Under the pieces are notes generated by a model, which saw only the letters and a program-made list of their open reading frames with translations, ran no database searches and had not been told where the DNA came from. DNA of 63,143 bases, the filler included, from Octopus bimaculoides (Eukaryota): the NCBI RefSeq assembly GCF_001194135.2. It is 4 parts of 4 records of this genome, joined end to end, with 100 filler letters (N's around TTAATTAATTAA, not from the genome) between each part and the next. Parts side by side here need not be neighbours in the genome. Positions count along the whole stretch, not along the records: positions 1 to 22,656 come from NC_069007.1; 3 more parts are not named here. The stretch is one strand, 5' to 3'. Each line of letters starts with the position of its first letter. The first letter of the stretch is position 1. The position numbers and the translations under genes were made by a program. Below are positions 1 through 63,143 of the stretch, one piece after another.

Positions 1-415
1 CAATTATTTTAAATATAACAAAGAATTTAGTAAAATAACTTGGTTATCATTAGGCTAGTGTTAGGAACATAAATTGTGACTAAGGTTCGGTGGAAGATTT
101 TAATTCAAAACTTATGAAAAGGCATTTGTACTACAGAGCCAGAGCAGGATACAGCCGGGCTGGTAACGAAAGGGTTAAATTAATCATTTGTTAATCCTTT
201 TGTTACCATATTTCTGTTGAGCTGTTCTGTGTTTCTTTCAATTATTTTAAATATAACAAAGAATTTAGTAAAATAACTTAGTTATCATTCAGCTAGTGTT
301 AGAAACATAAATTGTGACTAAGGTTTGGTGGAAGATTATAATTCTAAACTTATGAAAACAAGACATTTGTACTACAAAGCCAGAGCCGGTTTCAGCCGGG
401 TTGGTAACGAAAGGG
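1..415. mobile_element. Two tandem copies (1-174 partial, 195-415) of a piggyBac-like non-autonomous element (MITE)
   Basis: Second copy is TTAA-(t)CCTTTTGTTACC...GGTAACGAAAGGG-TTAA, i.e. TIRs with TTAA flanks. The two copies align over about 175 bp. Confidence 0.7.
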
Positions 416-896
416 TTAATTGTTGGCTGCTCTTCCATCACTAACCTACAGCTGTGTTACTTACATAAATCAAAGATGTGGTTAGCATTAACCCATGAAT
501 TAGACTGCCTATCTCTTCCTCCTTTTCCTGCCACACAACAGTTTCAGAGGTCTAGCAAAGCACATGAGAGCTGTTTGTCTTCCTTTGATTGAACTACCAT
601 CCATCATCAGATCACTATTTTTATAAGTGGCTGTGTGAGGGAGGCAAACAACAAAATGTTTTCAATATAATATATTCTTTTCTTAAATCTGCTGCAAAAT
701 AGTAATAAAAAAAAAAACCAAACCAAAAATAATCAAACTAAAGATCAGGCTACGTTCATGGCTTTGTTAGAAGTTTTAGCCAAACAAAAGATCCAAACTT
801 AGAGTAACAGCTTAAAAAAAGAAACACAACGGATTGATTTTACTGCATTCTCATTAATTACAATGGTGAACCATTCTTTCTAATAAAATCCTTGTA

Positions 897-1067
897 GGCA
901 TCGGAGTGGCTGTGTGATAAGTAGCTTGCTTACCAACCACATGGTTCCGGGTTCAGTCCCACTGTGTAGCACCTTGGGCAAGTGTCTTCTACTGTAGCCT
1001 CGGGCTGATCAAAGCCTTGTGAGTGGATTTGGTAGACGGAAACTGAAAGAAGCCTGTCGTATATATG

Positions 1068-1100
<33 letters not shown>
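897..1100 (+). mobile_element. SINE family A (tRNA-derived head GGAGTGGCTGTGTGGTAAG..., followed by (TA)n)
   Basis: A-box/B-box-like head (GGTTCAGTCCC). Recurs about 8 times in the window. An identical copy lies at 1378-1625 across a gap. Confidence 0.85.
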
Positions 1101-1101
<1 letters not shown>

Positions 1102-1544
1102 AGCAATGTTAATTCTCTAAATGAAGTATTAACAGTAACTGCACGATAAAGTGTAGTATATTGCCACTTAAGTGTGGCTGACCCCTAGGGGTGGATGTTA
1201 CTGTTGCTTTTAGCCCCAGGAGGACATCTCCTCCAGCTGGCTTATCGACACACGACTGTGTCCTGTTTGCCAAGGGAAGTTATCCCTCTCACCTCGATCA
1301 GCAGCACGANNNNNNNNNNNNNNNNNNNNNNNNNNNNNNNNNNNNNNNNNNNNNNNNNNNNNNNNNNNNNNNNNNNNTCGGAGTGGCTGTGTGATAAGTA
1401 GCTTGCTTACCAACCACATGGTTCCGGGTTCAGTCCCACTGTGTAGCACCTTGGGCAAGTGTCTTCTACTGTAGCCTCGGGCTGATCAAAGCCTTGTGAG
1501 TGGATTTGGTAGACGGAAACTGAAAGAAGCCTGTCGTATATATG

Positions 1545-1597
<53 letters not shown>

Positions 1598-1628
1598 GTA
1601 TGTGTGTGTATGTGTTTGTCCCCCCAAG

Positions 1629-1744
1629 GACTGCTGTAATAAGTATGTGAATCTGAGAGGGGAATATGTTGAATAAAATCATAATTAACTGATCCTCCTG
1701 CATTTTCTCTTACCCAAAGCCAAGAACTTTTCAGCACCCCCTTG
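1629..1744 (-). mobile_element. Partial mariner-type MITE (same family as 18981-19196)
   Basis: Reverse complement matches the left half of 18981-19196, including the TIR and a TA flank. Confidence 0.7.
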
Positions 1745-1831
1745 TACATCTGCAGGATTGAGACTAACCTGGTGCTAAACAAGAACAACAAAAGACACAT
1801 TGACTGATTTTGTTCTAGGTACATGATGTCT

Positions 1832-2217
1832 GTGGAGGCGCAATGGCCCAGTGGTTAGGGCAGAGGACTCGTGGTCATAGGATCACGGTTTCAATTCCCA
1901 GACCAGGCGTTGTGATTGTTTATTGAGCGAAAACACCTAAAGTTCCACAAGGCTCCGGCAGGGGATGGTGGCGAACCCTGCTGTACTCTTCCACAACAAC
2001 TTTCTCTCACTCTTACTTCCTGTTTCTGTTGTGCCTGTAATTCAAAGGGCCAGCCTTGTCACACTGTGTCACGCTGAATCTCTCCTGAGAACTATGTTAA
2101 GGGTACACGTGTCTGTGGAGTGCTCAGCCACTTGCACGTTAATTTCACAAGCAGGCTGTTCCGTTGATCGGATCAACTGGAACCCTCGACGTCGTAACCA
2201 ACGGAGTGCCAACCACC
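1832..2217 (+). mobile_element. SINE family B (tRNA-like head GTGGAGGCGCAATGGCCCAGTGG..., (CAA)n tail), full length
   Basis: Full about 385-bp unit with 11-bp TSD ACATGATGTCT (1821-1831 / 2218-2228). Confidence 0.9.
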
Positions 2218-3317
2218 ACATGATGTCTAATTAGAGACGGTATGGACAAAGCTGAACCATCTTTGATTGTAGATCTGTCTACATCAGAACTAACCTGGGG
2301 TTAAACAACGAAAGCTGAAAGCTCAATTATAAATTCAGTTCAAATTGTTATTCACCACATTAAACTAACGAAAACAAGCCACTTCATTTGCATGTTTAGA
2401 ACTTTATGCCATTCTTTTCTGCATTGAAACTAATTATTTATTCCAATTATCAATGATATGAAGAAGTAAAACAAATACACTTGATGAACACAACTTGGTT
2501 TTCTTTTCCTTTTGGTCACAGATTTAAAAACTGTAATTCCCAGATACACAGACATATCCCAGAACCTGCCTTTCACTACCCTCTCCCCCTCTCTACATTA
2601 CACACACACACACACACACTGGGTATAGTATTCCATACTCATTCTCTAGGTTAATATTGAAATTTAAAAAAAAAAAACAACACTACCTCTTTTGATACCT
2701 CAATAATTGACCACAACCAAATTGCTATCACTTGGCAAATAAATTTTTATGTGGGAGCTTGAAGTTCTATAGACTCTATCAACAGATGATAGCACAGAAT
2801 ATGAAGAGAAAACTCAATATGTGTGCATAGTGAATATGCACATTGCTTCAGTACAAAGGTTCAAAGTATTTAGAGGACTCTCTGTTTTGCCAATCAGATA
2901 AGTTATAAATTGTAATCCGTCTAGTATTTTATGAGAGTACACTTGGTTCATGTTTATGTGAATAAAAAGTATGTTTTCTATTTTGGTTTTATCATACTCA
3001 AAGCACAAGTTTTTGAAACAAAAGGGATTAATTTACAGATTTTAGACATCAGAATATTTGCATTGCGCTTTGTAAATTTGAAGATTTACCTGTCTCAGAG
3101 ACAATCACTTGTTTAGAAAAAATCAAATGATTTTAGCACACACACACACACACACACATACAACATCTATAAATGTACAAAGGAGACAATCATTTATCTA
3201 CAGTAGTTATGCAAGCTATGTGCATTATGCTGCGTGCATATATATAAAACGTACATGCAGATACCCACAGTGATTCTTATGTGTATGTCCACAAACATTT
3301 GTACATATGCACAATCA

Positions 3318-3495
3318 TCATCATCATTCAATGTCCATTTTCCATGCTGGCATGGACTGGACAGTTTGACAGGTGCTGGCCTGCTGAAGGGCTGCCCAGG
3401 CTCCATGTCAGTTTTGGTATGTTTTTGTAGCTGGATACCCTTCTTAACACTTAACACACTACAGAGTGTACTGGGTGCTTTTATGCAACACAAGA
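3318..3495 (-). mobile_element. SINE family D (GGAAGGGCATCC core, (GAT)n tail), degenerate
   Basis: Matches other copies at 4699-5055, 6967-7117, 15361-15545, 15661-15929, 16608-16872 and 60735-60945. Confidence 0.75.
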
Positions 3496-3799
3496 ACATA
3501 CATACAAATACACAGAAACAAATAGAAAAGTACAGAAATATAGATATAGATACAACTGAGTTGTCAGGTAAATTTGTTGTTCATTTCTTTACAATGTGAA
3601 TTGAATTAACAGGAACAATATTTTTATTGTAGTGTTTCATAGGGTTTTTTCTTGTTTATCATTTTTGAAATTAGGATAAATTTTACCTCTTTTCTGACAT
3701 ACAATGATAGAGGAGTGCCAAGCAAGGAATAAAAAGTGAGCATTTTCAACACCTAATTTTATTTCTTTCAGTCTAGGTTCCAAAGCTCCCAAAGTCATT

Positions 3800-4080
3800 C
3801 AAAACTCTAGGGTTGTGTATGGAAAGGGTGCTACTACTGAAAGAAAAATGTTTTTTATGCTTCAACGAGGGGAAATTTGACCTCACAGTCTCTCAACATT
3901 CCAGCTGACCTGCTAATTTCAGTGAGGTCCAGTTGAATGAGCTCATCCATGATGGATCTGTATCAATCTATTAGGGAATGGGTCCAGCAGATGACTTGCT
4001 CTCATAATATCATTGTCCATCACCTTCAATCAGTGGGTAAGGTTCATAAACTCAGTACACAGGAGCAACACATGGTAAAG
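3800..4080 (+). pseudogene. Heavily decayed mariner transposase N-terminal fragment
   Basis: Frameshifted peptides VYGKGATTERK..FNEGKFDL and IVHHLQSVGKVHKLS resemble mariner HTH-region motifs. Confidence 0.45.
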
Positions 4081-4514
4081 AAAAAAGAGAAGCTTCATTT
4101 TTCCTTGTTGGTTCAGAAAAAATATACAAATGTGTTGAGCAAGATTAAAAAATTTTTTTTTGAAATCCTTGTGTATAAATTCCTCCATGATTTGCTTCAT
4201 GTTTAGCAACAGTAATGAGAAAGACTAGCCAAATCTCGAACAGTTAAATGTTCTTTCTGTTGATAGTAATAAGATAGTTTAATTTCTGTTATTAGTTCTG
4301 AATTTCATTACTGGAATTGAAATTGCTTTGATTTGTTAAATTGATCGTTTAAGCTTATACAATATGATTTGAAACATATACTGTTCGTACAACTGAAATG
4401 GACAAGCTGTTATAGACAGAGTGAAAGGAGGAGAGAGAGAGAGTGAATGTACATGTGTGTGTATGTGTTGTGTGAGAGACAGGGAGAGAGAGAGATGGGA
4501 TACCAATTGGTGCA

Positions 4515-5055
4515 AGCATGGCTGAGGTTAAGAAGCTCATTTTGCAACCATGTGGTTTGAGGTTCAGTCTCACTCTATGACATGTTGAGCAAATGTCTTC
4601 TACTTCAACTAGAGCCCTGGGGCGACCAATGCCTTGTGAGTGAATTTGGTAGACACAAACAGTATGGAAGTCCATTGTGTGTGTGTGTGTATGCAAGTAT
4701 CATCATCATCGTTTAACGTCCGCTTTCCATGCTAGCATGGGTTGGACAATTTGACTGAGGACTGGTGACCCAGGTGGTTACACCAGGCTCCAATCTGATT
4801 TGGCAGAGTTTCTACAGCTGGATGCCCTTCCTGATGCCAACCACTCCGAGGGTGTAGTGGGTGCTTTACGTGCCACCGGCTATCATCATCATTTAACATG
4901 CATGTTCCATGCTAGCTCAGGTTGGCTGTTCGATAGGAGTTGATGTGTCCAAGGACTGCCTCATACTTCAATGTCTGCTTTGGCATGGTTTCTACAGCCG
5001 AATGGCCTGTCTAGTGCCAACCACTCTACAGTGTAGACTGGGCACTTTTTTTGTG
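4515..5055. mobile_element. Cluster: degenerate SINE A (4515-4690, +) plus two SINE D copies (4699-5055, -)
   Basis: Direct similarity to the other copies in this window. Confidence 0.75.
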
Positions 5056-5448
5056 CCACTTGCACTATTGAGTGGGTGTTCAAGTAAAGATAATACTTTA
5101 GTCTCCAGCAGAGTACCCTTAAGGATAGACAGGGGTACTGGTTCTCACATGACTTTCACTTTTGGCTCCAAGACCATTCTGGTAACTGCTTCTGCTGGCA
5201 TGCTAAACTTAGGGATGGACTGAATGCTTGGAGAGGAGATGGGCACTACCAAGCATTTCTAAGGCCTTCTGAAATACCATAACAGACACACAAATATCAG
5301 ATCAGTCGAGGCCTGAAAAGCCGACTGTGCTCTCCACTGCTAGTTCCTAGGGTGGAGGGGAACAATTTGCAACTGTGATGACAACAACAGTGACAAAATG
5401 CATGTACACTGACCATCTTCAGCTTTCACAAAAGATAATACTGTCTTT

Positions 5449-6603
5449 GGGACATGGAACATTTGTACTCTGTATGCAAGTGGAAGGTTGAAGGAACTGA
5501 CTTATAAGCTTAACAGGTACACTTGGGACATCGTAGGGCTGAATGAAGTAAGGTGTGCTGGATTTGATGAGACAACAACAGATGAAGGCTGCAAACTGTG
5601 GTACAGCAGAGATGACACCAAGTATGAACATGGAGTGGACTTCATCATTAACAAAGCCCAAGTAAGTTCAGTCATCAACTGTAAACCAGTATCCAGCAGT
5701 TGATACCTATGTGACTGTAAGACCACAGAATATTTCTGTCATGCAAAGTCCATGTGCCAATGCTTGAATATAATGATGATGTTGTTAATGAATTCTATGA
5801 GGACGTGGACAAAAATCACCCAGGCAACTCCTAAGAAAGATTTCATTGTTTTAGAAGACTGGGATGACAAAGTAGGCCTGAATGCATATGTAGGGAAGTG
5901 GTTATACACCATTAGGTGTACACCGCTTCCGTACATTAAATTTCTAGAAGAAACAACGGAACGCAGATTCTGAACAACATAACAATATTTATTTACAGTG
6001 GAATCCAGTTCACGCTTGGAGGGAATTCGGTAGCTCGTTGCCCTCGGTTACTGAGACGCCTTCTGAATGATTTCCGTGGTTATTTGTGAAGCTCTGGTGC
6101 TGGCATGTGAGAGAGCTCTGTTGGACGTCTTGGCTCGACGGAGATCAGTCAACGAAGAGAGTGAGAAAAGGCGCCAACGCTGGGTGTCGAACTCTACGCA
6201 TGCGCATGAGACTCTTCCTGTATTCCTTCCAGAACTAGTCCCTGCGCATGCGTGGATAAAACTCCGGACATTGAACATATAACAGTCGTCTGCTATAAGG
6301 TGTCACTACACATATGACCAATGGACAGGGACACTGATTATTTGGGATTGGATAAACCAACGATCATAGACAACAACTCCTAGAATTTGCTAGCAAGCAG
6401 AAGCTGGCCCTAGCCAACAAATTGTTCCCATGCAAGACCTTGCACAGACAAACATGGCATGAACCCAGCGGTAGGAATCACAACCAAGTTGACTTTATCC
6501 TCTCACCTCAAAAGTTCAAGTTAAGCATCAACAAGGCTAGGACTAGGACTTTCCTACGTGCAAATGTCAACAGTGATCATAATTTGGTCAAGACGACAAT
6601 GAG
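5449..6603 (+). pseudogene. Decayed RTE-clade LINE, AP-endonuclease region, split by a solo LTR
   Basis: GTWNICTL..., WDIVGLNEVR, LEDWDDKVGLNAY|DQWTGT and HNQVDFIL...SDHNLV motifs. The reading is restored when 5889-6310 plus one CATA is removed. Confidence 0.85.
5889..6310 (-). mobile_element. Solo LTR (422 bp), probably Gypsy-type
   Basis: TGTAG...CTACA inverted termini, CATA 4-bp TSD (5885-5888 / 6311-6314), AATAAA on the minus strand, clean insertion into an RTE ORF. Confidence 0.8.
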
Positions 6604-6629
6604 GTATATGTATTTATATACATATATAT

Positions 6630-6965
6630 CTTTTACCCAAAAGTAACTGCAAACGTTCTCTGTGGGACAAGCTCATTATAGTTTGGGCTTCCACCACTAG
6701 AAACCAATTGATGCAGCCCTCAGCCAGCCGACCGGCATCGTCTATTGAGGTCATACTGTCACATAGTGTGTCTTTGTTTTGGAGTGCTTCACCACTGTTC
6801 ATTGATTTTTGCGATGTCTGAAACAAACGCACAGTGTACTTCCATGAAATTCTGTTTTCTGCTGGGGAAAACGGTGGCCAAAACTGTTGTCATGCTTCAG
6901 ACAGCTTACAAGGACGCTGCCATGAGCAAAACACAAGTTTATGAGTGGTTTTCACGCTTTAGGAG
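6630..6965 (+). pseudogene. Mariner (DD34D-type) transposase 5' fragment
   Basis: MKFCFLLGKTVAKTVVMLQTAYKDAAMSKTQVYEWFSRFR is a typical mariner first HTH. Confidence 0.85.
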
Positions 6966-7122
6966 AACTCAGTACACTTTGTAAAGTGGTTGGCGCTAAG
7001 AAGAGCATCCAACCAGAGAAACCATTCTACAACAGACAATTGGAGACTGGACAGCTCCATGTTAAACCATTCTACCCATGCCAGTAGGGAGAGCAAACGT
7101 TAAACAATGATGATGATATATA

Positions 7123-7176
<54 letters not shown>

Positions 7177-7178
<2 letters not shown>

Positions 7179-7410
7179 GGGTCATCCCATAAATAATGCA
7201 GTTGTTTTTACATCTTTTATTTTTCAAAACTAAGATAAACAAAGTTCTTTTTTAATCTAAAATGTAGTCCTTAATTTTCTACAATGCTCTTCCATCTATC
7301 TGGTAGACTTGCAAGGCCCCTCTTCCAAAATTCACTTGTCTGTAATGAAAAATACTCCTCCAGTACTGTTCTGACCTCCTCTACAGAATTCATATTTTTT
7401 TCTGTCCAAA
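7177..7410 (-). pseudogene. Mariner transposase 3' end with terminal repeat
   Basis: Minus-strand NSVEEVRTVLEEYF...EFWKRGLASLPDRWKSIVEN is a mariner C-terminus and ends at a TA. Confidence 0.7.
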
Positions 7411-7939
7411 TGATTGTAACTAACTATGCATAGAGTGAAGAAGGATTTGTTGAATTACAAATGGTACAATATATGAGGTGTCGATGACATTGTGAAAGAT
7501 GTCGATGGAGAAAAGGAAACAAGCATAAATCTCAAGAACAGGTGTATTTAAAGGTATTGGGGTAAGTATTCTTTTGAACGAGAAGAAGAGAGGTTATGGG
7601 AAGATAGGACCAGAAGGTCAAAAGGAAAGAAATAAGAGTTGTGGGGATAGCTCATTGAAGTAGCAGAGTAAATGGGTGAAATATTGGAGTAAATGGAACT
7701 TTTGTCATCAGATGAAAGCATTTGAAGACACTGCCAAAGGCTTGAGCTCTGTGGAGTAAGGGGTTAACTAATGCTATAGGGGACTCTATGTGAGGAATAA
7801 ATAGTGCAATTCATCAGATGAGGAGACAAAACCAGAGTCTTTGCTGCATAAAAATCATAAGAATCAAAGACATTGCAGGACTGGGGTGGTAGTTCTAGTC
7901 TGAGGAGGGTGAGAGGGGAAAAGTCAACACGGAAGTGTG

Positions 7940-9020
7940 GTGCCGGCTGTGTGGTAAATAGCTTGCTTACCAACCACATGGTCCTGGGTGGCACTTTGGG
8001 CAAGTGGCACTTTGGGCAAGTGTCTTCTACTATAACCTCGGGTTGACCAAAGCCTTGTGAGTGGATTTGGTAGACGGAAACTGGAAGAAGCCCGTCGTAT
8101 ATGTATATATATATATATATATATATNNNNNNNNNNNNNNNNNNNNNNNNNNNNNNNNNNNNNNNNNNNNNNNNNNNNNNNNNNNNNNNNNNNNNNNNNN
8201 NNNNNNNNNNNNNNNNNNNNNNNNNNNNNNNNNNNNNNNNNNNNNNNNNNNNNNNNNNNNNNNNNNNNNNNNNNNNNNNNNNNNNNNNNNNNNNNNNNNN
8301 NNNNNNNNNNNNNNNNNNNNNNNNNNNNNNNNNNNNNNNNNNNNNNNNNNNNNNNNNNNNNNNNNNNNNNNNNNNNNNNNNNNNNNNNNNNNNNNNNNNN
8401 NNNNNNNNNNNNNNNNNNNNNNNNNNNNNNNNNNNNNNNNNNNNNNNNNNNNNNNNNNNNNNNNNNNNNNNNNNNNNNNNNNNNNNNNNNNNNNNNNNNN
8501 NNNNNNNNNNNNNNNNNNNNNNNNNNNNNNNNNNNNNNNNNNNNNNNNNNNNNNNNNNNNNNNNNNNNNNNNNNNNNNNNNNNNNNNNNNNNNNNNNNNN
8601 NNNNNNNNNNNNNNNNNNNNNNNNNNNNNNNNNNNNNNNNNNNNNNNNNNNNNNNNNNNNNNNNNNNNNNNNNNNNNNNNNNNNNNNNNNNNNNNNNNNN
8701 NNNNNNNNNNNNNNNNNNNNNNNNNNNNNNNNNNNNNNNNNNNGAGGCTCCAGCAGGAGATGGTGGCGAACCCTGCTGTACTCTTTCAACACAACTTTCT
8801 CTCATGTTTTCTTCCTGTTTCTGTTGTGCCTGTAATTCAAAGGGTCAGCTTTGTCACACTCTGTGTCACGCTGAATATCCCCCGAGAACTACGTTAAGGG
8901 TACACGTGTCTGTGGAGTGCTCAGCCACTTGCACGTTAATTTCACGAGCAGGCTGTTCCGTTGATCGGATCAACTGGAACCCTTGACGTCATAAGCAACG
9001 GACTGCCAACAACAACAATG
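7940..9020 (+). mobile_element. SINE A head (7940-8126) and 3' part of SINE B (8744-9020) flanking a gap
   Basis: Similarity to other copies. Confidence 0.85.
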
Positions 9021-9617
9021 TTTTCCATATAAAATGAAGTTACAGCCACAAACAACAAAATTCGATTATTTTATCAAATTCTTTTTAAGGCGGGATACTT
9101 GCATGACAGTCGTTTCTCTTAAATTCTTACGACCAGGTGTTATTTTCCAGATAAGGATATTGCTGTTATTTTATCTTTAATATATTCATGACATGTTTAA
9201 ATTTTATATATTAGATTTTCCTTTAAATCAACATCCCAAGATCTGATATGTTGACATAATCTCTGTTATGTTTATCTAATGTCCTCAAATCAGTTACTTT
9301 CAAGATTTTGGAATTGATAAATTTGAGGAAAATACGATAATAACTCAATAAGAATTAAGATTGAATCTTTTCTCCTTTTAAAACACTGAAGCTTAAATGA
9401 GACATAGACAAATTAGTAAGAAAATATTAATAGTACCATTTATTTCATTTGAGTCAGATGAAATAAATGAGATTAGAAACATTTTGCTTTGTTAAGTGAA
9501 CAAAGCTCTAAAATTTTAATTTCTCTATTCTGTATTGATAGACATTGAATTGCACAATATTTAATTAAAATGCATCTTTTATTTTCTTTTTAAATATTTT
9601 TTAATAATAAATTTATA

Positions 9618-10315
9618 GGCACAGGAGTGGCTGTGTGGTAAGTAGCTTGCTTACCAACCACATGGTTCCGGGTTCAGTCCCACTGTGTGGCACCTTGGGC
9701 AAGTGTCTTCTACTATAGCCTCGGGCCGACCAAAGCCTTGTGAGTGGATTTGGTAGACAGAAACTGAAAGAAGCCCATCGGTTAGGTGTCTGGAATGGGA
9801 CGGCTTACCTCATGGGCAAGTAGAAGCTCTTTAACCTTGGTTGGTGATCTACCTAGGAGAAGGAAATCTGCGAAATAAAACCTGAGGCCTTGGAAGTTAC
9901 TAATTTTGTCAATTCTCTTGTTATACCGATGAAAGTCTTCTTGGGCTAATAAGTGGGGGTAGTGCAGTGCAAGCTACACCCACTAAAAATTATTCATCTG
10001 CACAGGTACTTCCTGTACTTCAGATCTTGGTAAAATCATTCAATTGGTTGATTGGCAGAAGCCTAAAAAATGCACCTGTAACTTATGTATGTGTGTGTAT
10101 GTGTTTGTGTGTCTGAGTTTGTCCCCCCCACCATCACTTGACAACCAATGCTGGTGTGTTTATGTCCCCGTAACTTAGCGGTTCGGCAAAAGAGACCGAT
10201 AGAATAAGTACTAGGCTTACAAAGAATAAGTCCTGGGGTCGATTTGCTCGACTAAAGGCAGTGCTCCAGCATGGCCACAGTCAAATGACTAAAACAAAAG
10301 AGTAGAGTAAAGAGT
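9618..10315 (+). mobile_element. Full SINE A (head 9618-9780, tail 10070-10315) interrupted by a 290-bp insert resembling a LINE 5' UTR
   Basis: Head and GTAAAAGA-type tail both match other copies. The insert contains an RTE-5'UTR-like CTAGGAGAAGGAAA stretch (inference). Confidence 0.7.
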
Positions 10316-11305
10316 ATTATTCACTTTTAAATTGTTGCTTCAATTCAATCCCATGCCCTGCTATGTTAACATTTTACATAATTGCATAGAAGCAACAATG
10401 AAGCAAAAATGTCTTCCCAAGCAGAAGGTAAAGTTTCATTGATCAAAGAATTATTTTATAATTTTCCATCAATTATTATTAATCAGTAAGTCTATTTTTT
10501 TAAACTATATCTCGGCACTAAAATTATTCTTGACTCTCTTATTAAAGTAAAATTTAACATTAGATGTGTTGTTATACTTGAAATCATTTGGAAACACAGA
10601 ACCATTCTATATGACTTCCCCACATATATATATATATATATCTTTATTACTGGGCAATAAATAATGGAGAATGCGCAATCATTATCAATACCAAAAAACA
10701 AAGATTTAAAAAAAAGAACACTGTGACAAAGACGCAACATTGAAAAGAAAGAGGAAGAAGAATAGTTGTTGCAGTGGTGGTGGTCGTGTGGAGTAGAAAA
10801 GGGAAACAAAGAAAAAGAATATAAATGGGTTACTTTGAATATAAGAAACTAGTGTACTGAATTAATAATAATAATTATAATAAAACAGAATATTTAGCTT
10901 TATTCCTGCCAATGGTGTGAGAAGCAGAACAAAGAAGGAGGGCCAATATAAGATATCCGCCTATATTTGGCTGCTGAAATCAGCATCTTTTTACAAGCCA
11001 AGAGAAATGACCCGACAGGAACCTATGTTTGCACTAAATGAAATACTGTTGTATCAGCCAATAGAATCCAGTACAGGTGTCTACCGCTACAGCTAACCCA
11101 TCATGCTCTAAATTGTTATGGATCCTATTTCAATAAACCTTACCAATAATAAAAGAAATCATTTCAACTTAAGATTCTGAACCACTGACAAATAAAAGAT
11201 TTTGTCCGGCACTGCTTCTGACATTAGTGCTTCAAAACAGCACACTGTCAAAGCAGTTAAACTGCTGATCATCGGTTGGGGTAGAGATACAAAATTCTAT
11301 CCATC

Positions 11306-11385
11306 ATGGATGGAATGAAACTGCCCACACCTTTACTTTTATATCTGTTTTGTTTTCTTCACTATATATCCTGCGAACATCCCAG
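11306..11385 (+). CDS. Candidate coding exon 1 of a small secreted protein (signal peptide MDGMKLPTPLLLYLFCFLHYISC-EHP)
   Basis: In-frame upstream TAG (11282-11284), ATG at 11306, hydrophobic core ending in ISC, perfect donor CAG|GTAAGT, phase 2. Confidence 0.5.
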
Positions 11386-12153
11386 GTAAGTCAAAACACT
11401 CATAGATATTTCGAATTAACGACAAATTCTCAACTGAACATTTCATAAATTTTGTTTGAGAAAATGCTACGTCTCTGTTTTATATTGATTTCCATTTTCC
11501 TTCTTTCATTTTCCTTCTTTCATTAGTTTAAGATTTTATACAGTTTATATTGTTTATTATTACATAATTTACATTTAAATTATTTTAACAATGTTATAAA
11601 ATGGACAATTGGCAGTTATTAAAGAACCAACTTTGTAATTTTTTTTTTCTTTTTGCTCTCTTCATTTTGAGTTCTGAGTTCTACTCCTACCAAACTTAAT
11701 TTTACCTTCCTTCCTTTCAAGGATCAATAAACAAGGTTTCACTCCTCTACTGGAATAAATTCTTCCCTTTCTCCCAGTCTTTCTTTCTATTTGATGTCTT
11801 TCTCTCTGAAAAAATGTGGCTGTCACCAGATATCAGGAGGGAAGGGCTCCACCAGGTTAAAATATGCCCAAGACATGCTAAATGTCCTGACAACACTTCT
11901 TCAACTCCATCAAACAGTTGAAGATGAAATACAAGGCATATAGCTTTTATACAATTGCTTATCCATGTTGAATTACTCTACTCAGAATCTCTTCTTTGAT
12001 GTTCAACAGCCTCTAGTCAGTCTTCAACATTTTGTTTGATATCTTAATGGAACTTCTGCTATCACAAGTTCCATCACTTCTTATACATACATATATTTTT
12101 TGTATATATATACATATATATACACACACACACATATATATACATATATATAA

Positions 12154-12196
<43 letters not shown>

Positions 12197-12268
12197 CATA
12201 TATATAAACATACACACACACATACACATATATATACATGCATATACACACGTGCATGCACACATGCA

Positions 12269-13929
12269 CAGGGTGGGGAAGCAAAACTTTGCAAAATTGC
12301 TGTAACATTTGAAACTCATTGTGCATCAATAAGTTTAGTAATTCAAAAATAAGTGAATAACATTCCCATATAATTACAAAACAAATAATTTATTCTATGT
12401 GGATTCCATTGTTTGCAATTAAAGCCTCCACACAGCCCCAAAACCCTGCAGAACTCTTCACCACCAAATCACTGAACACCCTGGCCCACTCCTCATTGAT
12501 AGCAGCCTTCAGAGAGTTGATGTTGGAGTGGGAGGTTTTGTTGGTGGCATGCTCCAAAATGCCCCACATAACATAGTCCAGAGGGTTGAGATCTGGGCTG
12601 GAAGAGGGCCAGAAGTTCGCAGATGAGAAAGCAGGAAAACTGGATTTGCAGAAATTCTGTATCTTCTTGGTAGTATTGCTGGGAGCACCATCCTAGGTCC
12701 GCACATAGTTGCTCTCTGGATAGTTGACCTTGGTGGAGGCGCAATGGCCCAGTGGTTAGGGCAGTGGACTCGCGGTCATAGGATCGCGGTTTTGATTCCT
12801 AGACCGGGCGTTGTGAGTGTTTATTGAGTGAAAACACCTAAAGCTCCATGAGGCTCTGGCAGGAGATGGTGGCGAACCCTGCCGTACTCTTCCACCACAA
12901 CTTTCTCTCACTCTTACTTCCTGTTTCTGTTGTGCCTGTAATTCAAAGGGCCAGCCTTGTCACACTGTGTCACGCTGTCTATCCCCGAGAACTATGTTAA
13001 GGGTACACGTGTCTGTGGAGTGCTCAGCCACTTGCACGTTAATTTCACAAGCAGGCTGTTCCATTGATCGGATCAACTGGAACCCTCGACGTCGTAAGCG
13101 ACAGAGTGCCAACAAGTTGACCTTGAGCCATGGCAAAACATGGTAATTCATCATCATGTAGTAGGCATCAGCACCTATCTTTTCACCAGCCTTGTAGAAA
13201 TAGATAGGCATCTGTCCCCTACTGAAAGTCATGATCTAGGCTGGATGTTTTGTTCTGAAGGTGTCACTGACATCAGCTGTTGACTCTGCAATGTACTGGT
13301 TGTTTCTGTGGTTTACAACATCATCCACTGTGAAGATCTTGTCGGAGAAAATTTTCACAGTGGGGTCTTTCTTCTTGAAGTATGTGAGAACCTTTTTGCA
13401 CCTCTCCAGCTTGTATAGGTTCTGTCAGCAGGTGTCTCAGTATCCTTGTGTAAAACTTGAGACCAAAGTTATCATTCACAGCTATTCTGATGGTCTTGTG
13501 GGTACACTTCAAGTTCAGAAACCAGCTTCCTCGTGGATGTGGTTGGGTTTGTTGAAATTTTGGATTTGATGGTGTTGATGTTTTGATTCCACTTCTTGTT
13601 GGCCCCATCACTGTCAGACTTCTTCTCAATGCCATTGCCCACGTCCATTCTCTTCTTGATGTTATAAACTGTGTGTAAGAATGATCTGATTATGCTCGAA
13701 ATCCTCTTCAGATCGACTTGTGCACAAACCAAATCACATAGTCTTTGGCGTTTGTCTTCCTGTGCAGTCATATTCTCCAATATTCCTGCAAAAAGAGTTT
13801 ATTATTAGCTGACAATGTATTCATAAAGAAATAAATGTATTCATTGTTCTGCATTAGGTCTCATATCAGTTGATGTAGTGGTTGCTGAGAAATAGTGTAA
13901 CTTCTAATGCAAGTTTTGCTTCCCCACCC

Positions 13930-13931
<2 letters not shown>
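12269..13931 (-). mobile_element. Tc1/mariner DD37D (maT) transposon relic, full extent, with nested SINE B
   Basis: TIRs CAGGGTGGGGAAGCAAAACTT at both ends. Transposase N-terminus in ORF 13472-13780. Catalytic *DGAPSN...WPSSSPDLNPLDY has 37 residues between the last two Asp. Multiple stops and frameshifts. Confidence 0.9.
12733..13114 (+). mobile_element. SINE family B, full length
   Basis: 11-bp TSD AGTTGACCTTG (12722-12732 / 13115-13125). Confidence 0.9.
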
Positions 13932-13973
<42 letters not shown>

Positions 13974-15660
13974 TTATGAAGGGTATTGGACTCAACCAAA
14001 CCCAAAGATACAGGTAATACCGAGTAAGTGCTGTATACCAGCTAGTTTTGCCCCTTTCGTTGTATAAACATGAGTGGGGATTAAAACATAGGTCGTGTAT
14101 TAGCGTGTGTATGTATAAAGAGAGAAAAGGATAAAGAGAACAATGGCAAAGTTGGAAATATATTTTATGGATAGAGTCTAACTTTGCCATTGTTCTCTTT
14201 ATCCTTTTCTCTCTTTATGCATATATACATATATATATAAATTTAAGTCACAATATATAGATTCAAGTAATCTTGTAGTACTCATACAAAACATATAGAA
14301 TATATAGTATGATACAATATAGACTATATAGTATGATATAAGAGAAAAGGATGAGGTGTGTAAAAAGTCACAAATGACAGAGAAATAGATTGATCAAATT
14401 TTATTTAACAAAAAGAAAATTCTAATACCATGACAAATTGTTTCATAACTTAAAAACATGTAAATAATTTATATTATAATATTTAATAAAAAAAATAAAT
14501 TACTTACGTGCCTGCATTAATGCAAAAAATCCTTCAAAATAATGCAGAATTTAAGCTACATCCTCATGTGAAAGAAATCTTTGTTAAATAAGAGATTGTT
14601 GATGTATTGTTATATGATGAGGTCTTGAATAGGGAATAAAGGACCCTGACAAACTGATTGATTGATTAATCAAGTGATTGATTGCTTAATAAAATGATTA
14701 ATCAAATAATTAGTTAATTGATTAATACTTTACTAATTGACAAATATTTGGTAAAAGAAGTGAAATAGAACCAGTGCATGTGTTTATTGGCATAACCACC
14801 CTCCCTAAATACAACAATGCATGTCTCAATACATAAGATCACAGGAGGAATATTGCAAACCAAGTACAAAAAACCATGTACAAATATGTTTGTGATATAT
14901 TTGAACTATTAAAAGGCCTTTTCCTAGCAGTTTGTAGAGGAAAAAATTCTCGATAGCTGTTAATATACTAACAATCATTTCAGGGCACCTTCTGTGGACC
15001 ACTGAATTCATTTCAAGCTGATCAGCTATCATCAGCACTGGTTACTAAACGAGATCAGCCATAAAAAACTTCAATGAAAATGGTCTTTTTACAGATCGAA
15101 TAAAATCCAAACAAATTCAAAACTAATCTAAATGTTAATCTAATGAGACTTAGACTTTCAATTTTCAACATCTTACAAAAATATTCCACTCCTTTAATTT
15201 CTCTACATCCCAACTCCTTACCTTATAAAACTTATTCAAAAAACCTTGTATATATATATCTGCCTTTAAATGAAGGGTGAAAATTCTGTATTGTAGATAA
15301 ATATAAATAAGACAAACCAGCATTGAAGCACTTAAGCAATACCTCTTCTTCTTCTTTTTGCATCATCATCATCACCCTTATCATGTCTGTTTTCTATGCT
15401 GGCATGGGTTGAATGGTTTGACCAGAGCTGGTGAGCAGGAGAGGTACATCAGGTTCCAGTCTGATTTGGCTTGTTTTTTACAGCTGGATGTCCTTCTGAA
15501 CACCAACCATTTTACAGTGTCTACTGGGTGCTTTTAATGTGGCACTGACAGGATTTGCCAATGTGTAATGTTGTTCACATTAGGATGTAATTAGTATGAA
15601 AAGTGAAAGAATAAAAGTGTTAAGATATAATTAGAATTAAAAGTGAAAAAATAAAATTGA

Positions 15661-16530
15661 GACTGAGGACTGGTGAAACCGGATGGCAACACCAGGCTCC
15701 AATCTAATTTGGCAGAGTTTCTACAGCTGGATGCCCTTCCTAACGCCAACCACTCAGAGAGTGTAGTGGGTGTTTTTAAGTGTCACCCGCACGAAAACGG
15801 CCACGCTCGAAATGGTGTCTTTTATGTGCCACCCACACAAGAGCCAGTCCAGGGGCACTGGCAACGATCTCACTCGAAAATCCTACGGGAGCCAGTCAGG
15901 CGGTACTGGCAACGGCCACACTCGAAATGNNNNNNNNNNNNNNNNNNNNNNNNNNNNNNNNNNNNNNNNNNNNNNNNNNNNNNNNNNNNNNNNNNNNNNN
16001 NNNNNNNNNNNNNNNNNNNNNNNNNNNNNNNNNNNNNNNNNNNNTTTAATCCAAATGAAAAAAAAAAAGAAAATTATATGTTGAAACTCACGTGGTCCGA
16101 TACTATTACCATGTAAAATTTGACTTGATTTGGTTGAGCCATTTGAGAATGCATTGAGAGCAGACAGACAGACAGAAAAAGAATTTTATATATATATATT
16201 TATATAAATAAGAATAAGATCATTATTTAAAATACCAATCTTATCAGTTGGCCAGCCTGGGAATAAAAACCTCAAAGGTAATAAATATTATAAAAATTAT
16301 AATTTAGGGTATCTAAGAGATACCACCATGCTAGATATAGCAGCCAAAACTTGACTCTAAAACCACATTAAATGTGGTTTTAGAGTCAAGTTTTGGCTGC
16401 TATATCTAGCATGGTGCTAACGCTTAGATACCCTTAATTATAATTTTAATAATATTTATATATATATATAGATTAGACAATATGTCATGAGAACTATACA
16501 AATATATGTGTGTGTGCACGTGTATATATA

Positions 16531-16611
<81 letters not shown>

Positions 16612-16872
16612 TTGCCAGTGCCCCTGGACTGGCTTGTGCGGGTGGCACATAAAAGACACCATTTCAAGCGTGGCCGTTTTCGTGTGGGTGACACGTAAAA
16701 GCACCCACTACACTCTCTGAGTGGTTGGCGTTAGGAAGGGCATCCAGCTGTAGAAACTCTGCCAAATTAGATTGGAGCCTGGTGTTGCCATCCGGTTTCA
16801 CCAGTCCTCAGTCAAATCGTCCAACCCTTGCTAGCATGGAAAGTGGACGTTAAACGATGATGATGATGATGA
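15661..16872. repeat. Inverted pair of near-identical SINE D copies (15661-15868 and 16608-16813)
   Basis: Arms are reverse complements and share diagnostic variants (GGTGAAACCGGATGGCAACACC, CTAATTTGGC). Confidence 0.85.
16281..16459. repeat. Palindrome/foldback: perfect 46-bp arms (16324-16369 / 16371-16416) with imperfect 36-bp outer arms
   Basis: CACCATGCTAGATATAGCAGCCAAAACTTGACTCTAAAACCACATT-A-exact reverse complement. Confidence 0.95.
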
Positions 16873-17153
16873 TATATATACACACACACACATATAAGGA
16901 TTATTAGTAAGAAAATCATTGATAGAGTACTACCTGCACTTAAGTTTAAAGTTAAAACAGCAAGGGATAATCCACAGCAATTTTTTGTCCACCTCTGGAG
17001 TGAAGGATAAATAAATCTACCTTGCTTGCTACATTCAGATTGTAAACCACAACATGCCTTATCTCTTAGTCATCACCCTCACTGGTGCTCATGGCCAGGG
17101 CTATAAATCTATCTACATCCACCACATTCTACATCCACCACAATGCCCATGAA

Positions 17154-17364
17154 CCCTTTAAGATTACTCTGTCAGATGAAATGCTTATATATTCACATTG
17201 TTTTGAATTAATCATAGCTTATCTTGTAGCTTTGAGATTTTGATATGATTGTTTATCTTTAAAATGACATTGTAGGGTAGGTGTAAGAGGCTAGATCTGA
17301 TCAGCTTGGACATAAAACAAGTGGAATATTTGGGCTGAATATTGCCAGTTTAAACACTGAGGGG
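17154..17364 (-). mobile_element. piggyBac-like MITE (same family as 22176-22392)
   Basis: CCCTTTA...GAGGGG-TTAA ends. Reverse-complement similarity to 22176-22392. Confidence 0.6.
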
Positions 17365-18221
17365 TTAAGGGAGTTTAATTCTGCTTCAAGCCATTCAATA
17401 GCACCCTAATTTACCCATTTTTAATGAAGGAAAGAATAAATAAAATTCTAAATCAAGATAAGTATTGTTTATAAAATGAGAAAAAGAAACAGACCCAAAA
17501 ATTTAATTTGCTATTAACACACTTTTAAAATAAACACTAAAAATGATTTACAGTAAAAATCAAGTTCACTTGATTTCATTACAAACTTTACTTGTCACAA
17601 ACTTTTTATTTTTACTGGTCATTACAAACTTTTTACTTTTCACAAACTCTATAAAATGCATGTGTAAATACTTAAAACATTTAGATATTTACTTACCCCT
17701 TTTACAAATCCTACTCTGGTTTTTCCTTTAAAAGAATCGATAAAGTATGGATCTTTCTAGAATTTAAAAAAGCTATTTTTTCTAAGTTTATATATTTTTT
17801 AATGTTAAGCAATTTGTGTGATAATCAGCACAAGAAACGATTTAAATGTTAAACACCTTTGAAATATGAGCTATGATTACACTTTGGAATTGATTTTTGC
17901 ATCCAGAAATGGGTAATATTAAGGTTAAACTTTGACCTTCACTTATCCACAGATGCACTCATACTCACACTTTTGTGCAATTTCTTGTTAGAGGTAAGTG
18001 TTATACGATAAAGAGTAAGCTCTGAGTGAGGCTTTCATTCTTAGTGTGACCAATCACACCTCAGACATGTTGTTCATGACTTAGAAAATGGCATGAATGT
18101 CATATCTTTCCTTTTCATTCTCTTTAATTATATCTTATCTTTTACCTGTTTCAAACTAAGACACCACCTTGAGGGGTTTTAGTCAACAAATCTGTTAACC
18201 TAATGAAAATTCCATCTAAAT

Positions 18222-18609
18222 TGTTCTTGTTGGCACTCCGTTGTTTACGACATCGAGGGTTCCAGTTGATCCTATCAACGGAACAGCCTGCTCGTGAAAT
18301 TAACGTGCAAGTGGCCGAGCACTCCACAGACACGTGTGCCCTTAACGTAGTTCTCGGGGATATTCAGCGTGACACAGTGTGACAAGGCTGACCCTTTGAA
18401 TTACAGGCACAACAGAAACAGGAAGAAAGAGTGAGAGAAAGTTGTGGTGGAAGAGTACAGCAGGGTTCGCCACCATCCCCTACCGGAGCCTCATGGAGCT
18501 TTAGGTGTTTTCGCTCAATAAACACTCACAACGCCCGGTCTGGGAATCGAAATCGCGATCCTATGACTGCGAGTCCGCTGCCCTAACCACTGGGCCATTG
18601 CACCTCCAC
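18222..18609 (-). mobile_element. SINE family B, full length
   Basis: 11-bp TSD TCCATCTAAAT (18211-18221 / 18610-18620). Confidence 0.9.
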
Positions 18610-18980
18610 TCCATCTAAATACAACCGGGATAATCCACAGCAATATTTTGTCCACCTCTGGAGTGAAGGATAAATAAATCTAGCTTGTTTGCTACATTCA
18701 GATTGTAAACCACAACATGCCTTATCTCTTAGTCATCACCCTCACTGGTGCTCATGGCCAGGACTATAAATCTATCATTCAGATCAAGAAAAATCAAATT
18801 TACCTTTAAATCCAGGGCCTTTCCGAATCAGCACCTTTATGTCACTTGATTTGATTTGATCAGGGAAGTGAATGCCATGCAGTCATTCAGAAAAGGGACA
18901 AATGATTTCATATGGGAAATCCTGGTCTGCCTAATTAGTACCACATCCAGGCATAGTAACCTGAAGATGTTGAGCAACTA

Positions 18981-19196
18981 CGAGGGGATGCTGAAAAGTT
19001 CCTGGCTTTGGGTAAAAGAAAATACAGGAAAATCAGTTGATTATGATTTTATTCAACACATTTCCCTCTCAGATTCACACACTTGTTGCAGCAGTCCTTC
19101 AGTTTTTCTAAGCCCTGTAAAAGAACCCAGAAGGTTGGGCTTCCAGCCAGGCTTTCGCAATAGTCTTAAAGCGAGGAACTATTCAGCACCCTCTTG
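18981..19196. mobile_element. Mariner-derived MITE, complete
   Basis: TA-CGAGGGGATGCTGAAAAGTTCCT...AGGAACTATTCAGCACCCTCTTG-TA: TIRs with TA TSD. Confidence 0.85.
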
Positions 19197-19309
19197 TAAA
19201 CCTGTGTCATTTGTGACTTCCTTTAATCACGATTCACAATAACCATGCTTTTAATGTAATGCCACACAATAACCATTTGTATGTTCTGGTAGAAATCTGT
19301 TTTATTTAG

Positions 19310-20420
19310 ATAAAGTTTATAGCTTTGTTTGGAAGGACAATCTATTACCAGAGGAGCATAAGAGATGCAGAAAGGGATCAAGGGGAACTGGCTAATGTTG
19401 ATAGCTTGATCTTAGATGAGGTATGAATAAGAAAGAACAATTTAGCTTTTGGATGGGAAAACTAAATGGAAGTTGAGAACACTTGAACACTTGGGGTCAA
19501 TGACAAGATTAAATGTTTGAAGGACTGTTACACATTTTTTCCTGTCTTCTTCTATGATCAAAGACCTTCCAGTTATGGCAATTCTATTGAAACTTGCTAT
19601 TATGTGTCTTATCCCCAAGAAGATAACCATTCCAGAATTGCTGAGATGGATCTCTCAGAAAAAGAGATGAGGGGGAAGAGAGAGTGGGTAAGAGAGAGAC
19701 AGAGAAAAAGAAGAAAGGAAAGAGGGTGAGAGAGAAACGGAGAAGGAAGAAAACAATAAGAATTTTGGTAAGGGTAGGAGATAGCTCAAGAGTGCACTAT
19801 TTGTGGGTGGTAAAAAAACCTCCTGATTGTCTGTAATTTGTATGTTATGTTTGACAAAACTTTTACAATTTTAGGCAAATGTGTCAAAATACACAAACCA
19901 CCAGAAACTACAATAATCCATGTGGAGAGATACATCTGTTACAAATTGGAAAACCTCTGCAAACATTAGAGTTCATTTTCTTAATCTTTTGAAATCAAAT
20001 CTAATTTTTCTTCTTTTCATTTAAATCAATAATCTACAATAGCCTCCAAGAGTCTCTGACTTAGTCATTATTTATATATTTTATACCAAAATTTTAGCGC
20101 AATAACTTTTATGGTTATAAGTTTCCAACTATCCAGTAATAAATTCCTTTCTTAGTGCAGACTAAATATCTCAAGGGACTGGGTTCATAAAGCTGCAATT
20201 TCCCAACCAATTTTTATACAATATGCTGATCTACATCAATGATAAAATAAACACACACAATGTAATATGCATGATTGTCTTGGGCCCAGTAACATTAAAA
20301 AACTTCACCTGTTGGCTGGTATTACTCCATCTTATATAAGAAGGGATATTCCTGGAAAAATTGAAAACAAAATCAGATGTGTGATGAAAGATATCCATTA
20401 TTTGAATAACAAATATGAAA
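19310..20420 (+). pseudogene. Ancient LINE remnant (endonuclease-like start, RTE-like C-terminus)
   Basis: ELANVDSLILDEV resembles the EN ExxxDxxxLxE motif. LHLLAGITPSYIRR (about 20305-20345) resembles the RTE-group C-terminal L.GI.PP.IRR motif. Many stops. Confidence 0.4.
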
Positions 20421-20828
20421 AAGATTAACCCTTTAGCCATGTCTGGTTTGTGGAAGGACAGCTTTCAAATGATATTTATCTCACCCAGGGGCAATGTTTT
20501 TTGTACTACACTACATACCAATTGGCATGAAGTCATTCACCTACACTCCAACATCTGCCCCACAGATGTAGTGTCTCTGCTTTCTTCCTTCCCCTTCTCC
20601 TGCAAACTTAATGTTTTATACAAAACCTATAAACTTAAACAAAACCTATTCCCTTTGATCATTGTTCTGTATTGACTACATTTAACACAAAAGAATAAAT
20701 CACTCAGAGGACTTTATTCTCCAAAATATGCTAATTTTCAAGACCATTTGTATACAATATTGTACATCTACTTAGAGATTCTCTCAGCACTACTTCAGCA
20801 AGTAGAGTGAAGTCTATGTTTCACTGGG

Positions 20829-21210
20829 TTGTTGTTGGCACTCCGTCGCTTACGACGTCAAGGGTTCCAGTTGATCCGATCAACGGAACATCCTGCTCGT
20901 GAAATTAACGTGCAAGTGGCCGAGCACTGCACAGACACGTGTACCCTTATCGTAGTTCTCGGGGATAATCAGCGTGACACAGTGTGACGAGGCTGGCTCT
21001 TTGAATTACAGGCACAACAGAAACAGGAAGAAAGAGAGAAAGATGTAGTGGAAGAGTACAGCAGGGTTTGCCACCATCCCATGCCAGAGCCTCGTGGAGC
21101 TTTAGATGTTTTCACTCAATAAACACTCACAACGCCTGGTCTGGGAATCGAAACCGCGATCCTATGACTGCGAGTCTGCTGCACTAACCACTGGACCATT
21201 GCGCCTCCAC
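20829..21210 (-). mobile_element. SINE family B, full length
   Basis: 11-bp TSD GTTTCACTGGG (20818-20828 / 21211-21221). Confidence 0.9.
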
Positions 21211-21407
21211 GTTTCACTGGGAAGGTCAAATAAAACTGAAACATCTCCAGAGTTATTTCCCATACTTGTTAAATAATTAAAATATTATTAGTCATTGATT
21301 TGCGCCATATTTTCCTCTCACATAAATATTTCCACTTAAAGTTTGTTTATATGTTCTCTGTATTAAATATGTTAATATTAACTTAATTACAATTAATTAT
21401 TTTTCAG

Positions 21408-21590
21408 TTTTGATGAACATTTCTGCAAGACTTCAAGAGTACAGGAGAAATACAAAAATGCCACTTGTAATCAGAAAACATTTTACAAGATGATCCTCCA
21501 AAGTTATATGCCAGTTTTGAATCATACAAACTCCAATGAACATAATCTACCATTTTTAAATAACCCACACAAAATGTGTTTGTACAAAAA
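21408..21590 (+). CDS. Candidate coding exon 2 (FDEHFCKTSRVQEKYKNATCNQKTFYKMILQSYMPVLNHTNSNEHNLPFLNNPHKMCLYK)
   Basis: Acceptor TTATTTTTCAG|, donor AAA|GTAAGT, 183 nt, symmetric phase 2-2. Only this frame is open, in AT-rich DNA. Confidence 0.6.
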
Positions 21591-21668
21591 GTAAGTGGTC
21601 CCTAAATTGTGTTTTATTTCTGTATGTTTTTTTCTCTATTGTCTCTGAATAATTTTTTAATCTTGTAG

Positions 21669-21711
21669 CTGGGAGGAAAGGCAGAATGCTATCAGCAAAC
21701 TGGAGACTTGA
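21669..21711 (+). CDS. Candidate terminal coding exon 3 (NWEERQNAISKLET*)
   Basis: Follows a 78-nt pyrimidine-rich GT-AG intron (21591-21668). Phase matches exon 2. TGA at 21709-21711. Confidence 0.5.
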
Positions 21712-22175
21712 ACTAAATTTTTGCAACAAAATGGATACCACTAAAGGCATTCAAGATGACCGGTAGAGGTGTTGAGTCAGGTTGTAAATGAAGGTAACAA
21801 TCCAAGAAGGCTATCGCAGGATTTGATCTCAGAACACAACGAGCTGTACAAATCTAACAAGGCATCAGGTTCAAGCATTATTTTATTGACCTTGAAATGA
21901 CGAATAGCAAAGATGTCCATGTCAGGATTTGAACTTGCTGATGCACTTCTCAAAAGAACTTTAAGATAAACCATTTCTGAAAAAATATTCAAGCAAAAAT
22001 TCAAGACAACTGCTACTGCAATCATAATGGCTGTCTCCTACAGCATCTCCTTTTCCAAATATCAAACTAGCTACGTTTTAAATGCTTGCCCATTAAATGC
22101 AGACAAAGGGGGAATTAGCTCAAATCTTCCTGAATTAAGGGAAACAGGAAGACTTCTTAAATCTGCTTTCCTTAA

Positions 22176-22392
22176 CCCTTTAGAACTTAAACTGGCCATA
22201 TCCTGCCATTTATCTGCCTGTTCTATGTTCAAACTGGCCAGATCCGGCCTCTCACACTAACCCTACATCATTCTGAAAATTAACAGTTACCTCATCAAAA
22301 TCTCATAGCTACAAGATAATACATAATTAATTCAAGACAATGTGAATTAAAAAAAGCATTAATTTGGGCAGAATAATGTGAATGCTAAAGGG
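22176..22392 (+). mobile_element. piggyBac-like MITE
   Basis: TTAA-CCCTTTAG...CTAAAGGG-TTAA. Confidence 0.8.
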
Positions 22393-22428
22393 TTAAACAA
22401 TATTAATGAACAAAATTAAAACTTTTAC

Positions 22429-22625
22429 TCTTTTACTCTTTTACTTGTTTCAGTCATTTGACTGTGGCCATGCTGGAGCACCGCATTCAGTCGAGCAAAT
22501 CGACCCTAGGACTTATTCTTTGTAAGCCTATTACTTATTCTATCGGTTTCTTTTGCTGAACCGCTAAGTTACAGGGATGTAAAACACACCAGCATCGGTT
22601 GTCAAGCGATGTTCGGAGGACAAAC
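22429..22625 (-). mobile_element. SINE A 3' half
   Basis: Reverse complement of the tail at 10100-10315. Further copies at 51082-51310 and 55510-55921 (the latter full length). Confidence 0.85.
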
Positions 22626-22756
22626 ACATACACATACATACATATATATATATATANNNNNNNNNNNNNNNNNNNNNNNNNNNNNNNNNNNNNNNNNNNN
22701 TTAATTAATTAANNNNNNNNNNNNNNNNNNNNNNNNNNNNNNNNNNNNNNNNNNNN

Positions 22757-25700
22757 GTCGTGTCACATTTGAGGGTTCTTTCCGCAGTGTGTATCCGATC
22801 CATCTCCATTTCCTTCGTCTAATCTGAACATGTATGGGCTCCTGGTTGGCCCTTTCCCACAGGTCGGTGTTTGACACTCTGTCGAACCACTTCAGATGGA
22901 GGATCTACCGGAGACATTTGTTGATGAAGGTCTGGATCTTCTTGTAGTTGCTGCAGGTGGCTCTCCATGTTTCAGAGCCATACAAAAGCACAGATTTTAC
23001 GTTTGAACTAAATAAGCGGAGTTTAGTTCGAGTTGAGATGGCAGTGGATTTCTATACGGACCAAAGAATAGCGAAGGCTTGCCAAGCCTTCTTGCTTTTT
23101 GCAGTGATGTCCGCGTCTGATCCACCTGATTTGCTGATCTTGCTGCCAAGATACACAAACTCACTAACGTCCTCCACAGGTGCCTCTCGATTGTGATTGG
23201 CTCTTCCTGCTTGTTGTTGATACGCAGCACTTTTGTCTTTTCCTGGCTGATCCCCAAGCGCACTCGCCGTGAAGTTCCTCTCAGGTGGGCTACCTTATCT
23301 TGCATGTCTTGCAAGCAATGTGACAGTAGCACAAGATCATCTGCGTCGCCCAAGTCTTCCAGCTTGTTCATCAGTGTCCACTGAATACCTTTCCTGGAGG
23401 TAGCGTAGGCCGTCCTGGTGACCCAGTCCAGCACGACGAGGAAGAGGAGCGATGACAACAAACAGCCCTGTCTGACTCCTGTGCTGACCCTGAATTCCTC
23501 CGACAATCTCCCTGTTTTCTTGACCTGGCAAGGAGTTTTCTTGACCTCGCAAGAAAACTCCTCGTAGAGTAATCGGATAATGCCCACGATCTTCTGTGGC
23601 ACACCATAGTGTCGTAAGACGTCCTAGATTGTCTGCCTGTCTACGCTGTCAAATGCTTTTTCAAAGTCGACGAAGCACACATAGAGTGACGTTTGCCATT
23701 CCATTGTCTGCTCAAGATGACTCTGAGCGTCGCAATCTGGTCTGTGGATGATCTCTCCTTTCTGAAACTTGCCTGCTCATCTCTGAGTTGCTTGTCAATG
23801 GTATCTTTCAATCGCTCCGGGATTATTCTTGTAAGGACTTTGCTTGAAATGGAAAGCAAGGTAATTCCTCTCTACTTTTCGCATTGTGATAAATCCCCAC
23901 TCTTTGGCAGCTTCACCAAAAGACCCTTCTTCCAGTCAGTTGGGATCTTCTCTGTCGTCCATACCAGGTTCAGCACATGGTGTATATGATCGATCATCTC
24001 TTCTCCTCCTGTCTTCAGTACCTCTGCTGGTATGCCGGCCACTCCTGCCACCTTTCCGTTCTTTAAGCTCTTCACGGCTTTGCGGATTTCTGGCTTGGTG
24101 ATTTCTCCAATGCGGATATTGAGCGGGATCCCTGGCCCCACTTCTGGCGGATCTTGAGGTGGAAGGCGGTTAAGTGTTTCTTGGAAATGTTCTTTCCATC
24201 TCGCCAGTTGATCCTCAATGGAAGTTAGCAACCATCCGGCCTTGTCCTTTACTGGTCTGACGGGGTTGCCTCTCCTTCCATTCAGTTACCTTATTGTTGC
24301 ATATAGTGCCATCAAGTCTCCTTTCCTCGCTGCTGTTTCTGTTTCGTCGGCCACTTCATTGAAGTATGTTGTTCTGTCTCTCCTTAGTTTCTTTTTGACT
24401 TCTCTCATCACCTCACTATACTTACTGGCGACGGCCTGCTTCTGCTGATGGGTTCTGGCTTGGTTCAACTCCTGCTTCAGAATCTTCCTCTCCTCCACCT
24501 TCTGCCAAGTCTCGTCACTTATCCAAGGCTTCCTGTTCACTGGTCGTCTTCCCAGAACCTCTTTGCACAGTCCAATTGTAGCCTCCTTCAAGTTTGTCCA
24601 GGATTGTTCCACAGTTGCCTCTGCCTCCTCTGTGTGTAGGGCTTCAAATCGATTGAGGAGAGCCAACTAGAAAGCTTGTTTTGACTCTTCTTTTTTCAGT
24701 TTCTGAACATCAAATTTCACCGGTGGGTTTGCCTGTCTTCTCTTTGTTGAAAGCTTCACCTTGAGTTTCGCTATCACCAAGTGGTGGTCCGATCCAGTAT
24801 TTGCTCCTCGCTTGGCTCTCACATCTTGAAGTGAACTCCTCCAACGTTGCCGGACTGCGATATGGTCGATCTGGTTTTCCGTCTGCTAATCCGGTGATAC
24901 CCAGTTGGCTTTATGACAACGTCTGTATGGGAAGAGGGTGCCTCCAATGGTAAGTTCGTTGACTGCACAGACATCAGCTAGGAGTTCCCCGTTTTCATTC
25001 ATCACTCCGAGGCCAATTCTACCCATCACTCTCTCTCTTCCACTATTCTCACTTCCAACTTTGGCATTCATGTCTCCCATAAGAATCAACATGTCTCTTC
25101 TGGGAATCCTGTCTACCACTTTCTGTAACTGGGAGTAGAAGAGGTCTGTTGTGTCTTCCTCCGCATTGTTTGTAGGTGTATAACACATAATGATGGGCAC
25201 TTGCTGGAACCTGGACTCAAACATGGCCGTGATGATGCGATCAGACACCGATTCCCACTCCATCAGACTCCTTGCTACTTCCTTCGACAACAGCAGCGCT
25301 ACCCCAGCTTCATGGTGGTCTTCTTCATTGTCTTTACCCGAGTAGAGAAGTATTTCGCCTGTCTCTAATTTGATTTCTCCGAAGGAGTTCCATCTTACTT
25401 CACACATGCCGAGTAGCGTGAGGTGATACTGGTGCATCTCCCTCACCGCTTGTGCGAACCTTCCTGTCTCACGGAGTGCTCTCACATTTCAGGTTCCAAG
25501 AAGGATGGGCTTCTTCTGTGAGAGCAGCTTTGGACCGCCCTTCAAGGTTGTCTTCGGCCCTGTAGCTTCCTGACAGGTTTGGCTACAGCGCGTCATTAGT
25601 CTCCGGATCGGAACCCTGGTTCTCTCAAGAACTGAATCAGTGTTAAATGAACTGTTGTTGGTTTCTGTAACAAGTGTTTTTTACGTGTATAGGATGTTAG

Positions 25701-25870
25701 CACAACCCACGAATCTGGAGGGCCGATGTGTATACTTTAGTCTGACTCGTCTTCGACCAAACCAGCAAGGTTGAACCTACCAGGGGAACACGTCCCCCAC
25801 TGGCACATGCTCTAGAGATCATAAGAGTATGCAAGCCTCCCCGCCACGTCAAGGCCACACATAGGGGGAG
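22757..25870 (-). mobile_element. Near full-length RTE-clade non-LTR retrotransposon (APE + RT single ORF, disrupted; 3' end lost in gap)
   Basis: 5' UTR begins with RTE-type GGCCTTGACGTGGCGGGGAGGCTTG. ATG at 25596. GT*NVRAL, LLGMCEVRW, MGDMNAKVG, DHHLV, GVRQGCLLS, ADDLVLL and RRRKWRWIG motifs. A few stops and frameshifts. Confidence 0.95.
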
Positions 25871-26553
25871 ATTTTAAAGATCTAAAAACAAGGAAATTAA
25901 CTTCAATGACATTAGCTTATCAAAATCTCAACACTATACCTCGGACTAAAAGTCTCAATTATGTTGGTGTATTTGCAAGTTGTCTCCCTTCAAATAGTCG
26001 AAAAGTGCAAGATTACAGTATACTATAATAGCAGTGAAATATATGGGGATGACTGGAGTAATGTTTGCTGCCTCTGATAATTATAATCAGTAAATAGTAG
26101 ATTTTGTTACTCTCTGCGTTCCAAATTCAAATCACACTGAAGTCAAATTTGCCCTTCATCCTTTCAGAATAGATAAAAAAACCACCCCAAAGCCCAGTAC
26201 CAATTCAGGGAGGTATATTGACTGAAATTGTAAGAATTTGCACAAGATTCCATGTGGAAATTGTCCCGGTTCCTTAGTTCTGAGTTCAAATCATGAAATG
26301 GTCTATTTGGGATAAACATCTCTACCTGTTACCGAGGGTGCTCTTAGTGGTGTCCACTCTGATGAAAGCATTCGGGTACGGTCTCTGGTTTGAGGTTAGC
26401 TTCCTCTCTTCCCCCTACCAGCCTCGGTGGACACAAGGAGGCTCTAAGGGTTATGGGTTATCCTGACTAAAGGATAAAAATATAGTCTGTTTGTAGGAAT
26501 GTAAGTATGTAATGATGTTCTTTTGTAGGCATCAATAGAAGAGGGAAAGAGAG

Positions 26554-26605
<52 letters not shown>

Positions 26606-26699
26606 GAAGAGAGAGAGTGTGTCTGTGTATGCGTGTGTGGGGAGAGAGGGAGAGAGGGAGAGAGAGAGAGGAGGGAATCAATAACGTGAGGAGCTAAGT

Positions 26700-27327
26700 C
26701 GATTACATTGACCCAGTGTTCGAACAGTACTTATTTTATCGACCTAGAAAGGATAAAAAGCAAAGTTGACGCCGGCGGAATTTGAACTCAGAACGTGAAG
26801 ACGGATGGAATGCCGCTAAGCATTTTACCTGGAGTGCAAATGATTCTGCCAGCTCGCTGTTTAACTATTTCCATTTCGTTATTGCCCACAAGGGGCTAAA
26901 CATAGAGGGAACAAACAAAAATATTCTTTTCTACTCTAGGAACCAGGCCCAAAATTTTTGGGGAAGGGGACAGACGATTAGATCGATCCCAGTACACAAC
27001 TGGTACTTAATTTATCGACTCCAAAAGGATGAATGGCAAAGTCAACCTCGGCGTAAAGACAGACGAAATACTACTAAGCATTTCACCCGGCGTGCTAACG
27101 TTTCTTATTTCTTTATTGCCCACAAGGGGATTAACATAGAGGAGACGAACAAAGGGATTAAGTCGATTACATCGACCTCAGTGCGTAACTGGTACTTAAT
27201 TTATCGACCTCGAAAGGATGAAAGGCAAAGTCGACCTCGGCAGAATTTGAACTCAGAACGTAGCAGCAGATGAAATACCGCTAAGCATTTCGCCCGGAGT
27301 ACTAACGTTTCTGCCAGCTCGCCGCCT
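26700..27327 (-). mobile_element. Three tandem/overlapping SINE family E copies (head GGCGGCGAGCTGGCAGAA, core GCCTTTCATCCTTTCGGGGTCGATAAA)
   Basis: The same unit recurs more than 15 times between 26.7 and 56.6 kb (e.g. 32575-32695, 33830-34000, 41174-41385, 41900-42028, 44850-45085, 49610-49810, 50101-50400, 55300-55480, 56140-56580). Confidence 0.85.
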
Positions 27328-28880
27328 TACTATGCATAAAATATTACTAAGGAAATCTTTAATAAAAAAGGTTTAAGCTCGAATACAATCATGCTTTTGA
27401 TATAATACACACGTATCCCTCTCCCACGCACGCACATGCCCACAAATGCATATTCTCATTAAGTGCAGTCTTGCAAGCCATGTCAAGTAGAAAGGCTAAG
27501 TGAATCATCATCTGTTTCCATTTAAACAAACTTATAAAGATTCGGTAGAATTAAGATTTATTTTATATGTGATGTATTTGTGCTGATTTTATTTTAAGTT
27601 TCTACTTTGCTATTAGTAATCTTTTTTTATGTTGAATTAAATACAAATTTGGAAGTCTATCAACAAGTGTTTTTCTATCCAATTTTATAGTGTGTACTGT
27701 ATTATGAGTTGCGAAGGTGTTTTGTAAACGCATAATCAACTGACGACTTCTGTTCTATGCAATAGTTTGAATCATGAATTTTATAACTTTCATGTTTATA
27801 TTGGAATTTATATATTACATTCATTACTTCCGTTGCCTGTAAGTTATTAGGTTGTGGTTCCGTGTTGATAAGAAAGTTTATTTTGGAATGTTAAATAACA
27901 ATAGGAAAATACGAACAATCCTTTATAATAAAAAAAAAGATCAAACTTGAACATAGCCTTTAGTCAGTATGAAGCAATCTGGCACGACCGTTTTGACGCA
28001 GCTTATTCGACGTCGCTCATTCGATGCTATATATTTAACATCAGATGTTTTAATATTTTTCTCGTTCTATTCCACCCTCTGTCTCTCCCCCTCACTCTAT
28101 GTGTGTGTCTGAGTGTGAGGATATTTCTCTATGTGTATGAGGAGAGAGAAAGCGTTAATGTCAATTAATAAATTTTAATGCGTCTCCCATCCCTCTCTCA
28201 CACATACTCTTTATATCTGTATGTGTATACTTCTACACACACACACGCGCGCGCGCGCGCGCGCATTAATGGATCTGTTAGAGCGTTGGATCGAATGCTT
28301 TGCAGTATCAGTTTCGGCTCTTTGTGTTGTAAATGCAATGCTTGCAGTCACACTGACACCAGGCTGTGTATTGGGCCTTGCCATTTTCTTGGATATTATA
28401 GGTGGCGTAGGGATCTTACAATCCAAATGCAGAAATCCAACCCCTCCACAGACTTTAAATGATGGTGTACAAAATGTTACAAATAATAAATTTTTAATCT
28501 ATTTAAACTGGGCAGACAAAGACAAAATCCTAACAGTATTTGTTAGCGACTCTCAAAGCCTAAGGGAGATAATTTCAATAAATTAAAAATTAAATTCTCA
28601 AGTTAAGTTTCATGCTTAGGGAAAGAACAAACTGTTCATTATAAGGTTACCTCTATAGATTTCCTGTTATAGACTTCGTAGTACATTATGGTTGCATAAC
28701 GAAATACCGTGTGCTTACAAGTCATTAAACTGATCTTTGTTTTGAAGTAAGGTACAAATAAAGACTTATGTTTCTGTCTATTTGATTCCATCAGCATAGA
28801 ACACCCTACTCAGGCTTGAAGATCCGTGATAGTTTTTTCGTATATAATTAAAGCGTTGTCTATACATACACACAAATTGC

Positions 28881-28922
<42 letters not shown>

Positions 28923-29378
28923 NNNNNNNNNNATATATATATATATATATACACGCACACACATACATATATGGGTGCAGGACGTCACCAACGTTGCAAA
29001 TAACATGAAACACGTAAACAAACGAGGGAAAAATGCGTGAAATGCATAAACAACAAGAAAAAAAAAGTGGAAAACAGGACAAGAGAAAGGACCCTTCATC
29101 AGTTGTCGGCTGTCTGTCTACTCCTTATTTCGAACATTCAACGAGAATCCATTTCCAATTAAGTTATACATATATATATATGTATAACTTAATTGGAATA
29201 TATATATGGTATATAATTTTAAAATTTCGTTTCACGTTATAAGAATCGAAAAATAAAATAAATATAGGGCTGCAAATAGAAGTGCTCAAGTAGAAAACCG
29301 AGGCAAAAGACAAACTCAGTGGTTTAAAAATAAACATCAGAATTGGGCAAACAACTTTATATCATTCCCGTGTGTGTG

Positions 29379-29418
<40 letters not shown>

Positions 29419-29682
29419 AAAAAGATAACGTTGACCACTAACGTGGGTAATTAATGCGCTAGAAATAGATCACATCTTGTGTCTATTAAGACCTAAATTG
29501 TTCTCAACATGAAATATAGCAGCATACCAAAACGTGAGCGGGCAAGACATTTAAAATCACCTAAAAAAGCATTCTCAAACAGGAACCGGTTTCGGATTTA
29601 ACAAATCTTACCATTTGTCCATTCCTCTTCAGCCTGGTTTGTAATGTAACCACAATCATCAGAATCGTATACAGAGTTGCCC

Positions 29683-29806
29683 ACCGCCATGGGTGCGCGT
29701 GCATATGGTTCTGCTAATTACAGCTTAATGGTAGCCAAAACGAAGACTTGAATTTTACCATTAAGCTGTAATTAGCAGAACCATATGCACGCGCACCCAT
29801 GGCGGT
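29683..29806. repeat. Perfect 51-bp inverted repeat with 22-nt loop
   Basis: 29683-29733 is the exact reverse complement of 29756-29806. Confidence 0.97.
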
Positions 29807-29965
29807 AAAAAAAAAAAAAGATTCCCCATGTGCATTTGGTACTCCGGTTGACGGATGCTTGCGTACAAATTCCTTTCGATAGAAAAACTTCAGGGATACC
29901 TATAGAATTCGAACCCAAATCTCCTCTAAACATGACAAGCGTTCTACCATTGGACCAAGGCAACC
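29806..29965 (-). mobile_element. tRNA-derived Pol III unit (SINE-like head) ending in a long T run
   Basis: A box TGGTCCAATGG (29957-29947), B box GGTTCGAATTC (29915-29905), 31-nt spacing, T run at about 29819-29807. Confidence 0.6.
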
Positions 29966-30708
29966 CTTCGAATTCTTTTGTTCATTAAAGAGAATTTATT
30001 CTTCTAGCCAGAGTTGGATTTTGTTGAAGTCATAAAAGAATGTGAAATAATAATTTTTTTAACCCAATATTTGCACACTACTATTTTTAGCTTTATCTGC
30101 TTCGAGATGTACTATTCTGAGAAAGGATCATTTTACATTCTCTTAAAGTTTAATAAATTCTTGTGAAGTCAACAATATTCACACACACACAGCACGCACG
30201 CCCACATGCATGCGTGCACACATGCACACACACACACACACACACACACATACAGCACGCACGCCCACATGCATGCGTGCGCGCACACACATACACACAC
30301 ACACACACACACACCTTTTCTGTTTACATCCTCCCTCAAATGCTATAGCATATTGATATCTCTAATTCTTGTTCTCGTTTTCCGAGAATTCCATACAGTA
30401 ATTCACATCCTGCATTTACTTTTTAGAATCACTGCCTTGTGATTCTTGTAGATAGTGAAAATACACACATCGCCCTACATAAATATTATTAGAACACTAT
30501 TGATTAATAAATGAATACGTATAAAGCTTAATTATGTTTTTATCCCTTTAATTTTACTTCTGCCTTCGAACAGTCTCAACGTCAACATTCCATTATCTAT
30601 GAGAAACCTTCCAGAGTTGAATGGTATTTGTTCCTTTTTCTCTTCATTTTGAGTTCTAACGAACCATAATGTTACTCAACTTTATAAATTGTTTATAGTT
30701 TTCTGTAT

Positions 30709-30995
30709 GGATCTTTCTTATTTGGCGGGCGCATTCTACCGGTGTCCCAAGTGTGAAAATGTTTCGTTAAGAAAGCAAGTGGCGCCCGCCAAATCAGAAA
30801 GATCCAAGATGTTTTATATGATACATTCTACCAGTGTCCCAAGTTTGAAAGTGTTTCGTTAAGAAAACAAGTGGCGCCCGCCANNNNNNNNNNAGAAAGA
30901 TCCAAGATGTTTTATATGATACATTCTACCAGTGTCCCAAGTTTGAAAGTGTTTCGTTAAGAAAACAAGTGGCGCCCGCCAAATCAGAAAGATCC
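30709..30995. mobile_element. Small TIR element with 24-bp TIRs and 8-bp TSD (Merlin-like or hAT-like MITE), internal 92-bp tandem units
   Basis: GGATCTTTCT(T/G)ATTTGGCGGGCGC TIRs. TTCTGTAT duplicated at 30701-30708 / 30996-31003. Confidence 0.75.
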
Positions 30996-31373
30996 TTCTG
31001 TATTCCTTAGCTTATTTAATTAGTTTTATGTCAACTATGTTTTTCTTCAGCTTCTCTTTCCTCCTTTATGATATTAATGTATGCCGTCCTGTCTCTCTCT
31101 CTATATATAGATCATGTACGCATGCCAATTTGAGTTGTTGCACAATTTTGTACATTGATACTTTAGCCATTATCAGTATAGCTTTTGGTGAACTGGCACT
31201 CTCGTTTTTGTATTCTGTTGATCCAATCATCCAATCATACCCTTCTTCCTATTAAACTAGTTTCTACTAATTTACAGTATGTACTTAGTTCAGATAATCC
31301 TGTATTAGAGTCCGGCAAACTTGCAACGGTGAAATTTCAAGATCGCGCGACGCATCCATTTCCAAGTAAGTAT

Positions 31374-31418
<45 letters not shown>

Positions 31419-31428
31419 NNNNNNNNNN

Positions 31429-31465
<37 letters not shown>

Positions 31466-31472
<7 letters not shown>

Positions 31473-32360
31473 AAGTTGTAGCTTCTGTCTGTCTGTTTGC
31501 TTGTTATCGAATTCCTCCTGGGGTTTTGGAGATAGACCCCACCCCATAACCATATATATTCTGAAACTACATTAGCCAGAGTACTTGGATAAGTATATTT
31601 CATTTTGATCAAAGAAATCCCCGGGGGAGGGGGTTGGGGTTTGTGCCCCATCCCGAAAATTTTTTCCCATTGATTTAAATGAAATTTAAACCACAGGTAA
31701 ATGAACAGAAATGATGCCTATTCCCAAAATATCAACAAATTTCAATATTAAGACACCCTAATGGGGGCTAAATCCCCTTATGTTGCAAATTTTGGAAGCC
31801 TATAACTTGATTATTTGAACCTCTATTATAACGGGGTTTTTCTATTAATTAAACGTATAACAACAAAACTACCTCTCTTTTGTAGAAAAATTCTGCAAAG
31901 TTACATATTTTATCTATGACAAAATATCGCTAGAATTATGGCAAGAAAAATTATTAGTGAATGCCTCCACTATTTTAACATTTTCTTTTTATCAATTTTT
32001 CTTCAGACACCCATTATGCCACGGTAAAGGAAGTCCGCTTATGCAAATACTCCACATGCGCAAAGGATGAAGCTTCGTCCTCAATATGAAAGCTGTGATG
32101 CAAGGGAAAAACGACTTTCTAGGCAAAGCCAAAGACAAAGAGAGTCTCACCAATTTGAAAGCTGTGATGCAAGGGAAGAACGACTTTCTAGGCAAAGCCA
32201 AAGACAAAGAGAGTCTCACCAATTTGAAAGCTGTGATGCAAGGGACGAACGACTTTCCAAACAAAGACAGAGGCAAACAGAATCTCGGCAAAATGAAACC
32301 TTTGGTGAGCGCCAAGAAAGACAAGAGCAAGAAACATTTCGCCATATAATTGCAAGAAGA
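31466..32360 (+). mobile_element. Helitron-like 5' portion with Rep/Hel N-terminal repeat region (pseudogenised)
   Basis: TATATAAAG..TGTCTGTCTGTTTG 5'-type start. Splice acceptor just before ATG 32016. MPR*RKSAY..AQRMKL then 69-bp/23-aa repeats ESCDAREERLSRQSQRQRESHQF, resembling animal Helitron ET/ES-x-E-x-R-x-x-R-L repeats (from recall). Confidence 0.6.
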
Positions 32361-32411
32361 AATTACATTATTTACATTTGACGGATATTTGTCCTCATCT
32401 TGTTTGTTGTT

Positions 32412-32458
32412 AACACAAACGTTTCGGCTGATATACCCTCCAGCCTTCATCACGTGTC
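32412..32458 (-). ncRNA. Degenerate minimal type-I hammerhead ribozyme motif in a Penelope-like fragment
   Basis: GACAC-gTGATGA-A-GGCTG(10 nt)CAGCC-GAAA-CG-TT-T-GTGTT. Core C3 is G and there is one extra base, so probably inactive. Confidence 0.55.
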
Positions 32459-35400
32459 TTGGGGAAATTTCGAACCTGGGTTTTTATTCCTAAGGTATTT
32501 TTCAATGTTATTGTTGTTGTTGTTATTCAGATCACTGAATAATAATAATAATTAATATTAATTTCTTTATTACCCACAGGGGGCTAAACATAGAGGGGAC
32601 AAACAAGGATAGACAAAGGGATTAAGTCGATTACATCGATCCCAGTGCGTAACTGGTACTTCTTTAATCGACCCCGAAAGGATGAAAGGCAAAGTTTCTG
32701 GGGACTCGAAGTTAGTTCATAATATTGCCAGATATTGTTCACCAGAACATGCAACTAGCAATGGGAAGAACTAAAGCCGATGTTAACGACTAAACCCCCT
32801 CCCTTCGAAACTGGTAAACTTGTACCTAAATCAGAAACAATTATTATCAGAACATAAAATTGCCCTTTAAAACTTAATGCATTCTTCATTCCATAAACTT
32901 GCCTTCATTTGATTAATTATGCACGATATTAATTTTTCTCTTAGCAGTGATTTATAACTTTTGGTCTCTTCTAGTTCTATGCATTTAAACCCATCATTTT
33001 GTATTAGTTCATAATCTATGTTGTAATGCATACCAAAACTATTTTTAATTGTACAAAAAATTAGTTGTGCGCTTGATTTTATCTGAATTTACGAAACTCT
33101 GTTGTGTTCCTTGGAGAGAATTAATGCAAATTTATCGAAGATGTCGAAAAGGAAAGCCATTAAATTTATAATGCAATCAAATACTTTAATATTTATTTTG
33201 TGTCAGACTGCATAATTTAACGCTTGTCAGTAGCACATTATAAATAACTTATGCTGTTGTTGCTTCTAAATCTATCAAAGTAAGAAACAATGCTGATAAA
33301 TAGTCATCCAACTTAGATTTTAGAAAATTCATAAAAACATTTATGAAGCTCCTCCATGATAATAAATATTTGTGGTTCGTTTTGTATAATTTACTGAAAA
33401 TTACATTTCTTGTTGATTTAGTAATATACACTATAATGAGAGTTACAGAAAATTATGCATGCGGGCAGTTTCATAAATTTATTCCATTCTTAATATTGAG
33501 ATTCTACTTCGTCCGCCAATTCTACTAAATATATGTATTAATCTATGTAAAAAAATCTATCATAATCTATGTAAAAAAAAAAACACACACTATGGTAAAA
33601 ATTTCACTGGTTAGTTTAGTATTATTTTCATTAATTTTATTAAAAGCCGCACTGACAGCTTTTAAAAAATTCATTGGGCATATTTACGATGTTCGTGCGA
33701 AAATGTCATTCAAAACGCTTTTTTATTTAGCGAAACTAACAAAACTGTTTTATTATTTATTTTTTTTGCGCCCACAAGCAGTAACTTATGCTTTTGTTAT
33801 TCAGAAAAAATAAATTTTCTGCTATAGACGCAAGGCTTGAAATTTTGGGGGAAGGGGCTAGTCAATTACATCGGCTCTAGTAGTGTTCAACTGGTACTTA
33901 TTCTATCGACCCCGAAAGGATAAATAGCAAAGCCGACCTAGGCAAAATTTGAACTTAGAACGCAAAGAGGGACGAAATGCCACTAAGCATTTTATTCGGC
34001 GCTTCTATTCATAATATATATATGCATGCGGGCAGTTTCATAAATTTATTCCATTCTTAATATTGAGATTCTACTTCGTCCGCCAATTCTACTAAATATA
34101 TGTATTAATCTANNNNNNNNNNNNNNNNNNNNNNNNNNNNNNNNNNNNNNNNNNNNNNNNNNNNNNNNNNNNNNNNNNNNNNNNNNNNNNNNNNNNNNNN
34201 NNNNNNNNNNNNNNNNNNNNNNNNNNNNNNNNNNNNNNNNNNNNNNNNNNNNNNNNNNNNNNNNNNNNNNNNNNNNNNNNNNNNNNNNNNNNNNNNNNNN
34301 NNNNNNNNNNNNNNNNNNNNNNNNNNNNNNNNNNNNNNNNNNNNNNNNNNNNNNNNNNNNNNNNNNNNNNNNNNNNNNNNNNNNNNNNNNNNNNNNNNNN
34401 NNNNNNNNNNNNNNNNNNNNNNNNNNNNNNNNNNNNNNNNNNNNNNNNNNNNNNNNNNNNNNNNNNNNNNNNNNNNNNNNNNNNNNNNNNNNNNNNNNNN
34501 NNNNNNNNNNNNNNNNNNNNNNNNNNNNNNNNNNNNNNNNNNNNNNNNNNNNNNNNNNNNNNNNNNNNNNNNNNNNNNNNNNNNNNNNNNNNNNNNNNNN
34601 NNNNNNNNNNNNNNNNNNNNNNNNNNNNNNNNNNNNNNNNNNNNNNNNNNNNNNNNNNNNNNCACGCACACGCACACGCACACACACACATATATGTAGT
34701 GGCTTCATGTAGGCATGGCGTGGATTAGATCCTCGATAGCCAAGCTTCACTAAACAGTTGAACAGCACTTTTCTCACGGTAAAACAACAGTTTTTCTGCG
34801 AGTGACAGTAGTTACATTTGCCAGATGCCTTCGCTAAGCAGAATAATGTCTTTGCCACCTGACCCTTCTAACCTCTTCTAGGCCACCAAAAGCTAGAATA
34901 GAGATAACTGACCGCCAACGAAATCTATTGTTCTCAGCAATATGCCTATCCTTCTGACTGGTTTTGGATAGTTATAAAAGCAAGTTCTTGCAGGTTGTAT
35001 ATTCATTGTTGATCCATGGTGAAGTAACTGACGAACAGAGAAGTGTTGGAACCTGTGTGAGTTGCTGGTTGTTGTAAAGTGAACTGTAATTTAAAAGAAC
35101 AGTAAAATGAAACTGCTTGCTTTGTGGGGCGAGTAAGCCATTTCATCCTCATTTTTATCGTACTCATAGTCCATTCGATATGTATTTTTTCCACGGTAAC
35201 TGCAGGGAATTTGCCTTTTAGCTGTTGAAATATGTCACAAACATTTTAACTAATCTAAATTTTGCTTATGCCGAAACACTGCTTGGCGCTAACATTTTGA
35301 TATATATATGTAATAAAATAAAGCTACATAAGTCCTGTATTTGTTTGTAATCCACTTTTCGCTTTAAATTCACATAGGAGTGAGCTGTGATCATAATAAG

Positions 35401-37779
35401 AGTGCATGGAGGATAATCGTTTTCTTTGCATCTCAAATAAACTCAGTTGAATACTCTTTCGGGCTTGTATCCATTGCAATAAACTGAGAGCTCTTTTCTG
35501 ATAACGAAGGCAAACCAAGGATTTTGTATATTATGCATAAACCTCGACCTGAAAGTCACTTAAAGATATTTAATTCTTTCTGCACTCAGCGCGTCCTGTA
35601 CGACTGAGTTGTCTATAATTCCATAAGATCTCTTTCAAATGTAACAGTGTTTATTCCGCCTAACTCATTGTCAGCTAATAGGGTGGCTATATGCTAAGTC
35701 TTTTTTTCTGCCTCGTCTACAGTGATTATTATCATGTCATAACAGAAGCATTTCGAAAGAGTTATAATTTAAAATCTTTCCCTTCATTGATTGCTGGGAC
35801 ACCGCATTCCGATTTGCAAGTATAGTAAAGGATCATAAGTTAATACTGGGACCTACTTTTTGCATTACCAGTGCGATATAATTACTTTAAGTTATCTCAA
35901 CAGATTTTCTATAGACTCTAGAGCTAGCACTGAATACCTCTATCTAAGCATTGCGACCGAAGATAGAAAAATAGGCAATAGATGCGTATGCATATTTCAG
36001 GAGTTATTGGATGTGGTGCTGAAGAAGAAGCAAAAAATCCTGCATATGCACCCATCACCTATTTTCTATCTTTGATCGCATTGTGTACATAGCCGTTTTT
36101 GTATACGAAATGTCGTAACTTTTAGTGACGACTCTAAATTCTATATATAAAAAAATCTAAAGAGATAATTTAAAAGTGACTCCCTTTATATTAATTATAT
36201 TTTTCTGTGATAGAAGAAATTTTAATAACCAGTACGTTCAATAATATTATCATTCATACAAAAAAAATAACAACAAAAATACCAGGTGTTATACCCAACA
36301 ATATGCATGTAAGCCAATAAGAAAAGAGCAACACGTGGCCAAACATGTTTAATGCACTCACATGTCCTACATTTAGCTTTCAAAAAGAAAAAAAAACAAC
36401 AACAACAACGGTGTACAAAACAATATATTAGAGCCGTCATAGGCTATGATAGTTTTACCTGGATCCCAAAGACCGCTGCACGTCTTGTGGAATCATAACT
36501 CTGCACCTGGAAAATTTCCTTGAAAGGTGTAGGGTTAGGCAAAGAATTTCGTGGAAGGCTAGCAGTTGCCCATGCATCTCCCCACGATATTCACGTTTCA
36601 AAGGAAAGTCAAAGGCGTATGTAGTTTGGCATCAGTTACTATCGATACTGCGGTCAGATCAGGAAAAGAAGGGATAAACGTTTGCAAGTAACTCGTTCGA
36701 GGTTGCGATCATTCCATCCACACTGGTCTGATACCAATCGACCCAGAAGGAGTAAAGTAATGATTGATTTTGGTGGAATTTGGATTCAGAACATTAAGAA
36801 CCGAAACAAATAGCAAAATTACTGTGTTCCACCCACCACTAATCTCTCCCCAATAAACTATAAAGTACATAAAGTACACATCATAACAGGTTATACACAG
36901 TACAAAAACCTGTCTTAAAAAATGAAAGAATATGTAAGATAATGTATTCATAAATATACACATGCATGAAAAGAAAAAAAAAAAAGATACAGTGGTTAGG
37001 ATTAAAATGTTTTTGGTCAAAGATCTTCTCAGTAACAACAACAACAACAACATTATTGGAGGATGGTAAACCGAATCTGTCGCGCCGTTTAAAATAATCA
37101 TCTGACCTTCGTGCACCTTCAGACCAGGTGCTTGGTCTTGAATAGATTTCCTCTATTGCTAAACAATAATAGCAACGACGTCGACGACGTTGTTGACTAC
37201 AACAAGAACAACCACAAAAGCATTTCTGAGGATGTGTTCAGCTAGAACAACATAGAGTTAAGCACGGGCTAACACACTTCATATATTGAGCCGAAAAGAA
37301 CTTTTAATGAATTGAAATTACACTTGTAATAAGAATAACTTTAGATCACCCATTTCGTGTATATATTCGTACATAGAAACGGTGGGATGGTCCAAATGAG
37401 TTTTAAATTTGCTGTTGGTACTTCGTTTTATTCCTTGATTATTCTGTTGTACAAGATACATATTTGAATGTCTATTTATCTGTACACATGCACCTCCTTA
37501 ATTCCCCAGCAGTTAAATTCAAGCAAAAAAATACAAGCCGCAACACTTGGAGAAAATGAGCCTTCACCATAAACTAAACCTCTCTTACTCAGCCTAACAC
37601 ATCCTACCAAACTATCATCCGAACTGTGAAGTGTGCAGTTGTGCATCACACAGCCCTAAAGATCGTCTGCTTTCAAAATAACAGTCGATCCTTTTAGTCA
37701 ATTACCCAAAGAGTCAAAATCTCTACTAATCTTTGTAGAACCTTTCTCTCCAAATTCACAACCTTGTCGGTTCTAAAAG

Positions 37780-38330
37780 CAGTACTTAGAGAAAGTTTCC
37801 ACATCACTGCTCGTTTTACATCTAGGTCCACACAACACACCTCATTTCGAATATCTCAAAGGTGATGGTTAATAAGAACATTCTCGATTATCTTGAATCT
37901 CTCTTCCTCTTTAATAACTACCAGCATGGCTTTCGTAAAGCTATATCTACTGGTGACTCACTTCCATGTATTATTCATCGTTGGGATCTCGCCCATCAGA
38001 AATATGGTGAAAACAATATCATTGCCTTCGACATCAGCAAAGCTTTCGATAATTTTTAGCATGAGAATCTCTTGTTAAAGCTGCCTGCCCAGGAATAATG
38101 GACAGGCTTCATCTCTCCCTCATCTCTTGGATCTGCAGCTTCCAGTCGGATTGCATGTTAATAGAGCTCTATGTCTTACAGTCTATATACTCTGTCTCAG
38201 GGTTCCGGCTTGTCCTCCCACTATTCCTCATATACATAAACGATCTACTTGGCTTCGCTTCAAATGACGTTCACACCACCGTAGATAATACAACTCTTCA
38301 ATACTCTTTAACCGTCTGTACCCAATGATC
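37780..38330 (+). pseudogene. Decayed Jockey/CR1-group reverse transcriptase fragment
   Basis: YQHGFRKAISTGD, FDISKAFD and PLFLIYINDLL motifs across frameshifts. Confidence 0.85.
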
Positions 38331-39607
38331 AATCTGTACGGGCAAAATAAGATACTTCAAATAATTCCCGTGTTGGCATGTGTTGAAACATCGACAAATA
38401 TGAGATAAAAGAAAGTTCGGCTTTTTGTTAAAACAATGTAACCCTTATTACGTCATAATAGAAGTATTTCAAAATAGAAATATTTTCAAAAGACTTCAGC
38501 TTCAATAAAATGCGAAAGACTTGGCGTCATAATGAACTAATTCTCTGAAAATACTCTGGACGAAAATTTCCAAAATATCGGAAAACAGATTTTTTCTATA
38601 TAAGACATAAAATTTATGAGATGAGAAAAGCAAGAATGTGTGAGGAGCACGTGACTTTAGGTTAATTGTACAATTTTACTGTGAGTATAAGTACTGTGAA
38701 TGAAATAAAACCGCTTCAGCCAGGAATAGAAACCATGCTGAGGATGCCACTTGATATACTAAAAAATATTTAATTTGTAGTGATTTCTAATTTGAATGAT
38801 GAAAGTGTTCCTAGTAATAGCTTTTGACGTTTAGAGAAATCTGATCTGTCCGCTGCAGTCAGAGTGAAAACAGTCACTAACCAGATAGCCCCACCACCGC
38901 CTTCAGTGTTGCTCATGTCCAGGATTACTGATTTATCATCTGAGTTTAGATCCAGGCCTCTTTGAAATAACCTTGCTAAGTCACTCGATCCGGACCGACC
39001 GAAGAGGGCATTTTTCATAGCCCGTTTTTCTGTGAATGTAACCCCCCCCCCCCCGATTTCCCACTTCCATTGCCTCTCGCATTTCTTTCCATTCAAAATC
39101 AAAATGGTACAGGATGCCCGATTTTCGGGTGCGATCAACACCTGGCACTCCAGAGACATTGTTGTTTTTCCTTGTTGGTGATGGGGCTGATTTCAAATTT
39201 ATTATCTCTCCTGTGTTCTTCCAAACATATAATTTCTCCTGTGTTCTTTTTACATCACTCCTGTGTTTTTCTTTATATCACTCACGTCTGGACCCAATGG
39301 AGAAGAACGTTTCTAATTTTTATATTTGTTACTCACTTATTGTTATATAGAAGAAGAATATATCGAAGGATCAAACTAACATTATTTGATATACCTGTAC
39401 ATAATCACCACATACATATTTCTAAAGTAGAATCAGCATTAGCTAATTGTTTCTAAGCAAAGCAAACGGTTATTGAGATTCACAGTCATAGAACAATAAA
39501 AATGATTATTACGTCATAGCTTTACAAACCTAATTTATCCTACGGAACACAACGAGCCAACTTTTCTCTTATTTTTTCTTTTCTTTTTCATCTTTTTGAA
39601 GTGTTTA

Positions 39608-39996
39608 TTTATTACCTCCGCCAAGGAAGGAGGTTATGTTTTCATCGGCGTTGATTTGTCCGTCTTTCCGTCTGTGTGCAAAATAACTCAAAAGGTTGTG
39701 AACGGTATTTGAGGAAACTTGCAGGAAAAGTTGGTAATGACACAACGAACAGATGATAAAACTTTGGTAGTGATCCGGGAATTTTTATGGATTCTTGAAG
39801 GATTTTTCATTTGTTATATTTGCTTTATATGAAGTATTACAAGGTTATGTTCTTTGATTATCTCCCTTGAAAACACGTTCATCGTTTCCACATAACCTAT
39901 GGTAGTGTTGCTGTTTCCGAAGTTTATTTTTGTTTCTCTATTAGTAATTTCACACGCGTATCTATCTTAAAATGAGCTGCTTGGCGGAGGTCTGCG
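39608..39996 (+). mobile_element. Helentron/HINE-like non-autonomous element; second remnant at 40850-40964
   Basis: Subterminal inverted repeat CCTCCGCCAAG (39615-39625) / CTTGGCGGAGG (39980-39990) and GTCC/GTCT microrepeat near the 5' end. The second copy keeps the 3' GCGCTCTCCGAGTGC hairpin. Confidence 0.65.
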
Positions 39997-40490
39997 GAGG
40001 ATGACATGACAAGCCTTGACTATTGTGATCGACTCAAAAAGCTCAGGCTTTGCTCCCTCCACCGCCGCTGTGAGCGCTATATCATCTGTATGATGTGGAA
40101 AATATCCCATCAACATTGCCCAACTTTAAAATTCGTCTGAGGCTTGGCCCCCGCCCCGTGCCATCCGTCCATTACAGAAATGTTCGTGTCGTATCACAAC
40201 ACTATGACAGAACTATTTCACCTTAATTGGCCCTGCTCTCTTCAACATCGTGCCAGACACACATAAAGGAGGAAAGTGACTTCACGGCATTCAAACGATC
40301 CCAAGATGATTACCCCCAACAAATACCAGATAAACCACCCACACCCAGATATGTCTCTGAAAACAATAACCCTCTGCTTGAATGGGCTACGGTTCCTCAG
40401 AGCTGACTGTGTATCTCTTCCAGGTGGTGCTATTGAATTAGACATGGCCTGAGTCAACTTCGGCCGAAACTTATCTAAGTAATCTAATCT
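39997..40490 (+). mobile_element. CR1/L2-group LINE 3' end
   Basis: SLDYCDRLKKLRLCSLHRRCERYII C-terminal RT motif and short (ATCTA)-type tail. Confidence 0.8.
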
Positions 40491-41642
40491 ATGCTGTAAT
40501 TTTTTAATCAAAGCATGGCAACGTGGGTAGTGGCTGATATCTTAACATTTCTGATGGTCTAAAGTATAAAAAAAATTATTAAAGATTTATATAGAACTAC
40601 ATTCAGAGTATGTCTATAAGCTATTGTATTTAGCCCTGGTTTCTATCGTCAAACTGCTCCGTTTTGTAGATGTGATTTTTTTTTAATAAAGCACTTCGAA
40701 ATTAGAAAAATCAAAAATCTGCAACAATCTTGGTCCCATGAGTATCGGATAATGGATTTTCAACTGTGTAAAGAAACTGATTGTGGTGATCGTAGTTTTG
40801 ACGGTGATTATGGTGAAAGCAGAAACAGTGTTGATGATGAGGATGGTCGAGATATGTTTTTGCCGGCGTTGGTTTGGGAAATTGAGCGATTTTCAGCATG
40901 CGTGTATATGGGTGGAAATGAGCTGCTTAGCAGAGGTCTGCGCTCTCCGAGTGCTTTTCTAGTTATAAAGTATTTTTCAATTGGAAAAAAAAAAAAAAAA
41001 AAATATGGAACTGCTATTTTTGCCAACAAAATTTAAACTAAGATTTCGTATGATGACACCATAAAAATAACTAAAGTGACAATGTAAACAAAACAAGGCA
41101 TTCATAACTGGTAAAATGTTTGGAGAAATGATATACAATTCCAAGCTGGCAATATTAAAACTGATACTTATTAGGATGGAGAGTTGCTGGTATAGTTAGC
41201 ACGCTAGACGAAATGCCTAGCGTCATTTCGTACATGTTCTGAGTTCAAATTCCGCCGAGGTCGACTTTGTTTTTCATCCTTTCGGGGTCGATAAAATAAG
41301 CACCAGTTGAGGACCGGGGTCGATGTAATCGACTTACTCCTTCCTCTGAAATCGTTGAGCTTGTAACAAAATTCGAAATCAGTATTAAAACTGATTCGAC
41401 ACAGTAACCCAGATATTTCACTATTCTTTTCTACTCAAGGCAGAAGGCTCGAAATTTTTGGGGAGTGGGGCCAGTCGATTAGATCGACCCCAGTACGCAA
41501 CTGGTACTTAATTTATATATATATATATTGATAAAAAGTGTAGGTGGCATACGAGTGGGTATATNNNNNNNNNNNNNNNNNNNNNNNNNNNNNNNNNNNN
41601 NNNNNNNNNNNNNNNNNNNNNNNNNNNNNNNNNNNNNNNNNN

Positions 41643-41872
41643 AACGCCACTTTATCAGATAAATTTTCATTTTCTCAGAGATATTTTACATGTTTCGGTT
41701 CTTGAAAAAACGAACCTTATCAAAAATACATATTTTTAAAATGTAATTAAAAGAAAAGTTCATGATTGTCATTTTTAAAAATATGTATTTTTGATAAGGT
41801 TCGTTTTTTTCAAGAACTGAAACATGTAAAATATCTCTGAGAAAATTAAAATTTATCTGATATAGTGGCGTT
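41643..41872. mobile_element. Foldback/MITE with about 100-bp TIRs, inserted into a SINE E copy at a (TA)n site
   Basis: 41643-41743 versus 41770-41872 are near-identical reverse complements. SINE E halves at 41440-41515 and 41900-42028 flank it. Confidence 0.85.
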
Positions 41873-42454
41873 TTGAAACTTCTTATATATATATATATGA
41901 TTTATCGACCTCGAAAGGATGAAAGGCAAAGTCGACCTCGGTGGAATTTGAACTCAGAACGTAACGGAAGACGAAATACCGCTAAGCATTTCGCCCGGCG
42001 TGCTAACGTTTCTGCCAGCTCGCCGCTTTCAAATACTTCAATAGTAATAATAACATCAGCAAGATGTTACTTCACAGTAAGATGAGAAGCAAAAATATGT
42101 AAAACACCGGAATTTTCTGTAATTTCAGCTTCTATTATATTACTGAACCTTTCGTTTAGTTTTAGCATACATTATCATGTTCGTTATAAACGACACTGTG
42201 AAATAGATAGACGTATATTTTTACACTAATGATTTATAGGTACGTGGTATATAGTTATGTAACCATAATATACTATAAAGTATATTGAACGTTTTTTTAT
42301 AATTCAATACCACGTTCTACTTCGCTAGTGCACTTTACATTATTTGTTAAGGTTTTTCAACAGATATTCTATAGAAATTATTGACAGCATTAATTTTTAC
42401 TATTACGTTTCGAATACGAGATGTCGGACGTAAACAAACAATGAGATCGAAAAT

Positions 42455-43115
42455 GAAAAAAGTGGATTCTTTACGTCAACCGGCAACGCTCAGCTCAGTG
42501 GTTGGACGCCGATGAAGCCCCACGGCACTTCCCGAAAGTTGCACCAAAAGAAGGTCATGGTGACTGTTTGGTGGTCTGCGACTGGTCTCATCCATCACAG
42601 CTTTTTGGATCCAGGCGAAACCATTACGGCGGAGAAGTGCTGTCAGCAAATGGATGAAATGCATTAGAAACTCCGACAACACCCAGCATTGGTCAATAGA
42701 AAAGGACCAATTCTTCTCCACGACAACTCTTGACCGCACGTCGCACAACTGACCCTGCAGAAGTTGAACGAATTGGGCTCCAAAACTCATCCGCCATACT
42801 CACCAGACCTCTCGTCTACCGACTACCACTTTTTCAAGCATCTCGACAACTTCCTGCGTGAGAAATGCTTCAAAAACCAAGACGNNNNNNNNNNTCGACA
42901 ACTTCCTGCGTGAGAAATGCTTCAAAAACCAAGACGATGCCAAACACGCCTTCAACGACTTCATCGCCACCAGAACGCAGGATTTTTACGCTAATGGCAT
43001 AAAAAAACTTGTTTTGCGTTGGCAAAAGTGTGTTGATTCTGATGGTGTTTATTTCGATTAACAAAGTTTTGTTTGGGCCAAAATATGTGCATCTGAATTT
43101 AAAGGTTAAAAACCG
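42455..43115 (+). pseudogene. Mariner (Hsmar1/cecropia-like) transposase 3' half
   Basis: EKWILY, KKVMVTVWW, LLHDNS, HPPYSPDLSSTDYHFF and RWQKCVDSDGVYFD* motifs. Confidence 0.92.
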
Positions 43116-43676
43116 CAAGAATCTAATATTTCGTTATACTATAAAGTATATTAAACGTTTTTGAAAGTCAGCACCACGATCTACTGTGTTAACAGTGCGC
43201 TTTACATTATTTGTTAAGATTATTTCTACAGATATTCTATAAAAATTACTGATTTTTGCTACTGCGTTTCGTATATATTTTTATATCAACTATCACTGTG
43301 AACTATATATAAACTCTTTAACATAAGCATCTAAATCTGAACAGCTGATAATATAGTTTTTGATAATGATTATTACTTAGTAATGTGTAAAATGCAGTCA
43401 TGGTAATTTTTGTTCTTTGAATGTAGGTATAAAAAAGTAATTATATCTCAGATATTATAGCTTGAAATTGGAGCTATTCACTACATTATATCAAGAACAT
43501 TCACCACACACACATTGTCAAAATAGGAATATGCATTAATTAATCACCAGGTACTAAAACCAACATCAATGACAAATACGTTGTCTTTATGGTAGCAGCT
43601 TCGCAGTATTATACATTCATGCACACACACACACATACGCACGCACACACACGCACGCACACGCAAACACACGCAT

Positions 43677-43746
<70 letters not shown>

Positions 43747-45809
43747 ATATGCATCTAAATATAAATTAAATATTCGCTAACACATGCATGTATGTCTGTG
43801 AACGTAGTTATTATGTAATTTCTTTTGAAATGAAGTTTAGTTATGATGTGTAAGAGGTCAGATAATATTGACTCATGCAGCATAGAAAGTATGTTCTTAT
43901 TGTTATATAGCCTCAGGTAAGTTATAGTGGAGAAAATCTATGAGCAATGCATTCCAGCCATAACTATTCCATATTTTTTTCCTGTTATAGTGTATGTAGA
44001 ACCACATGATCCAACGTGTACTTTTCTTTTTAAAGACGTACACGTGATTTGTAGATTTGGCTGCTGTTTATCACAAATCAAGACATTACATGCAAAGGCC
44101 CCCACCGGTTGGAAAATGTGCATATTGTGTTGGGAATTGCTGTAACATTCTGGAACATAATATCAACAGCAGGTGAAGTGATGTATATAAAAGTTCAGTT
44201 ACTTTGCTTCCACGTGATTCTACTGGAACAGAATAAATACAGAACTGTCAGTTATTCTTTTATGTTAAATTATTCCTTACAAATTCCTGACAGAACTTAG
44301 ACATAGAACACTTGATTTCTCATTTGTACCTGGTTACTTTTGATATGCATTCATTTACTGATATCTTACATGACGAAACAGTTACAACGTCTAGACTCGG
44401 GAAGATGCCAACTTACGACATAAAGTCGAATGTTCGTACCTTATCATTGGCAGAATACTACTTCCTTGATTATCAGTAGACCAGCCCACTTATCTGCACA
44501 GACACATTTAATTTCTATAAGCAATAGGAGTGCAGCATAACTGAGGAGTGTCTCATTACCCTGCATAACTGAACTTAAATACTCCACTCAGCAAAACTGT
44601 GTTCATTTCTCAGTTCCAAAACCGACACTTCACCATATACTTGTAACAGTGGTTAGTAATAGAAAGCTAAAACAGATTGCTAACTGATACATACAAGGTT
44701 CATGCTGAAAGTGGTTGTCATGTTATCAGATCTTTGGTAAGTTTTGTAAATATTAACTATATTGCAGAAAACTATTGAGTAGATTAGCTCAATGATTGTA
44801 ACGGGTTTATATGAGAATCAGCATCCAAACACCCAACAAATTACAAAACATACATATATCTTATTATAAATAAGCCTTTCTACAAGAGGCACAAGGCCTG
44901 AAATTTTGGGGAAGGGGGCTGGTTGATTATATCGACCCAAGTGTAACTGATACTTATTTTATCAGCTTCGAGAAAATGAAAGCAATATCGACCACGACGA
45001 AATTTGAATCCAGAACAGAAAGAACCGGAAAAAATACCGCTGAGCATTTTGACCTATGCACTAACGATTCTGCTCACTGGATGTCTTAATATCTAACTAC
45101 AATAATAATTATGACATTTATCATGATTACTTCCTTTGTACCCGGTTCAGTCAAGTAACTAAAGAACAAATAACAGAGATTTGACAGTTTCCAAATTACT
45201 TTTTCCATCAACCAACCAGCTTGTCTGTTTTAAGTCTTTAATTAATGCATGCACAAATTGTTTAGATGTCTCACGTATAAAAAACTATAGACATCATCTC
45301 TTCATTCACTTGCCTTATTGCTAGTAAATGGATTTCTCCCTCTGATACTCTACAAAATATCGTAGTCAAACGACCACATGATGCTGGATGATAAAATGGA
45401 GGACTGCTTCCTCATTACCCACAAAGCATTATGAGAATGACCCATATGCTGCAGTAATAAACGATTCTAATTACTAATAATTATCTCCTATTTATAACTG
45501 CTCGTTAAAAATACAATCCAACCAAACAATCCTAGATTGTTTTGGAAAGCGTTCCCCAACCTTTTGATGCACCAGCAGACCTGTTTTATGCTAGATCATT
45601 TTTTCACGAACTCGGGAGCAGGGTGGGGGTCACATGCATAACAAAATACAAGAACGTAATTCATAATTTAATTATTACACATGTAATGCATATACATGTA
45701 CATACATAAATACATACATACATAGATACATACATACATACATACATACATATACATACATACATACATGCATACATACATACATGCATACATACATACA
45801 TACATACAT

Positions 45810-45848
<39 letters not shown>

Positions 45849-45955
45849 CATATATNNNNNNNNNNNNNNNNNNNNNNNNNNNNNNNNNNNNNNNNNNNNT
45901 TAATTAATTAANNNNNNNNNNNNNNNNNNNNNNNNNNNNNNNNNNNNNNNNNNNN

Positions 45956-45999
<44 letters not shown>

Positions 46000-46081
46000 T
46001 CACGTAGCTCCTCATAGCGTGAGACATTTATGTGCAGTAATGCATTACATGTATGTATGTATGTATGTATCTGTGTGTGTG

Positions 46082-46375
46082 TATGTTAAGAAGCTTGCTT
46101 CTCAACCACATGGTTCCGGGTTCAGTCCTATTGCGTGGAACCTTGGGCAAGTGTCGTCTACTATAGCCTCGGGCCGACCAAAGCCTTGTGAGTTGATTTG
46201 GTAGATGGAAACTGAAAGAAGCCCGTCGTATATATATATATGTGTGTGTGTATTTATGTGCGTGTATCTTTTTGTATCTATATTTGTCTCCCCACCACCA
46301 TTCATTGAAAACCGATGTCACTGTGACTTAGCGGTTCAGCAAAAGTGACCGATAGAATAAGTACTAGGCTTACAA
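46082..46375 (+). mobile_element. SINE family A
   Basis: Head, microsatellite and start of tail, truncated by a gap. Another head at 61358-61515. Confidence 0.85.
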
Positions 46376-48165
46376 NNNNNNNNNNTATATATATATATAT
46401 ACCTACATACTCACACAGGTATGAATATACGTACATATATGTGGTATATATACTTACTAATTTATACATACGTATATATACACACCCGCGCACAGACGCG
46501 CGCGCGCGCGCTGACCATTTCCACGTCGACGTCTTTCCACTCAGTTGTGATTATAACACACGGGTGTTACAAAACAGCCAATTACTGCAATTATTGCGAT
46601 CTACGCTTTTAATTCGCAGAACCTTTCACCGTCGACGCCTTGTTTCCTTGTTTGAAGACATTCGCCATGTATTCAGCAACCAGCTGAGAATATGTAAACG
46701 CTGCTTACACAGTTACCTGTTGTGTCACTTTTAATGGAAGGTGTTACTTTTTTCTAACCGCCTTTCGCCTTTCATTTTTATTTTTTTCTCAACATGCACA
46801 TTCTTTAGTCGATTCGCTCTACTGTAAATTATGTTAACATTTATGCAAAACTATTTACGTTATAAATCCGTATTTACTCTCTTGGGAGGTTGGGTGTCTG
46901 TCGGGTGGTTTGGGGTGTTTTTTATTTGCTTTTTTTTCTTTCTTTTAGCTTTTGCTTTCAGATATTGGACTGCGGCCTTGCTGGGGCTTTGTCTTGGAAG
47001 GTTTTAGGCAACGAACAAGTCTCACCCCGAGAAGTACATATTTNNNNNNNNNNNNNNNNNNNNNNNNNNNNNNNNNNNNNNNNNNNNNNNNNNNNNNNNN
47101 NNNNNNNNNNNNNNNNNNNNNNNNNNNNNNNNNNNNNNNNNNNNNNNNNNNNNNNNNNNNNNNNNNNNNNNNNNNNNNNNNNNNNNNNNNNNNNNNNNNN
47201 NNNNNNNNNNNNNNNNNNNNNNNNNNNNNNNNNNNNNNNNNNNNNNNNNNNNNNNNNNNNNNNNNNNNNNNNNNNNNNNNNNNNNNNNNNNNNNNNNNNN
47301 NNNNNNNNNNNNNNNNNNNNNNNNNNNNNNNNNNNNNNNNNNNNNNNNNNNNNNNNNNNNNNNNNNNNNNNNNNNNNNNNNNNNNNNNNNNNNNNNNNNN
47401 NNNNNNNNNNNNNNNNNNNNNNNNNNNNNNNNNNNNNNNNNNNNNNNNNNNNNNNNNNNNNNNNNNNNNNNNNNNNNNNNNNNNNNNNNNNNNNNNNNNN
47501 NNNNNNNNNNNNNNNNNNNNNNNNNNNNNNNNNNNNNNNNNNNNNNNNNNNNNNNNNNNNNNNNNNNNNNNNNNNNNNNNNNNNNNNNNNNNNNNNNNNN
47601 NNNNNNNNNNNNNNNNNNNNNNNNNNNNNNNNNNNNNNNNNNNNNNNNNNNNNNNNNNNNNNNNNNNNNNNNNNNNNNNNNNNNNNNNNNNNNNNNNNNN
47701 NNNNNNNNNNNNNNNNNNNNNNNNNNNNNNNNNNNNNNNNNNNNNNNNNNNNNNNNNNNNNNNNNNNNNNNNNNNNNNNNNNNNNNNNNNNNNNNNNNNN
47801 NNNNNNNNNNNNNNNNNNNNNNNNNNNNNNNNNNNNNNNNNNNNNNNNNNNNNNNNNNNNNNNNNNNNNNNNNNNNNNNNNNNNNNNNNNNNNNNNNNNN
47901 NNNNNNNNNNNNNNNNNNNNNNNNNNNNNNNNNNNNNNNNNNNNNNNNNNNNNNNNNNNNNNNNNNNNNNNNNNNNNNNNNNNNNNNNNNNNNNNNNNNN
48001 NNNNNNNNNNNNNNNNNNNNNTATGCATGTTTGTGCGTGCTGTGAGTGCACGTTAGCGTGTATAATGAGAATTAGGCTTGTGTCTTTCGTTTGAGTATGA
48101 GCTTGTATGTGTGCGCGTGCGTGGTTTCTATGTTTGTGTATGTACACATGTCCGTATGCGAGATT

Positions 48166-48196
<31 letters not shown>

Positions 48197-48992
48197 CTTT
48201 CGAGAGCGGTACTTATATTATATTCAACACCAGTCGATGAATGTCTAATGAGCTGTAAATTAAAGCTGAACATCACTGTACGCTCGGTTCAAGTGCGGGG
48301 ACAGGCAGGCCCTTAACTCTAGCTAGACGGATCCCCTTCAGGGACCATAATAGAGATGTAAATATATGTTTACTCCCCGGCTTTTTTTCTTCTTTCTTAT
48401 TGTTCTTCTCCCCCACTACATTCTCCATACATACATACATCCATGTATGGCTCGGCGCTCTGTTCCCGCCCTTGCCCTGCTACATTTTAAACTACACAAT
48501 GGAAAATTGAATGGACCTAAATAAATAGAGTGCGTTAAGAGGCAATAATACAACGATAACAGCGACAATATCAACAACAACAACATGAGCAAGGTGTTCA
48601 CCTAGAAGGGTACGACGAAGAAGATGGTGGAAAAGAGAGAGGAGGAGCGGGATGAGGAGGGAGAGAAAGGGGGGGATTGGAATGATAGCATTAATAACAT
48701 AATTAAATGATCATAATAAATGCAACGAAAATAACACATCAACAACAACATCAACAACAAGGACAATAACAACGGCAGCAGCACTGACAACGAAAATAAT
48801 ACGAACAACGATGACAGCGATGACAGCGATGACAACGATGACAACGATGACAATGATACTACAACAATAATAGCAATGGCGACTACGACGACGACGGCCA
48901 AAGTGACACAAAGGACGGCGGGAGTAAGGGTGGCAGCAACAAGAACTACAACAACAAAATTAGCTCTGATAACACTAATATGGTATTGAAGA

Positions 48993-49367
48993 GTGGAGGC
49001 GCAATGGCCCAGTGGTTAGGGCAGCGGACTCGCGGTCATAGGATCGCGGTTTCGATTCTCAGACTGGGCATTGTGAGTGCTTATTAAGCGAAAACACCTA
49101 AGGCTCCGGCAGGGGATGGTGGCGAACCCTGCTGTATTCTTTCACCACAATTTTCTCTCACTCTTACTTCCTGTTTCTGTTGTGCCTGTAATTCAAAGGG
49201 CCAGCCTTGTCACACTATGTCACGCTGAATATCCCCGAGAACTACGTTAAGGGGTACACGTGTCTGTGGAGTGCTCAGCCACTTGCACGTTAATTTCACG
49301 AGCAGGCTGTTCCGTTGATCGGATCAACTGGAACCCTCGACGTCGTAAGCGACGGAGTGCCAACAAC
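48993..49367 (+). mobile_element. SINE family B, full length
   Basis: 11-bp TSD G(G/A)TATTGAAGA with one mismatch (48982-48992 / 49368-49378). Confidence 0.9.
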
Positions 49368-49924
49368 GATATTGAAGAATCATTAAAATTTACAAGACTA
49401 ATATATCACAGCAACAATATGACAATAATAAAAATAAAACATTAAAAAACAATAACAATGATGAAGACAACCAGTTCTTTTATTTGCCACAAGGGCGGTG
49501 GATGAGGGGAGGTCATTGTAACGATAGTAATGATCACATAAACAGACCGAAGGCGAGAAGTTTCGGGAAGAAAGACTAGGGAATTATATTTATTCGTGTA
49601 CATGATCTATATGGGTTTCAAGTTTTGGCACAAGGCCAGCAATTTCGGGGGAGGGGAAAAGTCGGTTACATTGAACGCCCTCCCAAGTGCTTCGAAAGGA
49701 GGAAAGGCGAAGTTGACCTCGGCGGAATTTGAACTCAGAACGTAAACACGTACGAAATGGTGCTGAGCATTTTGCTCTACGTGATAACGATTCTACCAGC
49801 TCGCTGCCTTGAGTACATGACGAATACCAACAACCCTGGAAGTAATTGATAATGTGTTTTATAACCGCTGAAGGATTAAAAGCAAAACTGACTTCCCTAG
49901 GATTTGGAATCAGAATTTGATATA

Positions 49925-50087
49925 CCGTATTTTAACGTGAAAGAAGGGACCCCCTAATTTTGGGGGCTTCAAATTTGGAAAACAGGTTTTGTTAGAGATT
50001 TAAATACTATCTCTGTATAAGAAACTCCCATATTTTTTAAACCTAATTTTTGACAAAAAAGGGTTAATTATTTACGTTAAAATACAG
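49925..50087. mobile_element. Tc2/pogo-like MITE
   Basis: TA-CCGTATTTTAACGT...ACGTTAAAATACAG-TA. Confidence 0.75.
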
Positions 50088-52089
50088 TAAATAGGATGAG
50101 GCGGCGAACTGACAGTCGTTATCGTGCCGGGGAAAATGCTTAGCGGCATTTCTTCTGACTGTACGTTCTGAGTTCAAATGCCACCGGGGTCGACTTTNNN
50201 NNNNNNNATCGTGCCGGGGAAAATGCTTAGCGGCATTTCTTCTGACTGTACGTTCTGAGTTCAAATGCCACCGGGGTCGACTTTACTTTGTTCTTTTCGG
50301 GAGTCGATAAAATAAGTACTAGTTGAACGCTGCGGTTGATATAATCAACTAATCCCACCCCCATAAACCTGATGGCCTTGCGCCAAAATTTGAAACCAAT
50401 GTAAAAAGGATGTAACTAAATACTGCAAGACTTTGTCCGACACCTTAACGATTCTGCATTTGTCCACCATGTAATAACCCTCTCCACTCGTGGCACAATA
50501 CCTGAAATTCAAAGGAGGAAAGCTAGTCCATTATTACATCGACCACATTACTTGACTGATGCTCATTTTATCGAACAGGGAAGGATAAAACATTTGAACT
50601 CAGAACATAAAGACGAACTAAGAACTGCTAAGCATTTTGTCCGGCGTACTAACGACTATTTTTTTAGCTCGCCGCCTTTGTCTATCATGTGATAATAACA
50701 ATAAGATTAACGAACTAGTTTTACTAATAACGAATTCTTTATATAAGGTTTCGAAATTTGGTACAAAGCATGTCGATTACATTGATGCCAATCCTTGATT
50801 CGTAGTTATTTCATCGATCATAGAAGTCGGGGTAATCGACTTCCCCTCCCCGCCAAATTGTTTGTCTCATACCAAAATTCAAAAGGATATGCTATTTATA
50901 TTCAAACAAATTCTGCCGGGGTTAGTTTACCTTTCATCCTTTCGGAGTAATCAAAATAAAGCATCATCCAAGTGCTGAGGTCGATGATACTGACAGTCTC
51001 TCTCCTTGAAAATTATTGCCTTTGTGCTTAAATTGACAATTATTGTGTCAATTCATACACTTTCTGTTTCGAAATAGTACACTTCCTCTTTTACTTGTTT
51101 CAGTCATTTTGACTGCGGCCATGCTGGAGCACCGCCTTTAGTCGAGCAAATCGACCCCAGGACTTATTCTTTGGAAGCCTAGTACTTATTCTATCGGCGT
51201 CTTTTGCCGAACCGCTAAGTTACGGGGGCGTAAACACACCAGCATCGGTTGTCAAGCGATGGTGGGGGGACAAACACAGACACACAAACATACACACACA
51301 CACACACACACAGTGATTTGCTTACAGATGATCGTCTACGATTTTCATTTGGGGGAAGGAACAAGGCCGAAGTTACAGAGGGTTAGATCAGACGAGTGTG
51401 GAGATAATCACCATATTGTTCTTTATGAAAGCGTAGCAACACGACGCATATTAAGTTTGTAAGAATCGAATTCCCCAGCAGATTCCACGCTGATTTCAAT
51501 CGTGTAAGGCAACTAGTGGACTGTTCGGCGATGGTCCTAATGGATGAATTCGCAAAATTTGTCAGCACTTTTTTCGGTAGTGAATGATCTTGCCAAATGT
51601 TCGTCATCTTCAACCGATACTCGATCAGCGTTGAAATGTCTCATTCAAAATCTTGTGTTCATAAAAACCTGAATAGCATATCATTTTTGATTTTGCAATA
51701 AGGCCATCAATTTTGAGGGGAGGGAAAAGTCGATTACCCCCGATCCTAATACTTCATTGGCATTTGTTTCATCGACTTCCAGAGGAAGAAAGGCAAATGT
51801 CTCATTCAAAATCTTGTGTCATAAAAACCTGACGAAGTATTTCGAATTTGTCAGCCATCGTTAAATTCGAGAAACCGTTCTAAGAAAATGCTACAGAATT
51901 TCGTGTAATAAGTGAACGAAGAAACAGACAGAATGAATCCATTTGTAAGATTGACTCAGTAATTTGCTTACAGATGGTCGTCAGCTACATTTTCACTTCT
52001 GCTTTTCTGTGGAATCACTGCACGTGCGGTGCCGAAACTTTCTCATAACACCACGTACTAGTGATATTAGAAATTTTAAGTAGTAGAAA

Positions 52090-52138
52090 CATGATGATGA
52101 TGATGATGATGATGATGATGGTACTTGCAACCGAGGAG

Positions 52139-52202
<64 letters not shown>

Positions 52203-52301
52203 ATAAAGAACAAGGACGAGGAAGACGAAATGAAAGCTGAGAAGAAGAAGAAGAAGAAGAAGAAGAAGAAGAAGAAGAAGAAGAAGAAGAAGAAGAAGAA
52301 G

Positions 52302-52333
<32 letters not shown>

Positions 52334-52345
52334 GTAGTAGAAGAA
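52090..52345. repeat. Compound trinucleotide microsatellite (GAT)n-(GCA)n-(GTA)n-(GAA)n
   Basis: Directly visible. Further (GGT)/(GAT) runs at 54710-54795 and 56665-57020. Confidence 0.95.
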
Positions 52346-53821
52346 AGAGAAGAGGGAGAAGAAAAAGAAGAAGAGCGGGAGACGAGGCAAAAAAAAGCGA
52401 CTGAATGGTAGGGATTTGAGGAGATATTTTAAGGTGACATACGGAGTCAACAGGAGGTGAGACGATACTTCACCAGCGCAGGACCACATGTTGGGCTAAA
52501 GTGCGCGCGTGCGTGTGTGCGTGTGTGCGCGCGCACAAAAGACATTTATATTATGCATTTATATAGATGAGTGTGTGCATGATGTGAGTAGAGAGAGAGA
52601 GAGAGAAAATGCGAGTGTATATGTGCAAGTATATATATATATGTATCCATGTATGTATATTTGTATTTGTGCGCATGCGTGCATGTGAAGTGGAGTGAGA
52701 GGCGCGAGCATTTAAGTACCTATACGTGAATGCTTTCCTATATATATATGCATGTTTTTGTGTATAATGTAGGACATGTAATGAGCTCTTATGTATTCAT
52801 GGATGTGACGATGAATGTGCACGTGTTTGTATATGTTTTCATGTATGTATATTTATATTTGTAAGTGTATGCGCGCGCGCGCGTGTGTGTGTGAATGTGT
52901 GTGTGTGTGTGTGAGTGTCAACAGCGTCATTATGCTAACCAGATTACAACAAGTAAAGCCTGATGGTGAAGTGGTGTTCAAGTAGCGCCACCTCGTGACG
53001 AGACTGGGGGCAATGGAAAAGGAATTGAGGAGGGGGCAATGGGGGAGGTATTGAGGGGGCAGTATGTGAACTATGAACAACTGGAGCTACTCGACAGCTT
53101 CTCGAGTTGCACTCATAGCAACCTCCTTCCCAGGCACAAACTGCCATGAATGATGTCTTTCCCCAATACCATTTCTTTTTCACCCTCTTTCTCTTTACCA
53201 TTTCTCCATCATTTCATTTATTTCCCACTCATCCCTGTTTCCCTTCTATGTCTTTGATTCTTGCTGTTTTGATAGGTTTTTTTTTCTTCTGTCTAATAAT
53301 AATTCACGAGTTTGGGAAAAACCTGCAACCCGTAACCATGTCATTTAGTCCTACCTGTTCATGGTGAAGTAGTTGGTGGCTTAACTGGTTCCCGCCCTTA
53401 CCGAACTTGTCCAGTGAGGAGAGTATGTGAGTTACCCAGAAGGATTTATAAAACAAAACCCGTCAGGGGCCGATGAACTCCTTCAGAATCAACGCGACCC
53501 ATATCCTGAAAATGGGGAGATGGACACCAGCAGAATTACGAAACCCAGTGAAACACTTTAATCGAAGCTACACTCATGTACCAATATCCAATTATATACC
53601 GAATCGATCAGGGCCCAGATTCACAAAGAGTCCCCAAGACCGAGAGGAATTGGAAAAAATTGTTAAATGATTTCAGGCGCTCCAACAACGGAAATACTAC
53701 AGAAATCACTTGAGTTTGCTTGAGTATTACATTTCCCGATCATCTATAAAAAACTAATTGCTACTGTTGCTTTTCTTTTCTCGCTTTTTTTACCTTTGTC
53801 TCTGATTTACTTGCTTGATGA

Positions 53822-54173
53822 GTGGAGGCGCAATGGCCCAGTGGTTAGGGTAGCGGACTCGCGGTTATAGGATCGCCGTTTCGTTCCCCAGACCCGGCGC
53901 TGTAAGTGTTTATTGAGCGAAGGCACCTAAAGCTCCACGAGGGGATGGTGACGAACCCTGCTGTACTCTTTCTCTTACTTCCTGTTTCTGTTGTGCTTGT
54001 AACTCAAAGGGCCAGCCTTGTCACTCTGTGTCAAGCTGAATATCCCTGAGAACTATGTTAAGGGTACACGTGTCTGTGGAATGCTCAGCCACTTGCACGT
54101 TAATTTCACGAGCAGAATGTTCCGTTGATTGGATCAAGAGGAACCCTCGTCGTCGTAAGCGACGGAGTGCCAG
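53822..54173 (+). mobile_element. SINE family B with internal deletions
   Basis: 11-bp TSD core CTTGCTTGATG (53810-53820 / 54174-54184). Confidence 0.9.
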
Positions 54174-54743
54174 CTTGCTTGATGGATTTCAATATCCACT
54201 CTACATTTTTTTCTTCAGCTCAGGACTCATAAAGCTGGTTAACCAGTTAGCGATTATCTATGTCGTATAAATGACTGAAATCACATTTCTCCTGAACTGC
54301 GGTCTGTTGCAGGTTTCAAAGCTAGTAATTTTAAGAGAAAGGTGCTAGTCGATTACAACGACCCAGAATTTAACTGATACTTTATTTTATTCACCCCGAA
54401 GTTATGAAAGGCAAAGTTAACCACGGTGAGATTTGAACTTTTGTCTGTCGTGCCAGAGTGCCGTCTTATTCTACAATTGTAACTCAGAGAGTAAGAAAGC
54501 TAGGAAGTCCGATATTGCTTTTTTTTTTTCTAAAATTTATGCAGCATCATTTTTATTTTTATTTTGCATGTCCTCAAATTCTTTCTTCTTTTCGTTTTCA
54601 GCAGGTTATTTGAATATTAATTATGCGATTCAGCTATATCCAGCATGTCATATGCTAAGCAAGTCATTGGTTATAGGAAGAACGAAATCAGTCATTCAAA
54701 AAGTACGAGGTGGTGGTAGTGGTGGTGGTGGTGGTGGTGGTGG

Positions 54744-54795
<52 letters not shown>

Positions 54796-55715
54796 TGTAA
54801 ATACATAATAATTAGATCATTAAATAATTAATTTAACATTCAAACACATTTAAACTAAAATTCGTAGTTCGGAATAATTGCATTTGGTAATCTGTTCCTT
54901 TCTTTGTTTTATTTTTTAACTGGGAAAGTTATGATACGAGACTACAGCAGTAGTGTGGAGTAAAAAAAATTATACAGCAATTAAATTAGTTAATAATTAA
55001 TATACATTTACCCATATAATTTGATTAAAACTAATAGTTAATGACCGGTATGAATTTTTTTTTTTCGTCGGCATGCATGATAGACAATTCGTTCTTCAAA
55101 GGCTCGTCAGCGAAACATAACCCAGTCGGTGAATTGCCGTATTAGCGAGGAAATCGTTTGTATTAATTCGTACATTTAAGGCAGCGTTAGAAGCGTTGTG
55201 GGGAGGGGTGACGTTTTGTGGTATGTGTTCTGGTTCTGAGTTCAAGTACGGTTGATGCTAACATATTTTTTCGAATTTTAAGCACGTTATCAGCATTTTT
55301 ATGGGGAAGGGAAATCCGAGGTAGTTAACCCAGTGTTCGACGGATACTTGTTTTATCGATCTCGAAAGGAGGAAAGGTAATGTTGACTTCGCCTATATTT
55401 AAACTCCGAACGTAAAGCGGCGAAAGAAATACTGCTAAGCACTTTGACTGAGGCTCTAACGATTCTGCCACCACTCCGCCACCATTCCTTTCTTTTTTAT
55501 TATTATTATTTGTTTCATCATTTGACTGCAGCCATGCTGGAGCACCGCCCTTAGTCGAACAAATCGACCCCAGGACATATTCTTTGTAAGCCTAGTACTT
55601 ATTCTATCAGTCTCTTTTTGCCGAACCGCTAAGTGACGGGAGTATAAATACACCAGCATCGGTTGTCAAGCGATGGTGAGGGGGACAAACACACACACAC
55701 ANNNNNNNNNNGGGA

Positions 55716-55771
<56 letters not shown>

Positions 55772-57539
55772 AATAAGACGGGCTTCTTTCAGTTTCCGTC
55801 TACCAAATCCACTCAAAAGGCCTCGGTCAGCCCGAGGCTATAGTAGAAGGCACTTGGCCAAGGTGCCACGCAGTGGGACTGAAAGCGGAACCATGTGGTT
55901 CGTAAGCAAACTACTTACCATATATAATTGCTTTAGATTTAGGGAAAGGCCAGAAAATTTAGAGGCAGGAAGTAAGTTGATTACATCGACACAAATATTT
56001 GACTGGTACCTTATTTTATCAACCCCAAAAAGAGTAAAAGGCAAAATCGACCTGGGTGATATCTGATTCTGTAAATCATTTTTTTTTTCCGATACTCTAA
56101 CGATTTTGCCACCTCGCTACCCTTCCAATGGTTTCAAATTTTGGCATACAGTCAGCAGATTCTGAAGGGATGGGGAAGTCAAATACATCGACCCCAGTGT
56201 TCAACTGGTACTTATTTTATCGACCCCGAAAGGATGTAAGGCAAAGACGACATCAGCGGAATTTGAACTCAGAAAATAAAGACGGACGAAATGCCACTAA
56301 GCGTTATATCCGGTTTGATAACAGATCAGCCCTAACTCGATGCCTTCATGGGAAACAAAGAATTCTTTCTTCTATGGACACAAGGCCTGTAATTTTGGGT
56401 GGGGAACCAGCTGATAACATCGATTCCAAAACTGAACTGGGATTTATTTCATCAACCCCGAAAAGAAGGGAAACAAAGTCGACCTTTTCCGAATTAGAAC
56501 TCAGAACGTGAAGACGGACAAAATCCTACGAAGCATTTTGTCCGGCGTGCTAACGGTTCTACCAAATCGCCGCCCTTTCGTCCCAGAGATGATAACATTA
56601 AGTATGAACATTAAACAGCTATAGTATATTTGCATATGAGGTAAAAATAATGTAACTCCAAGAACAAAATTACCTGGTGGTGGTGGTGGTGGTGGCGGCG
56701 GTAAGGAAACAGTGATAGTGATAGTGTTGGGGGGGGGGGAGATAGCAGAATGATAGTGATAATGATGACGATGATGATGATAGCTGCTGCAGTATTGGAA
56801 CTGCTAGTGGAAGTGATGATGGTGATGGCGACGGTAACGGCGGTGGTACCGTTGACGGTGCGGCAGCGCTGGTGGTGGCGGCGGCGATGGTGGTAGTGGT
56901 TGTTGTTGTTGTGGGCGTCGTCGTCGTGATCATGATAATTGTAGGGGTGGTCGTGGTGGCGATGCTGGGATAATGGCGGTGATGGTGGTGGTCGTCGTCG
57001 TCATAGTCGTCGCCGTCATGAAGATATATATAAAATGGCTGAAGAAGTCGTTGATGTTAGGAACTTTAATATTGATGAAGTTATAATGATAAATGACATT
57101 AATATAGAATTTGCGAACAGGAGATGGGTGCCGGCTGCCGAGAAGATGTAAAAGCAATGGAAATTAGCATACACCACTGCTCCCACCACTGCTCCGTTCC
57201 TTCCACCTCCCACCTGCTTCATCGTCGAATAACTAAGAATACGACGACGATCGGCAAGGTACAAAAGAATAAGGTGATCGCGCTTAGGGAAAGCAGGAAG
57301 GTCAATCCAGAAGAACAATGGTTTTCTTTGTTTGTTTGTTTGCTGGCTTGATGTTTTTTATTTGTGTTTTTTTATGTTGCACTGGGTGTCAGAGTGTACA
57401 TGTTGAAAATACAATTGGTTGACACAGAGACTTGAGAGGTAACGGGTTTTGTTTCGTTTTGTTTTGTTTTTATTTTTATATATTTTTATGGAGATTGAAA
57501 ATCATAAGACATACAAACGGACTCTCTGTCCCACATTTG

Positions 57540-57632
<93 letters not shown>

Positions 57633-57749
57633 TGTGTGTGTGTGTGTGTAGTGAATCCAAACAAAGAATAACAAACGAGAAAAAACAATAACGCGAGGAC
57701 GAAGTACAAGCACTGTATTATCAGACGCTCAGGAAAGGTAGGAACGAGG

Positions 57750-57784
57750 ATTTAACGTTTCGAGCCAGGTTCTTCGTCAGAAAT
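57750..57784 (-). ncRNA. Minimal type-I hammerhead-like motif in a microsatellite-laden Penelope-related repeat (about 57650-58125)
   Basis: ATTT-CTGACGA-A-GAAC(CTG)GCTC-GAAA-CG-TT-AAAT. Core intact, stems I and II weak. Confidence 0.45.
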
Positions 57785-57832
57785 AAAGGAAAATATATGT
57801 ATGTATATGTATATATGTATGCATACATACAT

Positions 57833-57921
<89 letters not shown>

Positions 57922-58404
57922 AACAATATATGAGTATATGCATATATATGTACATGTATGTATATACGTTCATCTACATGTACATATAGATACATAACTG
58001 GGTACATGACGTGGCAAAAGAACAAGGACAAAATGGTAAACAAGGTGCAACAAACAAGCAGGCCACATAGAAACATCCCCTTCATCAGCTACCACCATTA
58101 AAACTCCGGCGTTTCGAAGAATTANNNNNNNNNNNNNNNNNNNNNNNNNNNNNNNNNNNNNNNNNNNNTTAATTAATTAANNNNNNNNNNNNNNNNNNNN
58201 NNNNNNNNNNNNNNNNNNNNNNNNATATATACAGACATATATATGCATATATATACACATATATATCTACAGATAATTATGAAAATAAACAAATAAAACT
58301 GCTTGGGTTTGATATACAAAATATATAGACAGGTATACAAATAAATACAGAGAAAGCAAGGACTGAAAATCATGAGATGATGCGTATTCTAGTATAAATA
58401 CATA

Positions 58405-59730
58405 CAGGGGGTCCCTCAAAGGTTTACCCATTCATATTTCTTAATTATTCAAAATAAACTTAAGGTAGGATAATGAAATTTGGCACACACATTCTGACGT
58501 AGATTGTCAATCCATTGCAGTAATTACATTTCGAAATGACCACCTTTCACCTTGAACATAGCCTGCAAATGAGCGCCATATCACCCCCTCATCCAACTTG
58601 ACCCATGAAGACAGAGGGCTTCCTTCAAATCTGACACATTTCACTAGCAGCAAGCAGAAACAATACTCTCTAAGATGGACCAGATAGCGAAGTCTGTAGG
58701 ATTGATGACTGGACTTGAGGGGGGCCATATTGTATTGTTCCAAAAACCTCTGAAATGCTCACTGCACCACCTCTGAATCAAATTGAACATGAAGGCCAGA
58801 GTCCCATCTTGAGTGAAGATGTAATGGTCACCAAAGGTTTCTGTGATCCAGGGTAGCACTTTCTCATCCAACATTTCCACATAAACTTCACTGTTGACCT
58901 TGACACTAGCATTAATGAAGATCAAGGGAGACTTGGCCTCATCAGATGCAACTTCAGCCCACAATACAAGTGAAGCTGGCTTCTGATGGCATGAATGACT
59001 CCTGGTACCTTCAGGTACATCTCCTGCATTACATGCATAAGCCTGTCATTCTGCCTTTTGGTACCTGCCTCCACAGTGGAGATCTTCTCGTTGGACCAGA
59101 TCAAAACTTTGTTAGTGGCACACTTCATCTCAGCTAACATGGTTTTACCTCTGTCAAGCCATTTCTTCTCGGAAGCTGCTGAAATTAACTGCCAAGACTG
59201 TTTCTTGTATGCAGTTAGCTTTAAATCCTCTTTAAAGATCCTGTGCATTAATGATTTCTAAATATCAAGAGCTTTTGCGGCTTTTCTTGTACTCCTGCAA
59301 TGATTCCATTTCACTCACTTCTTCACAGCTTCAACAGTTTGTTTGGCACGAATTGATCATTTCCTATCAGGAATTGGCTTGCTAAAGGTACTAGCAGACT
59401 CCATATATCGTTTCCTATCAAGAATTGGCTTGCTAAAGGTACTAGTAGACCCCATATATCGTTTCCTATCAGGAATTGGTTTGCTAAAGGTACTAGCAGA
59501 CCCCATATATCGTTTCCTATCAGGAATTGGCTTGTTAAAGGTTCTAGCAGACCCATATATCGTTTCCTATCAGGAATTGGCTTGCTAAAAGTACTAGCAG
59601 ACCCCATATATTGTTTCCAGGTATTGAACACTGTTTTATGGCACACATTCAACTGTTTTGTTATGTCCTTGTTGCTGACTCCAGCTGTTTTCAAAGTGAC
59701 AATCTGGTCGCATTTTGCTTTCAGTGCCAT
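58405..59730 (-). mobile_element. Second DD37D (maT) transposon relic with internal 51-bp x5 tandem repeat (59360-59613)
   Basis: TA-CAGGGGGTCCC end. WSNEK, QDG..WPPSSPVINPTDF (37-residue spacing). N-terminus MALKAKCDQIVTLK..HTH. The other TIR is not found. Confidence 0.9.
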
Positions 59731-59807
59731 GTTTGTTTACAAATGTATTATAGACAAATGAAACAATAGACACACGAACAAAAGACAAAATGCAAGCGTG
59801 CCTGTAA

Positions 59808-60154
59808 ATATTTATATATTAACAGAGCAAAATTACCAAGAGTACAAATGATAGAGAAAATTGAAGGGGAGAAGATATGGTGTTACAAGTCCACATTCAA
59901 TGAGTCCACCTTTAAACTTCTCTGCATTATGATCTGAAATGTCAGATTTTTTTCTACCCTGAAGATGTGGGCTTTATTTACAAAATGTTTATTTTCTTCC
60001 ATTACTGGTTTCATATTCTAGTGAACTACATCTGGCAACATTATGAAGGATCTCCAAGCTCCCTGCAACAGCTGTCAGGTTTATAACACCATACTTTCTC
60101 CCCTTCAAATTTTTCTGTCATTTGAGTAAGTTTGCTCAGTTAATATATAAATAT
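59808..60154. mobile_element. MITE with about 80-bp imperfect TIRs
   Basis: ATATTTATATATTAACAGAGCAAA...TTGAAGGGGAGAAG is mirrored at 60080-60154. Confidence 0.8.
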
Positions 60155-60734
60155 CTCTATATTTATACTTAATTATTCATCATCTGAAAATCTTCACTCT
60201 TTGCTTTCTCTCTGTTTACATATAAACGTATGAATATATTTATTTTGTATATCAAACCCAAGCAGTTTTATTTGCTTATTCACATAAATATCTCCATATT
60301 TGCTCATCTGGATTCCTCTTATGAACCCCTCTTTAGCCTGTGGACTTGGTCTTGCGTAAAGATGTTGGAGCGTAAGTTCAAATCATTTGAGTACTACAAA
60401 ATATTTTCTATACCCAGAATTTTTGGATCTCATCTATTAACTATATAAATATATATATACATATGTATGAATGTGGGTGTGTGTGTATGTGTGTATGTAT
60501 ATATATATGTGTGTGTGTGTGTATATATATATATATACACACACACATACATTTATATATACAACATTTACCATGTTCAACTGCAGAACGCTACATGTTT
60601 CTTTTCATACTCTCTCAATTTATTTCCTCTTATTCCTTTTCCATTTTACCTGAGCATCAAACTAATACACCTGATTGTTGTTCCTACACCTGTCTTCATC
60701 TTTTGTTTTTTCTGTAAATTTGAACTATAGTACC

Positions 60735-60939
60735 GCCTGACTGGCCCTCGTGCTGGTGGCACGTAAAAGCACCCACTACACTCTCAGAGTGGTTGGCATT
60801 AGGAAGGGCATCCAGCTGTAGAAACTCTGCCAAATCAGATTGGAGCCTGGTGTAGCCATCTGGTTCACCAGTCCTCAGTCAAATCGTCCAACCCATGCTA
60901 GCATGGAAAGCAGACGTGAAACGATGATGATGATGATGA

Positions 60940-60945
<6 letters not shown>
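60735..60945 (+). mobile_element. SINE family D, well preserved
   Basis: GTGGTTGGCATTAGGAAGGGCATCCAGCTGTAG core and (GAT)n tail. Confidence 0.85.
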
Positions 60946-60991
<46 letters not shown>

Positions 60992-61531
60992 ATCATTTCC
61001 TTCTCTACATTAACGACCTACTTGCCGTTGCTTTCATCTGCACACACCCTTATATACACACAAACCCACTGACCTGAATAGCCAAGTCAGGATCCCCACC
61101 TCTTTCTCTTCCCCCTTGAAACATTACTATCGGGTAACAACAACTCTCAGCAGGTTGACACAATGGACGACTGTCTCTGTCTTTCTTGTGTTGTCCTTCA
61201 AATACATTCATTGTATTTTAAGTCTGTCCAGTTTTTGATATTGTTCGTTCATCTAATTAATTCTCAGTCTTCCTTTCCTCATTAATTTTTTTTTTTTTTT
61301 TTACTTTCTATAAACAGTTCTTATTAACAACTTTCACTAATTAAGTCAATACATTTGAAGGCGTAGCTGTGTGGTAAGAAGTTTGCTTCCCAACCACATG
61401 ATTCTGAATTCAGTGCCACTGCATGGCACCTTGGGCAAGTGTCTTGTACGTGAGCCTTGGGCTGACAAAAGCATTGTAAGTGGGTTTGGTAGACAGAAAC
61501 TGAAAGAAGCCCATCGTGTGTGTGTGTATAT

Positions 61532-61574
<43 letters not shown>

Positions 61575-61996
61575 NNNNNNNNNNNNNNNNNNNNNNNNNN
61601 NNNNNNNNNNNNNNNNNNNNNNNNNNNNNNNNNNNNNNNNNNNNNNNNNNNNNNNNNNNNNNNNNNNNNNNNNNNNNNNNNNNNNNNNNNNNNNNNNNNN
61701 NNNNNNNNNNNNNNNNNNNNNNNNNNNNNNNNNNNNNNNNNNNNNNNNNNNNNNNNNNNNNNNNNNNNNNNNNNNNNNNNNNNNNNNNNNNNNNNNNNNN
61801 NNNNNNNNNNNNNNNNNNNNNNNNNNNNNNNNNNNNNNNNNNNNNNNNNNNNNNNNNNNNNNNNNNNNNNNNNNNNNNNNNNNNNNNNNNNNNNNNNNNN
61901 NNNNNNNNNNNNNNNNNNNNNNNNNNNNNNNNNNNNNNNNNNNNNNNNNNNNNNNNNNNNNNNNNNNNNNNNNNNNNNNNNNNNNNNNNNNNNNNN

Positions 61997-62041
<45 letters not shown>

Positions 62042-62399
62042 GGTATAAGTTAGAGGTGTTTAAAGCCTCTAAGGGATAGATATAGCCAAAGGCACTTCTT
62101 GTAATTACCTCAGTAGGTATATTCCTTGGTAAAAGGTATACAGCAGCAGGTAATTTAGTGGGTAACTGTAGTTTAATTTATATAGGTGAGAAGAAAATGG
62201 AGGACAAACAACAAACAGAAATGCATCTTTTGCACGAGTAAGCCATTCTCACTCTCACTTTTATTTACTAATTAAATAATGGCATACTAGCGCAAAAGAC
62301 ACACTTCTGTTTGTTGTTTGTCTTCCATTTTCTTCTTGCCTATATATATATATATATATATATATGCATACACACACACACNNNNNNNNNNTATATATG

Positions 62400-62444
<45 letters not shown>

Positions 62445-63143
62445 ACACATATATATGGCAATGACACCCTGGTCTTGCACCATTTCTGCTCTACCTGTCA
62501 TTCACTACAACACCTGTCTGTGTTCAGATTGTCTTTGCACAGGGGCCATCCGGACACCTGCCTTCACCATGAATAGGAATTAATCTTCTCTCTTTGTTCC
62601 TTTGTGCCACATGGGCTCAACTCCCAAACTCTCTTCAACTGACTCCCCTTTTCTCTCTTGCTCTGACACTTCCTTTCTTCACTCCTACCCACCTTCTCTT
62701 TTCCTTGATACCCCCTCTAACCACACCCCACCCATACACCCCACTACCACATACCCACACTCCCCACCCCACACCACTCCACACACACTAGCACAGACCA
62801 CTTCCCAGCACCCACAACAAACACCATCATCTTTACACCCACACATTACAGACACACACATCCTCAGGTCAAAGTCATTAGCCCTTATCCACATACACAC
62901 ACTTACACATTCTCATACACATGCACACGCACCTTCGTTTTGGAATCACCAATACTTTATTATCTCCCCTTCTTGCTACCTCTCCTATCAAAACTTTTTC
63001 CCAACCAGCCACCATACCTGATTGCTAAATCTACAAGTTTTTTTAATTCTCTCTCTGTTCATTTTCTCTTATTCCTTTCTGTTGAACCAATACAACTGTT
63101 TTCGTCTTCTGTATATATATATATATATAAATATATATATATA

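What the first reader, a model, noticed from the sequence alone, without database searches (positions are those of the whole stretch)
11306..21711. Hidden three-exon gene for an unrecognised 101-aa secreted protein, invisible in the ORF track
Seen in sequence: exon 1 (11306-11385) has an upstream in-frame stop, a hydrophobic leader and a CAG|GTAAGT donor in phase 2. Exon 2 (21408-21590) has good splice sites and a single open frame, phase 2-2. A 78-nt intron leads to exon 3 with a stop. Joined product: MDGMKLPTPLLLYLFCFLHYISCEHPSFDEHFCKTSRVQEKYKNATCNQKTFYKMILQSYMPVLNHTNSNEHNLPFLNNPHKMCLYKNWEERQNAISKLET. It has three Cys after the leader and two N-glycosylation sequons (NAT, NHT). Inference: a lineage-restricted secreted peptide (cytokine-like, gland or venom product). 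I recognise no family, and extra exons in the 10-kb first intron cannot be excluded.
Basis: partly seen in the sequence, partly recalled or inferred. Interest (0 to 1): 0.7.

Follow-up and report, generated by a model that had tools for sequence, protein, structure and literature searches.

The report
Split 5′ end of octopus VWD gene
The two first "exons" are real and highly transcribed, but they are the signal-peptide end of a roughly 860-residue secreted von Willebrand-D-domain glycoprotein that an assembly gap cut into two gene models, not a stand-alone 101-residue secreted peptide.

Summary
The sequence facts reproduce: the three segments join to the stated 101-aa ORF. That ORF is identical to RefSeq "uncharacterized protein LOC128250969 [Octopus bimaculoides]", so it is not hidden.

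RNA evidence confirms only part of it. One 2,990-nt cDNA contig (run X1, depth 740) starts at 11197, splices 11385|21408 exactly and uses the exon-2 donor at 21590. It then continues into G-AATATAGTGATACAAGAAGAAAAATGTTGT, not into the claimed exon 3, which has depth 0 and no 21590|21669 joint.

That continuation is the sequence directly after the 2,477-N assembly gap that ends the window piece. From there the frame runs through consensus-spliced exons encoding an EGF module and the start of a VWD domain. These belong to the neighbouring 772-aa VWD-C8-TIL-VWD-C8 model.

Related species show purifying selection on exons 1-2 (pN/pS about 0.1). The claimed exon 3 has only non-synonymous changes, and its stop lies in a repeat.

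Verdict: an ordinary split-gene annotation artefact. The real gene is a secreted VWD glycoprotein whose residues 24-87 (the part encoded by exons 1-2) have no detectable homologue.

The parts
11197..11305 (+). 5' untranslated region. The cDNA 5' end is at 11197.
   Evidence: The X1 contig begins here, directly behind Illumina adapter sequence. The stretch contains no ATG.
11306..11385 (+). Coding exon 1: start codon and signal-peptide-like leader (MDGMKLPTPLLLYLFCFLHYISC|EH...), ending in phase 2 at CAG|GTAAGT.
   Evidence: Sequence. RNA contig at depth 740. The 11-residue Kyte-Doolittle mean peaks at 1.9 over residues 10-20. Related species show 0-1 changes in 80 nt, against about 6% in the flanks.
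11386..21407 (+). Intron 1, 10,022 nt as assembled. It is full of SINE-like and microsatellite repeats and contains the 115-N gap at 15930-16044.
   Evidence: The cDNA joins 11385 directly to 21408. The gap sits in a very high-copy repeat and is not spanned by DNA contigs. Repeats.
21408..21590 (+). Coding exon 2 (phase 2 to 2). It encodes residues 27-88 of the N-terminal module, with Cys33/47/84 and the NAT/NHT sequons.
   Evidence: RNA contig at depth 740. No indels in two related species, with mostly third-position changes; pN/pS is about 0.10 for exons 1+2.
21591..22656 (+). First 1,066 nt of intron 2. The intron runs on into the 2,477-N assembly gap that ends the window piece. The true exon 3 begins inside that gap.
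   Evidence: No gene-derived RNA over 21592-22183 in X1. The signal from 22184 onward comes from reads and contigs that fit only partly, i.e. from repeat copies elsewhere. The continuation after exon 2 is absent from the window but matches L001 23829 onward, right after the gap.
21669..21711 (+). Claimed (and RefSeq) terminal exon 3 with its stop codon. It is not supported and is probably a model-closing artefact.
   Evidence: Depth 0 and no 21590|21669 joint in X1. Organism B has 3 changes in 43 nt, all non-synonymous. The stop lies in the repeat at 21691-21758. It is no better than chance.
21756..21762 (+). The 7-nt 'ATGACCG' start mini-exon of the downstream 772-aa model. It is probably an artefact that supplies a start codon to the decapitated gene.
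   Evidence: The model starts at L001 20451, which is window 21756. The sequence is ATGACCG|GTAGAG. There is no RNA over it in X1, and it lies in the repeat. That it joins to ...TGATACAAG after the gap in the true frame is my inference.

Best explanation
Window 11197-21590 holds the first two exons of a single, larger Octopus bimaculoides gene. They carry the 5'UTR, start codon, signal peptide and the first roughly 65 residues of a Cys-containing N-terminal module. The remaining exons lie beyond the window.

Intron 2 runs into a 2.5-kb assembly gap that swallowed the acceptor and the first 4 nt of the true exon 3. Automatic annotation therefore split the gene in two. One model is LOC128250969, which is exons 1-2 closed by the nearest frame-closing pseudo-exon and gives 101 aa. 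The other is a downstream 772-aa model that is given a 7-nt ATG mini-exon.

The real mRNA is about 2.96 kb and encodes about 860 aa. The order is: signal peptide, N-terminal module ending in ...EEKCCSGWSGHKC, one EGF-like domain, an unassigned 8-Cys segment, then VWD-C8-TIL-VWD-C8.

Inferred function: a secreted, N-glycosylated, disulfide-rich extracellular protein. Its paired D assemblies would mediate disulfide-linked self-assembly or binding in a mucus, gel or matrix-type secretion. It is made abundantly in one tissue or stage and not in the other sampled RNA libraries.

Shown: exons 1-2, their junction, use of the exon-2 donor, the in-frame continuation into the post-gap exon, and the EGF and VWD signatures.

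Inferred: that the same contig runs through all exons of the 772-aa model (from length arithmetic), secretion, and the function.
For: (1). One X1 contig of 2,990 nt at depth 740 runs: adapter, 11197-11385, 21408-21590, then G+AATATAGTGATACAAGAAGAAAAATGTTGT.

(2). The 27 nt directly after the gap (L001 23829 onward) are identical to that continuation. The exon ends at C|GTAAGT.

(3). Exons 3-6 in L001 have consensus acceptors and GTAAGT or GTCAGT donors. Together with exons 1-2 they give an uninterrupted 261-aa frame.

(4). The VWD start scores 24.3 bits against a cutoff of 22.9.

(5). EGF_2 scores 22.0 bits against a cutoff of 22.1. WIF-1 EGF repeats match at E = 4e-11. The fibrillin-1 FUN/EGF1 boundary aligns to KCCSGWSGHKC...

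(6). The neighbouring model starts 45 nt after the 101-aa stop. It is 772 aa with precomputed Pfam hits VWD, C8, TIL, VWD, C8.

(7) Arithmetic. 26 adapter + 189 + 183 + 2,592 = 2,990 nt. The downstream CDS of 2,320 nt gives 2,583 nt = 860 codons plus a stop, in frame, and leaves 272 nt of 3'UTR.

(8). pN/pS is about 0.10 on exons 1+2, there are no indels, and exon 1 is nearly invariant.

(9) The inferred N-terminus of the downstream model (MTVIQEEKCC...) has no leader and starts in the middle of a module. Exons 1-2 supply the leader.
Against: - Only one RNA run expresses the gene, and it is available only as assembled contigs. These can hide rare isoforms and can in principle be chimeric.
Continuity beyond the first 30 nt of exon 3 therefore rests on reading frame, splice sites and contig length.
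- I never saw the 772-aa sequence. I have only its coordinates and its Pfam list, and two word-index searches meant to retrieve it returned nothing.
- RefSeq's reason for choosing the 21669 exon is unknown, and it might rest on reads I cannot see.
- No signal-peptide predictor was available.
- The tissue of X1 is coded, so the functional setting is unknown.
Confidence: 0.85

Rival explanations
1. This is an independent three-exon gene whose main product is a 101-aa secreted peptide, or at least a genuine alternative short isoform that uses 21669-21711 as its terminal exon.
For: The ORF, the splice-site consensus and the 78-nt intron exist. RefSeq carries the identical protein. The frame and the stop appear to be preserved in organism B. 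Contigs cannot exclude a rare isoform (caveat).
Against: - At depth 740 the only assembled transcript bypasses this exon. Depth over 21669-21711 is 0 and there is no 78-nt joint.
- The stop sits in a dispersed repeat.
- All 3 interspecies changes are non-synonymous.
- Frame-closing exons arise trivially here.
- The 101-aa product has no Pfam family and no confident fold; mean pLDDT is 61.7, and this is inconclusive.
- It would end inside a Cys module that exon 3 completes.
Confidence: 0.08
2. Two separate genes exist. The X1 contig is then either a read-through or conjoined transcript, or an assembler chimera between the small gene and the downstream VWD gene.
For: RefSeq annotates two genes. 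De Bruijn contigs can join transcripts that share k-mers.
Against: - The join falls exactly at the exon-2 donor, onto the next downstream exon on the same strand.
- It is in frame and continues a Cys-rich module.
- The downstream model's own start exon has no RNA support and is 7 nt inside a repeat.
- Without exons 1-2 an extracellular VWD protein would lack a leader.
- The contig length equals 5'UTR plus the merged CDS plus a short 3'UTR.
Confidence: 0.05
3. The exons are transcribed but not translated into a functional protein. This would be a lineage-specific non-coding or decaying transcript.
For: There is no detectable homologue of the exon 1-2 peptide. Expression was seen in a single run only.
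Against: pN/pS is about 0.10 and there are no indels across species. The long frame stays intact through recognisable EGF and VWD domains. Expression is very high.
Confidence: 0.02

Closest known systems
RefSeq LOC128250969, 'uncharacterized protein' of Octopus bimaculoides (101 aa)
   Same: It lies at the same place on CM046627.1.
   Different: The transcript evidence here shows that its last 14 residues and its stop are not used. It is the N-terminal fragment of the neighbouring gene.
VWD-C8-TIL 'D assembly' proteins: the von Willebrand factor D1-D2 propeptide region, the N-termini of gel-forming mucins, IgGFc-binding protein, zonadhesin and alpha-tectorin (general knowledge of these families)
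   Same: A secreted Cys-rich protein with the tandem VWD-C8-TIL-VWD-C8 order and a VWD start motif, TFDGSYYNFVGNCSY. It probably works the same way, through disulfide-mediated assembly or binding outside the cell.
   Different: It is short (about 860 aa) with only two D assemblies. The Pfam list shows no PTS/mucin, CTCK, VWA, ZP or MAM domains. It has a distinctive N-terminal module plus one EGF ahead of the first VWD.
EMI domain / fibrillin FUN domain followed by EGF (EMILINs, multimerin, the SCO-spondin N-terminus, the fibrillin-1 N-terminus)
   Same: The module ends in CC-x-G-W-x-G-x-x-C and is followed at once by an EGF-like domain of the C-x-P-x-C-x-N-G-G-x-C type. The fibrillin-1 FUN/EGF1 boundary and the WIF-1 and HHIP EGFs align there.
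   Different: Pfam EMI is not detected even at E <= 10. The exon 1-2 encoded part (residues 24-87) matches nothing in PDB or in 1.84 billion representatives. Its Cys spacing differs from EMI as I recall it, which is a lead from memory only. SCO-spondin is several thousand residues long with LDLRA and TSP1 repeats, and none are listed here.

Membership tests
VWD-C8-TIL secreted glycoproteins (VWF/mucin-type D assemblies) | At least one von Willebrand factor type D domain (PF00094) | tested here: met
   In the reconstructed partial protein, residues 211-240 match VWD profile positions 1-30 at 24.3 bits (cutoff 22.9). The downstream product lists VWD twice among its precomputed Pfam hits.
VWD-C8-TIL secreted glycoproteins (VWF/mucin-type D assemblies) | C8 and TIL modules following the VWD domain | tested here: met
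   The precomputed, unmarked Pfam hits on the 772-aa product are VWD, C8, TIL, VWD, C8. I could not retrieve the sequence itself to re-scan it.
VWD-C8-TIL secreted glycoproteins (VWF/mucin-type D assemblies) | N-terminal signal peptide on the same polypeptide | tested here: inconclusive
   The leader MDGMKLPTPLLLYLFCFLHYISC has a basic n-region and a hydrophobic core with a Kyte-Doolittle mean of 1.9. It is joined in one cDNA to exon 3. No SignalP-type predictor was available.
VWD-C8-TIL secreted glycoproteins (VWF/mucin-type D assemblies) | Exons 1-2 and the VWD exons are on one mRNA | tested here: inconclusive
   This is shown for exon 2 into the first 30 nt of exon 3.
Small stand-alone secreted peptide (cytokine-, gland- or venom-like orphan) | The mature mRNA ends the ORF after about 100 codons (exon 2 spliced to 21669-21711) | tested here: not met
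   There is no depth and no joint at 21590|21669 in the only expressing run. The transcript is about 3 kb and continues in frame.
EMI domain (PF07546) | A match to the family profile | tested here: not met
   There is no EMI hit at E <= 1 on the 261-aa construct, nor at E <= 10 on the isolated module. Only the terminal CCxGWxGxxC motif resembles it.
EGF-like domain | A six-Cys EGF profile match | tested here: met
   WIF-1 EGF repeats match at E = 4.3e-11, and HHIP, fibrillin-1 and Delta-like EGFs also match. Pfam EGF_2 scores 22.0 bits against a cutoff of 22.1, which is borderline.
Gel-forming mucin / SCO-spondin | PTS repeats and CTCK for a mucin; LDLRA and TSP1 repeats and a size above 4,000 aa for SCO-spondin | tested here: not met
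   The product is about 860 aa, and its Pfam list holds only VWD, C8 and TIL. PTS regions would not show in Pfam, but the length leaves little room for them.

The most novel reading that the evidence does not exclude
The roughly 85-residue N-terminal module (residues 24-108) may be an Octopus-lineage invention, or an extremely diverged EMI/FUN-type domain, grafted onto a VWD scaffold. Its exon 1-2 encoded part has no detectable relative in 1.84 billion representative proteins, in PDB or in Pfam, yet it is under purifying selection. It could give this protein a lineage-specific binding or assembly role in a specialised secretion. A weaker variant is that the short 101-aa form exists as a minor alternative isoform that releases this module alone.
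Probability: 0.15. Interest if true: 0.35.

Novelty: new member of a known kind. Interest (0 to 1): 0.15.

Why it matters
The main value is as a correction. A RefSeq "uncharacterized 101-aa protein" of the reference octopus genome is a gap-induced fragment, and its neighbour is a decapitated VWD gene with an invented start. Merging them gives a complete secreted VWD-C8-TIL glycoprotein. Such split models inflate counts of "orphan secreted peptides" in cephalopod genomes and mislead venom and peptide mining. Biologically the gene is an ordinary member of a large extracellular family. Only its unrecognised, conserved N-terminal module and its very restricted, very high expression are mildly interesting.

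Tried and rejected
- Searching the window and L001 for the 30-nt continuation of the cDNA gave 0 hits. The first bases lie in the gap. The ORF list and direct reading then located the rest at L001 23829.
- Two word-index homology searches meant to fetch the 772-aa neighbour and its orthologues returned nothing. I therefore never saw that protein's sequence.
- The exhaustive HMMER search with P0001 returned only the query itself.
- The EMI-domain idea came from the CCxGW motif and is not supported by Pfam. The idea that exon 5 encodes a TB domain also has no Pfam hit.
- AlphaFold of the 101-aa product as a single sequence gave mean pLDDT 61.7 and a generic all-helix model. This is inconclusive, so I ran no fold search.
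- RNA runs X4-X6 (raw reads) do not express the gene. Their reads in the window come from repeat copies elsewhere, so they could not test the junctions.
- I tried to show DNA continuity across the intron-1 gap. The region is a repeat with word depth in the millions, and no contig spans it.
- Rfam found nothing, and there are no long ORFs.
- The literature search found no paper on this gene, only general context on octopus mucus proteomes.


Full report
**1. The observation**

The coordinates and sequence features are as described. The ATG at 11306 lies in a good context (A at -3, G at +4), with in-frame stops upstream. Exon 1 ends at CAG|GTAAGT (11385). Exon 2 (21408-21590) lies between tttttcag| and |GTAAGT.

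The leader is hydrophobic, with an 11-residue Kyte-Doolittle mean of up to 1.9 over residues 10-20. The 5'UTR contains no ATG.

Sequence pattern alone is weak evidence here. The AT-rich window (37% GC) contains 17 open AG..GTRAG intervals of 150-400 nt by chance. Any acceptor after exon 2 closes the frame after a median of 8 codons. The claimed exon 3 is simply the first acceptor with a pyrimidine tract.

**2. It is not hidden**

The 101-aa product is identical to NCBI "uncharacterized protein LOC128250969 [Octopus bimaculoides]". It lies on chromosome record CM046627.1 of GCA_001194135.2. The window equals locus L001 plus 1305, with no mismatch over 21,351 nt.

**3. Transcript evidence**

Among the indexed RNA runs only X1 (organism A) holds the exons. 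X1 contains one 2,990-nt contig at word depth 740. Its layout is:
- record 1-26: Illumina adapter
- record 27-215: window 11197-11385
- record 216-398: window 21408-21590

The loose-end sequences show the 11385|21408 junction from both sides. Behind 11385 the contig reads TTTTGATGAACATTTCTGC..., and before 21405 it reads ...CTATATATCCTGCGAACATCC. Exons 1 and 2 and their junction are therefore real. No extra exon from the 10-kb intron is used.

After exon 2 the contig does not enter 21669-21711. It continues G+AATATAGTGATACAAGAAGAAAAATGTTGT. Depth over the claimed exon 3 is 0. No 78-nt joint is reported, although both sides were in the laid stretch. Three 2026 raw-read RNA runs of the same species show no expression of the gene at all, so expression is restricted.

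**4. Where the transcript goes**

The continuation is absent from the window. The window piece ends at 22656 because a 2,477-N assembly gap follows (L001 21352-23828). The first bases after that gap are ATAGTGATACAAGAAGAAAAATGTTGTTCTGGTTGGTCCGGACACAAATGCAATGAAC|GTAAGT. Their first 27 nt are identical to the cDNA continuation. So the true exon 3 straddles the gap edge, and its acceptor and first 4 nt (GAAT) are unsequenced.

In the phase left by exon 2 it reads K-NIVIQEEKCCSGWSGHKCNE. Three further exons in L001 keep the frame open to 261 aa. They are 26200-26304, 28459-28623 and 29895-30082. Each has a Y-rich CAG acceptor and a GTAAGT or GTCAGT donor.

That sequence contains several recognisable elements:
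- An EGF-like domain. WIF-1 EGF repeats match at E = 4e-11, and Pfam EGF_2 scores 22.0 bits against a cutoff of 22.1.
- An unassigned 8-Cys segment.
- The start of a VWD domain, at 24.3 bits against a cutoff of 22.9.

The collection's gene table shows a second model starting 45 nt after the 101-aa stop (window 21756). Its product is 772 aa, with Pfam VWD, C8, TIL, VWD, C8, and it runs off the locus. Its start is the 7-nt ATGACCG|GTAGAG. Joined to the AG at L001 23831-23832 this would read MTVIQEEKCC..., which is the true frame. This last join is my inference.

The length arithmetic fits one mRNA. 2,990 = 26 + 189 + 183 + 2,592 nt. The downstream CDS of 8 + 2,312 nt gives a total CDS of 2,583 nt, which is 860 aa plus a stop, in frame. 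That leaves a 272-nt 3'UTR.

**5. Conservation**

DNA contigs of two related species (organisms B and C) cover the exons.
- Exon 1 shows 1 synonymous change in one species and 0 in the other, out of 80 nt. Its flanks show about 6% substitutions plus indels.
- Exon 2 shows 7 changes in 183 nt and 8 in 156 nt, with no indels, mostly at third codon positions.
- Nei-Gojobori for exons 1+2 against organism B gives pS 0.116 and pN 0.012, a ratio of 0.10.
- The claimed exon 3 has 3 changes in 43 nt, all non-synonymous (pN 0.094). That is similar to neutral divergence.
- The claimed stop codon, and the downstream model's ATG mini-exon, lie in a segment (21691-21758) with 10-20 times single-copy depth. 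That segment is a dispersed repeat.

The numbers are small and the two species are not independent.

**6. The assembly gap inside the finding (15930-16044)**

This gap lies in intron 1, next to a repeat with word depth in the millions. No DNA contig spans it, so physical continuity could not be shown. It is irrelevant to the reading frame, because the cDNA splices 11385 to 21408. The gap that matters is the one after 22656.

**7. What the N-terminus is**

The exon 1-2 peptide alone has no Pfam family. It has no hit other than itself among 1.84 billion representative proteins. PDB sequences do not match its first 72 mature residues.

With exon 3 it ends in CCSGWSGHKC followed by an EGF. This resembles the end of EMI or fibrillin FUN domains, and fibrillin-1's YCCPGWK...-EGF1 aligns there. 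Pfam EMI is not detected, so I do not file it as EMI.

AlphaFold on the 101-aa form gave a low-confidence generic helix model (pLDDT 61.7). This is inconclusive.

**8. Interpretation**

This is one gene for a secreted glycoprotein of about 860 aa. The order is signal peptide, novel or diverged N-terminal module, EGF, Cys-rich segment, then VWD-C8-TIL-VWD-C8. By analogy with VWF and mucin D assemblies (established family knowledge), it most likely forms disulfide-linked assemblies, or binds partners, in an extracellular secretion or matrix. It is made at high level in one tissue or stage.

Octopus mucus proteomes do contain mucins and SCO-spondin-like proteins (PMC11431876). Nothing ties this particular gene to mucus.

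The "101-aa secreted orphan" is a gap-induced annotation fragment. The rivals are a genuine short isoform, a conjoined transcript or assembler chimera, and a non-coding transcript. All three are disfavoured, for the reasons given under each.

**9. Verdict**

Novelty is low. This is a new, mis-split member of the VWD-C8-TIL family. Interest is about 0.15.

Noticed in passing
window 15654-15930: A repeat of extreme copy number. DNA word depth reaches about 4 million in X2, and it is also abundant in the RNA run X1. It abuts the intron-1 assembly gap, and many internal-deletion variants appear among its copies. It is probably a major octopus SINE.
   Followed up: partly
window 1310-1377, 8127-8743, 22657 onward; flanks 1407-1703, 7764-8126, 22417-22656: Every assembly gap is flanked by (TA)n or (TATG)n microsatellite tails of one SINE-like repeat family. 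For example, 22417-22644 is 86% identical to 10098-10319. The gaps therefore look like systematic assembly failures at these elements.
   Followed up: partly
window 21691-21758: A short segment with 10-20 times single-copy depth in three species' DNA. No second copy is found in this window. It provides both the stop codon of the 101-aa model and the ATG of the downstream model.
   Followed up: partly
window 10600-10641 and 11631-11657: RNA reads in X4-X6 join 10641 to 11631, skipping 989 nt that include exon 1. The ends are non-canonical (CT..AA), there are only 2 start positions, and each side anchors by only about 20-40 nt. All of these reads fit only partly, so they probably come from a repeat-containing transcript elsewhere.
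   Followed up: no
window 22184-22400: Two-stranded RNA signal in all RNA runs, with 'opposite strands' joints (22213/22381) and many partly fitting reads. The segment 22170-22360 has an inverted, 75%-identical copy at 17180-17370. These are repeat-derived transcripts and are not part of the gene.
   Followed up: no
window 12103-12270 and 16523-16609: A TA/CA-rich tandem array with a 42-nt period (about 4 copies) and a (TA)43 microsatellite, both inside intron 1.
   Followed up: no
L001 28459-28623 (beyond the window): Exon 5 encodes an 8-Cys segment, FCFIEPSCYGAEYVCGKSMTFKECCSKNLTGSWGIPGIKCTPC, with a CC...G.WG....C..C pattern reminiscent of TB domains. It has no Pfam hit at E <= 10.
   Followed up: partly
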